Shown here: piece by piece, positions 1 to 50,290 of the stretch
How positions within the stretch are numbered: the first letter of the stretch is position 1
Layout: the number at the start of each line of letters is the position of its first letter
NCBI RefSeq assembly: GCF_001194135.2
Contig: NC_069004.1
Location: forward strand, 13,084,411-13,134,700
Source: Octopus bimaculoides
Taxonomy: Eukaryota
Length of the DNA stretch: 50,290 nt
Direction of reading: 5' to 3'
The notes under the pieces: model-generated
Told to the model about the DNA's origin: nothing
What the model saw: only the letters and a program-made list of their open reading frames with translations
The model's database searches: none
Position numbers and translations under genes: made by a program

Positions 1-149
1 AGAGTGAGGTTTGGGGTAGAGGTGGGGTATGTGGGGTGGGATGTGTAGGGGTGGGGTGTGGACGGAGGGGGTATCGATGAAGGGAGAAGTTGGGTAGGAG
101 TGAAGAGAGGAAGTAGGTGTGAGATGAAGAAAGGAGAGGAGGGGAGTCA

Positions 150-560
150 GATGAAGAGTGGAAGGGAGTTGAGCCCATGTGGTGCAAAGGAGCAAAGAGA
201 GAAGATTAATTCCTGTTCATAGTGAAGGTGGGAGTCTGGATGGCACCTGTGCAAAGACAATCCAAACAGACAGGTGTTATAATGAATGAGTGGTAGAGTG
301 GAAATAGCACGAGACTGGGGTATCATTGCTGCGTCTAATGTCTCGGAGGTGCTCCATGAACCGGTCAGCCAAGCAGCATCCTGTTTGACTGATGTACAGA
401 GAAGGACAGAAAGAGCAGGAGATGCAGTAAATGACATTGCTAGAAGTGCATGTAAAGGAGTCAGTGATATGATAGGGATGATGATGGGTGCCTGTGAGGA
501 TGGTGGTGTTGGAGAGGTAGGGGCAAGTGCAGCAGTGTGGGTGGGAGCAGCGGAATGAGC
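150..560 (-). pseudogene. PLE GIY-YIG endonuclease with preceding zinc-knuckle-like linker (decayed)
   Basis: ORF 277..798: RCSHPHCCTCPYL...NVIYCISCSFCPSLYISQT...RFMEHLRD; C-terminal LIFSL..APHGLN in ORF 147..848. Confidence 0.88.
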
Positions 561-884
561 TAGGTTGGGAGGTGGGGTTAGTGAAGAAACTGTGGACCAG
601 GAGGTCATGTAGGTTGTGGAAGATGTGCAAAGTGGAGGGGTCAGACTGGAGTCGCTGGAAGGCTTGGAGAATGGAGTGTTGGAAGGGCAGGGTGGAGGGG
701 GTGGTAGGTGAGTGGAAACGAGAGACGGGTAACGGTGGGGCAGGTGCGGGTGCAGGGAGAGAGAGCAGAGGCACAGTCCACAAAACGTGCTCTGGCAAAG
801 GCGGTGTGGATAGTGGTGAGGGGATATCCAGGAAGGATGAAGTGGCAAGTCACGAGTTGAGACCGAGTCTCAAAGTCATGATTA

Positions 885-1500
885 TCACTGCAGAGCCTGC
901 ACAGACAGAGGAATTGGGAGTAGGGGTGGAGAGCTTGGTGTGGGTAAGGTGGAAGGAGGAGAAGTTAAAGTTGGAGTGTGAGTCTGTGTGTTTGCAGTGG
1001 ATGGAGGTAGTGAGAGTGGAGTTGTGTATGTTGACCGAAATGTCGAGAAAGGCAATGGAAGTGTTGGAAATGGTGCAGGATGGAAGGATTGGGTAAAAGA
1101 GAGGAAGGAGTCTAGTTGTTTGCAGGAGTGTGAAGCTGCACCGATACTGTCATCAATATAACAACCATATAATTTGGGAGTGGGACTAGTAAATCTTGAA
1201 AATATTTGGGCCTCAATGTAGCCAACAAACAGGTTCACATAGTTGAGACCCATTCTCATTCCCATGGCCACTCCCAAGAACTGTTGGTAACCCCCCCACA
1301 CAAACGAGAAGTAGTTGAGGGAGAGAACAAGTTTGGTCAGACGAAGAAGTGTGGATGTGTCAGGTTGGGGGTTGGGTCTAAGAAGTGTTTGAGGGCAAGA
1401 AGTCCTTCGTGGTGTGGGATCACTCTTTATAGACTCTTGATATCAAGAGTGAAGAGAAGTTTAGAGGGGCCAGGAGGGAAGGAGAAAGAGGTGAAAAGGA
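885..1500 (-). pseudogene. PLE reverse transcriptase core (decayed)
   Basis: ORF 885..1301: GVAMGMRMGLNYVNLFVGYIE and YGCYIDD (YxDD); upstream frame LFTLDIKSL*RVIPHHEG. Confidence 0.9.
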
Positions 1501-2046
1501 ATATGGTTAGTGTTGTGGATGTGGCATTGGGTGTGACAAAATGGAGGAGTGAGTGGAGTTTATGTTGTTAAGCGCGAGCGAGAAATTCATGGAAGAGATG
1601 ATTTAAATGGATTATGTAACAGAGTATGCATAGGAAGGAGAAGAAGATGGAATAAGTGAGAGGGAGAAGGTGGTCCATGGTATGTATTTTGGAGAGATTG
1701 GAATGAATGGTGGTGCACATAAGGTGGCAAGAAGTAGTATGGAGTATGGGTAGGATGGCTGAAGCAGAGTGGAGAGTGGGGTGGAGATGGAGGTGGAAAC
1801 CATCGGGGATGAGGCGGTGGTGAAGAAAAAATAGGATTAAAAAATCCTGGCAGTTATCAATAAATTACTCAGTATTTAAAGAAATTTGGTTATGAATGTT
1901 CAACAATCAGATACCAGTAAATGTCAGTAGAATACATTATCCAGGTAAATGCTCATGCATGACAGGTAAATCCAAATTATTCCTTTTGCAGAATTTTGAG
2001 AAATTCAGAGTATTTAACAGCAAAAAATATGTATAGAGAAAATTAT

Positions 2047-2077
<31 letters not shown>

Positions 2078-2139
2078 CATGAAGTTATGTCTGGAACTAG
2101 TAGTTGATAAGTGTGTGTTTATTAAGAGGGAGAAGATTA

Positions 2140-2335
2140 TATTTTAGGGGTGACAAGTTCAGGGAGAGGGTATAAATGGATTACATCAATCCCAGTACGT
2201 ATTTATTTTATCAACCCCGAAAGGATGAATGACAAAGTCAACCTCAGAGGAATTTCAACTCTGAACATAGAGACAGGTGAAATGCTGTTAAGCATTTTAC
2301 CTGGCGTGCTAATAATTCTGCAGCTTGTCACCTTC
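2140..2335 (-). mobile_element. tRNA-derived SINE family A copy
   Basis: Reverse complement matches the ggtgagctggcagaatcgttagca...gagttcaaattc...aagtaccag family seen more than 15 times in the window. Confidence 0.75.
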
Positions 2336-2819
2336 ATGATGTGAAATATATTGATACGAAGTTTACTAGAAGCTGTAAAATTTGAACTTATAGCCATGTG
2401 ATTACTAGTTCGGGACCTTTCCCTTAGAGCCACCATGTCTATTGTGGCAAAAGAAGAAAAAAAGTAAGTGTTGACTATGACAACAAAGTTCCATTATAAT
2501 TCCAAAGGAAGGAAAGACTTTGGTAAAGGAGAAAGAAAAAGACAAGAAAATAGAGAGTTTGAGGGGAAAAGAAGAGGAAAAAAAACAAACTAGATTTCTT
2601 TAATTAACTGGAAGAAATATCTCTGTTTGGTAGATATGGCTCCCACCCCAACCAAACTGCCATCTCTTCAATACTTCCCCCTCTGCTTGAGTGTTAGATG
2701 TCTTTGGTAAATTACAAAGACCGACTTTGGATGGAGGACAGAACACAGCCTTGTAGAAATAGTATTTTACACACACATCTACACACAGACCCTCCCTCGT
2801 TCTCTATCTTGTTTCACTC

Positions 2820-3170
2820 TCTTTCTCATTCTCTCTCTCTCTCTCTCTCTCTGACACCCACCTACCCACCAAATTATATTTTTATCTCTCAACCACACAC
2901 ATACCCATAATCCATTACTGTTGTTGTCAATATAAGATATATCTTCCTTCTCACACACACACGGATACACGCACACATGCATGTACAAACCATGCTCTCA
3001 CCATTACCTACATTCTTATAGACATACATAGACACACAAGCATACACAACTGCACGTATGTATCCATATACATATACACACACATACAAACATGCCCGTT
3101 TATACACCTCACAAAGAAACCACACACAGGTGCACACGTGCACACACATACACATTGATAGGGGAAAATT
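2820..3170. repeat. Mixed (TC)n/(CA)n/(TA)n microsatellite region
   Basis: Direct inspection. Confidence 0.85.
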
Positions 3171-3850
3171 AAGACATAAATACAGATAGTTGGCTGACCC
3201 ATGGGGTGGATGGACCAGAAACCCTAACTCTGCATGATATGGTGGTGGTGGTGGAGAGATGGAGTGAGGGAGAGGAAGGAGGGGAAAACGTTAACTGGAA
3301 CAGTAGCAATATTGTTTGGATAAAAGGACCATGTGTACCTCACCCTCTCCACCATTAAAACATTAATGACAGAATGAAGCAATGAATAAATTAAAAACAA
3401 AACACATACATATATGCATGTGTGTGTGAGTGTGTGTGTGTGTATGTGTGTGAGTGTGTGTATACTTAAAAGCTTGTTAAACTCTCCACCCCTATCTCCC
3501 ACCCATCGTTTTATTGTGGTGGCCGGGAGATGGAATAAAGGAGGCTTTGGTTGGAATTAAAAAGTGGCAGCAGACAGATAAACCGTTATTTGTAAGGAAT
3601 TATGTGGAATGGATGTCTGGGGGTAATAAGGAGTGCAGATGGGTGAGGTGGGGGAGAAGTGAGAAGGGATAAAAATAGAAAAAAAAAAAAGAAAAACAAA
3701 CCGGAGGGGAACACGAGAGAAAAAAGGAGAGAGTGTGCGTGCGAGATGGGGAGAGAGGGGGGGAGGAGAGAAATCAATGAAAGGTTTTACTTTTACTTCC
3801 ATATCCTCTTCCCCTGGCTTCCACCTATTACACCATTCTCCCCATGTTGA

Positions 3851-3852
<2 letters not shown>

Positions 3853-3905
<53 letters not shown>

Positions 3906-4112
3906 CACACTGAACACATGTGGATAGCAAAGATAGTCAAAATGATTAATGAAAAAAAGCCCCACAAAAAACAAAAAAAAAGGTGTAATAAGTGGGGTAG
4001 GTAAGTGGACGGGTGGGTGTGAGAAACATTTTGGTAATGAAGGCGATGATAATTGCGCTGTTGCTTAGCCCAGGTTATCTTTGATGAAGCAGACCTACTA
4101 ATGATCAAAAGG
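3853..4112 (+). repeat. (CA)n plus ~220-bp segment duplicated at 6680-6850
   Basis: Shared cacactgaacac...caaagata.tcaaaatgattaatgaaa...taataagtggg and ggttatctttgat...gcagacctactaa.gatcaaaag. Confidence 0.75.
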
Positions 4113-4185
4113 ACTTATTATCATGTCATTTTTTCTTTTTTTTTTCTACCCAGACTACATTATCCTATGTGTTCTTCCTTTTTAA

Positions 4186-4412
4186 CTCTTTAGCATTTTA
4201 AACCAATCATATCCAGCCCAAGTATTGTGCCTGTTTTATGTACAAACTGGTCAGATCCAGCCTCTTGCACCAACCCTAGAATGTAATTTCAAAAATTAAA
4301 AAAATCATGTCACTGAAATACCAAAGGTGTGAAATAATGCATAATTGTTTGAAAAAAGATGTAAATAAATAAGCAAGGTATATGACAGAATAATCAGATT
4401 GCCAAAACATTA
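4186..4412 (+). mobile_element. piggyBac-type MITE (family with CCCTTTAGCATT TIR), degenerate
   Basis: Starts ttaa|ctctttagcatt; body homologous to 15646-15859 and 37854-38074. Confidence 0.55.
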
Positions 4413-4589
4413 TGACAGTAGAATGAGATTTGGAGAGAGAGCTAGAGGGGAGAGGGAGAGAATTTGGCTGCTATTTCTAGTGAGTTGACTGACAATATAG
4501 AGGGCTTTTAGTTTGTTGGTGCTATTGATCTATGGTGAAAGGATTTCTACCTGTGACCATTCCCGGCCTTATTTTTGTCAAATGGTACA

Positions 4590-4750
4590 GGTTTGGCTGT
4601 GTGGCAAGAAGCTTGCTTCCCAATCACATGATTCCAGGTTCAGTCCTGCTGTGTGGCACCTTGGGCAAGTGTCTTCTACTATAGCCTTGGGTTGACCAAA
4701 GCCTTGTAAGTGGATTTGGTACGCTGAAACTGAAAGAAGCCCATTGTATA
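4590..4750 (+). mobile_element. tRNA-derived SINE family B, 5' part
   Basis: ggctgtgtggcaagaagcttgcttccc...ggttcagtcc...accttgggcaagtgtcttctactatagcc. Confidence 0.8.
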
Positions 4751-5144
4751 TATAATTAATAGTTTAAAGAAAACAGAGAATATACATAGAATAATCATTT
4801 TTTAAAATCATTGTGCAGTCATATGAATATTCTATATGTATTCTGTTTTTTCTTTAAACTATTAATTATTTCTCCTATATTGACAAGAATAAAGTCTCTA
4901 TAGGGACAACTGGGTTTTCAGGAATGGAAAGTGCTAAGAAATGGTTAAACTAACTGACCATAAATATTAGGACATAAGCACACAAATGATAACCAGAATG
5001 ATCAATCGATATAAATGCACAACTGGTGGCTGCTTGGAAAACATATCCCCATAAACCAAAAATTATTTTTGAAGAAATTTTTTCCAAACTGGCCTATATA
5101 TCATTAGTAATATCATTAGCATATCATTAGCATATCATTAGTAA

Positions 5145-6295
5145 GGCAGCAAGCTGGCAGAATCATTAGCACACTGGATGAAATGCTTAGCGGTGTTTCA
5201 CTTGTCGCTCCAATCTGAGTTCAAATTCTGCTGAGGTCGACTTTGTCTTTCATTCTTTCAGGGGCGATAAAATAAGTACCAGCTGAACACTGTGCCTCCA
5301 ACAAAGGTTGATACAAGAGAAGTACTGGGGTTGACAAAATCAATTCGTCCCTCTCCTCACATTTCTGGCATCAAATTCGCAAATTCAATGACTGGCACCC
5401 GTGCCAGTGGAGCACTAAGAGCACCATCCGAGCATGATTGCTGCCAGAGCAGCTGACTGGCTTCCATGCCGATGGCACGTAAAAAGCACCATTCGAACGT
5501 GTTCGTTACCAGCGTCGCCTTACTGGCACTTGCGCCGGTGGCACATGAAAAAACATTCGAGCGAGGTCGTTGCCAGCGCCGCTGGACTGGCTCCTGTGCG
5601 GGTGGCACGTAAAAAACACCTTTTGAGCATGGCTGTTGCCAGTACTGCCTGAGTGGCCCTCATGTCGGTGGCATGTTGGGTGAAATGCTTAGTTGTATTT
5701 CATCTGCCGCTACATTCAGAGTTCAAATTCCACCATTGTTGACTTTGCCTTTCATCCTTTCAGGGGGGTCGATAAATTAAGTACCAGTTGTGTACTGGGG
5801 TCAATCTAATCAACTGGCACCCTCCCCACAAAAATTTTTGCCTATAGTAGAAAGGATCATCGTCATCATCATCATCATCATGGCAGTGAGCTGGCAGAAT
5901 TTTGTCTGTCTTTATGTCCTGAGTTCAAATTTCATTGAGGTCAACTCTACCTTTCATCCTTTCAGGGTCGATGAAATAAGTACCAGTTGAGCACTGGGGT
6001 CGATGTAATTGACTATCTCCTTCCCACAAAATTTCTGGCCTTGTGCCTTTCATAGAAAGGATTATTATTATTATTAAGGCAAGGAGCTGGCAGAATCGTT
6101 ACTGCATCTCACAAAATACTTAGTAAACTGTCTTCCTTCTTTATATTCTGAGTTCAAATTCCACCAAGGTCGACTTCGCCTTTCATTTTTTTGAGGATCA
6201 TGAAATAAGTACCAGTTGAGCATTGGGGGTCAATGTGATTGACTTGATCCATCCCCTAACAAATTTCAGGCCTTCTGTTTACAATAGAAAGGATT
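5145..6295 (+). mobile_element. Tandem cluster of four SINE family A copies separated by (ATC)n/(ATT)n
   Basis: Repeated gagctggcagaat...gagttcaaatt...ctttcatcctttc...aagtaccagttga. Confidence 0.85.
5390..5672 (+). repeat. GC-rich minisatellite with a ~62-66 bp unit (about 4.5 units) inside the SINE cluster
   Basis: Recurrent ctggc...gtgcc.gtggcacgtaaaaa.cacc.ttcgagc...gttgccag. Confidence 0.8.
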
Positions 6296-6329
6296 ATTAT
6301 TGTCATCATTATTATTACTAGATTTATCA

Positions 6330-6484
6330 TTATCATAAATGGTTAAGAAATTCACTTTCCAGCCACATTGCTTTTGGGGTCAGTCTCACTGTGTGGCACC
6401 TTGGACAAGTGACATCTACTGTAGCCCCAGACCAATCAAAACCTTGTAAGTGGATTTGTTAAATGGAAAATGAAAGAAACATGT

Positions 6485-6528
<44 letters not shown>

Positions 6529-6530
6529 GC
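6330..6530 (+). mobile_element. SINE family B 5' part followed by (GT)n
   Basis: ggttaagaaattcactttcc...gtggcaccttggacaagtg...ggaaaatgaaagaaac. Confidence 0.7.
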
Positions 6531-7066
6531 TGTCTCCTTGCTTTGGTATTGCGTGATAGTCGTAATTAAGTGTCACTGTCATACAAGCAGTGTCCTTTGT
6601 TTCCAAGCTTCTGTGAAACCATGGTCTGGTCATGGGGAAATATTACTTTTGCACATACACCCTGTGTTGACTGACACAGACACACACACTGAACACGTAT
6701 GTATAACAAAGATAATCAAAATGATTAATGAAATAAAAACAAAACAAAAAAAGAAAATGAGTAATAAGTGGGTAGGTCATGGCAATGACAATTGTGTGGT
6801 TGTTGAGCTGAGGTTATCTTTGATCACGCAGACCTACTAACGATCAAAAGAAGGGCTAGCAACAAGAAAGGCTAGCAACAGGAAGGGCTAGCAACAGGAA
6901 GGGCATCCTACCATAGAAAAATCTGTCTCAAGAAATTCTGTCCAGGCCAGGCGAGTATGGAAAAGTCAACATTAAATCAATGATGATGGTGTTTGTGAAG
7001 GGATGTATTTTAAATGTAGCATGTGAATATTTAAAACAAAAACAAACATGAAACATATGTACTTAC

Positions 7067-7157
7067 CATATTTCTCACAATATAAGTTATTTCTGCATCA
7101 TCAGAGTGAAACTGCTGAATATTTGGCTGTTTTCCGGTTTATTTTGGTACACATTTC
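7067..7157 (-). other. Candidate 91-nt spliced exon of an unidentified minus-strand gene (no frame open end to end)
   Basis: Acceptor ttttttgtttgcttttttctag|GAAATG and donor AATATG|gtaagta; 3' part reads QPNIQQFHSDDAEITYIVRNM. Confidence 0.45.
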
Positions 7158-7254
7158 CTAGAAAAAAGCAAACAAAAAAAAATCCCATTTTGTTAAACAT
7201 CACATCAAATTATGTATTTATTCATTATAAAATCACATGCATCATCAACAGGAT

Positions 7255-7680
7255 TTACTTAAAATTAGGATCTACTGAACAAATGAGATAGCCCAACCTG
7301 CTAGAAATAACAGCCAAATCTCTATGCATTAATAAACCCTAATAGATTGTTTAGAAAAACACAGTAGGACATTGGGTAATGTGACTGCCTAGATACACCA
7401 TGTCTAAGGTATTTATTCAATCATTCATTTTACACCCAGTTTTTTTTACATGCTGGGGTTGAACAAATATGTTATTTGAGGTATTGATTCACAGCTGGAT
7501 GCTTTTTCTGATGCTAACACTTACTTAAAATTAGGATCTACTGAACCAATGAGATAGCCCAAGCTGCTGGAAATAACAGCCAAAGCTCTATGTATTAATA
7601 AATCCTAAGAGATTGTTTAAAAAACACAGGAAACATTAGGATAATGTAGCCCCCTAGATACACCGGGTCTAAAGAAAAAG
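7255..7680 (+). repeat. Local tandem duplication, period ~266 bp
   Basis: acttaaaattaggatctactgaac.aatgagatagcccaa.ctgct.gaaataacagccaaa occurs at ~7257 and ~7523. Confidence 0.85.
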
Positions 7681-7796
7681 ACGGGATTGTTATGGCTAGA
7701 ATGACTTTGTTCAAAGGCCTAGTTAACCAGAATTGGCTTGGGGAGTCAAACAGCAACAATAAAATGTAGGAGTCACATTATGATGTAGTGCTAGAT

Positions 7797-8036
7797 CAGT
7801 GGTTCTCAACAAGGATCCATGTGGTCCTTGGCAGTTCGTGTAAGATTTTGTTGTTAAAATTTATGATCAATAAATTGCTTATACTACAATACACAAAATA
7901 TTTTAATTTTTTTATACAATTCCTAATATTTAATTATAAAAACATAATCTTTGAAATATCAAATGGCTGCAAAGGTCCATCCAAGTGAACCAAGAATCAA
8001 GGGGAACCTTAGGTAAAAACTGGTTGAGAATCCCTG
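7797..8036 (+). mobile_element. hAT (Charlie/Buster-like) MITE with 8-bp TSD
   Basis: TIRs CAGTGGTTCTCAAC / GTTGAGAATCCCTG; flanks tgctagat / tcctagat. Confidence 0.88.
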
Positions 8037-8469
8037 TCCTAGATGGATGATGCTTGAAAAAAATTCAGAAAAGGAAAAGACAAGACAGGTACTAGCTGGA
8101 ACAACTTTGATTATAGTTCTGTTTAATCAGTTAAATATTTATTCATTCATTCGTTTTACACTCATTTTTTTCCCCATGCTGGCATCGGTTGAATGAATAT
8201 ATTATGTGAGGTATTTTTTCACAGCTGTGTGCTCTTTCTGAAGCTAACACTTACTTGATTTTCAAGTGAAAGATGACTTATTCCACATAGCTTCAAAGGC
8301 ATGAACTGCCTAGACGATTTGTTGACAGGAGAAACAAAACACCACCTACCATGTACACACACAAACACACACATATATATTATTAATACAATATATATTA
8401 TTCATATATATTTTTATGCATTTTGTATATAATTTTGCATATACATATTCATGCACACACACACACATA

Positions 8470-8830
8470 TAGAATACAATGGACTTGCCATGATGAGTGT
8501 AAAAATCAAACAAAATAACTCATTATTTATATATATATTATGAACACATATATATGTCATTTATATATATTTTTATGCATTTTATATGTATATAAATTTT
8601 GCATACACACACGCACACACATACATAGAGAGAGAGTACAGTAAACTTGCCAAGAAGGGAGGAAAACCCAACAAAAAATTGCTTAGCACACATTACATAA
8701 ATTATTGACACACAGACACACACAGACATATATATTTTATATATAAATTTTACACGCGCGCACATACACAAACACACACACACATAAAGATTACAGTGAA
8801 TTTGCCATGAGGAGTGGGAAAATCCAACAA
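8470..8830 (+). repeat. Three degenerate ~155-160 bp units embedded in CA/TA microsatellite
   Basis: Core tacagtgaatttgccatgaggagtgggaaaatccaaca at ~8471, ~8633 and ~8790. Confidence 0.7.
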
Positions 8831-8971
8831 AAAAACTGTCTGGCAAGCACATACATTTTATATATATTATTCACACACACACACACATATTATATATATT
8901 TTTGTGTATTTTATGAATATTATTTATATATATTTTTAAATATTTTATATATAAATTTTACATATACACAC

Positions 8972-9026
8972 ATACATATGTTTCGGTGCCAAAACGAGGG
9001 GTAATCTGTTAGCTACTCATCGGGCC
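8972..9026 (-). ncRNA. Degenerate type I hammerhead-like motif
   Basis: Minus strand: GGC CCGATGA GT(A)GCTAA-loop-TTGGCAC GAAAC ATAT GTA; core has U4C and the stem I 3' arm is lost to microsatellite. Confidence 0.45.
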
Positions 9027-9124
9027 AAAGATTCCTTAATTAAATGAAGCTTAGATTGTCGTCAAGGGATTTCTTCTGAGGTTCTGCTAGTTATGAAACA
9101 TATGTAGCCTAGATTTTATCTACT

Positions 9125-9159
<35 letters not shown>

Positions 9160-9186
9160 CATAAATATACAGGGATTAGCATGAGT

Positions 9187-9277
9187 TGCTTCTCCAACAT
9201 ACTGAAAATTTAGAAATAGCAGTCAAATAGTAGTTCTTTGACTGCTATTTCTAAATTTTCAGTATGTTGGAGAAGCA
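9187..9277. repeat. Perfect 41-bp inverted repeat with 9-nt loop, abutting an N gap
   Basis: tgcttctcc...agtcaaa tagtagttc tttgact...ggagaagca then N. Confidence 0.95.
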
Positions 9278-10022
9278 NNNNNNNNNNNNNNNNNNNNNNN
9301 NNNNNNNNNNNNNNNNNNNNNNNNNNNNNNNNNNNNNNNNNNNNNNNNNNNNNNNNNNNNNNNNNNNNNNNNNNNNNNNNNNNNNNNNNNNNNNNNNNNN
9401 NNNNNNNNNNNNNNNNNNNNNNNNNNNNNNNNNNNNNNNNNNNNNNNNNNNNNNNNNNNNNNNNNNNNNNNNNNNNNNNNNNNNNNNNNNNNNNNNNNNN
9501 NNNNNNNNNNNNNNNNNNNNNNNNNNNNNNNNNNNNNNNNNNNNNNNNNNNNNNNNNNNNNNNNNNNNNNNNNNNNNNNNNNNNNNNNNNNNNNNNNNNN
9601 NNNNNNNNNNNNNNNNNNNNNNNNNNNNNNNNNNNNNNNNNNNNNNNNNNNNNNNNNNNNNNNNNNNNNNNNNNNNNNNNNNNNNNNNNNNNNNNNNNNN
9701 NNNNNNNNNNNNNNNNNNNNNNNNNNNNNNNNNNNNNNNNNNNNNNNNNNNNNNNNNNNNNNNNNNNNNNNNNNNNNNNNNNNNNNNNNNNNNNNNNNNN
9801 NNNNNNNNNNNNNNNNNNNNNNNNNNNNNNNNNNNNNNNNNNNNNNNNNNNNNNNNNNNNNNNNNNNNNNNNNNNNNNNNNNNNNNNNNNNNNNNNNNNN
9901 NNNNNNNNNNNNNNNNNNNNNNNNNNNNNNNNNNNNNNNNNNNNNNNNNNNNNNNNNNNNNNNNNNNNNNNNNNNNNNNNNNNNNNNNNNNNNNNNNNNN
10001 NNNNNNNNNNNNNNNNNNNNNN
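9278..10022. other. Assembly gap
   Basis: N run. Confidence 1.
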
Positions 10023-10282
10023 TATATGGCAGCAAGAATAAGAATGGAGAAAATCAGATCTTTAATTGGTGGATACACGCATACATTACCAACTCCAAAT
10101 TTCTTGAAATTGTTCTAAATGATATTTGAATTTATTTGGCATATAGACATGAAGAATTACCTTGGATGTTAATTCTACTTCCATTTATTAGTATCCAATT
10201 GTTTGATATAGTTAACTAAATTCATTTAACACTGATTACTTTATAAATATCTGCCTGGATTTATTAAACCTTTTTACTTCTT

Positions 10283-10346
<64 letters not shown>

Positions 10347-10499
10347 CTATCTATCTATATACACACACACACACACACACACACAAGTGAGTGGACAAAT
10401 GAAAGAAAATGAATCGAATCAAACTGTTTTAAACAATATAGATACACACACACACACACATATATATATAGTTGAAATTTACAGAAAAACAAAAAACGA

Positions 10500-10920
10500 A
10501 GGCAGGTGTATAAACAACAAGCAGGTGTATTAGTTTGACGCTTGGGAAGGTGAGAAAATCTTTTACATTTTGAACCTACGCTCTTCAACAAAAAGGAGCA
10601 GAAGGAAACAAACAGAGAGAGAATAAAAAACTTTTGAAGTTAGAGGTCAATCATGGCGACTATATATATATAATACAAATAATAAATGAGTATATGCATA
10701 TATACATACATGTATGTGCATACCTACATCTACATGTATATATAGATGCATATCTGGGTACAGGACGTTGCAAAGAAAACGTGGACAAAATGATAAACAG
10801 AGTACAGAAAACACACAGGCCACATAGAGAACATTTCCTTCATCAGCTGCCACCATTCTAACACTGGCATTTCGAAGAGTTAGGACAGGATGCATCATTA
10901 AAATGGCCTCTTCCCACAGA
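10500..10920 (-). repeat. Interspersed repeat containing a CpG-decayed hammerhead-like remnant (~10560-10592)
   Basis: Minus strand TTGAAGA G-CGTAGG-TTC AAAAT GTA AAAG, explainable from (C/T)TGAAGA GAG-like stem GAAAC GTA by CpG transitions. Confidence 0.4.
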
Positions 10921-10936
10921 CCACAAATTAAATTTG

Positions 10937-10980
<44 letters not shown>

Positions 10981-11759
10981 TATATATATCATAGGTGTGT
11001 AGTCCATGGAAGCAAGGCAAGAAATGCTTCCCTTAAAAATTATAGAAACAAAATCGAAACTATATTACCTATTTTTCATAAGATTGTTCTTCTAATGTTC
11101 TGTAAAATTTATATAAACTACATGACATCATAGGCTTCAGACTTCTATTGTCGGAATTAGCATGAGATGACAAGCAGTGGCAGATGATACAAAAAAAAAA
11201 ATCTGTGCAACGGAAGCAACATGAGCTGTTGCATCCTTTTCATTGTAATATTTTAACATTATTTTTCAATAAATGCCACAAAAAGAATTTTTTTCTAGTA
11301 AGAACTGATAACAAATAGATTTAGATGCTAATAAAATACTTATACACTTAAATTGAGTTTCTGTCAATTCGCAGTACCTATGATATATATAATCTTATGT
11401 TGTTATGTAAAGAGGCCTTTACATCGGACATCCTCAACCTTGCTAATAACCAATGAGCAATCCACTATATCACTCATTGACCTGCCAGAATAAGCAATGA
11501 AAATTTCTTTTAAATCAACCATTTAAAAATTAATAATGGAAAACATATAGGACAATGAAGTCCTATTTACATTCATCATCATCATCATTTAAAGTCCATG
11601 TCCTTGCTGGCATGGGTTGGACTAATGAGAAAAATATGGGCTGGTTATGGCCAGAACTTACGATTTGAAAAACTTGGGTGACAGGCCTGTTGAAGCAGAG
11701 TTGACTTAGGATTATAGAACAACCCCTTTAATACTGGTTCCACATCTGGCATGGTTGGA

Positions 11760-12135
11760 CAGTAATTTCAAGGGATCGGGTAAGTTGATTACATTGACCT
11801 CAGTCATCAACTGGTACTTGACATTATTGACATTGAAAGGGTGAAAGGCAGAGCCAACCTCGGTGGAATTTGAATTCAGAATGTGAAGATGGATGAAATG
11901 CTGTTCAGTATTCTGTACAGTGTGTAAACAATTCTGCCAGCTCGCTGCCTTATTAATAACAATAATGGTCTCACATTGACCCCCAGCACTCAACTGGTAC
12001 TTATTTTATTGACACCAAAATGATGAAAGGTAAAGTCAACCTTGGTGGAATTTGAACTCAGAACATAAAGACAGATCAAATGCCACTAAGCATTTTGCCT
12101 GCTGTGCTAATGATTCTACCAGCTTGTTGCCTTAT
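11760..12135 (-). mobile_element. Two tandem SINE family A copies
   Basis: Reverse complement of the family A consensus, twice. Confidence 0.8.
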
Positions 12136-12700
12136 TTGGAGTTAGCATTATATAATTATCATTGTAATCGATGGAGTGCCAGTTTAAGTGAAATGGTGTT
12201 AATAAAGAAATCCCTTGCTTAGAAAAAAAGCAAGTAAGGGTTGTTGACATGAAGAGCATCCAGCTGTAAAATCCTGCCTGAAATAATTCTCCATCCAAAC
12301 CCATTGTAGCTTGGAAACAAAATAGACATTAAAAAAATGAAAAAAGCTTCAATTATATCATGAATACTATTTTAATAATTAACAAGTTAGTTATTTTATT
12401 AAATCTCCGTTATTAAAAAAAATTAATCAAAACAAATTGGCAATGTATTTCATTAGAAATGTGCTCATGAAAAAGTTAATACATGGATATTAAAAAGTTA
12501 ATTAGAGATACTTTTTACTGCTCATTGCATTAAATATGCTAAAACCAACTTAGCTATTATTTTTCAGGTGGACAGCATCTCTGAGTAATTAACTTTGTGG
12601 ATAAATTCATATTATATGCTAATTTTTCACGACTACTTATGTACATCTATTTAGTGAATCTCTCACCACTACTTTTGAGAGAACTGGAATTGTTATGCTT

Positions 12701-12735
12701 TGCTGAAGAGGTTTAATAAAACTGAAACCTAACCT
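12701..12735 (+). ncRNA. Degenerate hammerhead-like motif
   Basis: CTGAAGA GGTT TAATAA AACT GAAAC CTA; core and stem II present, GUH triplet and stem I not intact. Confidence 0.4.
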
Positions 12736-12749
12736 GAGTTATTTAGAGA

Positions 12750-13035
12750 CTGTAGTTCAAGGAAATTGAAGATTTTTATATTGAGTTAAGACTGTATTTC
12801 AGAGAATTTGGTGGGGGTGTCTGTAGGTCAAGATTGTAGTTCAAAGAATTGTTTCTTTCTTTCTTTCATTTTTTGTTAGAATAAAGATTTCCATTCAGAG
12901 AATTTGGAGATATTTATATGAATGTGAAGTCTGCAATTTAAAAAGTTCATAGGGCTTTAGGGTAAAAACAACAATGAATAGAATCTAGATTTTTCTTTTA
13001 CTAAAAAATACTGAACTTCAAAGAATTTGGAGGAT
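12750..13035 (+). repeat. Dispersed array of a ~20-bp motif CTGTAgTTCARAGAATTTGG (5-6 copies)
   Basis: Copies at ~12750, 12792, 12821, 12834, 12893 and 13011. Confidence 0.6.
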
Positions 13036-13747
13036 TTTTTTTTTTTTATTAATTAAAAAAAAAGGTGAATGCTTTAACAACTTTACATTGCTCTTTCAGT
13101 TTTGCAATAGCTTTATTTTGGCAAAACCCGCTGTGGCAAATATTTTATCTTTCACATTGCTTAAAGGGGTTTTCCTTGCTATCTAATTCAGAAGAAAGAT
13201 AGTGGACTGAGTGTTAGCATAGCTGGTCTAGAATATTCTTTGGCGCTAAACAATCTGCCAAAATGACGGTGATTTAGATGCCTAACCCAGCTGGATCAAT
13301 AAAATAAATACCTGAATCATAATGTAGATAAGTGGTCAAAACCGAGCTATATATATATTTATAACTGGCTGCATTGAGCATGTGGCATAGAGCCAAGTAT
13401 TTGATTAGCTCCTCCTGTTTCTTTAAATAGTTCTACTCAATGAAGACTTACAGACATTGGTCTAGCCAACAACAGCAACATATAAGTTACAAATTATCAG
13501 TTGATTGTCGGAATATTAAGCTAATTAAACATTAACTTATTAATCAGTAACTAGGCGCAGTATTTATCACTGTTATTGATGCTGGTTATACACAACGAGA
13601 TAATTTACAATCAGAAAATGATTAATGCCATAAAACGCAAGAGAAAACGCAAGAGAAAACGCAAACTATAATAAATGGTCTGCTATTATTTTTTTTCTCC
13701 TTTTTTCATTTCGGTTAATTCCGATCCAGTAATTCTTGTTTTCGTAC

Positions 13748-13765
13748 CTCATTATCTTCCAACAT
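13748..13765 (-). CDS. Candidate first coding exon (MLEDNE) of an unidentified gene
   Basis: ATG TTG GAA GAT AAT GAG|gtacga, 38 bp downstream of the X-box-like site. Confidence 0.3.
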
Positions 13766-13802
13766 AAGGACTTGTGTGTTACAACTCAACAATGCTTCAG
13801 TA

Positions 13803-13816
13803 GTTACCATGCAAAC
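13803..13816. promoter_or_regulatory. RFX X-box-like motif
   Basis: GTTACC AT GCAAAC; one mismatch to GTHNYY-AT-RRNAAC. Confidence 0.45.
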
Positions 13817-13919
13817 ATCATGAATCGCTCCTAACCACTTTCATACAGAATGTTCGTTTTACTAAACTTATCTATTCTTGTTACTTTAACTAAGCCATTA
13901 CAACTCTTGTCAAGATATA

Positions 13920-14115
13920 CATGTCTACCATGCCCCTCCCCACTGACCCATCACTGCCGCCGCCGCCACCACCACTATTACTGCCAATGTTAACATTTCC
14001 ACTGCCACCACCACAACTGCCACCACTACTATCACTGCTGCTACCTTCATCACTATCACCACTGCCATCCCTGTTCCCACAACTGGAACCAATACTAAGG
14101 TGGGGGGGGGGGGTA
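13920..14115. repeat. CAC/CTG trinucleotide low-complexity region
   Basis: Direct inspection; explains the Pro/Leu-rich ORFs. Confidence 0.75.
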
Positions 14116-14179
14116 ATTCCTATCTTTAGATAAAAAAAACCAAAAAACAAAAACAAAAACTAGCACTGTCAGTTACAAC

Positions 14180-14470
14180 AGCAAAGATTTCAGTTGACCC
14201 AATCAACGGAACAGCCTGCTTGCGAAATTGATGAGCAAGTGGCTGAGCACTCCACAGACACATGTAACCTTAAGGTAGTTCTCAGGGAGATTCAGCATGA
14301 CACAGGATGTGACAGTGCTGGCCCTTTGAAATACAGGTACTACTTATTTTTGCCAGCTGAGTCGACTGGAGCAATGTGAAATAAAGTGTCTTGCCCAAGG
14401 ACACAGTGTGCTGCTGGGAATCGAACCCATGACCTTGCAAGCCTGAGCTGAATATTCTAACCATGAAGCC
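14180..14470 (-). mobile_element. tRNA-derived SINE family C (conserved central tgtgtccttgggcaagacacttt domain)
   Basis: Minus-strand head tggttagaatattcagctc...gggttcgattccc then tgtgtccttgggcaagacactttatttcacattgctccag. Confidence 0.85.
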
Positions 14471-15309
14471 ACTCTCAGGTAATATTCCCAGGTGACATAA
14501 TAGTAGCTATTCTTAGCAGCTAGGTGATCTAGAAGTGTGTGGATTTAAGGTCACTGCTCAAATATACAACAGTGCTTGCAGTAGGTTTGAACTTATGATC
14601 TTTCAGTTAGGAGGAAGTGGTGGTGGTCCAATATTCAGGAATTTCGCTTTTGCACCGAGTAAACATTAATCTAATAATAGCAACAGGTTCACTTTGTCAC
14701 TTTCCTTATTTTCTCTCTCTCTCTCTCTCATATATATGTGAACATGTCTATGAGAGAGTGCACATTGTGTGTGTGTGGTGTGTGTGTGTGTGTGCATGTG
14801 TGTAAGTTTAAATAACCCAGATAAAGTATGATATCAAAAACACTTTCATCATCATCCCTGTTATCCTTGTTATAATCTAGATCACTACAGACATAAACAC
14901 CCCCACCCCGGGCTCCACCATTCTGATCATTAATCATAATTGCCATCATTGCCACCAATAACCATCATCTTCACAGTTGTCAACATAGCCAAAACATTCT
15001 GGTTTATCATTAATACTACACAAGCACTTTACAGATTGCAACCAACACACTGGCTGCATTTTCACGTGGTGTCAGCAGTCAACCGTTTGTCACCTCTGTG
15101 ATGCGATCAACATGTCCTATCAGCTCTACGTTGCTTCTGTTCATTCAGTAAGCATTTTTACTGCATGTACTGGAGGAATTTATCATGGAGTTAGCACTAG
15201 TAAAGGTTGTCATCTATTATATAAAACTAAAAATTCCTCACAACTCCATGTTATGTGTTTACTCAAAACTGCTTCTTCTTTATTCCCTAGTTGGTGACCA
15301 TAAGGGGAT

Positions 15310-15470
15310 GCTGCCTTCTCAAACAATATGCTGCAGTGAGTGCCACTGGGTTATGGACCCTGGTGATGATGTTGTTCCATGGTTTCTGATCCATGGTGCT
15401 GGCTTTAGCATGCTTGAGTTCAAGGTGCTGCAACTTCAGGTCTTCCTCAATCCGTTTCACCCTTGCTCAA
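15310..15470 (-). pseudogene. Probable C-terminal fragment of a LINE (RTE-like) ORF
   Basis: RVKRIEEDLKLQHLELKHAKASTMDQKPWNNIIT resembles the W.D.I..DL....A...A.DR..WR.I tail. Confidence 0.4.
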
Positions 15471-15645
15471 GGCAATCTAACCAAAAGTGGAAATTGCAGA
15501 TAGAGTGATAGAGCAATGACAGAAGAAAATCCAGGATGGCTCAGTGAAGGAAACAAGAGTCTGACAGCAGAAACAGTGACTGGGGGTATAAGAACATTAA
15601 GACATTTCATCTAACACTACAATTTCTGCCACTCTTCCACCTCAA

Positions 15646-15859
15646 ACCTTTAGCATTTAAACCGGCCATATCAGGCCCAAATATCTTCCCATTTTTATTA
15701 TCAAACTGGCCAGATCCAGCCTCTCACACCTACCCTACAATGTCATTCTAAAAATAAACAATGAAATCACATCATCGAAATCTTGAAGCTACAAGATAAC
15801 ATATTAATTACAAAATAGATAAGCATTATATTTGACAGAGGAATCTGAATGCTAAAGGG
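15646..15859 (+). mobile_element. piggyBac-type MITE
   Basis: TIR acctttagcatt / aatgctaaaggg followed by TTAA. Confidence 0.8.
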
Positions 15860-16584
15860 TTAATTAATGCAAACCAACTCCATCATCAACATCTAATGAT
15901 TACAATTTGCAATTGTGTCAGGTGTGACAACAGATACACTACATGACCATTACTTGTTCAATCATTGGTGATTTACGTTTATCCATAATTGTGGCCCCAT
16001 TGTACATCATCAGAGTTCTTGACCATGATTTTAAAAAAATTACCCACAGTTCAGTCTCCCATGGATAAATACCCAGATGATTACACAGTGTAACACGATT
16101 TTTGCCCTTGGATAGCAACTGTTATTTCCTATTTGCTTACCTCTAGAAAGTATTAAAAATGGCTAATATTTCCTTCAAACTTTGCTTTTCTTACATTTAT
16201 TCAAATCCCAAAGAATCTTTCTCAACACATGGTTATGATGCTCCCCTATTACTCCTGCTTATGATCAGAGAATCACATATTGCCAGTCACTAATGAACAT
16301 GCTCAAGTGGTTAAGGGTCAACTAAGTGACAAGCAAATCTGTGGTATTGAACAGAATATTTGCCATAATGATATTTCTGCTTCAGCAACTCAGAGCTGAA
16401 TCTGTTTGAAATGTAATGGAAAATATGTCAGTTTCAAAACACTGATGCCCAGGTCACAAAAGCAAAGTTTGAAGGGAATAGTAGTGATTTCTTTTGATTT
16501 CTAGATAGAAGTAAATAGAAAATAGCATTGACCAAAGTTTAAAAAAAAAAAAAGAAAGTTTTGTTACACAGTGTTATTTGCTTA

Positions 16585-16705
16585 GTAGAAATCTCTGGCT
16601 GTTGCAGAAGGTACCCAGCAAGTTGCAGCCAACTTCCTTCCTGCTCTCTTATTGGTCAAAGTAGAATTTCACCAGCATGTTGACATTCCTAAAACTTGGT
16701 CAGCT
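16585..16705 (-). other. Candidate (terminal?) exon, unidentified
   Basis: Strong pyrimidine tract tttttttctctttttttctattaaactttattaaaattccag| then xDQVLGMSTCW*; the plus strand here is also open (KSLAVAEGTQQVAANFLPALLLVKVEFHQHVDIPKTW). Confidence 0.25.
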
Positions 16706-17399
16706 GGAATTTTAATAAAGTTTAATAGAAAAAAAGAGAAAAAAAATTCTTGAATTCATCCATCTGTGTACCTATTTATATCTACATATTTATACACATC
16801 ATATCAATAAATTTTATTTCCAGTTGCACCAAACTATTTGTCCATATGCCTAGTCCTCTATTAAACTAAGAAGATAAGGTTAGATTAGATAAGTTTAGCA
16901 ATGAAAATATTTATTTTTAAGAACTGATAAGAATATACATACATACATACATACATACATACATACATTATATATATATATATATATATATGACACATAC
17001 ATGTGAGTGCAATATATGTGTGTGTGTGAGAGAGAGAGTAAACATATTACAGGATGTAATAAATCATATAAGAAATTATGCCACCAGACTCACAAGAAAG
17101 TGCATCTTAGAATGTAACTGAATTCCAATTAATTAATGTCACTGCTAATATTTTTAGGATATATTAATCCGTAGTCATTATAGTCATATAAATAACCTAA
17201 CTGCTATGGTTTCTTTTAAATAGGGACAAGGTTAATATCCTTGGGAGGTGGGAAAGAGAGGGAGGATTGCTACATGTCTGAGTTGAAAATTTGCAACAGT
17301 TGTGTTAGTTGTCATCTTTGTTTAACCCCAGGACATGACCAAACAGACTTATGATCAAAGGCGTACTATCCACAATAGTCCTATCATTTTTCAAGCCAA

Positions 17400-17582
17400 A
17401 CCAGCTGGCAGGAGACCAAAGGGTTGACCAAGAATAATATCCATAGTCGTGGTTGGTCATGCCTAGGGATCCAGCAGAAAAGTGTCCAATAATGGTTGCT
17501 TCTGATAGGACTCTATAGAGGTGGTACTTGAGGACTCAATCTCCCTGGTCCTCCCAGAAATACTGGGTGGAGAAAATGGGTA
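17400..17582 (+). mobile_element. RTE-clade (Rex3/Expander-like) LINE 3' end remnant
   Basis: GRRPKG*PR..., SRGWSCLGIQ, then ...ggtggagaaaatgg tail. Confidence 0.55.
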
Positions 17583-17934
17583 CTTTCTAATGTGACCATT
17601 TTTGAAGATGATCAGAATGTGATTTGAGAGATTTTGGCTGTGTTTTATTTGAATTCTTTATCTAAACAGATTGAGTGCCTAAGTCGCCTTTCTTTAAAGG
17701 ATAAGTATATCTCAAACTACATCATACAATGAGTTCTTCCCTCTTCTGAGATGGTAGGCTGATTTCATGGATTTGGATGATGTAGGCTATAGAAGAAGAC
17801 ACTTGCCCAAGATGAGTTGCAGTTGGGCTGAACCCAAGACCACATGGTTGGGAAACCAGCTTTTTAAAACCACAGTCATGCATTCACCTATGATTTATGA
17901 CATAAAAAATAAATAACAAATTAAAATTATAAAT

Positions 17935-18350
17935 TGTGACTGTGTGGTAAGGAGCTTGCTTCACAACCACATGGTTCCAGGTTCAGTCCCACTGCATGAC
18001 ACTTTGAGTAAGAGTCTTCTACTATAGCCTCAGGCTAACCAAAGTCTGTGAATGGATTTGGCAGATGGAAACTGAAAGAAGCACATCATATATATATATA
18101 TATATATGCATATATTTATGTGTGTGTGTGTCTTTGTGTCTGTTTATCCCCCGCTACCACTTGACAACTGGTGTTATTGTGTTCATATCCCTGTAACCTA
18201 GCAGTTCAGCAAAAGAGACCAACAGAATAACTACTGGGTGGGCTTTAAAAAAAATAAGTCCTGAGATCAATTTGTTTGACTAAAATACCCTTCAGGGTGG
18301 TACCCCAACATGGCCACAGTTAAATGACTGAAATAAGTAAAAGATAAAAG
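17935..18350 (+). mobile_element. Full-length SINE family B (head, central TA/GT microsatellite, 3' domain)
   Basis: ctgtgtggtaaggagcttgcttc...gaaagaagc (ta)n(gt)n ...ttgacaactggtg...aaatgactgaaataagtaaaagataaaag. Confidence 0.85.
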
Positions 18351-18779
18351 AAAAAAGACTTTTGTCAACAACTACACACCCTCACTGTGAACGTGTTACA
18401 TAACCACCAAGTCCTTTTGAACCCTAACTAGGTTCTGTATTAGTACATAAACATGTAAAAGGCCTATCAGAACAGTTGAAGTTAAGTAACCCAGATGATG
18501 GAACCGTAACAGGAACGTGATTACATAATTACAAGAGTACCACCAATACAGCATGGATCATGACTAAATAAATATACAGAGTCATAAACATATGTATTTA
18601 GCCTCCAGCTTAAACAACAGCCCCGCCTCCGCCCAGATTAAACATGATTGAAAACACATGGTTATGACATGTTCTGCTCATATTTTAGCTAAATGACTGC
18701 TGCCCTTTATATGATAACAGATTCTTTATGATGTCAATATAATTTTATGTGTTATTACAATTTATTATCTTTTCTATAA

Positions 18780-19020
18780 TAGGTACAAGGCCTGAAGTTT
18801 TAGGGGAGGGTGCAAGTTGATTACATCAACCCAATGTTTGTATCATCATCCTCTTGTTCCCCTTACGTTCTGAGTTCAAGTTCTACTGAGGTCATGTTTG
18901 CATTTTATCTACCCAGTGTCAATAAAAGTGCCAGTCAAGTGCTTTTATTGAAGTTGATTAAACTGACTAACCCTGCTTCCCCAATTTTCAGACTTTGTGT
19001 CTATGCCAGAAGCAATTATT
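18780..19020. mobile_element. Rearranged SINE family A fragments
   Basis: tacaaggcctgaagttttagggg (minus tail) joined to ctgagttcaagttctactgaggtc (plus body). Confidence 0.55.
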
Positions 19021-19029
19021 ATTATTCCA

Positions 19030-19269
19030 AAGAATGAAAAGTTTTGAATGGTACAACAATGCACTATAATACAAAAATGGACTATATACCTGTTGTAATT
19101 TAGTTATCCATAGTCCAATGATATTTCGGAATACAATTCCTTCTTCAGATCTTCTGAAGGAATTGTATTCCGAAATATCATCGGACTATAGATAACCAAA
19201 TTACAACAGGTATATAGTCCATTTTTGTATTATAGTGCATTGTTGTACCATTCAAAACTTTTCATTCTT
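19030..19269. mobile_element. 240-bp near-perfect palindrome of two head-to-head hammerhead-bearing arms (PLE pseudo-LTR-like)
   Basis: Arms 19030-19140 and 19159-19269 are reverse complements with 3 transition mismatches. Confidence 0.85.
19115..19151 (-). ncRNA. Minimal type I hammerhead ribozyme motif (AUC triplet, self-complementary stem III)
   Basis: GAT CTGAAGA A GGAAT-TGT-ATTCC GAAA TATC ATT; core intact, stem I only 3 bp. Confidence 0.7.
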
Positions 19270-19339
19270 AACAAACAATACACAATGCTTCAAGAGAACT
19301 ACAATACTCTCCTATTATTATTCTTTCTCTGGCAATGAT

Positions 19340-19660
19340 ACTCTGTCAGTTATGATGACAAAGGTTCCAGTTGATCTGATCAATGGAACAGCTTGCTCGT
19401 GAAATTAACGTGCAAGTGGCTGGGCATCCCCAGACATGTGTACCCTTAAAATAGTTCTGCGAGAGATTCAGTGTAATACAGAATGACAAGGCTGGCCCAT
19501 TGAAAGGCAGGTACTACTTCACATTTTTGTCAGCTGAGTGGACTGGAGCAATGTGAAAATAAAAGTGTCTTGCTCAAGGATATAATGTGCTGCTGGGAAT
19601 TGAACTCATGACCATATATTTATGAGCTGAATACCCTAACCACTAAGCCACGTGCCTTCA
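19340..19660 (-). mobile_element. SINE family C
   Basis: Homologous to 14180-14470. Confidence 0.85.
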
Positions 19661-19702
19661 AATTCTTTCTCTATCTCTCCATTTGAGGTAGCCATGTTTC
19701 TT

Positions 19703-19932
19703 ATTTTTTTCTACCCACAAGGGGCTACACACAGAGGGGACAAACAAGGACAGACAAACGGATTAAGTCGATTATATCAACCCCAGTGCGCAACTGGTAC
19801 TTATTTTATTGATTTCAAAAGGATGAAAGGCAAAGTCGACCTCGGCGGAATTTGAACTCAGAACGTAGCGGCAGACGAAATACCACTAAGCATTTCGCCC
19901 GGCGTGCTAACGTTTCTGTCAGCTCACCACCC
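19703..19932 (-). mobile_element. Young SINE family A insertion with TSD
   Basis: CpG-rich copy; TSD tga(g/a)gtagccatgtttctt at 19684-19702 and 19933-19951. Confidence 0.92.
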
Positions 19933-20039
19933 TGAAGTAGCCATGTTTCTTTTAATGCAAAACACCTTCTCCGTCCCTCAATACTACTCCCCCCACCAGT
20001 TGCGGGGTTTGTCTTGCAAGTTACTTGGTGACTCCACCA

Positions 20040-20235
20040 CTGCTGGTGCCATGTAAAAATCACCCAATACACTCTGTAAAGTGGTTGGCAGTATTAGGAA
20101 GGACATCCAGTCATAGAAACCATGCCAAAACAGACAGTAGGGGTTGGTGCAGTCTTCTGACATGCTAGTAGCTGTCAAACTATCTTACCCATGTCAGCAT
20201 GGGCAATGGATGTTAAACAATAATGATGATGATGA
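20040..20235 (+). mobile_element. Retroelement 3' tail ending in (GAT)n (probably RTE-related); further copies near 6890, 12220, 23640, 28870, 34260 and 37600
   Basis: gtggttggc.ttaggaagg(g)catccag.tagaaacc...cccatg..agcatgg...gttaaa..(gat)n. Confidence 0.6.
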
Positions 20236-21029
20236 CTCAGAGTTGATAAAGCAAGTACCAGTTGAGTACTGGGTCCAAGTAATCAACTAGCCCCCTTCCC
20301 CCAAATTTCAGGCCTTGTGCCAATTGTAGAAAGCGTTTCTATCTCTACCTTTATGTTCCATGTTCAAGTCCTGCTGAGGTCAGCTTTACTTTTCATCCTT
20401 TTGGGGGTCAATAAAATAAGTACCAGTAGAGCACTGGGGTCCATGTCAATCGACGTAATCCCTCCATCTAAGATTGACGGCCTTGTGTCGAAATCTGAAA
20501 CCATTATTATTATTATTATTATGCTGTCTGAGAAGCAGAAATGATACCAAACTAATAGTGTGGTATCTAATGAAGTATCTTGAAGTGATATTCAGCTATA
20601 AGTAGGGTTAAAATCTCCTGAGAGGGGGAAAAATATGTTAAAGGACTGCTCATAGGACTTGAACAAAGCATCTTCTATAACCCAGACAGATGTGTTAACA
20701 ATTACACTTAAGTAGCAGCTCGCCAGTCTGTCTTCAAGGGTGTATATGTTTTGTAAGTAAGAATTATTGAGTGAAAATAATAGCAATATATTGAAAATAA
20801 TTGCTCAAATCAGTATGATGGCTTAATTTCCAGCAAGAGAAGGCAAATGTCATTATTTGCACTCTTATGATAGGCAACAGATGGTAATGGTACAATTGGT
20901 GCAGCACTAGAAGAATAAAGGTCCTGGCAATGTTTATGTCCTATTTTCATTCTGTATTCAAATCTCACAGAAATTATTAATTTTACATTTGAATCCTCTG
21001 AGTGTTAATAAGATACTGTCTCTTTGTCA

Positions 21030-21345
21030 GTTACAACGACAAGGGTTCCAGTTGATCTGATCAATGGAACAACCTACTTGTGATATTAACATGCAAGGGG
21101 ATGAGCACTCCACAGACATGTGTACCCTTAACGTAGGTCTCAGGGAGATGCAGTATGACACAGAATGTGACAAGGCTGGCCCTTTGAAATACAGGTACAA
21201 CTCATTTTTAGCCAATTGATTGAAGTCAAGCAATGTGATATAAAGTGTCTTGCCGAAGTACACAATGCGTCGCTGGGAATTGAACTCATGACTGTATGAA
21301 TATGAGCTGAGTACCCTAAGCACTAAGCCACGTGTCTTCATGTTG
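21030..21345 (-). mobile_element. SINE family C
   Basis: Homologous to 14180-14470. Confidence 0.85.
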
Positions 21346-21859
21346 ATAAGATAAAGTATCAATCAAATACTGAGAATGGAAAGGATAAGGGGGTAGGTGA
21401 CAATAAATTGACTACACTCTCTCCCCCTGTCCCACCTCCAAATTAGTGTCCTTGTACTAATATAAAAATCATCTCTACAATTGAGTTGTTCTATACATTC
21501 TGCATAGCCTTTTATGTTACAAATGAATTAATCATTAACACATAATCATATAGTGTAAATAATTTTGTATAACACAACACAGGGAAAATATTAAAAAGAA
21601 AAGGAGCTAATTATGAATTCTAACACAGGCTGATGGAAACCTGCAACTGAAAACCATGCAATCCAGTCCTACTAGTTCATGGTTGAGGGGTTAGCATCTA
21701 AACTGGTTCCCTACTGGACCTATCCAGTGAGGAGGGTGTGTCAGTAACCAGAAAGTTAAAAAAGCAAAACTTGTCAATGGTGGAGGGGGTTCCTTGAGAG
21801 CCAACAACATCCATATATCTTGGGGAAGAGATTTTACTATTTTTACTGGCACTCTGTCA

Positions 21860-22148
21860 TTTATAATGATGAGGGTTCCACTTGATCTAATCAATGGAAC
21901 AGCTTGCTTGTGAAATTAACATGCAAGTGACTGAGCACTCTACAGACAATCATACCTTTAATATAGTTCTCAAGGAGATACAGCGTGACACAGAATGTCA
22001 TAAAGCTGACCTTTGAATTACAGACACAATTTTGCCAGCTAGAGCAACATGAAATAAATGTCTTGCTCAAGGACACAACTTGCCACCAGGAATTGAACCC
22101 ACAACAGTAAGAATAATTTCCTAACCACTAAGCCATGCACCTTCACCG
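21860..22148 (-). mobile_element. SINE family C (internally deleted)
   Basis: Homologous to 14180-14470. Confidence 0.8.
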
Positions 22149-22280
22149 GGGAGGAGATGGGCATCTTCAGGATTACCAAATCCAATGAAACACTTGGACT
22201 AGTAAGGATCTGTGTTTACCTGAAGAAAGCCCCAAACCAAGAAAATGGGAAACAATGTTACGAAATTGTTCATGTTTTCC

Positions 22281-22318
<38 letters not shown>

Positions 22319-22656
22319 NNNNNNNNNNNNNNNNNNNNNNNNNNNNNNNNNNNNNNNNNNNNNNNNNNNNNNNNNNNNNNNNNNNNNNNNNNNNNNNNNN
22401 NNNNNNNNNNNNNNNNNNNNNNNNNNNNNNNNNNNNNNNNNNNNNNNNNNNNNNNNNNNNNNNNNNNNNNNNNNNNNNNNNNNNNNNNNNNNNNNNNNNN
22501 NNNNNNNNNNNNNNNNNNNNNNNNNNNNNNNNNNNNNNNNNNNNNNNNNNNNNNNNNNNNNNNNNNNNNNNNNNNNNNNNNNNNNNNNNNNNNNNNNNNN
22601 NNNNNNNNNNNNNNNNNNNNNNNNNNNNNNNNNNNNNNNNNNNNNNNNNNNNNNNN
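22319..22656. other. Assembly gap inside (TA)n
   Basis: N run. Confidence 1.
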
Positions 22657-22669
22657 ATATATATATATA

Positions 22670-23031
22670 TATATACATGCTTACTATAGCCTCAGGCTGA
22701 CCAAAATCTTGTGAGTGGATTTCGTACTCGGAAATTGAAAGAAGACTGTCGTATATATGTGTATATTTGTGTATGTGTGTGCCTGTGTCTTGTGTTTATA
22801 CCCCTACCATTGCTTGACAACTGATGTTGCTGTGTTTACATTCCTGTAACTTAGCAGTTTGGTAAAAGCCACTGACAGAATAAGTACTAGGCTTACAAAG
22901 AATAAATCCTGTGGTTGATTTCTTCGACCAACGGTGGTGCTCCACCATGGTCGCTGTCACATGACTGAAACAAGTAAAGCAATAAAAATCTATGCCATTT
23001 TAATCCCGAGCAAGGCCGGGTATCTCTGCTA

Positions 23032-23080
<49 letters not shown>

Positions 23081-23335
23081 TATATGTGTGTGTGTGTGTG
23101 TGTCTTTGTGTCTGTATTTGTCCCCCACATCACTGCTTGACACCAACTGGTTGCTAGTGTGTTTACATCCCTGTAATTTAGCAGTTTGGAAAAGAGACTG
23201 ATAGAATAAGTACCAGGCTTTAAAAAACAAATAAGTACTGGGGTTGATTAATTTGACTAAAATTTCTTCAAAGTGGTGCCCCAGCATGGACGTGGTCTAA
23301 TGACTGAAACAAGTAAAAAGATAAAAAATAAAAGA
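22670..23335 (+). mobile_element. Two SINE family B copies (5'-truncated) separated by (TA)n
   Basis: ctatagcctcaggctgacc...cttgacaac...gaataagtac...atgactgaaacaagtaaa, with the 3' half occurring twice. Confidence 0.8.
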
Positions 23336-23743
23336 TAAATATCATACTATGTTGCATTGCATAGGAATTAATGTCTAGTTTACCATTTTGTATTAAATAA
23401 TTCATCATAGAATATAGGCAGACTTCAGCTTACATTGTTTCAAGTTATGTCTTTTTTGACTTTACATACCTTCAAGAAATCAATAGAAAAAATAAACCTC
23501 AATTTCAAACATAAAATCAGATGAAATTTTAAAAGAACACCCCCACACGCCTAAAAACCAATATTGAAGCGGAAAATCAATTAAAATACCTATGAAAATA
23601 TGTAGAAAACATTTACTAAAACAGACACCCAGCAAACTCTGTAAAATGGTAGTTGGCACTTGGAAGGGCATTCAGCTGTAGAAACCAAACCAAGGCAGAC
23701 GACTGGAGCCTGGTGCAGCTCTGTCACTTACCACCATCTAACC

Positions 23744-23998
23744 TAGTGGTTCTCAACCATTTTTTGTCTGTGTACCCTTTGATTCCTACTTTGCTCTGAT
23801 GGACTGTCGTAACCATCTGATGTTTAAGAAAATCCTTAAATATTTTTATAATTAAATATTATAAGGAATTGTATGAAAAAAACTGTTAAAATATTTTGAG
23901 TATTGTAAAAGTATAACCAATTTATTGCAGATAAATTTTAACAACAAAATCTTACATGGATCCCTAAGGGCCATTTGGACCCTAATTGAGAACCTCTG
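23744..23998 (-). mobile_element. hAT MITE (same family as 7797-8036, opposite orientation) inserted in a (GAT)n-tailed retroelement remnant
   Basis: TIRs tagtggttctcaac / attgagaacctctg; TSD atctaacc / atcttacc. Confidence 0.88.
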
Positions 23999-24405
23999 AT
24001 CTTACCCATGCCAGCATGGAAAATGGATTTTAATAATGATGATGATGATGATGATGATGATGATATAAGCTAATATATGACATCTTTTGAGTCATGTTAT
24101 TTTCAGTGTTAAGTCACATGTCTTGGAAACCATTACTGATGTAAATTGAGGCATGCCTGCAGAGGAAAGAATTAATAAATTGTGAATATATATACACTTA
24201 ATAAACCTACAGTCAACCACACTGTGTAAATAGACCCATTGTTAAATCAGAGGGCAGTCTCTGCAGGTTGAACCTGAGAATACTGAATGGCTATTGTATC
24301 TCATTAAGAGTATCTACTTAAGTTCATCCAACAGCGAGAGAGAGCAATCAAGTGCAATGAGTTAACAGGCGCCAAATTTAATCATTTGTCAATCAGTACA
24401 TTTCC

Positions 24406-24750
24406 TGGTAGAGTCTTTTCCATCACCGTCATTTACACAGCCACTTTTTCCATACTGTTACAGGCTGGATAACATTTCTGGAAGTGATACTCTACGGCTG
24501 GATGCTTTCAATGACATCAACCTTTACTTGGTTAAAAGTTATTTCACTCTACTGGAGTTCACATTCTGTACATTTACTAGGAGAGTCTTTTTCATTATCA
24601 TCGTTTCTACAGCCACTTTTTTTCATACAGTTACAAGCTGGATGAAATTTCTCGAGACAGTATTCTGCAGCTGGGTGCTTTTCCTGACACCAACTTTTAC
24701 ATGATTACAAGTAAAGTTATTTTACTCAACTGAACTTCACATATCAAACT
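24406..24750 (+). repeat. Local tandem duplication, period ~173 bp
   Basis: agagtctttt.cat.a.c.t..tt.tacagccactttt...gttaca.gctggat occurs twice. Confidence 0.75.
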
Positions 24751-25034
24751 ACCAGGCAGTGGGACATAAACACATGTCATTGCTGTCAAAGCTGAGTTAA
24801 TACAAACACATGCGGAGACAAACAAGCAAGCCTACTCACACGTATACATGTATGTGCATATAATTATATAGATGATGGACTTCCATATAGTTTCTACCTC
24901 AAAAAATTTCACACACAAGGTACTGGACAAGCTGAGGCTAGAGTAGAACCCAAAACTACATGATTGTCAAGTGAATTTCTTAACCATACAACCATGTCTG
25001 CACCTATAACTACATGTGTGTGTATTTAATTAAG

Positions 25035-25385
25035 TGGGAGGGTGCATGGCCTAGTGGTTAGAGTGTTGGGATTGGAATCATGAGGTTGTAAGTTTGATTG
25101 CCAGACTGGGCCCTGTCTTTTGTTCTTGAGCAAGACACTTTATTTCATGTTGCTCCAGTTCTCTCAGCTGTAGAAGGAGTTGTGACCATTATTGGTGCCA
25201 AGCTGTATCAGTCTTTGTCTTTCCCTTGGAAAATATTGGTGGCATGGAGAGAGGAGACTGGTATGCAAGGGCAACTGCTGGTTTTCCACAAACAACCTTG
25301 CTCAGACTTGTGCCTCAGAGGGGAACTTTTTAGGTGCAATCCCATGGTGATTTGTGACCGAAGGAGGTCTTTACCCCTTCACCCT
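25035..25385 (+). mobile_element. SINE family C variant with a different 3' half (as at 33525-33870)
   Basis: gggtgcatggcctagtggttagagtg...cttgagcaagacactttatttcatgttgctccag...ttccacaaacaacc...ggtctttacc. Confidence 0.8.
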
Positions 25386-25392
25386 TATATAA

Positions 25393-25627
25393 AACTATTT
25401 AGTAAAATTGACAAAAAGAGTACAGCAAACTTGCTCTGGGGAGTGGAAAATCCAGTGTTTCAGACAGAGTCCTTCATCAGGGAAAGCTGGTGCAGAGGAT
25501 GTAAAACTCTGCTGTCTCATAAATTTCCTCCTGTCAACTTCTTGAATACGGACTGTATGAAATGTTGGATTTTCCAGTCCTCACAACAAGTTCATTGTAT
25601 TCTTTTTATTAGTTTTACTAAATAATA
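25393..25627. mobile_element. Old head-to-head inverted repeat with hammerhead remnants at the inner end of each arm
   Basis: 25461-25396 (minus) versus 25559-25624 (plus): 52/66 identical without gaps. Confidence 0.75.
25450..25484 (-). ncRNA. Degenerate type I hammerhead motif
   Basis: TCC CTGATGA A GGAC-TCT-GTCT GAAAC ACT GGA. Confidence 0.6.
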
Positions 25628-25987
25628 TTAGTCTGCAAATGCTGGCCTACACCAGTCTCTTTGGAGCCTGTTTGATTTGTATAAATAACAATGGATGTTA
25701 ATTACATGGGAAGATCACAGATGGCATGTTCCATATTTTCATTAGTTGTTTTAGATGCCTATGCACTCACAAGCTCATACACACATGGGCTCAGGAATAG
25801 GGGGTACAGGAGATGCAAGTGCACCTTCTAAAATATTTTGTAGGGGTGATGAATGGAACAATGGTAGTGAGAGGTGAAGAAACATATGGGGAATAGGGGT
25901 TCCAGGTCATTAGACCCTTGTTTTCTCTCTTGAAATAATTATAATCCACAGATTGTTTTAAAACAAAGATAGGGCTGTCTCCCTTTA

Positions 25988-26207
25988 TATGAGGGATGCT
26001 GAAAAGTTCCTGCCTTTGGGTAAAAGAAAATACAAGAGGACCAGTTAATTATGATTTTAATGAACATATTCCCCTTTCAGATTTATACACACTTATTGCA
26101 GTGGTCCTTTAGTTTTTCTAAGCCCCGTAAAAGAACTTGGAAGGTTGGGCCTCCAACCAGGCCTTTTGTGATATCCTTAAAGCCAGGAACTTTTCAGCAC
26201 CCCCTCA
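25988..26207 (-). mobile_element. Mariner-derived MITE retaining the transposase C-terminus
   Basis: TIRs tatgagggatgctgaaaagttcc / ggaacttttcagcacccctc; minus strand reads LEKLKDHCNKCV..KGEYV. Confidence 0.85.
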
Positions 26208-26799
26208 CACACACACACACAGATATACATATGCATGTGTGTGTGTGTGTGAGCAAAAAACAAAGGATAGTAATGGTTATGGCATTGTAGTAATAGTTGT
26301 AGTAGTAGTAACTGTTGTCTTGGTGGTGATGTTGTGTGACAGTACCAGCAGCAGTATCTCAGAGTCTTCTCCAGACAAAACAGCCAGTGTTTGGTGTTTT
26401 TAAAGGAAATATATTCTTGACAGAAGGAATTTCAGCTTTTATTTTGTTATTTTGTTTTATTTTGTTGTTGTTGTTGGTTTGCTTTTGTATGTTCTTATAT
26501 ATTTTAGTTTTATTTTATTTTATTTCTAGAATGCTTGTAGTTTCTTTTTTTTTTTGTTTTGAAAACATTGCTAAATATAGCCAGCAGCAGCACCACCACC
26601 ACCACCACCACCATCAACACCAAATTCACCATCAAACCCACCAGTGTCCCCTCCAACACCATAATCATGTGTGGAATGCAGATTGTCGCCAGAAAGGAAA
26701 TGGAGCAGAAAAGATTACTGCCCCCACCTCACTGCTGATATAGAGGCAGTGATTAAGTTGCTGGACTATTGAAACGATAGATCGAGGGTTCAAACCTAA

Positions 26800-27330
26800 C
26801 CACATCCACTGAAGTATGTTTTTTTAGTGATACTAATCTGTTAAAGACATGAAATGCTACTAAGCATTTTGGCCAGTGTACTAACGGTTCTTCTAGCTTA
26901 CAGTTTAAAGAAGGAATAGTAATAATAATAATCCTTCCTACTATAGGCACAAGGCCTGAAATTTTAGGGGAAGGAGATAAGTTGTTTACATTGACCCCAG
27001 TATTCAACAGGTACTTATTTTATTGACCCTGAAAGGATGAAAGGCAAAGTTGACCTTCGTGGAATTTGAACTCAGAACATAGCGGCAGACAAAATACTAA
27101 GCATTTTGCCCGTCGTGCTAACAATTCTGCCAGCTCACTGCCTTAATGATGATGATGATGATGATGATGATGACGATGATGATAATAATCCTTTCTACAG
27201 TAGGCACAAGGCCTGAAATTTTGGGGGAGGGAGTGAGTTGATCACATCGACCCCAGTACTTGACTGGTACTTAATTTATCGACCCTGAAAGGATGAAAGG
27301 CCAAATTGACCTGGATGGAATTTGAACCCA
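26800..27330 (-). mobile_element. Cluster of three SINE family A copies with (AAT)n/(GAT)n spacers
   Basis: Reverse complement of the family A consensus, repeated. Confidence 0.8.
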
Positions 27331-28504
27331 GAATTTTATGTCACTGGTATGGGTGTCTTTTATGTGTCACTGGCACAGGTGCCTTTTACATGTCACCAGA
27401 AGTGGCCATGACCATGATTTCACTTAGCTTGACATGTCTTCTCAAGCGGAGCAAATCACCAAAAGTCTTGGTCACTTGTCATTGCCTTTGTGAGACTCAA
27501 CAGCAGAAGATCCATTTCACCACTTTGTCCCATGACATCCTGGGTCTACCTCTTCCGCAGGTTCCCTCCACAGTTAGAGATGGGCACTTCTTTACGCAGC
27601 AGTCCTCATCCATACACATCACACGATAATACCAGTGCAGTCTTCTCTCTTGCACAAAGCATTGCATTTGACAGAGTAATATGAATGCTAAAGAGTTAAA
27701 CAACAATGTCTGCCCCGCTTTCTAATCTTCCTATTCTCCTTTCATGTTAAACACTTATGTTATTCCAACGTTACACATTCTGGTTAAAAGACAGTGTCAT
27801 ATGTACTTGGTGGATGGTGCCTGCAGTAAAATTTAACCATAGAAGACTGTGTGGTTTGATTATGTGTCTGTGATTATTGGATCTTGAAGAATAGAATATA
27901 AAAATAAGACACACAAATAGATGCAGCATTGAAGATCTATTCTTTCAGGGCCTAGAACAGCAAGGTGAGCCAAACAGGGATCTGCTATGTGGTCCCTTAA
28001 CCTGCTGATGCAATAGCCAAATTTTTCTCAAATTGCATCCTATTGTTTTATACAAAGAAGGATACATTTAAGATGTAAAAAAACAAAATTTGACTTAGCC
28101 ACAACTGAAATGGTTTTGCGCATATGTTTATTCAATCAGGGCTTGCCTGGAGCTAAACCTCACCCTCCACAATAACAATGCTACTACTGCTACTATGAAT
28201 AACAAACAATGATGGTACACCCCACCAGACACACACACACGCACACTATACATAGCACCAAACCCATGCTTGCATAGAAAAACAGATATATGATGATGAC
28301 GACGATGGTGATGACATACTAGGATATATGCACAAACATTCATACATAAGTACATTAGCACAGCTGGAGCTTCTAACATCTTTAGCAGCAATAGGTTAAG
28401 TAGTGTGCATGTATGCAATAGGATAAATAGTGTATGCATGCACACATGTGCATGCATGCAATTTAAGATTTTGGATTCTTCAAAAATAGCCAGAACCTTA
28501 TGAT

Positions 28505-28800
28505 ATCTACAGTTTTATATTTAAGAGATGAGGAATTATGTACATTATTTACAATTGACAGATATTTGTCCTCATCTTGTTTGTTGTTAACACGTTTCGG
28601 CTATTATACCCTCCAGCCTTCATCAGGTGTCTTGGGGGAAATTTCGAACCTGGGTTCTCATTCCTAAGGTATTTTTCAATGTTGTTGTTGTTATTATTAT
28701 TATTATTATTATTATTCAGGTCACTGCCTGGAATCGAACTTGGAATCTTGGGGTTACTAGCCAGCGCTCTTAACCACTATGCCATATGCCCGTGGGCAAT
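28505..28800 (-). mobile_element. tRNA-headed element carrying an internal hammerhead ribozyme motif
   Basis: A box TGGCATAGTGG (28774-28784), B box GTTCGATTCC (28730-28739), (AAT/AAC)n, then HHR at 28589-28631. Confidence 0.8.
28589..28631 (-). ncRNA. Hammerhead motif lacking the cleavage triplet (likely inactive copy)
   Basis: GACAC CTGATGA A GGCT-12nt-AGCC GAAAC GTGTT; stems I and II pair but no GUH lies between GAAAC and stem I. Confidence 0.7.
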
Positions 28801-28807
28801 TAGAGAG

Positions 28808-28848
28808 TGAATTTTAGGGCTTATTAGAATTATAAGCCCTAAAATTCA
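28808..28848. repeat. Perfect 17-bp inverted repeat (7-nt loop) immediately upstream of the tRNA-HHR element
   Basis: tgaattttagggcttat tagaatt ataagccctaaaattca. Confidence 0.95.
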
Positions 28849-29419
28849 GGTGTAGCCATCTGGTTCACCAGTCCCCAGTCAAATCGTCCAACCCATGCTA
28901 GCATGGAAAGCGGACGTTAAATGAGGATGATGATGATGATGAACAAAATGACAGTGAGACATTTATCATTGTAATTTTGAAGAGGGAAACAGTCATTCTA
29001 AATAATTTTACTGACTAGTTAACCAGGATGTAATGTATCAAATAAAAATGTCCATTATTCCTTAAAAAAAGGCAGAGAAGATAATTTCCTTGTGAATGCA
29101 TGTTTGAAGAAGGTTTTGAGTTTCTCTAGCATTTACCACCAGTATTTACCACCAGCAAAATCTGCTATTTATGGCACAGTTCTAATATGACAATTTTCTA
29201 TTATTATGCTTTTTTTTTTTTTGTTTTTACAAAAAGGAAATTGAGATCTAATTCTTATTCAAAGCTAAGTCTGAGTAGGTCACGGCACAGGGTTTCATGT
29301 TTCTGATCTTCAGGCAATTTAATCTTTATTCAATGACCCTTTCCTGTTACATCTGAAAAGTAGTTTGCAAGATTAAGTACAGATATCTATTGCAACACTT
29401 AGCTCTTTTATACATCACC

Positions 29420-29466
29420 ATCATCATTAACTTTATCATTATCACCATTATTAACTCTCTTCATGA

Positions 29467-29513
<47 letters not shown>

Positions 29514-29947
29514 ATTAAGGTGGCAAGCTGGCAGAATCGTTAGCATGCTGGAAAAAATGCTTAGCAGTGTTGTTCATCTTTATATTCTGAGTTTGAATTC
29601 TGCTGAGGTCAACTTTGCCTTTCATCCTTTTGGGAATACTGGGGTCAGTGTAATTGATTTACTCCCTCCTCCCAAACTTGCTAGTCTTGTGCCAAAATTT
29701 GAAACCATTTGGCAACCTGCCAGAACCATTAGTGTGCTGGACAAAATGCTTAGAGGATTTTGTCCATCTATATATTTTGAGTTGAAATCCTGCTGAGGTT
29801 GACTTTGTCTTTCTTCCTTTCAGGGTTGATAAAATAGGTACCAGTTGAGCTCTGGGATAGATGTAATTGACTTACTCCCTCCTCCCAAACTTGCAGGCCA
29901 TGCGCCAAAATTTGAAATCATCATCATCATCATTATTGTTATTATTA

Positions 29948-29982
<35 letters not shown>

Positions 29983-30140
29983 AGGCAACAAGTTGGCAGA
30001 ATCATTAGCATGCTGGGCAAAATGTTTAGCAGCATTTCATTTGTTAGTTCAAATTCCACTGACATTGACTTTCATCCTTTTGGGGAGTCAATGAAATAAG
30101 TACCAGTTGTGTATTAGGGTTGCTGTAATTGACTATCCCC
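29420..30140 (+). mobile_element. (ATT)n followed by three tandem SINE family A copies
   Basis: Heads ggtggcaagctggcagaatc at ~29519, ~29710 and ~29984. Confidence 0.85.
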
Positions 30141-30199
30141 CTCCTCCTGCTTATATGACAATGTTACCCATTAACAACCATCATGTAATGTCAAAACAA

Positions 30200-30380
30200 G
30201 GAACACACACCTACATATATATGATGGGCTTCATTCACTTTCCATCTACCAAATCCACTCACAAAACTTTGGTCAATACAGGGTTTGTAATGCAAGATAC
30301 TTGCCCAAGGTACCACCCAATAGGACTGAACCCAAACTGTTTGGTTGGGAGCCAAACTTCTTAACCACAAACAATAAAAA
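30200..30380 (-). mobile_element. SINE family B 5' part
   Basis: Reverse complement tggttaagaagtttggctccc...ggttcagtcc...accttgggcaagt. Confidence 0.7.
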
Positions 30381-30844
30381 TGATTAGCCACAGAGAACAA
30401 AAAGATTGAACATTTTGCAATGGAGCAGACTGACTAATACAAGTGTACAAGATTAAATTTTGGGTGTGATATATCCAGACAAGTGATAGAAGTAAGATTA
30501 AGAATTAAGAAACATATGGTGTATGTCAATAGTCATTTTCTTCTTATTCCTTAAAAACCATTCTTTCTGGAATGTTCAGATTTCTTCCGTAAGAAAAATA
30601 CATTAACCAAATGTGTAAATTGATAAACCCACTGACTAATTTAAATGATAAACTCTGTAAGACCTCTTGATCCAGAGGATTATGAGGTGTGGCTTATGAA
30701 GCTGATGCTCATTGTCCTCATCTGATTAGATTCAGGAAGAGTTATGCCACTTGTGAGTGATGGGATAAAATTGAATACATAGCCTGGGTAAGAAACCAGT
30801 TCTTTTACAGGTAACATCCCCATCCACAGCTAATCTTTGCTAGG

Positions 30845-31140
30845 GACCTTTGATTTGACGGGCAACATTTTTTTATGTAGTGTTTTTGGTACCGAAACAC
30901 TTTCAAACTTCGTATACTTGTATATTTTGTGGTATAGAACAGATAAAAAATTTTGTATTCAAAGTTATTTCACGTTAAAAATTGTCTTATTTCAATAATT
31001 TCAACTAATCACTGACGTCTATTCAGTTGAATACAGTTAGCGCTGTAACGGTGTATATGGTATTAATCCCCGTTAGTTCTGACATTTCCGATTAACTAGA
31101 CTGTTCGTAAACAAAGGGGAAAAAGCCATCAAAATACTTG
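30845..31140. mobile_element. CpG-rich young interspersed repeat, probably a non-autonomous DNA element, cut off by the gap
   Basis: Abrupt CpG enrichment; sequence recalled as a common octopus repeat; no TIR pair visible here. Confidence 0.35.
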
Positions 31141-31167
31141 AATATTGCCTGCACTTGTTATTGGAGC

Positions 31168-32090
31168 NNNNNNNNNNNNNNNNNNNNNNNNNNNNNNNNN
31201 NNNNNNNNNNNNNNNNNNNNNNNNNNNNNNNNNNNNNNNNNNNNNNNNNNNNNNNNNNNNNNNNNNNNNNNNNNNNNNNNNNNNNNNNNNNNNNNNNNNN
31301 NNNNNNNNNNNNNNNNNNNNNNNNNNNNNNNNNNNNNNNNNNNNNNNNNNNNNNNNNNNNNNNNNNNNNNNNNNNNNNNNNNNNNNNNNNNNNNNNNNNN
31401 NNNNNNNNNNNNNNNNNNNNNNNNNNNNNNNNNNNNNNNNNNNNNNNNNNNNNNNNNNNNNNNNNNNNNNNNNNNNNNNNNNNNNNNNNNNNNNNNNNNN
31501 NNNNNNNNNNNNNNNNNNNNNNNNNNNNNNNNNNNNNNNNNNNNNNNNNNNNNNNNNNNNNNNNNNNNNNNNNNNNNNNNNNNNNNNNNNNNNNNNNNNN
31601 NNNNNNNNNNNNNNNNNNNNNNNNNNNNNNNNNNNNNNNNNNNNNNNNNNNNNNNNNNNNNNNNNNNNNNNNNNNNNNNNNNNNNNNNNNNNNNNNNNNN
31701 NNNNNNNNNNNNNNNNNNNNNNNNNNNNNNNNNNNNNNNNNNNNNNNNNNNNNNNNNNNNNNNNNNNNNNNNNNNNNNNNNNNNNNNNNNNNNNNNNNNN
31801 NNNNNNNNNNNNNNNNNNNNNNNNNNNNNNNNNNNNNNNNNNNNNNNNNNNNNNNNNNNNNNNNNNNNNNNNNNNNNNNNNNNNNNNNNNNNNNNNNNNN
31901 NNNNNNNNNNNNNNNNNNNNNNNNNNNNNNNNNNNNNNNNNNNNNNNNNNNNNNNNNNNNNNNNNNNNNNNNNNNNNNNNNNNNNNNNNNNNNNNNNNNN
32001 NNNNNNNNNNNNNNNNNNNNNNNNNNNNNNNNNNNNNNNNNNNNNNNNNNNNNNNNNNNNNNNNNNNNNNNNNNNNNNNNNNNNNNNNNN
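31168..32090. other. Assembly gap
   Basis: N run. Confidence 1.
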
Positions 32091-32209
32091 AGAGAGAGAG
32101 AGAGAGTGAGAGTGAGAGAGAGTGAGGAAGAGATAAAGGAAAGACTGAAGAAAGACAAAAAGAAAAAGTTTCACTCCACACAAACATACTGCTGCTATCA
32201 CCATCACTG

Positions 32210-32240
<31 letters not shown>

Positions 32241-32621
32241 AACTATTTATCCTTTGCACTATGACAGAGGGAAAGAGAGGGAGGGAGGGAGGAAAAGAGG
32301 ATTAAAAATTGACACTACAGCTCACTTTCTGCTCTACATCATCTCAGTAGCCATTATGAGGGAGATTTGGTTACCATTTCTCAAAACAAGTGTTAAAATA
32401 TTCTGTGATGTGGTGAATAATAGAATAATAGTCTATACAGGTTTGTGGGTGCTTGTTTCTTTAGTTTCTAAATACAAATCAAGGAAACAGACAAACACAA
32501 ACACACACACACACAGCAGGCTATTGAAAATCTCCATGTATCAAATTTCATTCACAAGGTATTGGTCAATTCAATGTTATACGTTATAAAACACATGGCT
32601 AAGATATTTATTCCACAGCGA

Positions 32622-33104
32622 GATTGTTAAAAAATATATATTAGTAACAGATGTTACTAAATAATGTTAGTAAAATATATTTTGTTAAAAAATATATATT
32701 AGTATTAATACTGAGAGGTAATATTTATCCCCACTTAAACCTGGATGTTCTGTTAGAACAAACTATACTGCTGTGGTTACCATGAGAGAAACTCTCATAT
32801 TGACTTTTGGTGCATAATGCACTCTTGTTTATATCACTAGTGGGGTGATAAATCCCTACACAGAGACCACCAGGTACTGTAATTTCGACCTTCTGACCTT
32901 CCTTGGTTTCATCACTGATGGACGCTTGATCACTATAGAAAACAGTGACTCATCTCCCCACCGGGGATTTATAGAATAACAGCACCAGAACAGTGAGATT
33001 AGCCACTGGGATTGTTAAAAATATATATTAGTGAGAGAGGCAGTATTAATACAGAGAGGTAATATTTACCCCCACTTAAACATGGATGTTCTGTTAGAAC
33101 AAAC
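32622..33104 (+). repeat. 341-bp unit bounded by ~63-85 bp direct repeats
   Basis: 32701-32763 versus 33042-33104 differ at 3 positions; gattgttaaaaa(a)tatatattag precedes both. Confidence 0.85.
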
Positions 33105-33524
33105 CATGGGTAACATTTAAGTGAGAATAACTATTCCACAGTGGGGTTGAACCTAAAACCAGATGGCTGCAAAGCAAACTTGTCAACCACACAGCTAGCC
33201 AATCGCAGGTCTGCTTGAACAGGGCTGACCTTGGACTAAACAACAACATGGAGGAACTGTACTTAAAATAACCATAATATTGCACTGTATTATCTTCTAA
33301 TGTGTTATGTAATACAATGAGTAAAGCTATATGATATGAGGCTAAGAGGTTCAAAAGAGAGAGAGAGTTAAGGAGTGTTTAATGGAAGGACGGAGATAGC
33401 TTGCAAATAAATGTTATTAATATGAAAAGAAAAGATTACCACATTTATATCTGATAGCATGGGTTTGCAAAACCGTCATAGATAACCCAAATGTATGTAT
33501 GTATGTATGTATGTATGTATGTGA

Positions 33525-33870
33525 AGGCACATGGCTCAGTGGTTAGAGTGTCAGGTTTACAATCATGAGGTTTTGGGTTCAATTTCTGGACTGGGTTGTG
33601 TGTTGTGTTCTTGAGCAAGACACTTTATTTTACATGGTTGTTCCAGTTTATTCAGCTGTAGAAATGAGCTGTGATGTCACTGGTGCTAAACTGTATTGGC
33701 CTTTGCCTTTCTCTTGGACAACATTGGTAGTGTGGAGAGGGGAAACTAGTATGCATGGGTGATTGCTGGTCTTCCACAAACAACCCTGCCTAGACTTGAG
33801 CCTCAGAGGGGAACTTTCTAGGTTCAATTCCATGATCATTTATGACCAAAGGGGGTCTTTACTCTTTTAC
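33525..33870 (+). mobile_element. SINE family C variant
   Basis: Homologous to 25035-25385. Confidence 0.85.
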
Positions 33871-34069
33871 CCTTTATGTATGTATGTATGTACGTACATA
33901 CACATGTGTGTGTGTGTGTGTGTGTGTGTGTTTGGGTGTTTGTGTACAGGGTGTCCATGAACTTTAAAAATTCGGGAAAAAAAACCCCAGGTAACTCAGC
34001 AGTTGCATGTAACCAATGGAGCACATGTGGAAGTGTTCTCATGTTTCTAAGAAAACTTGGTTTATTTTT

Positions 34070-34240
34070 TATCCTTTACTTGTTTCAGTCATTAAACTAT
34101 GGCCATACTGGGGCACATCTTGAAGAAATTTAGTTGGAAGAATAGACCCCAGTATCTATTCATTTTCAAGTATGGTACTTATTCTATCAGTCTCTTTTGC
34201 CAAACCATTAAGCTATGAGAACATAAACACACCAACACCA
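34070..34240 (-). mobile_element. SINE family B 3' half
   Basis: tttacttgtttcagtcatt...tacttattctatc. Confidence 0.7.
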
Positions 34241-34795
34241 TTACACACACCTCCTCCTCCTCCTCATCTAATGTTGGTTTTCTACACTGGCATGGGCTGG
34301 ACAGTTTGACCAGAGCTAGCGGCTGGGAAGCTGCTCTAGGTTCCAGTCTCATTTGGTTTAACTTCTACAGCTGGATGCCCTTCTTAATGCCAACCACTTT
34401 ACAGTGCGTACTGGGTGCTTTTAACATGACACAGGCACATGTGCTTGCACTGATATGAGTGCTTATTATGTGGCACCAGCACAATCATCATCATCATCAT
34501 CATTTAGCATCTGTTTTCCATGCTGGCATGGGTCAGACTATATATACATATATTACACTGCGGCAGTGCAATATTATGCAGTTAGACTATCTATATACAC
34601 TATGTGGAGGCAGTGCTATATTACACAGTAGTGCTACATTACGTGGTGGTAGTGCTAAACAGTGATGTGCATAAATCCAATGTTTTTACCAGTTTAAATA
34701 TGCTAAGGGGAATATTTGAACCTTTAAGAGAGCAATTTACTGTGTTTTGTCATGGATAAAATTTTTTGTTGTAGACATTATCCATATATATATAT

Positions 34796-35415
34796 NNNNN
34801 NNNNNNNNNNNNNNNNNNNNNNNNNNNNNNNNNNNNNNNNNNNNNNNNNNNNNNNNNNNNNNNNNNNNNNNNNNNNNNNNNNNNNNNNNNNNNNNNNNNN
34901 NNNNNNNNNNNNNNNNNNNNNNNNNNNNNNNNNNNNNNNNNNNNNNNNNNNNNNNNNNNNNNNNNNNNNNNNNNNNNNNNNNNNNNNNNNNNNNNNNNNN
35001 NNNNNNNNNNNNNNNNNNNNNNNNNNNNNNNNNNNNNNNNNNNNNNNNNNNNNNNNNNNNNNNNNNNNNNNNNNNNNNNNNNNNNNNNNNNNNNNNNNNN
35101 NNNNNNNNNNNNNNNNNNNNNNNNNNNNNNNNNNNNNNNNNNNNNNNNNNNNNNNNNNNNNNNNNNNNNNNNNNNNNNNNNNNNNNNNNNNNNNNNNNNN
35201 NNNNNNNNNNNNNNNNNNNNNNNNNNNNNNNNNNNNNNNNNNNNNNNNNNNNNNNNNNNNNNNNNNNNNNNNNNNNNNNNNNNNNNNNNNNNNNNNNNNN
35301 NNNNNNNNNNNNNNNNNNNNNNNNNNNNNNNNNNNNNNNNNNNNNNNNNNNNNNNNNNNNNNNNNNNNNNNNNNNNNNNNNNNNNNNNNNNNNNNNNNNN
35401 NNNNNNNNNNNNNNN
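34796..35415. other. Assembly gap
   Basis: N run. Confidence 1.
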
Positions 35416-35631
35416 TTTCAGTCTGAGGCTATAATAGAGAACGCTTGCCCAACATGTCAAAAATTCTGCTGAGTTATCCTTATTTCCTTTTTACTCTTGA
35501 ATTTTTCAAATTGTAAATTACAGACCCCCTGTGTGAATGTATATATGTGTGTGTGTATTATATATATGTGTGTGCAAATAAATTAAAAACTAATATATAT
35601 ATACATGTGCGTGTGTGTGAATAAACTGAAA

Positions 35632-35678
<47 letters not shown>

Positions 35679-36839
35679 CAATGAGGAAATCACTAATTAA
35701 AAAAGTAGATAAAAAAACCAATGGTGTGTTGGGGAGTGTATGTGCATATACAAATGAATAAATTGCAAATTAATGACTAAGATCTTAATATAAACAATAA
35801 ACATGATACTTTGAGAGTGAATGAAAAAAAGCAAACACAGACAATCCCTCAGTGGAAATATAATCATCAAAATCATATTTCTTAACTTATTGTTAAATAA
35901 ATGTGTCAGTGGACTCTTATCAATTTCTATGAATCTACGAATGAGTATATCAGTTGACTGATCAACGACAATACTTACTCAGTGAGTTACTAGTGCAAGT
36001 GGCTGAGAATTCTATAGGCACTTGTATATACTTAATTCTTGAGCAATAATCAGCATCAAAGTGTTTTATGTAGCAAGGCTACATTCTATATTATAAAAGA
36101 GAAGCTGACCTCTGTCTCTCTCTGTCTGTCACATGATATATATGAAGGAAGGAAGGAGAAAAGAAAAAGTTGTTGTTGAGAAAGAAATACAGTAAGATAG
36201 AGAGAGTGCATGTAAAAGATAGACAGGTAGTGTTATTACCATTGCAACTAACATGTTTTGATTAAAACCGCAGGAATTTTAAGTGCAAGTCTGTCAACAC
36301 AATGCAAAACAAACATATAGAATTGAAATTTATTTCAAGAAAAAGAAAAAAAAACAAGTTGTTGTTAAGAGAGAAATATAGTGAAATAAAGACCTATTTT
36401 AATATATATCAGTCTTCATTTCTTGCTATCTCATGTTATTGTGACAGAATGAGCATTAATGTGAGATAGTTGCCACTGTTGGAAATACCTCATGTCAGTT
36501 TCATCAGCTATACATTTCCATGCTGGCTTAGGGCATGCTGGAAGAAGGTATTAATTTTGGAGTTTTCCTTCTCCTACATTGATTGCTATCACTGCAGCTA
36601 AAGCGCTCAATCTACCTTTACAAAGATCTATTTAACCAATAGACAGGACTCTGACAGGTACCACCTCTCCAAGAACAGACCTGGGAGTAATGGTAATTAA
36701 AAGGTGACTCCATGTCCATCCCAACTCTAGAACCTTCATGCTGGAGTTTCATCACTGGGTGCAGTTGAAATTCTACTTTACTTATGGGATAATGTTTAAA
36801 GGCACTTTAGGGGCAAAAATGACAGTATTGAGGACAAAA

Positions 36840-37050
36840 TAATGCACAAACAAGACATGGACTTTAGAAGCTGCAACAGAGGAAAAAGCATTTTGGAGGG
36901 AGATGAGACTCTTTTGGTCCTCTTCAAATTAGACAACTTTTTAGTCCTTGTGGCAGGATAAAATGCCCCTAACAAATGCTGTGAGATACACAACACCAAA
37001 TGTGTTGTTGGCTGTGATGACTTAAAAATGATAAAATGTAATACTTGGAG
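36840..37050 (+). pseudogene. RTE-clade LINE fragment (post-RT region)
   Basis: KTWTLEAATEEKAFW... and LWQDKMP resemble ETWTL..A.E..L.AF and WQDK.PN motifs. Confidence 0.4.
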
Positions 37051-37184
37051 AATGTTTAGGGAAGTTGTCAGCTTCCAATAAATAGGATAAAACTACATCA
37101 GTATTAAGGCTCTCTCTTTTTTCTTCTTTGCCCATGGAATTCTCTGTGCCATGGTATATATATCATCATTATTTCTGGCAGAAT

Positions 37185-37590
37185 TAAGGTGGTATCTGGC
37201 AGAATTGCTAGCATGCTGAACAAAATGCTGCTAAGGATTTTGTCTGTCATTACATTCTGAGTTCAAATTCTGCCGAGGTCAACTTTGCCTTTCATCCTTT
37301 TGGAGTTGATAAAATAAGTACCAGTTGAATACTGGGGTAAATGTAATCAACTGGCTCCTTTCCCCAATATTTCAGGCCTCAGGCTTTTATTAGAAAAGAT
37401 TATTTCTGGCAAGATTCATTCGCACATTGGATAGAAAGCTTAGCAGTGTTTCTCCTGATTCTTTACATTCTAAGTTCAAATTCTGATGAGCTTGACTTTG
37501 CCTTTCATCCTTTCAGAGTCAATAGAATAAGTACGAGCTGAGTACTGGAATTGATGCAATTGATCTATCCCTCCCCTAAAATTAGAAAGT
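37185..37590 (+). mobile_element. Two tandem SINE family A copies
   Basis: Family A consensus. Confidence 0.8.
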
Positions 37591-37853
37591 ATTTCACATC
37601 CACTTTCCATGCTGTCATGGTTTGGATGGTTCGACAGGGTCCAATTGGTTGAAGGATAACATTTTAATCCAGTGTCTCTCTTTTGGCATAACTTCTACAG
37701 CTGGGTGCCCTTCGCAATGCAAACCACTTTACAGAATGTATTGGGTGCTTTTTTCATGCACCAGCACAAGTGAGGTTGCCATGTAAGTTGCAAGACTAAA
37801 GAGTATCTTCAACAGTGAGAAAACAATAGAGAGAAAGAGAAAGATGGTTTCAG

Positions 37854-38074
37854 CCCTTTAGTGTTTAAACCAATTAAATCCAGCTCAAAGAGTCTACATG
37901 TTTTCTGTTCAAACTGATCAGATCCAGACACTCTCACTTACCCTACAATGTCATTCTAAAGATAAACAATCACATCATCAAAATCTCGAAGCTATGGGAT
38001 AATGCATGATTAATTCAAAACAATGTGAATAAATAAGAATTACATTTGACAAGAGTAATCTGAATGCTAAAGGG
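37854..38074 (+). mobile_element. piggyBac-type MITE
   Basis: ccctttagtgttt ... aatgctaaaggg|ttaa; homologous to 15646-15859. Confidence 0.8.
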
Positions 38075-38094
38075 TTAAGCTAGGTGAAGAGAAG

Positions 38095-38290
38095 TGTGAT
38101 AGGAGGGACAGGAACAGGTTTGTTGTTGTGGAGAAGATTCATGGCTTTCTTGCATTGTGGATGGGTGGAGGTGGGGAGATTAAGAATGTTGGTGATGAGG
38201 TGCCAGAGTATATCCTCAGTGCACAAGAAAGTAAACAGAAGAGAGTGTGGGCAAAAAAGATGAAGAAGGCTGGTAACTAAAGGTGACAAG
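38095..38290 (-). pseudogene. Second PLE RT fragment (region just before the LFTLD motif)
   Basis: KKAMNLLHNNKP...PPITLLFT; DNA cacttctcttcac matches 1430-1445 of the large PLE. Confidence 0.4.
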
Positions 38291-38406
38291 AATGTGTGTG
38301 TGTATTAACACATACACAGAGTCACATGATGAACAAAATATCTCTAGTACCAGAGCAAGGATAATAGAACTATATCGTCTTTTACTGTTTTTAATATTCT
38401 TTAGTG

Positions 38407-38746
38407 CAGTGGTTCTCAACCAGGGTCATACAAAACCTGGGGGTCTATATAAGATTTTTGGGGGTCCAATGCAAAATAGTAAACTGGGGATCCACATCAG
38501 TATAGTAAGTGTCAATGAAAAATTGTTACTTTGGATGTATTTATTGCAAGGAACAGCTAAATTTCTTTCTGGCATTCTACTTATTTAGATTACACAAGTT
38601 AATGCATGAAAAGCAAAATAGGAATTTTGAAAGAAGGAGCTATAAAATTTGTTTTTAAACATTTCATGGCTATGGGGATCCACTAGAATAGAATTGTAAT
38701 TGTAATCAAAGGGGTTCATAGATAAAACAATGGTTGAGAATCTCTG
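38407..38746 (+). mobile_element. hAT MITE (longer variant) with 8-bp TSD
   Basis: TIRs cagtggttctcaacc / ggttgagaatctctg; TSD ctttagtg / ctttagta. Confidence 0.88.
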
Positions 38747-39143
38747 CTTTAGTATGCATAATGTAAATTTCTAAGATATGTAGGTGTTCATCTGTGTGTA
38801 TGTGTACATGCATGGTCATGTATATGCATGTGTGTATGTAGTTGTGTGTGCATAGGCGTGCATGCGTGTGCGAAGAAGCCCCGATTATATCAAAACCAAT
38901 GAAAAGGGTAAGATAAATGAGTAATTGTATCAAATGGCGTGGGTTGACATTGTTTGTTTCAATAGAGTCAACATGCCATGACAGGTTGGCTGAACAGATG
39001 GATGAATGGATGGATGGGTGTGTAGGTAGGAAGAGGGATAAGTTGGTGAGTGAATAGTCTGGCGGATGGGTGGATAATATGCTTTCAATGTTTGGTCGAC
39101 AATAATGACATAAGCAAACAGATTTATAATTTAAGAGATTATG

Positions 39144-39202
<59 letters not shown>

Positions 39203-39409
39203 GGGAGAAACAAAAGTAGGTAGAATATGTGAAAGAGAGAGAGGAAATCAGTTATTGATACCTACATTCATACATTGAGTCTAAAGATTCTGCACAGGGT
39301 CACTTGACCTATTAAAACTAAGAAGCGAAATTCCTCTCAAGTTACATCCTTCTTAACAACAAGGAAAAAATAGGAAATGTTAGATAACTGACTGGTATAT
39401 ATGTATTTG

Positions 39410-40021
39410 GGTGCAAGTGTAGCTGTGTAAAGAGAAGTGTGCTTCCTAATCACATGGTTCTTGGTTCAGTCTCACAGTGTGATATCTTGGGTTAGTGACT
39501 GCTACTAAAATCTCAGGTCAACTAAAGCCTTGTGGGTGGATTTGTAGATGGAAACTAAAAGAAGCCCACAGAGCATATATATATTATGTGTTATTTCTTT
39601 ACTACCCACAAGGGGCTACACACAGAGGGGACAAACAAGGACAGACAAACATGGATTAAGTCGATTATATCGACCCCAGTGCGTAACTGGTACTTATTTA
39701 ATCGACCCCGAAAGGATGAAAGGCAAAGTCGACCTCGGCGGAATCTGAACTCAGAACGTAGCGGCAGACGAAATACAGCTAAGCATTTCGCCCGGTGTGC
39801 TAACGTTTGTGCCAGCACGCCGCCTTTATATATATTATGTCTGTGTGCATACACCACCACCGCTTGACAACCAGTGTTGGTGTTTACATCCTCATAACTT
39901 AGTGGTTTGGCAAAACGAGAACGATAGAATAAGTACCAGGCTTTTAAAAAAATAAGTACAGGGGTTAATTTGTTTGGCTAAAATTCTTCAATGCAGTGCC
40001 CCAACATGGCCACAGTCTAAT
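39410..40021 (+). mobile_element. SINE family B host interrupted by a SINE A insertion
   Basis: Head at ~39415, 3' domain resumes at ~39845. Confidence 0.8.
39590..39826 (-). mobile_element. Young SINE family A with perfect 14-bp TSD
   Basis: tatatatattatgt at 39576-39589 and 39827-39840. Confidence 0.93.
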
Positions 40022-40486
40022 NNNNNNNNNNNNNNNNNNNNNNNNNNNNNNNNNNNNNNNNNNNNNNNNNNNNNNNNNNNNNNNNNNNNNNNNNNNNNNN
40101 NNNNNNNNNNNNNNNNNNNNNNNNNNNNNNNNNNNNNNNNNNNNNNNNNNNNNNNNNNNNNNNNNNNNNNNNNNNNNNNNNNNNNNNNNNNNNNNNNNNN
40201 NNNNNNNNNNNNNNNNNNNNNNNNNNNNNNNNNNNNNNNNNNNNNNNNNNNNNNNNNNNNNNNNNNNNNNNNNNNNNNNNNNNNNNNNNNNNNNNNNNNN
40301 NNNNNNNNNNNNNNNNNNNNNNNNNNNNNNNNNNNNNNNNNNNNNNNNNNNNNNNNNNNNNNNNNNNNNNNNNNNNNNNNNNNNNNNNNNNNNNNNNNNN
40401 NNNNNNNNNNNNNNNNNNNNNNNNNNNNNNNNNNNNNNNNNNNNNNNNNNNNNNNNNNNNNNNNNNNNNNNNNNNNNNNNNNNNNN
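40022..40486. other. Assembly gap
   Basis: N run. Confidence 1.
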
Positions 40487-40535
<49 letters not shown>

Positions 40536-41034
40536 AAATGACAAAAGGTGGAATGATAATAATTGGAATGCTAGTTGAATACAGAAAGCATCCACATCTT
40601 TCCCTCTCCCTCAGACATATACATCAAATGACATGGCAAACACAGCCAAACACCCACTCACTCATAAAACCATACCCATATATGCATAAATTCCCACCCA
40701 CACATTCATAGATCCACGCCCACATATGTATGAATCCTCACCTACATAAGCATGTATTTACACCCATGCATTGAACCATGCCCCGCCTATATACTTCAAT
40801 CCACACCCACAAATACACAGATTCCCACCCGCACAGAGGTGAGCTGTAACTCAGATTTAAGTAGATGCAACTAACACACCAACACACCATCAGCTGTATC
40901 AATCAACAACAGCAAGGTTAGCAAACAAGGGAGCCTCTCACTGAGATCACTTGATCTGCTAGGAATAGCAGGCAAAGCAGTTTCAAAAAGAAAAGGAGTA
41001 TATATTCAATAATGTCTTTGAAATAACAACTTAA

Positions 41035-41252
41035 ACTCTTTAGCATTTGGATTACTCTATCAAATGTAATGCTTATTTATTCATATTATTTTGGATTAAT
41101 CATGCATTACGTTGTAGCTTTGAGACTTCAATGGTATGTTTGAGTTTTAGAATAACATTGTAGGGTAAGTGTAAGGGGCTGAATCTTGCCAGTTTGAATA
41201 TAAAACAGCTGGAATATTTGAGCCAGATATGGCCAGTTTAAACACTAAAAGG
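41035..41252 (-). mobile_element. piggyBac-type MITE with TTAA on both sides
   Basis: ttaa|actctttagcatt ... cactaaaagg|ttaa. Confidence 0.8.
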
Positions 41253-41454
41253 TTAAAACAGTTTCCACCAACCAGACTTCACTCACAAGGCTTGAGTTAA
41301 TGCAAGGTTAGGGCAAAAGTTATTTGTCCAAGATGTCTTGTATTAGGATAAAACCTTGGACCTCAGGATTGTGAAGTAAACTCCTTAACTATTTGGCCAT
41401 ATTGCATCCATGTAAACAACCACCACCACCACGATGTTATCATCATCATCGTCT

Positions 41455-41665
41455 TGTCTTTCTTTACTTGTTTCAGTCATTAGACTGTGGTCATGCTGGA
41501 GCACTGCCTTGAAGGGCTTAGTTGAACAAACAAATGGATCAAAGTACTTTTTCTTTTTAAGGCCTGGTACATATTTTATCGGTCACTTTTGCCAAATTGC
41601 TAAGTTATGGGGACATAAACAAACTAACACCAGTTGTCAAGTGGTGGTGAGAGACACACAAAATC
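41455..41665 (-). mobile_element. SINE family B 3' half
   Basis: ctttacttgtttcagtcatt...ccagttgtcaag. Confidence 0.7.
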
Positions 41666-41692
41666 ACCCCCCCCCACACACACATACAAACA

Positions 41693-41912
41693 TATGAGGT
41701 TGTGCTGAAAATTTTCTGACTTTAAGGTAATCATGAAAAGTCTGGTTGGAGGCCCAACCTTCCGACTTCTTTTGTAGGGCTTAGAAAATCTGAAGAACCA
41801 CTGCAATAAGTGTGTGAATCTGAAAGGGGAATATGTTGAATAAAATCATAATTAACAGATCCTCCCTTATTTTTTTTTACCCAAAGCCAGGAACTTTTCT
41901 GCACCCCTTGTA
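41693..41912 (+). mobile_element. Mariner-derived MITE
   Basis: Inverted homolog of 25988-26207. Confidence 0.85.
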
Positions 41913-42209
41913 TGTTTATAAGGGCTTTCATACAGTTTCCATCTATCAAATTCACTCCCAAGGCACTGATTGATCTGGGGCCATTGTAGAAGACACTTGC
42001 AGTGAAACTGATCCTGAAACCATGTAGTTGCCAAGTGAGTTTCTTAACCATTCATCCATGCCTGCTTTTCCAAGCTGTCATGGTTGGATGGGTTTTCTGA
42101 GGTAACATGTAACAGCCAGATAACCTTCATGCCATTACCCCAATTAGTTGCATCTTATGACTCAGAGACATGGCACACCTTGTCTTTTAAAGCCAGGATA
42201 TACAATAAG

Positions 42210-42340
42210 TGCAGGCATGGCTGTGGTAAGAAGCTTGCTTCCCAACCATATAGTTCTGGGTTCAGTCCCACTGCGTGGCACCTTGGGTAAGTGTATTCGA
42301 CTATAGCTTCAGACTGACTAAAGCCTTGTATATATGTGTG

Positions 42341-42376
<36 letters not shown>

Positions 42377-42770
42377 TGTGTATATATATATATATATATA
42401 TGTATGTATAAATTTAAAGAATGGAGTAACCGCATATTATTAACCAATTTATTTTATCTGAGTTATTTATTACTAGGAGAAAATAAATACATATAATAGA
42501 ATATATATATGTATGTATGTATATATATATCTTTGTGTGTGTGTCTTTGTGTCTGTTTGCTCCCCATCAATGCTTGACAATTGGTGTTCATTTGTTTACG
42601 TCGCCATAACTTAGCAGTTCAGCAAAATGAGGTTGACAGAACAAGTACCAGGCTTAAAAAAATAAAAAAAATATAAAGTACTGGGGTTGATTCATTCAAC
42701 AAAATGTTCTTGAAGGCGGTGCCCCAGCATGGTCGCAGCCTATTGACTGAAACAGATAAAAGAATGTTTG
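42210..42770 (+). mobile_element. Full-length SINE family B with expanded central microsatellite
   Basis: Head gtgcaggcatggctgtggtaagaagcttgcttccc; 3' end gactgaaacagataaaag. Confidence 0.8.
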
Positions 42771-43330
42771 GAGCAAAACAAAACAAGAACTAAAAAAAAC
42801 AAAACAAAACAAAACAAAAAAAAAGAGATGAGGTGGCTATGGTTCGCCTGAGTGATCACAGAAAGTGCACGTTGATCAGGATTGCCTAGGGTTAAACACC
42901 AACTATTACCACCATCAGCACCACCACCACCATCATTATGATACCTTCTACTTTCTCACACCACCACCCCCTGCCGCTGCCACCACCATTCAATAACATG
43001 TGAACAATGCAGTGATTTGATTCTTTTCATAATGATATTAATCTAACATGTGACATTATTGAAGTCTCATGTTCTGCTCTGTTGGAACAGAACAATTCTT
43101 CAGTTCTACAGCTGAGTACATTTTCATTGTCCCCGCAATCAAAACATTTGCAAATTTTGGGGTTGTTTTGATTCGTTCTGGTGGATGTTTTTTTCTTTTT
43201 CTTTTTAATCTTTGTTTACCTTCAACAGGAGCAAATCAATCATAATAGATTATCAGATTACCACTGCCACCATCACTGCTATTGATGCTGCCACTATACC
43301 ACTGCCGCCATAACCACCACCACCACCACC

Positions 43331-43550
43331 ACCACAGCTACATTTATGCTTTCCTAACTACAGATATACTTATCGCCGTCACCACCACCGCCGCCAACGC
43401 TGCCACCACCACTGCCGCCGCCGCCGCCGCCGCCAACACCGCCACCACCANNNNNNNNNNACCACAGCTACATTTATGCTTTCCTAACTACAGATATACT
43501 TATCGCCGTCACCACCACCGCCGCCAACGCTGCCACCACCACTGCCGCCG
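43331..43550 (+). repeat. Identical ~90-bp segment on both sides of a 10-N gap (likely contig overlap artefact)
   Basis: accacagctacatttatgc...gccgcc at 43331 and 43461; N at 43451-43460. Confidence 0.85.
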
Positions 43551-44119
43551 CCACAACTCCAGCAACAATACCACAACTATGTTTCCCCACCCACCCACCA
43601 TAACAACAAGTATATAACCTTAAAAAAGAAAATTAATGTTAAAGGTGCAGTCAGGTTCACCCGTCCTGCAGGAGTCAGGTTCACCCAACCTGGAGAGCTG
43701 GCCCAAATACTTACTAAAGAGTGGATTCCACTAAAAGCACAAAAGGGGCCAGTGGTGGTATTTAACTGGGCAATGGATTAAGACTGCCATCCAAGAACTG
43801 TCTCTTTGGTGGGTTTCCATATAGTTTCTGTTCACCAAAATTTTGACTCATGAGATTTTGGTCACCCCCAGATCATAGCAGAACATACTGTCAGTAAACC
43901 AATTACACTCATAAGGCTTTGGCACCAACCAAGGTTATGTAATATATAAAGAGTAAAGACCCCCTTCAGTCATGAATGACCATGGGATAGCACTTGGAAA
44001 GTTCCCCTCCAAGGCACAAATGAGCAAGTTCATTTACTCATTTGCTCATTTACTCAATTAATCAACTGTTCCTATATGATTATATGCTTCCACACCCTTG
44101 TTTTTGCAATTACCATCTC

Positions 44120-44345
44120 TTCCTTATTTCTTTATTGCCCACAAGGGGCTAAACATAGAGGGGACAAACAAGGGGATTAAGTCGATTAGATCGACCCCAG
44201 TGCGTAACTGGTACCTAACTTATCGACCCCGAAAGGATGAAAGGCAAAGTCGACCTCGGCGGAATTTGAACTCAGAACGTAACGGCAGACGAAATACTGC
44301 TAAGCATTTCGCCCGGCATGCTAACATTTCTGCCAGCTCGCCTCT
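44120..44345 (-). mobile_element. Young SINE family A copy
   Basis: Closely matches 19703-19932 and 39590-39826, CpGs intact. Confidence 0.9.
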
Positions 44346-44579
44346 TTCTATTTGATAATCTGTACCACTAATACATGTGTATGGATGGATTCATCTAATA
44401 CATTAGAATAAATGGACATACTGGAATGTTTACCGGCTGATGTCTGTCGATTTTGAATCCTCTCCACTTTCTTATTTGCCATATATATATATATATATAC
44501 ATATATGTATTATAAACATATATATGTATTATATATATATCATTCAACCACGGTAGTGGCTGAATATATTCTAAAGTCA

Positions 44580-44950
44580 ACTATTACGTCAATCACAGCA
44601 GTTTCCAAGCTTCACTAATTCAGTTCTCAACTAAATTGCAAACTGTTAACAATTTTAAAGAGGACATTTCCTCAGCTACACTTTGGCATAAGTAGTTTGA
44701 GATTTGGTTCAGTAGAAAAAAAGTTACATCAAAATATCTGCGACCTCAAGGGAGGCAGTAAGGCACGTATTCACCTTACATTAACGTAAACTTTTTACTT
44801 TTAAAATAAAAGTATACTTTTCTTAGGCTTAAATGATAGAAAAATGAATGAGGAGTTCAGAGTCATTAGTCGCATTGAACAAAAATTAGTAGAAGAAAAG
44901 TTATGGGGTGAAATACTACGAAATTGTTTATACTACGAAATTTCGTAGTA
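44580..44950. promoter_or_regulatory. CpG-retaining non-repeat island; possible promoter or first exons
   Basis: About 8 CpG, TTACGTCA (CRE/ATF-like), GCA|gtaagg...ttttcttag 69-nt intron candidate, triple tactacgaaa. Confidence 0.3.
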
Positions 44951-45289
44951 ACTGTTAAGTTAATGGGATGTAAACTTAGCCAAACCGCTAAGTTATGGGG
45001 ACCTAAACACACCAGCATTGCTTAAGTGATGGTGGTAGGATAAACACAGACACACAAATATATATATATATGACGGGCTTCTTTCAGTTTCCCTCAACCA
45101 AATCCACTCTGATCGACCTTAGGCTATAGTAGAAGACTTTTGCCCAAGGTGCCATGCAGTAGGACTGAACCCAGAACCATTTTGTTGGGAAGCAAGCTAC
45201 TTACCACACAGCCATGCCTGCACCTATATTATGCACAAAATATTTTAACAATTCTTTTATACAATTCCTAAAGATATTTAATGATAAAA

Positions 45290-45510
45290 AGGTGGTGAGC
45301 TGGCAGAACTGTTAGCACACTGGGTGAATACTTAGCAGCATTTCATCCAGCTTTACATTCTGAGTTCAAATTCTGCTGAGGTCAACTTTATCTTTCACTC
45401 CTTTTGGTGTTGATAAAATAAGTACCAGTTGAGCAGTGGGGTGTGTGTGATGTAATAAACTTACCCCCTCCCCCAAACATGCTGGCCTGGTGCCGAAGCT
45501 TGAAACCAAT
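45290..45510 (+). mobile_element. SINE family A
   Basis: ggtggtgagctggcagaactgttagc... Confidence 0.85.
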
Positions 45511-45536
45511 ATTTTGCTATGAAAATATAATAATAG

Positions 45537-45950
45537 GGGCAGGAGTGGCTGTGTGGTAAGTAGCTTGCTTACCAACCACATGGTTCCGGGTTCAGTCCCA
45601 CTGCGTGGCACATTGGGCAAGTGTCTTTTACTATAGCCTCGGGCCGACCATAGCCTTGCGAGTGGATTTGGTAGATGGAAACTGAAAGAAGCCCGTCGTT
45701 TATATGTATATATATATATATGTATGTGTGTATATATTTGTGTGTTTGTGTTTGTCTCCCCAATATCGCTTGACAACCGATGCTGGTGTGTTTACGTCCT
45801 CGTAACTTAGCTGATTGGCAAAAGAGACCCATAGAATAAGTACCAGGCTTACAAAGGATAAGTCCTGGGGTCGATTTGATTCGACTAAAAGTGGTGCTCC
45901 AGCATGGCCGCAGTCAAATGACTGAAACCAGTAAAAGAGTAAAGAGAATA
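45537..45950 (+). mobile_element. Young full-length SINE family B
   Basis: ggggcaggagtggctgtgtggtaag...ggttccgggttcagtccc...gactgaaaccagtaaaagagtaaagag; CpG-rich. Confidence 0.92.
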
Positions 45951-46359
45951 GGAAGGTTTTAAATGGTAAATGGCTATGAGGGTCCATCCAAGAAAAATGG
46001 AAATCAAAGGGGTCCATAGTGGGTCAAAGGGGTCTATAGTGGGTCAAAGGCGTCAAGAACCACTGATCATCACAAACACCATCAGCATCCCTCTAAATAT
46101 CATCATCATTACCATCATCACTATTAGCACCACTGTAGCAAACATCATCACCATCAGCATGATAACTACAAGAAAAAAAACCAAAACAACAAAGAGCAAA
46201 AAAAAAAATACAAACAACCTTCACCACCACCTAAGAAAGAGTCTGAAGCTGTTCAGGAATGTCTGTCTGTGTATCTGGGATTGGTCACATGACAGTGCTA
46301 GGTAACTGTGAAGCAGACATATGGTAATTGAATAACAGTTATGTCTAAAGTAACTGATG

Positions 46360-46985
46360 GAGGTGGTGGAGGTGGTGGTGATGGTGGTGGTGATAAGGGT
46401 GGCTTCAATGATGGAGGGAGGAGATGGTGATGAAATGAAATGAAATAGAAGAGGTGAGGGTAGTCGCAGTGGTAGTGAAAGTGATGGTCATGGTGGCGGT
46501 GGTGACAGTAAGAGTGGGTGTAGCAACAAGAGTGACAGTGGTGGTGGTGGTGGTGGTGGTGGTGGTGGTGGTAGCAGTGGCAAGCAACAAGAGTGGTGGT
46601 AGGAGTGACAGTGAATAGTGGTGATGGTGAGAGTGGCGGTGGTGGAGGTGGCAGTGAGGATGGTGATGGTGGGGGTGGTGAGAATGGTTGGTGGTGGCGG
46701 TGGTGAGAGTGGTGGTAGTGAGGACTGCAATGGTGGCAGCAAGGACTGTAAGAGGTGGTAGCAGTAGTAATAGTAGTAGTGAAGGTGGTGGTGGTGGTGG
46801 TGGGCCATTGTAGTGGTAGAGAGGATGGTGAGAACAATGATGATGATGGTGATGATGATGAGGAGGAGGACAAGGTGAAGAGAACAATGGTGATGATGAT
46901 GATGATGAAGACAAGACTAATGCTGTGATGTTGATGCTAATGGATGATAGACAGTGGTAGTGGTAACAGCAATACCAGTGGTGAA
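46360..46985. repeat. GGT/GAT/GTA trinucleotide low-complexity region
   Basis: Direct inspection; source of the His/Pro/Thr-rich ORFs. Confidence 0.85.
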
Positions 46986-47402
46986 AGACAAGCTTTACAT
47001 GACTAGTCATAATAGGAGAATTTGTTGTTCATTTTATTCTATTTTTTAAAAAAATTTTATTGAAGAGTATTTCTAGTAGTTTCTTTCCTTCACCCTTCCT
47101 CTCTAAATTGAGTTAAAAAGTACCAAACCTGATGACATGGAATCATTTGAATGTTATCTCCAAAGCTGGTCAAAAAAAAAAAATACTAAAAACAAAATAA
47201 TACATAAAAGTTGTCTTTGATAGAATGGCAATCTAACTGAAAGAAATACAGCTTGATATGTGTGAATGTGTGTGTATACATGTGTATGTAACAAAAATAA
47301 TAAAATAAAATAAAACAAGAAGAAAGAAGAAAATGAGGGGAAAGTTTTTAAAGAACACATTCCAATCTCTCTCCTGCTGTCATAACTATTCCAATTTTTG
47401 AA

Positions 47403-47486
47403 ACTGCCAACACCACCAGCACCACTGCCAACACCACCAGCACCACCGCCAACACCACCAGGACCACTGCCAACACCACCAGCACT
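47403..47486 (+). repeat. 21-bp tandem repeat, four copies
   Basis: actgccaacaccaccagcacc x4 with 1-2 variants. Confidence 0.9.
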
Positions 47487-47599
47487 ATAAGATCTGTGAG
47501 ATCTTAATTCTGTGTTAAATTATTAAAGGGTATCCTACAGACTGGTATAAAAGCTACTAGCCAAATCGTTAACTCATTTTTATGTAACTCTTATGTCTC

Positions 47600-48160
47600 C
47601 CTGCCTCTCTACTTCTCTGCCCATCTCACCTCATCCTTGTATATCTGTCTCTCTATCTCACACTCAATCCTTGAGTCTCAGTCTCTGCATTTCTCACTCA
47701 ATCCTTGTGGTGTCAGTCAATTCATTAGTCTGTCCATCTCATAATCAATCAATCTTTCTATCTCACAATGTATCCATGATCCGTCTTTCTTTCAATCCTT
47801 CTGTTTGTCAACGTTCATCTCACATTCGATCCTTCTGTAACATGCTGCCCATCTCTTACTCAGTCCAGTCCTTCAATCTGTCAATGTATCCGTCCATTTA
47901 TCAGTCAATCTTCACCAGTCTCTGTCCATCTCTCATTCAATCCTTCTGTCTGTCAATGCATCCCTTCATCTATCAGTCAATCTGTGTCTGTCCTGTCCTG
48001 TCCATCACTCACTCAATCCTTCTGTCTGTCAATGTATCCAACCATCTATCAGCTAATTTTCACCTGTCTCTGTCCATCTCTCATTTAATCCTTCTGTCTG
48101 TCAATATCCATCTCACATTCAATCCTATAACACACTGTCCATCTCTCACTCAGCCTTCCT
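47600..48160 (+). repeat. Degenerate pyrimidine-rich minisatellite (~70-75 bp period with ~35 bp subunits)
   Basis: Recurrent ctgtccatctctca(c/t)tcaatccttctgtctgtcaatg. Confidence 0.8.
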
Positions 48161-48409
48161 GTGAGATACCTTGGCTACCTCACAGCTAATCCTTATGTGT
48201 CAGTCAAAATATTTCATTCAACTGAGAATCAAGACTCAGGGAGGTGGAGGAGTAAAAGCATACAAACAAATAAATGATAAATAAAGAACATACAGAAAGC
48301 ATAAACTCAAACTTACATCTATCAAGAACCCTAAGATTCATAAAACCCATAAGACCAGAGCTTAACCAAGTTTCCATGGTGTATAAGTGATTAACATTAC
48401 AACCCCCAC

Positions 48410-48590
48410 CATCCAGAACAGGATGCTGGTCTGTCACAGGACTAACTTCGCTGCTATCTGGAACAGGAGCAATGTGAAATGAAATGTTTTGCTTGAGAAC
48501 ACAATGCATTACCTGGTCTGGAAATCGAAACCATGAGTTTACAATTGGGAGTGCAACACCCTAACCACTCAACTATGTGTGTCTTCACTT
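48410..48590 (-). mobile_element. SINE family C-related copy
   Basis: gagcaatgtgaaat.aa.tgttttgcttgag...ggaaatcgaaacc...ccctaaccact. Confidence 0.65.
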
Positions 48591-48624
48591 CTTAAAAAAG
48601 AATAGTCAAAGAAAAATCTGAATA

Positions 48625-48806
48625 TACGAGGAGGTGATGAAAGGATCCTGGCTTTCTGAGTTCTTTTCCAGGGCTTAGAAAAATTGAAGGACCACTGCAA
48701 TAAATGTGTGAATCTGAGAGGGGAATATGTTGAATAAATCATAACTAAGTGATCCTTCTGTATTTTCTTTTACCCAAAGTCAGGAAGTTTTCAACACCAC
48801 TTTGTA
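48625..48806 (+). mobile_element. Mariner-derived MITE (internally deleted)
   Basis: tacgaggaggtgatgaaagg... GLEKLKDHCNKCVNLRGEYVE* ...ggaagttttcaacaccactttgta. Confidence 0.8.
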
Positions 48807-49359
48807 TCTGACAGTAATTGCCTGCTCCATTAGCTCCAACGTCAGCTATCATAGAATCAAAGGCCAACAACATGGAAGGATGCAAAATTATAGATTCATC
48901 AAATATAGTGAGCACAAGCTACCCAAGTAAATCACTTTTTCCTACCTTGAGAATTTCCTCTCAATGTAGTGTCACCCTGTGAAGGATGTAGAAAATAGGA
49001 TTCTTGTTGGCCATGTTGCTTTTGGAGGACTATGCCACTTTGTCTTCAGAAACAAAAACTTAACCCATTACCTACCAGTGATCTCATATGAGATCACTTA
49101 ATTACAAATTTCGTAATTATCTGTCAATATTTACACATATCTAACCTTTTTGCTATATCTACTAGGTACATTTCTCTGATATTCAAATGAGGTTTGCTAA
49201 TTTTTCACCCAATATCTCGCTTATTTCTATTTTAAATGTTATTTTGAAATGTTATTTTGATCATTCCAGTGTGTTTCTAAGGCTGTTTTATGCTAGAAAT
49301 CAAAGTTTCATTAAAAAAATTCCAGTTAATAGAATTATGGGAGGTAATGGATTAAAACA

Positions 49360-49530
49360 CCACACAAAATTCAAATGTATCAAGCTATTGTTGTTTGAAC
49401 CTTATTCTACAGATGTGAAACATGGACTGTGTACAGTCAATACATCAAAGAACTTCAGCACTTTCACTAGTAGAAGCTTCAAACAATCATGAATATATAA
49501 CAGGAGCCCTATATCACCAAACTACCACAA
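49360..49530 (+). pseudogene. RTE (BovB-like) LINE fragment
   Basis: KIQMYQAIVV*TLFYRCETWTVYSQYIKELQHFH**KLQTIMNI. Confidence 0.75.
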
Positions 49531-49572
49531 GGTCCAGTGTTTGTTGCAGTGTGGTAGTTTGTGTGCCCTTAA

Positions 49573-49791
49573 ACCTTTTGATACCAACCTGCCTGAAGCC
49601 ACCCTTGGTTCTATGATACAAACCTCTGGTTTTAAAGTAATCAGAGTTAAAATCTTCCACTAAAATTTCAGGTTAATTTATGTTCCAAACACAGTTTAAT
49701 AATGACAGTCATTTGAGTAAATTTTTCATTATTTTAAAAATTAATTGAAACAAAGTTGGTATATTTCAGCAGAAATGTGGTAACGAAAGGG
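49573..49791 (+). mobile_element. Second piggyBac-type MITE family
   Basis: ttaa|accttttgatacc ... ggtaacgaaaggg|ttaa. Confidence 0.7.
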
Positions 49792-50233
49792 TTAATGACC
49801 CTCAGAGCTATGCCAGTGGAGTACAAGCTCTTTGTAGAACCTCTATGATGGACATGTCAAAGGCAGACTAATATGGGCCATTTCTTTCCAGAGTTAAAAT
49901 GGGTTTGCATAGGACCAACACACTGATGTAGAAAGATACAAAGACACTTGGAAATGGGGAATAACCAATAAGAATGACAATGGCTAGCATGGGACAAAAG
50001 ACAACGTTAAAACTAATAACGATTATAACAATAACTGTTACCACTGGCTGTCATATTGCATTCCGTGGACTCTATCACTGCATGTTGGGGCGGTGCCAAT
50101 ATAGTTCCTCATTTGCGCTGCACTTAGTTGTTTGGTTGACTAACTGCTCACCAGCCAGAGCTGACCCGGGGCTACAGAGGCAACAACTTCGAATTGACAA
50201 ATAATTATAACATCTGCTAGTGAAACACAGTTC

Positions 50234-50234
<1 letters not shown>

Positions 50235-50290
<56 letters not shown>
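50235..50290. repeat. (TA)n microsatellite
   Basis: Direct inspection. Confidence 0.95.

What the first reader, a model, noticed from the sequence alone, without database searches (positions are those of the whole stretch)
19030..19269. Young 240-bp palindrome centred on two back-to-back hammerhead cores
The 111-bp arms differ at only 3 positions (19102/19197, 19109/19190, 19117/19182). The minus arm has an intact core, CTGAAGA A GGAAT-TGT-ATTCC GAAA TATC (AUC site, AUAU stem III). The plus arm lost 3 nt of core but keeps the better stem I arm (ATCGG). All three mismatches would be G-U wobbles in a minus-strand RNA and A-C mismatches in a plus-strand RNA. Inference: read-through transcription would give a ~115-bp hairpin that masks the ribozyme and could be an ADAR or Dicer substrate, which matters if the host is a heavily RNA-editing cephalopod.
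Basis: partly seen in the sequence, partly recalled or inferred. Interest (0 to 1): 0.72.

Follow-up and report, generated by a model that had tools for sequence, protein, structure and literature searches.

The report
Head-to-head Penelope-type retroelement stub
The 240-bp palindrome is real and most likely marks one insertion of a Penelope-like retroelement that left two tiny mirror-image end-fragments, each with a minimal hammerhead ribozyme motif; this is a known kind of transposon scar, not a new RNA gene.

Summary
The palindrome exists as described: arms 19030-19143 and 19156-19269, 114 nt each, 3 transition mismatches, and a 12-nt asymmetric centre around AGATCT.

- **Ribozyme motifs.** The minus arm carries the only sequence in the window that meets the published descriptor of Penelope-like-element (PLE) minimal hammerheads, against 0.0017 expected per window. 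The plus-arm core is broken. No Rfam hammerhead model recognises either arm.
- **Insertion anatomy.** The two copies lie head-to-head with their 3' ends outward. Both end exactly 111 nt after the start of helix II. Only the right copy continues into a 43-nt, 74% A+C extension, ending at +154. An 11-bp direct repeat (TATTATTATTC) brackets the whole 286-bp block, inside the (ATT)4 tail of a tRNA-derived SINE.
- **Match to the literature.** This fits published PLE insertion signatures and the biochemistry of the anole PLE, PAc: both target strands cut and extended, an ATT target, reverse transcription starting at +111-118, and an optional tail between two start sites.
- **Verdict.** It is a young, non-coding, PLE-derived double insertion. 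As it stands the ribozyme should be inactive.
- **Limits.** No sister copies could be retrieved, so family membership rests on anatomy alone. The ADAR/Dicer idea is untested.

The parts
18863..19026 (+). Context: 3' part of a tRNA-derived SINE (B-box-like GAGTTCAAGTTC) ending in an (ATT)4 tail, which is the insertion target
   Evidence: Aligns with other copies in the window. Copy 5912-6075 ends in (ATT)5.
19017..19027 (.). Left copy of the candidate target-site duplication TATTATTATTC
   Evidence: It is the longest direct repeat between the two flanks. A repeat of >=10 nt in the same geometry occurs at 0.6% of all window positions and at 4.3% of positions that follow (ATT)3.
19028..19029 (.). 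Two filler nucleotides (CA) between the TSD and the left arm
   Evidence: Read directly from the sequence. They are not part of the palindrome and do not match the element's +112/+113.
19030..19143 (-). Left arm: element copy whose sense strand is the minus strand, running from the hammerhead (inner end) to +111 (outer end)
19120..19148 (-). Minimal hammerhead motif: CUGAAGA (19148-19142), unpaired A (19141), helix II GGAAU/AUUCC with loop UGU (19140-19128), GAAA (19127-19124), palindromic UA (19123-19122), U16.1 (19121), C17 (19120). The predicted cut lies between 19120 and 19119.
   Evidence: Coordinates. It is the only strict-descriptor hit in the window, with 0.0017 expected. The features follow PMC4209133.
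19144..19155 (.). Asymmetric 12-nt centre TTCAGATCTTCT, with the 6-bp palindrome AGATCT at 19147-19152. This is the junction of the two 5'-truncated copies.
19154..19181 (+). Defective hammerhead core of the right arm (CUGAAG|GAAUUGUAUUCC GAAA UAUC), lacking A9 and the extra nucleotide
   Evidence: It is not found by the descriptor scans.
19156..19269 (+). Right arm: element copy in plus sense, ending at +111
19270..19312 (+). One-sided 43-nt 'tail' continuing the right copy to +154. It is 74% A+C.
   Evidence: Only 4.9% of 43-nt windows are as strand-skewed in A+C. It corresponds to the optional PLE tail described in PMC8557442 and PMC11167929.
19313..19323 (.). Right copy of the candidate target-site duplication TATTATTATTC

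Best explanation
The block 19028-19312 is a single retro-insertion made by the machinery of a hammerhead-bearing Penelope-like element (PLE). It landed in the (ATT)4 tail of an older SINE.

Inferred mechanism: the PLE endonuclease nicked both strands of the ATT run 11 bp apart, which gives the TSD TATTATTATTC. Each free 3'-OH then primed reverse transcription of an element RNA. The top strand started at the inner RT start site (+111, counted from the start of hammerhead helix II). The bottom strand started at the outer RT start site (+154), which is why a 43-nt AC-rich tail is present on one side only. The two antisense cDNAs grew towards each other and both stopped within about 3 nt of the same template position, just 5' of the hammerhead core. 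They were joined at a 6-bp palindrome (AGATCT). The result is a 240-bp palindrome with element 3' ends outward and hammerhead cores back to back.

Shown: the palindrome, the min-HHR motif, the equal +111 ends, the one-sided AC-rich extension, the flanking 11-bp repeat, and the ATT/SINE-tail target.

Inferred: that two cDNAs were made in one event, that the template RNA had a defined 5' end at the ribozyme's edge, and that the parent is a PLE or a pLTR-derived non-autonomous relative (a retrozyme-like monomer).

The locus has no ORF and is a dead-on-arrival fragment. The minus-arm hammerhead should not cleave here. It has no helix III partner (min-HHRs work as dimers), helix I is only 3 bp, and in any read-through RNA it is locked inside a 114-bp duplex. 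The plus-arm core lacks A9.
For: 1. Palindrome and mismatches.
2. [quoted passage not shown] It is the only such site in the window. The expectation is 0.0017 per window, and 0 of 3000 shuffles also had helix I >=3 bp.
3. Orientation and geometry: both copies read outward from the centre, both end at +111, and the right one continues to +154. In PAc, stem II starts at +1, RT starts at +111-118 in an AC-rich stem-loop, the optional 30-40-bp tail is the stretch between two RT start sites, the endonuclease prefers 5'-ATT-3' in AT-rich DNA, and both target strands are cut and extended (PMC11167929).
4. PMC8557442 describes heavy 5' truncation, an adjacent inverted 5'-truncated copy, a tail at only one end, HHRs near the 3' ends, variable-length TSDs and a microsatellite bias.
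5. The 11-bp direct repeat brackets palindrome plus tail. The tail is 74% A+C.
6. The target is the (ATT)n tail of a SINE.
7. The genome does carry C-terminal-EN PLEs: a decayed copy lies at 280-1442. Cephalopods are reported to have Penelope elements and 235 Rfam hammerhead_1 loci (PMC6962438).
8. PMC4209133 also reports dual min-HHRs on opposite strands 100-700 bp apart.
Against: - No sister copy or parent element was found, so homology of the arm to any PLE pLTR is untested.
- The TSD lies in microsatellite sequence and is only modestly improbable (4.3% given an adjacent (ATT)3).
- The tail is 43 nt, slightly over the quoted 30-40 bp.
- The +111 agreement is with a lizard element of unknown relatedness and may be coincidence.
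- Rfam hammerhead models do not score the motif.
- Helix II is 5 bp, against 6-8 bp in the described min-HHRs.
- The model does not by itself explain why both cDNAs end at the same template position, or why the central 12 nt are asymmetric.
Confidence: 0.6

Rival explanations
1. A single solo copy (right arm plus tail) was inserted first. A later DNA-level fold-back or template-switch event at the short inverted repeat CTTCAGA-TCT-TCTGAAG then duplicated it in inverted orientation.
For: A perfect 7-bp inverted repeat with a 3-nt spacer sits at the centre, and both arms are the same length. Fold-back inverted duplications typically leave a short asymmetric spacer (background knowledge).
Against: The inverted copy would have had to stop exactly at the element's +111 end, 2 nt from the left TSD copy. 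A repair event has no reason to respect that boundary. The flanking 11-bp repeat argues that the whole block arrived in one step.
Confidence: 0.12
2. The source element was already a palindromic (hairpin) non-autonomous element. The whole unit of about 286 nt was copied from one RNA in a single ordinary TPRT event.
For: There is one TSD around the whole block. The three arm differences cluster within 16 nt (p about 0.045), which could reflect inherited rather than post-insertion differences.
Against: There is no second palindromic copy in the window or in any collection searched. An RNA of -196 kcal/mol is a poor RT template. The left end falling exactly at +111, a position matching a known internal RT start, is more naturally explained by independent priming.
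Confidence: 0.12
3. It is a foldback-type or MITE-type DNA transposon with long terminal inverted repeats, and the hammerhead-like motif is coincidental.
For: The structure consists almost entirely of two 114-bp inverted repeats. A second inverted repeat of 241 bp lies at 25390-25630.
Against: No direct repeat sits immediately next to the arms; the flanks are ...TTCCA and AACAA.... There are no other copies in 50 kb. The strict min-HHR match has only 0.0017 expected per window. Nothing in this model predicts the HHR-to-end distance, the AC-rich one-sided extension or the ATT target. Similarity to the 25-kb inverted repeat is not significant.
Confidence: 0.08
4. It is an assembly or library artefact, such as a chimeric inverted read or a de Bruijn hairpin.
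For: The window is a gapped scaffold with six N runs. PLE inverted structures are known to trouble short-read assemblies (PMC8557442).
Against: The arms differ at 3 positions, including a CpG transition, and the centre is asymmetric, whereas artefactual fold-backs give identical arms. The two flanks are different unique or SINE sequences. The palindrome lies in a gap-free stretch of about 12 kb, with the nearest N runs at 10022 and 22319.
Confidence: 0.04
5. It is an exapted hairpin-RNA locus (endo-siRNA, miRNA-like or ADAR substrate) maintained for its double-stranded RNA.
For: The predicted hairpins are very stable. All three mismatches are G-U compatible on the minus strand. Generic long-hairpin miRNA models give sub-threshold Rfam hits.
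Against: Every Rfam hit is far below its gathering score, and the hits are to unrelated plant miRNA families that match any long hairpin. The G-U pattern has p=0.25. There is no conservation or expression evidence. A young TE scar explains everything seen.
Confidence: 0.04

Closest known systems
Complex insertions of canonical EN+ Penelope-like elements (an inverted 5'-truncated copy next to another copy, with a one-sided 30-40-bp tail), as described by Craig et al. 2021 (PMC8557442) and earlier Arkhipova/Evgen'ev work
   Same: Head-to-head inverted copies with 3' ends outward, extreme 5' truncation, an extension at one end only, a variable-length TSD, a microsatellite target, and a hammerhead near the 3' end.
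   Different: Both copies here are reduced to about 120 nt and truncated at the same point. No ORF or pLTR is attached, and no sequence homology to a named PLE could be shown.
PAc (Poseidon of Anolis carolinensis) in vitro integration, PMC11167929
   Same: An ATT-containing AT-rich target, both strands used as primers, and two RT start sites. The inner site lies about 111 nt after the start of HHR stem II, and the sites are separated by a tail-length AC-rich segment.
   Different: The host phylum differs and no sequence similarity was tested. The cut site is at +21 here versus +26 in PAc, the tail is 43 nt versus 30-40 bp, and in PAc this region is the 5' end of the ORF whereas here it is non-coding.
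Minimal hammerheads (min-HHR) of metazoan PLEs, Cervera & de la Pena 2014 (PMC4209133)
   Same: [quoted passage not shown] Pairs on opposite strands have been reported.
   Different: Helix II is 5 bp rather than 6-8. Helix I is only 3 bp and is cut off by the palindrome centre. The two cores are 5 nt apart rather than 100-700 bp. Family covariation was not tested.
Animal non-LTR retrozymes and their dispersed monomers (bioRxiv 10.64898/2026.07.22.740005)
   Same: Short non-coding HHR-bearing units derived from PLE pLTR termini. Monomers are scattered in intergenic DNA, and the unit size falls within the reported 51-972 bp.
   Different: There is no tandem direct repeat here. The arrangement is inverted, so circular-RNA biogenesis by two same-sense ribozymes is impossible.
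L1 twin-priming inversions (background knowledge)
   Same: An inverted segment is created during target-primed reverse transcription, and the insertion is flanked by a TSD.
   Different: Twin priming joins adjacent, non-overlapping parts of one RNA. Here both arms copy the same region, and each begins at a specific internal start site.

Membership tests
Hammerhead ribozyme (canonical; Rfam Hammerhead_1/3/II/HH9/HH10) | Conserved core CUGANGA ... GAAA with a cleavable N-U-H site | tested here: met
   The minus arm reads CUGAAGA...GAAA-UA-U-C. The plus arm fails this test because it lacks A9.
Hammerhead ribozyme (canonical; Rfam Hammerhead_1/3/II/HH9/HH10) | Three helices (I, II, III) closing the core within one molecule | tested here: not met
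   Helix II is 5 bp, helix I is only 3 bp (GAU/AUU), and helix III cannot form in cis. The HHR-constrained fold is -15.3 kcal/mol, against an MFE of -21.0.
Hammerhead ribozyme (canonical; Rfam Hammerhead_1/3/II/HH9/HH10) | Covariance-model score at or above the gathering threshold | tested here: not met
   There is no hammerhead hit at gathering score over the whole window, nor at E<=10 in 18900-19400.
Hammerhead ribozyme (canonical; Rfam Hammerhead_1/3/II/HH9/HH10) | Self-cleavage at position 17 | not testable with these tools
   This needs an in vitro transcription and cleavage assay with monomer and dimer constructs.
PLE minimal hammerhead (min-HHR, PMC4209133) | [quoted passage not shown] | tested here: met
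   A at 19141; the feature is listed.
PLE minimal hammerhead (min-HHR, PMC4209133) | G10.1-C11.1 pair closing helix II | tested here: met
   GGAAU/AUUCC.
PLE minimal hammerhead (min-HHR, PMC4209133) | Palindromic 15.2-16.2 with little or no loop 3 (works as a dimer) | tested here: met
   GAAA-UA-UC, so A15.1-U-A-U16.1 is self-complementary.
PLE minimal hammerhead (min-HHR, PMC4209133) | Long helix II (6-8 bp) and helix I of 4-5 bp (2 bp in D. virilis) | tested here: inconclusive
   Helix II is 5 bp and helix I is 3 bp. This lies between the described variants.
PLE minimal hammerhead (min-HHR, PMC4209133) | Belongs to a genome-wide consensus family showing covariation, with some members inside PLE pLTRs | not testable with these tools
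   The host genome is not available. No relatives were found in the window, the protein collections or the metagenome scans.
Penelope-like element insertion (canonical EN+ PLE) | ORF with a telomerase-like RT and a GIY-YIG endonuclease | tested here: not met
   There is no long ORF at 19017-19323, and the open frame is not unusual. The locus can only be a fragment or non-autonomous derivative. A separate decayed PLE ORF lies at 280-1442.
Penelope-like element insertion (canonical EN+ PLE) | 5'-truncated copies in inverted (head-to-head) arrangement | tested here: met
   described.
Penelope-like element insertion (canonical EN+ PLE) | Optional tail of about 30-40 bp at one end only, bounded by two RT start sites | tested here: met
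   A 43-nt AC-rich extension is present on the right only, so the copy ends are at +111 and +154. Described. It is slightly longer than the quoted range.
Penelope-like element insertion (canonical EN+ PLE) | Variable-length TSD, and an AT-rich, ATT or microsatellite target | tested here: met
   The 11-bp repeat TATTATTATTC lies in an (ATT)4 SINE tail. Described. The chance level is about 4% given the microsatellite.
Penelope-like element insertion (canonical EN+ PLE) | Sequence homology of the fragment to a PLE pLTR or 3' end | not testable with these tools
   No cephalopod genome or Repbase library was accessible. The PLE remnant in the window shares no similarity with the arm.
Non-LTR retrozyme | Tandem direct repeats, each with a type I hammerhead | tested here: not met
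   Only two copies are present, and they are in inverted orientation. At best the locus is a monomer-type derivative.
MITE / foldback DNA transposon | Terminal inverted repeats flanked immediately by a short fixed-length TSD, in multiple copies | tested here: not met
   Inverted repeats are present, but no direct repeat abuts them. The sequence is single-copy in the window.
miRNA / hairpin-RNA gene | Match to a curated family at gathering score; evidence of processing | tested here: not met
   Only sub-threshold hits to unrelated long-hairpin miRNA models were found, for example MIR860 at 61 bits against a gathering score of 89. Expression is not testable here.

The most novel reading that the evidence does not exclude
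The locus is an in vivo snapshot of concerted, symmetric target-primed reverse transcription by a dimeric PLE ribonucleoprotein. In one event both target strands were used, and each of the two alternative RT start sites was used once. Both cDNAs ran off the template at the same point, immediately 5' of the hammerhead core. That would imply that the mobilised RNA has a defined 5' end at the ribozyme's upstream edge, made by something other than cleavage at C17, such as an internal promoter or another processing step. A by-product would be that such mini double insertions seed long perfect hairpins that could feed RNAi or ADAR pathways against the family.
Probability: 0.2. Interest if true: 0.55.

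Novelty: new member of a known kind. Interest (0 to 1): 0.3.

Why it matters
In itself this is a dead transposon scar in repeat-rich, probably octopod, DNA. Its value is as a clean natural example.

- The distances between the hammerhead, the two copy ends and the tail reproduce what was measured in vitro for a lizard PLE. The two-armed structure is also what cutting and extension of both strands predicts.
- If a genome-wide survey found many such symmetric mini-insertions, they would give in vivo evidence on a PLE integration mechanism that is still poorly understood.
- Such a survey could also show where the mobilised RNA begins.

For annotation, the lesson is practical. Near-perfect short palindromes with back-to-back hammerhead cores should be read as PLE insertion products before they are called ribozyme or hairpin-RNA genes.

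Tried and rejected
1. Rfam. No hammerhead hit at gathering score or at E<=10. The only hits were generic long-hairpin miRNA/sRNA models below threshold, which I rejected as family assignments.
2. A loose core scan gave 4 sites against 0.12 expected. The other three (+12703, -25480, -28626) fail the strict descriptor and are single-copy or unrelated, so I claim no genome-wide enrichment.
3. Pfam did not recognise the decayed PLE ORFs. Homology search did.
4. Contigs of the closest PLE proteins (L001-L003, ENA) share no repeats with the window and come from other animals.
5. A 54-codon open frame across arm plus tail suggested coding, as in PAc. There was no homologue in the word-indexed search. 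The full HMMER search gave only two tandem-repeat ORFs with summed weak matches, which I judged spurious. The open frame is matched by 18% of random genomic segments. I dropped the idea.
6. Exact look-ups of five window ORFs around the palindrome found nothing on record, so no independent assembly of the locus was obtained.
7. Two metagenome scans with arm 23-mers and 32-mers returned nothing.
8. No SINE paralogue spans the insertion point, so there is no empty-site control.
9. Similarity between the 19-kb arms and the second inverted pair at 25.4-25.6 kb is not significant against genomic controls. No TSD or tail could be defined there.
10. The apparent extension of the palindrome into the left flank is explained by that flank being the SINE's own 3' end.
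11. The supplements of PMC4209133 and the paper PMC522041 are not held.

Full report
**Observation**

The palindrome is in the sequence as described.
- The repeat finder reports arms 19030-19143 and 19156-19269, 114 nt each, 97% complementary and 12 nt apart.
- A global alignment shows exactly three differences, at 19102/19197, 19109/19190 and 19117/19182. All are transitions, and the last is CpG versus CpA.
- The central 12 nt (TTCAGATCTTCT) are asymmetric around a perfect AGATCT at 19147-19152.
- Read outward from the centre, the minus arm gives CUGAAGA-A-GGAAU-UGU-AUUCC-GAAA-UA-U-C, with C17 at 19120. The plus arm gives CUGAAG-GAAUUG... and so lacks A9 and the following nucleotide.
- The three mismatches are G-U compatible in minus-strand RNA and A-C in plus-strand RNA. 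The predicted hairpins are -196 and -174.5 kcal/mol, z about -26. With three transitions this strand pattern has probability 1/4 and says nothing on its own.
- The arm has no other copy in the window by blastn or nhmmer.
- The palindrome lies in a gap-free stretch of about 12 kb between N runs ending at 10022 and starting at 22319.
- Unequal arms, an asymmetric centre and two different flanks argue against an assembly fold-back.

**Is it a hammerhead?**

No Rfam hammerhead model matches, either at gathering score over the whole window or at E<=10 locally. The local hits are long-hairpin miRNA/sRNA models far below their thresholds.

That is expected for the minimal hammerheads that Cervera and de la Pena found in Penelope-like elements (PLEs). 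Those escaped canonical descriptors. [quoted passage not shown]

A descriptor built from those features matches exactly one place in the window, the minus arm. The expectation is 0.0017 hits per window, and none of 3000 shuffles also had a helix I of 3 bp.

- Helix I here is only GAU/AUU (GAU/AUC in the plus-arm version, which keeps the CpG).
- Helix II is 5 bp.
- As a lone sense RNA, the arm prefers an internal hairpin. The hammerhead-constrained fold is about 6 kcal/mol worse than the MFE.

So the motif is a good min-HHR by sequence. In this context it is predicted to be inert: there is no same-sense partner for helix III, helix I is very short, and any read-through transcript sequesters it in a 114-bp duplex.

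- The upstream sequence 18863-19026 is a tRNA-derived SINE in plus orientation. Copies of its family end in (ATT)n.
- The longest direct repeat between the two flanks is TATTATTATTC, at 19017-19027 and 19313-19323. It brackets 2 filler nt (CA), the palindrome, and a further 43 nt on the right only (19270-19312).
- A repeat of >=10 nt in that geometry occurs at 0.6% of window positions and at 4.3% of positions that follow (ATT)3.
- The 43-nt extension is 74% A+C. Only 4.9% of 43-nt windows are as skewed.
- Numbering from the first base of helix II, both arms end at +111 and the extension ends at +154.

**Comparison with what is known of PLEs**

Craig et al. describe PLE insertions as follows (PMC8557442):
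- They are heavily 5'-truncated.
- They are often accompanied by an inverted 5'-truncated copy immediately adjacent.
- They carry a 30-40-bp tail at only one end.
- Their hammerheads lie near the 3' ends.
- They have variable-length TSDs and a bias for microsatellites.

The in vitro study of the anole element PAc reports the following (PMC11167929):
- The protein cuts and extends both target strands, unlike LINEs.
- It prefers 5'-ATT-3' in AT-rich DNA.
- Reverse transcription starts internally, in an AC-rich stem-loop 111-118 nt after the point where HHR stem II and the ORF begin.
- It uses two start sites, and the interval between them is the tail.
- The protein is predicted to dimerise.

The present locus reproduces each of these points: an ATT-run target, two copies with 3' ends outward as expected if each nicked strand primed a cDNA, one copy ending at +111, and the other ending 43 nt further in an AC-rich segment. 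Dual min-HHRs on opposite strands were also noted in 2014.

The genome carries PLEs. A frameshifted RT, CX4CXXC linker, CCHH and GIY-YIG remnant lies at about 280-1442 on the minus strand. Its homologues carry RVT_1 and GIY-YIG domains, and its closest named relative is an Octopus bimaculoides fragment at 78% identity. Cephalopod genomes are reported to contain Penelope elements and Rfam hammerhead_1 loci (PMC6962438).

**Mechanism proposed**

I propose one insertion event in which both strands of the (ATT)4 run were nicked 11 bp apart and each primed reverse transcription of an element RNA. One cDNA started at the inner start site and one at the outer. The two antisense cDNAs met and were joined at AGATCT.

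What remains inferred:
- Two cDNAs, rather than a later duplication, produced the arms.
- Both cDNAs stop within about 3 nt of the same template position because the RNA began there. That position is not the hammerhead cut site, which lies 30 nt downstream, so C17 cleavage did not define the end.
- The asymmetric centre reflects non-templated nucleotides or a later centre rearrangement of the palindrome.

The three arm differences cluster at +24, +32 and +39 (p about 0.045). They may be post-insertion mutations, or they may be differences between two template RNAs. 'Young' is therefore likely, given 2.6% divergence against 17-35% among neighbouring SINE copies, but it is not strictly dated.

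**Rivals**

- A DNA-level fold-back duplication of a solo copy would not be expected to end exactly at +111 next to the TSD.
- A pre-existing palindromic master element remains possible but has no second copy.
- A MITE or foldback transposon lacks adjacent TSDs and does not predict the ribozyme, the distances, the tail or the target.
- An assembly artefact is unlikely for the reasons given under Observation.
- An exapted hairpin-RNA gene has no positive evidence.

**Limits**

I could not obtain any relative of the arm.
- Protein-based routes returned nothing usable.
- Two metagenome scans returned nothing.
- The window holds no other copy.

Assignment to a PLE family therefore rests on anatomy and published signatures, not on homology. 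The individual statistical supports are modest (TSD about 4%, tail composition about 5%); only the ribozyme motif is strong (about 0.2% per window).

**Verdict**

It is a new member of a known kind, of modest interest, and it is mainly useful as an in vivo match to the recently described two-strand, two-start-site integration mechanism.

Noticed in passing
window 280-1442 (minus strand): A decayed canonical Penelope-like element. RT motifs (...YIDD...) lie at about 1442-888. A CX4CXXC linker plus the CCHH/GIY-YIG endonuclease lie at about 849-280, split over two frames. Pfam finds nothing, but homologues carry RVT_1 and GIY-YIG, and the best named hit is an Octopus bimaculoides fragment at 78% identity. 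It shares no similarity with the palindrome arms.
   Followed up: partly
window 25390-25630: A second, older inverted pair: arms 25390-25499 and 25526-25630, about 78% identical, with a 26-nt centre and 241 bp overall. The minus arm holds a hammerhead-core-like CTGATGA-A-GGAC-TCT-GTCT-GAAA that fails the strict min-HHR test. It directly abuts the 3' end of a SINE copy (25200-25386, similar to 33688-33874). Similarity to the 19-kb arms is not significant, and no TSD could be defined.
   Followed up: partly
window 28590-28626 (minus) and 12703-12727 (plus): Two further CUGANGA...GAAA core-like sites. The one at 28626 has the extra A and a G-C-closed helix II but a G at position 17. It lies just downstream of a tRNA-like SINE head (28740-28800) and an (AAT)n run. 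Both sites are single-copy in the window.
   Followed up: partly
window-wide, e.g. 5912-6075, 11791-12136, 14166-14421, 18764-19026, 19340-19600, 21022-21280, 21851-22073, 27018-27333: Dense tRNA-derived SINE families with B-box-like GAGTTCAAATTC and (ATT)n tails, at 65-83% identity between copies. They include a 182-bp tandem dimer at 11791-12136.
   Followed up: partly
window 19052-19086 and 19213-19247: Each arm contains an imperfect 18-nt tandem repeat (TACAACAATGCACTATAA / TACAAAAATGGACTATAT). In sense RNA it forms a hairpin of about 20 bp at roughly +47 to +92, upstream of the +111 end. It could be a protein-binding or RT-positioning structure.
   Followed up: no
window 9278-10022, 22319-22656, 31168-32090, 34796-35415, 40022-40486, 43451-43460: Six runs of N (10-923 nt), mostly flanked by microsatellites. 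The window comes from a gapped scaffold assembly.
   Followed up: no
window 46300-47010 and 47590-48190: Long ORFs made of low-complexity His-, Pro-, Thr- and Ser-rich translations of triplet and 21-72-nt tandem repeats. They are probably not genes.
   Followed up: no
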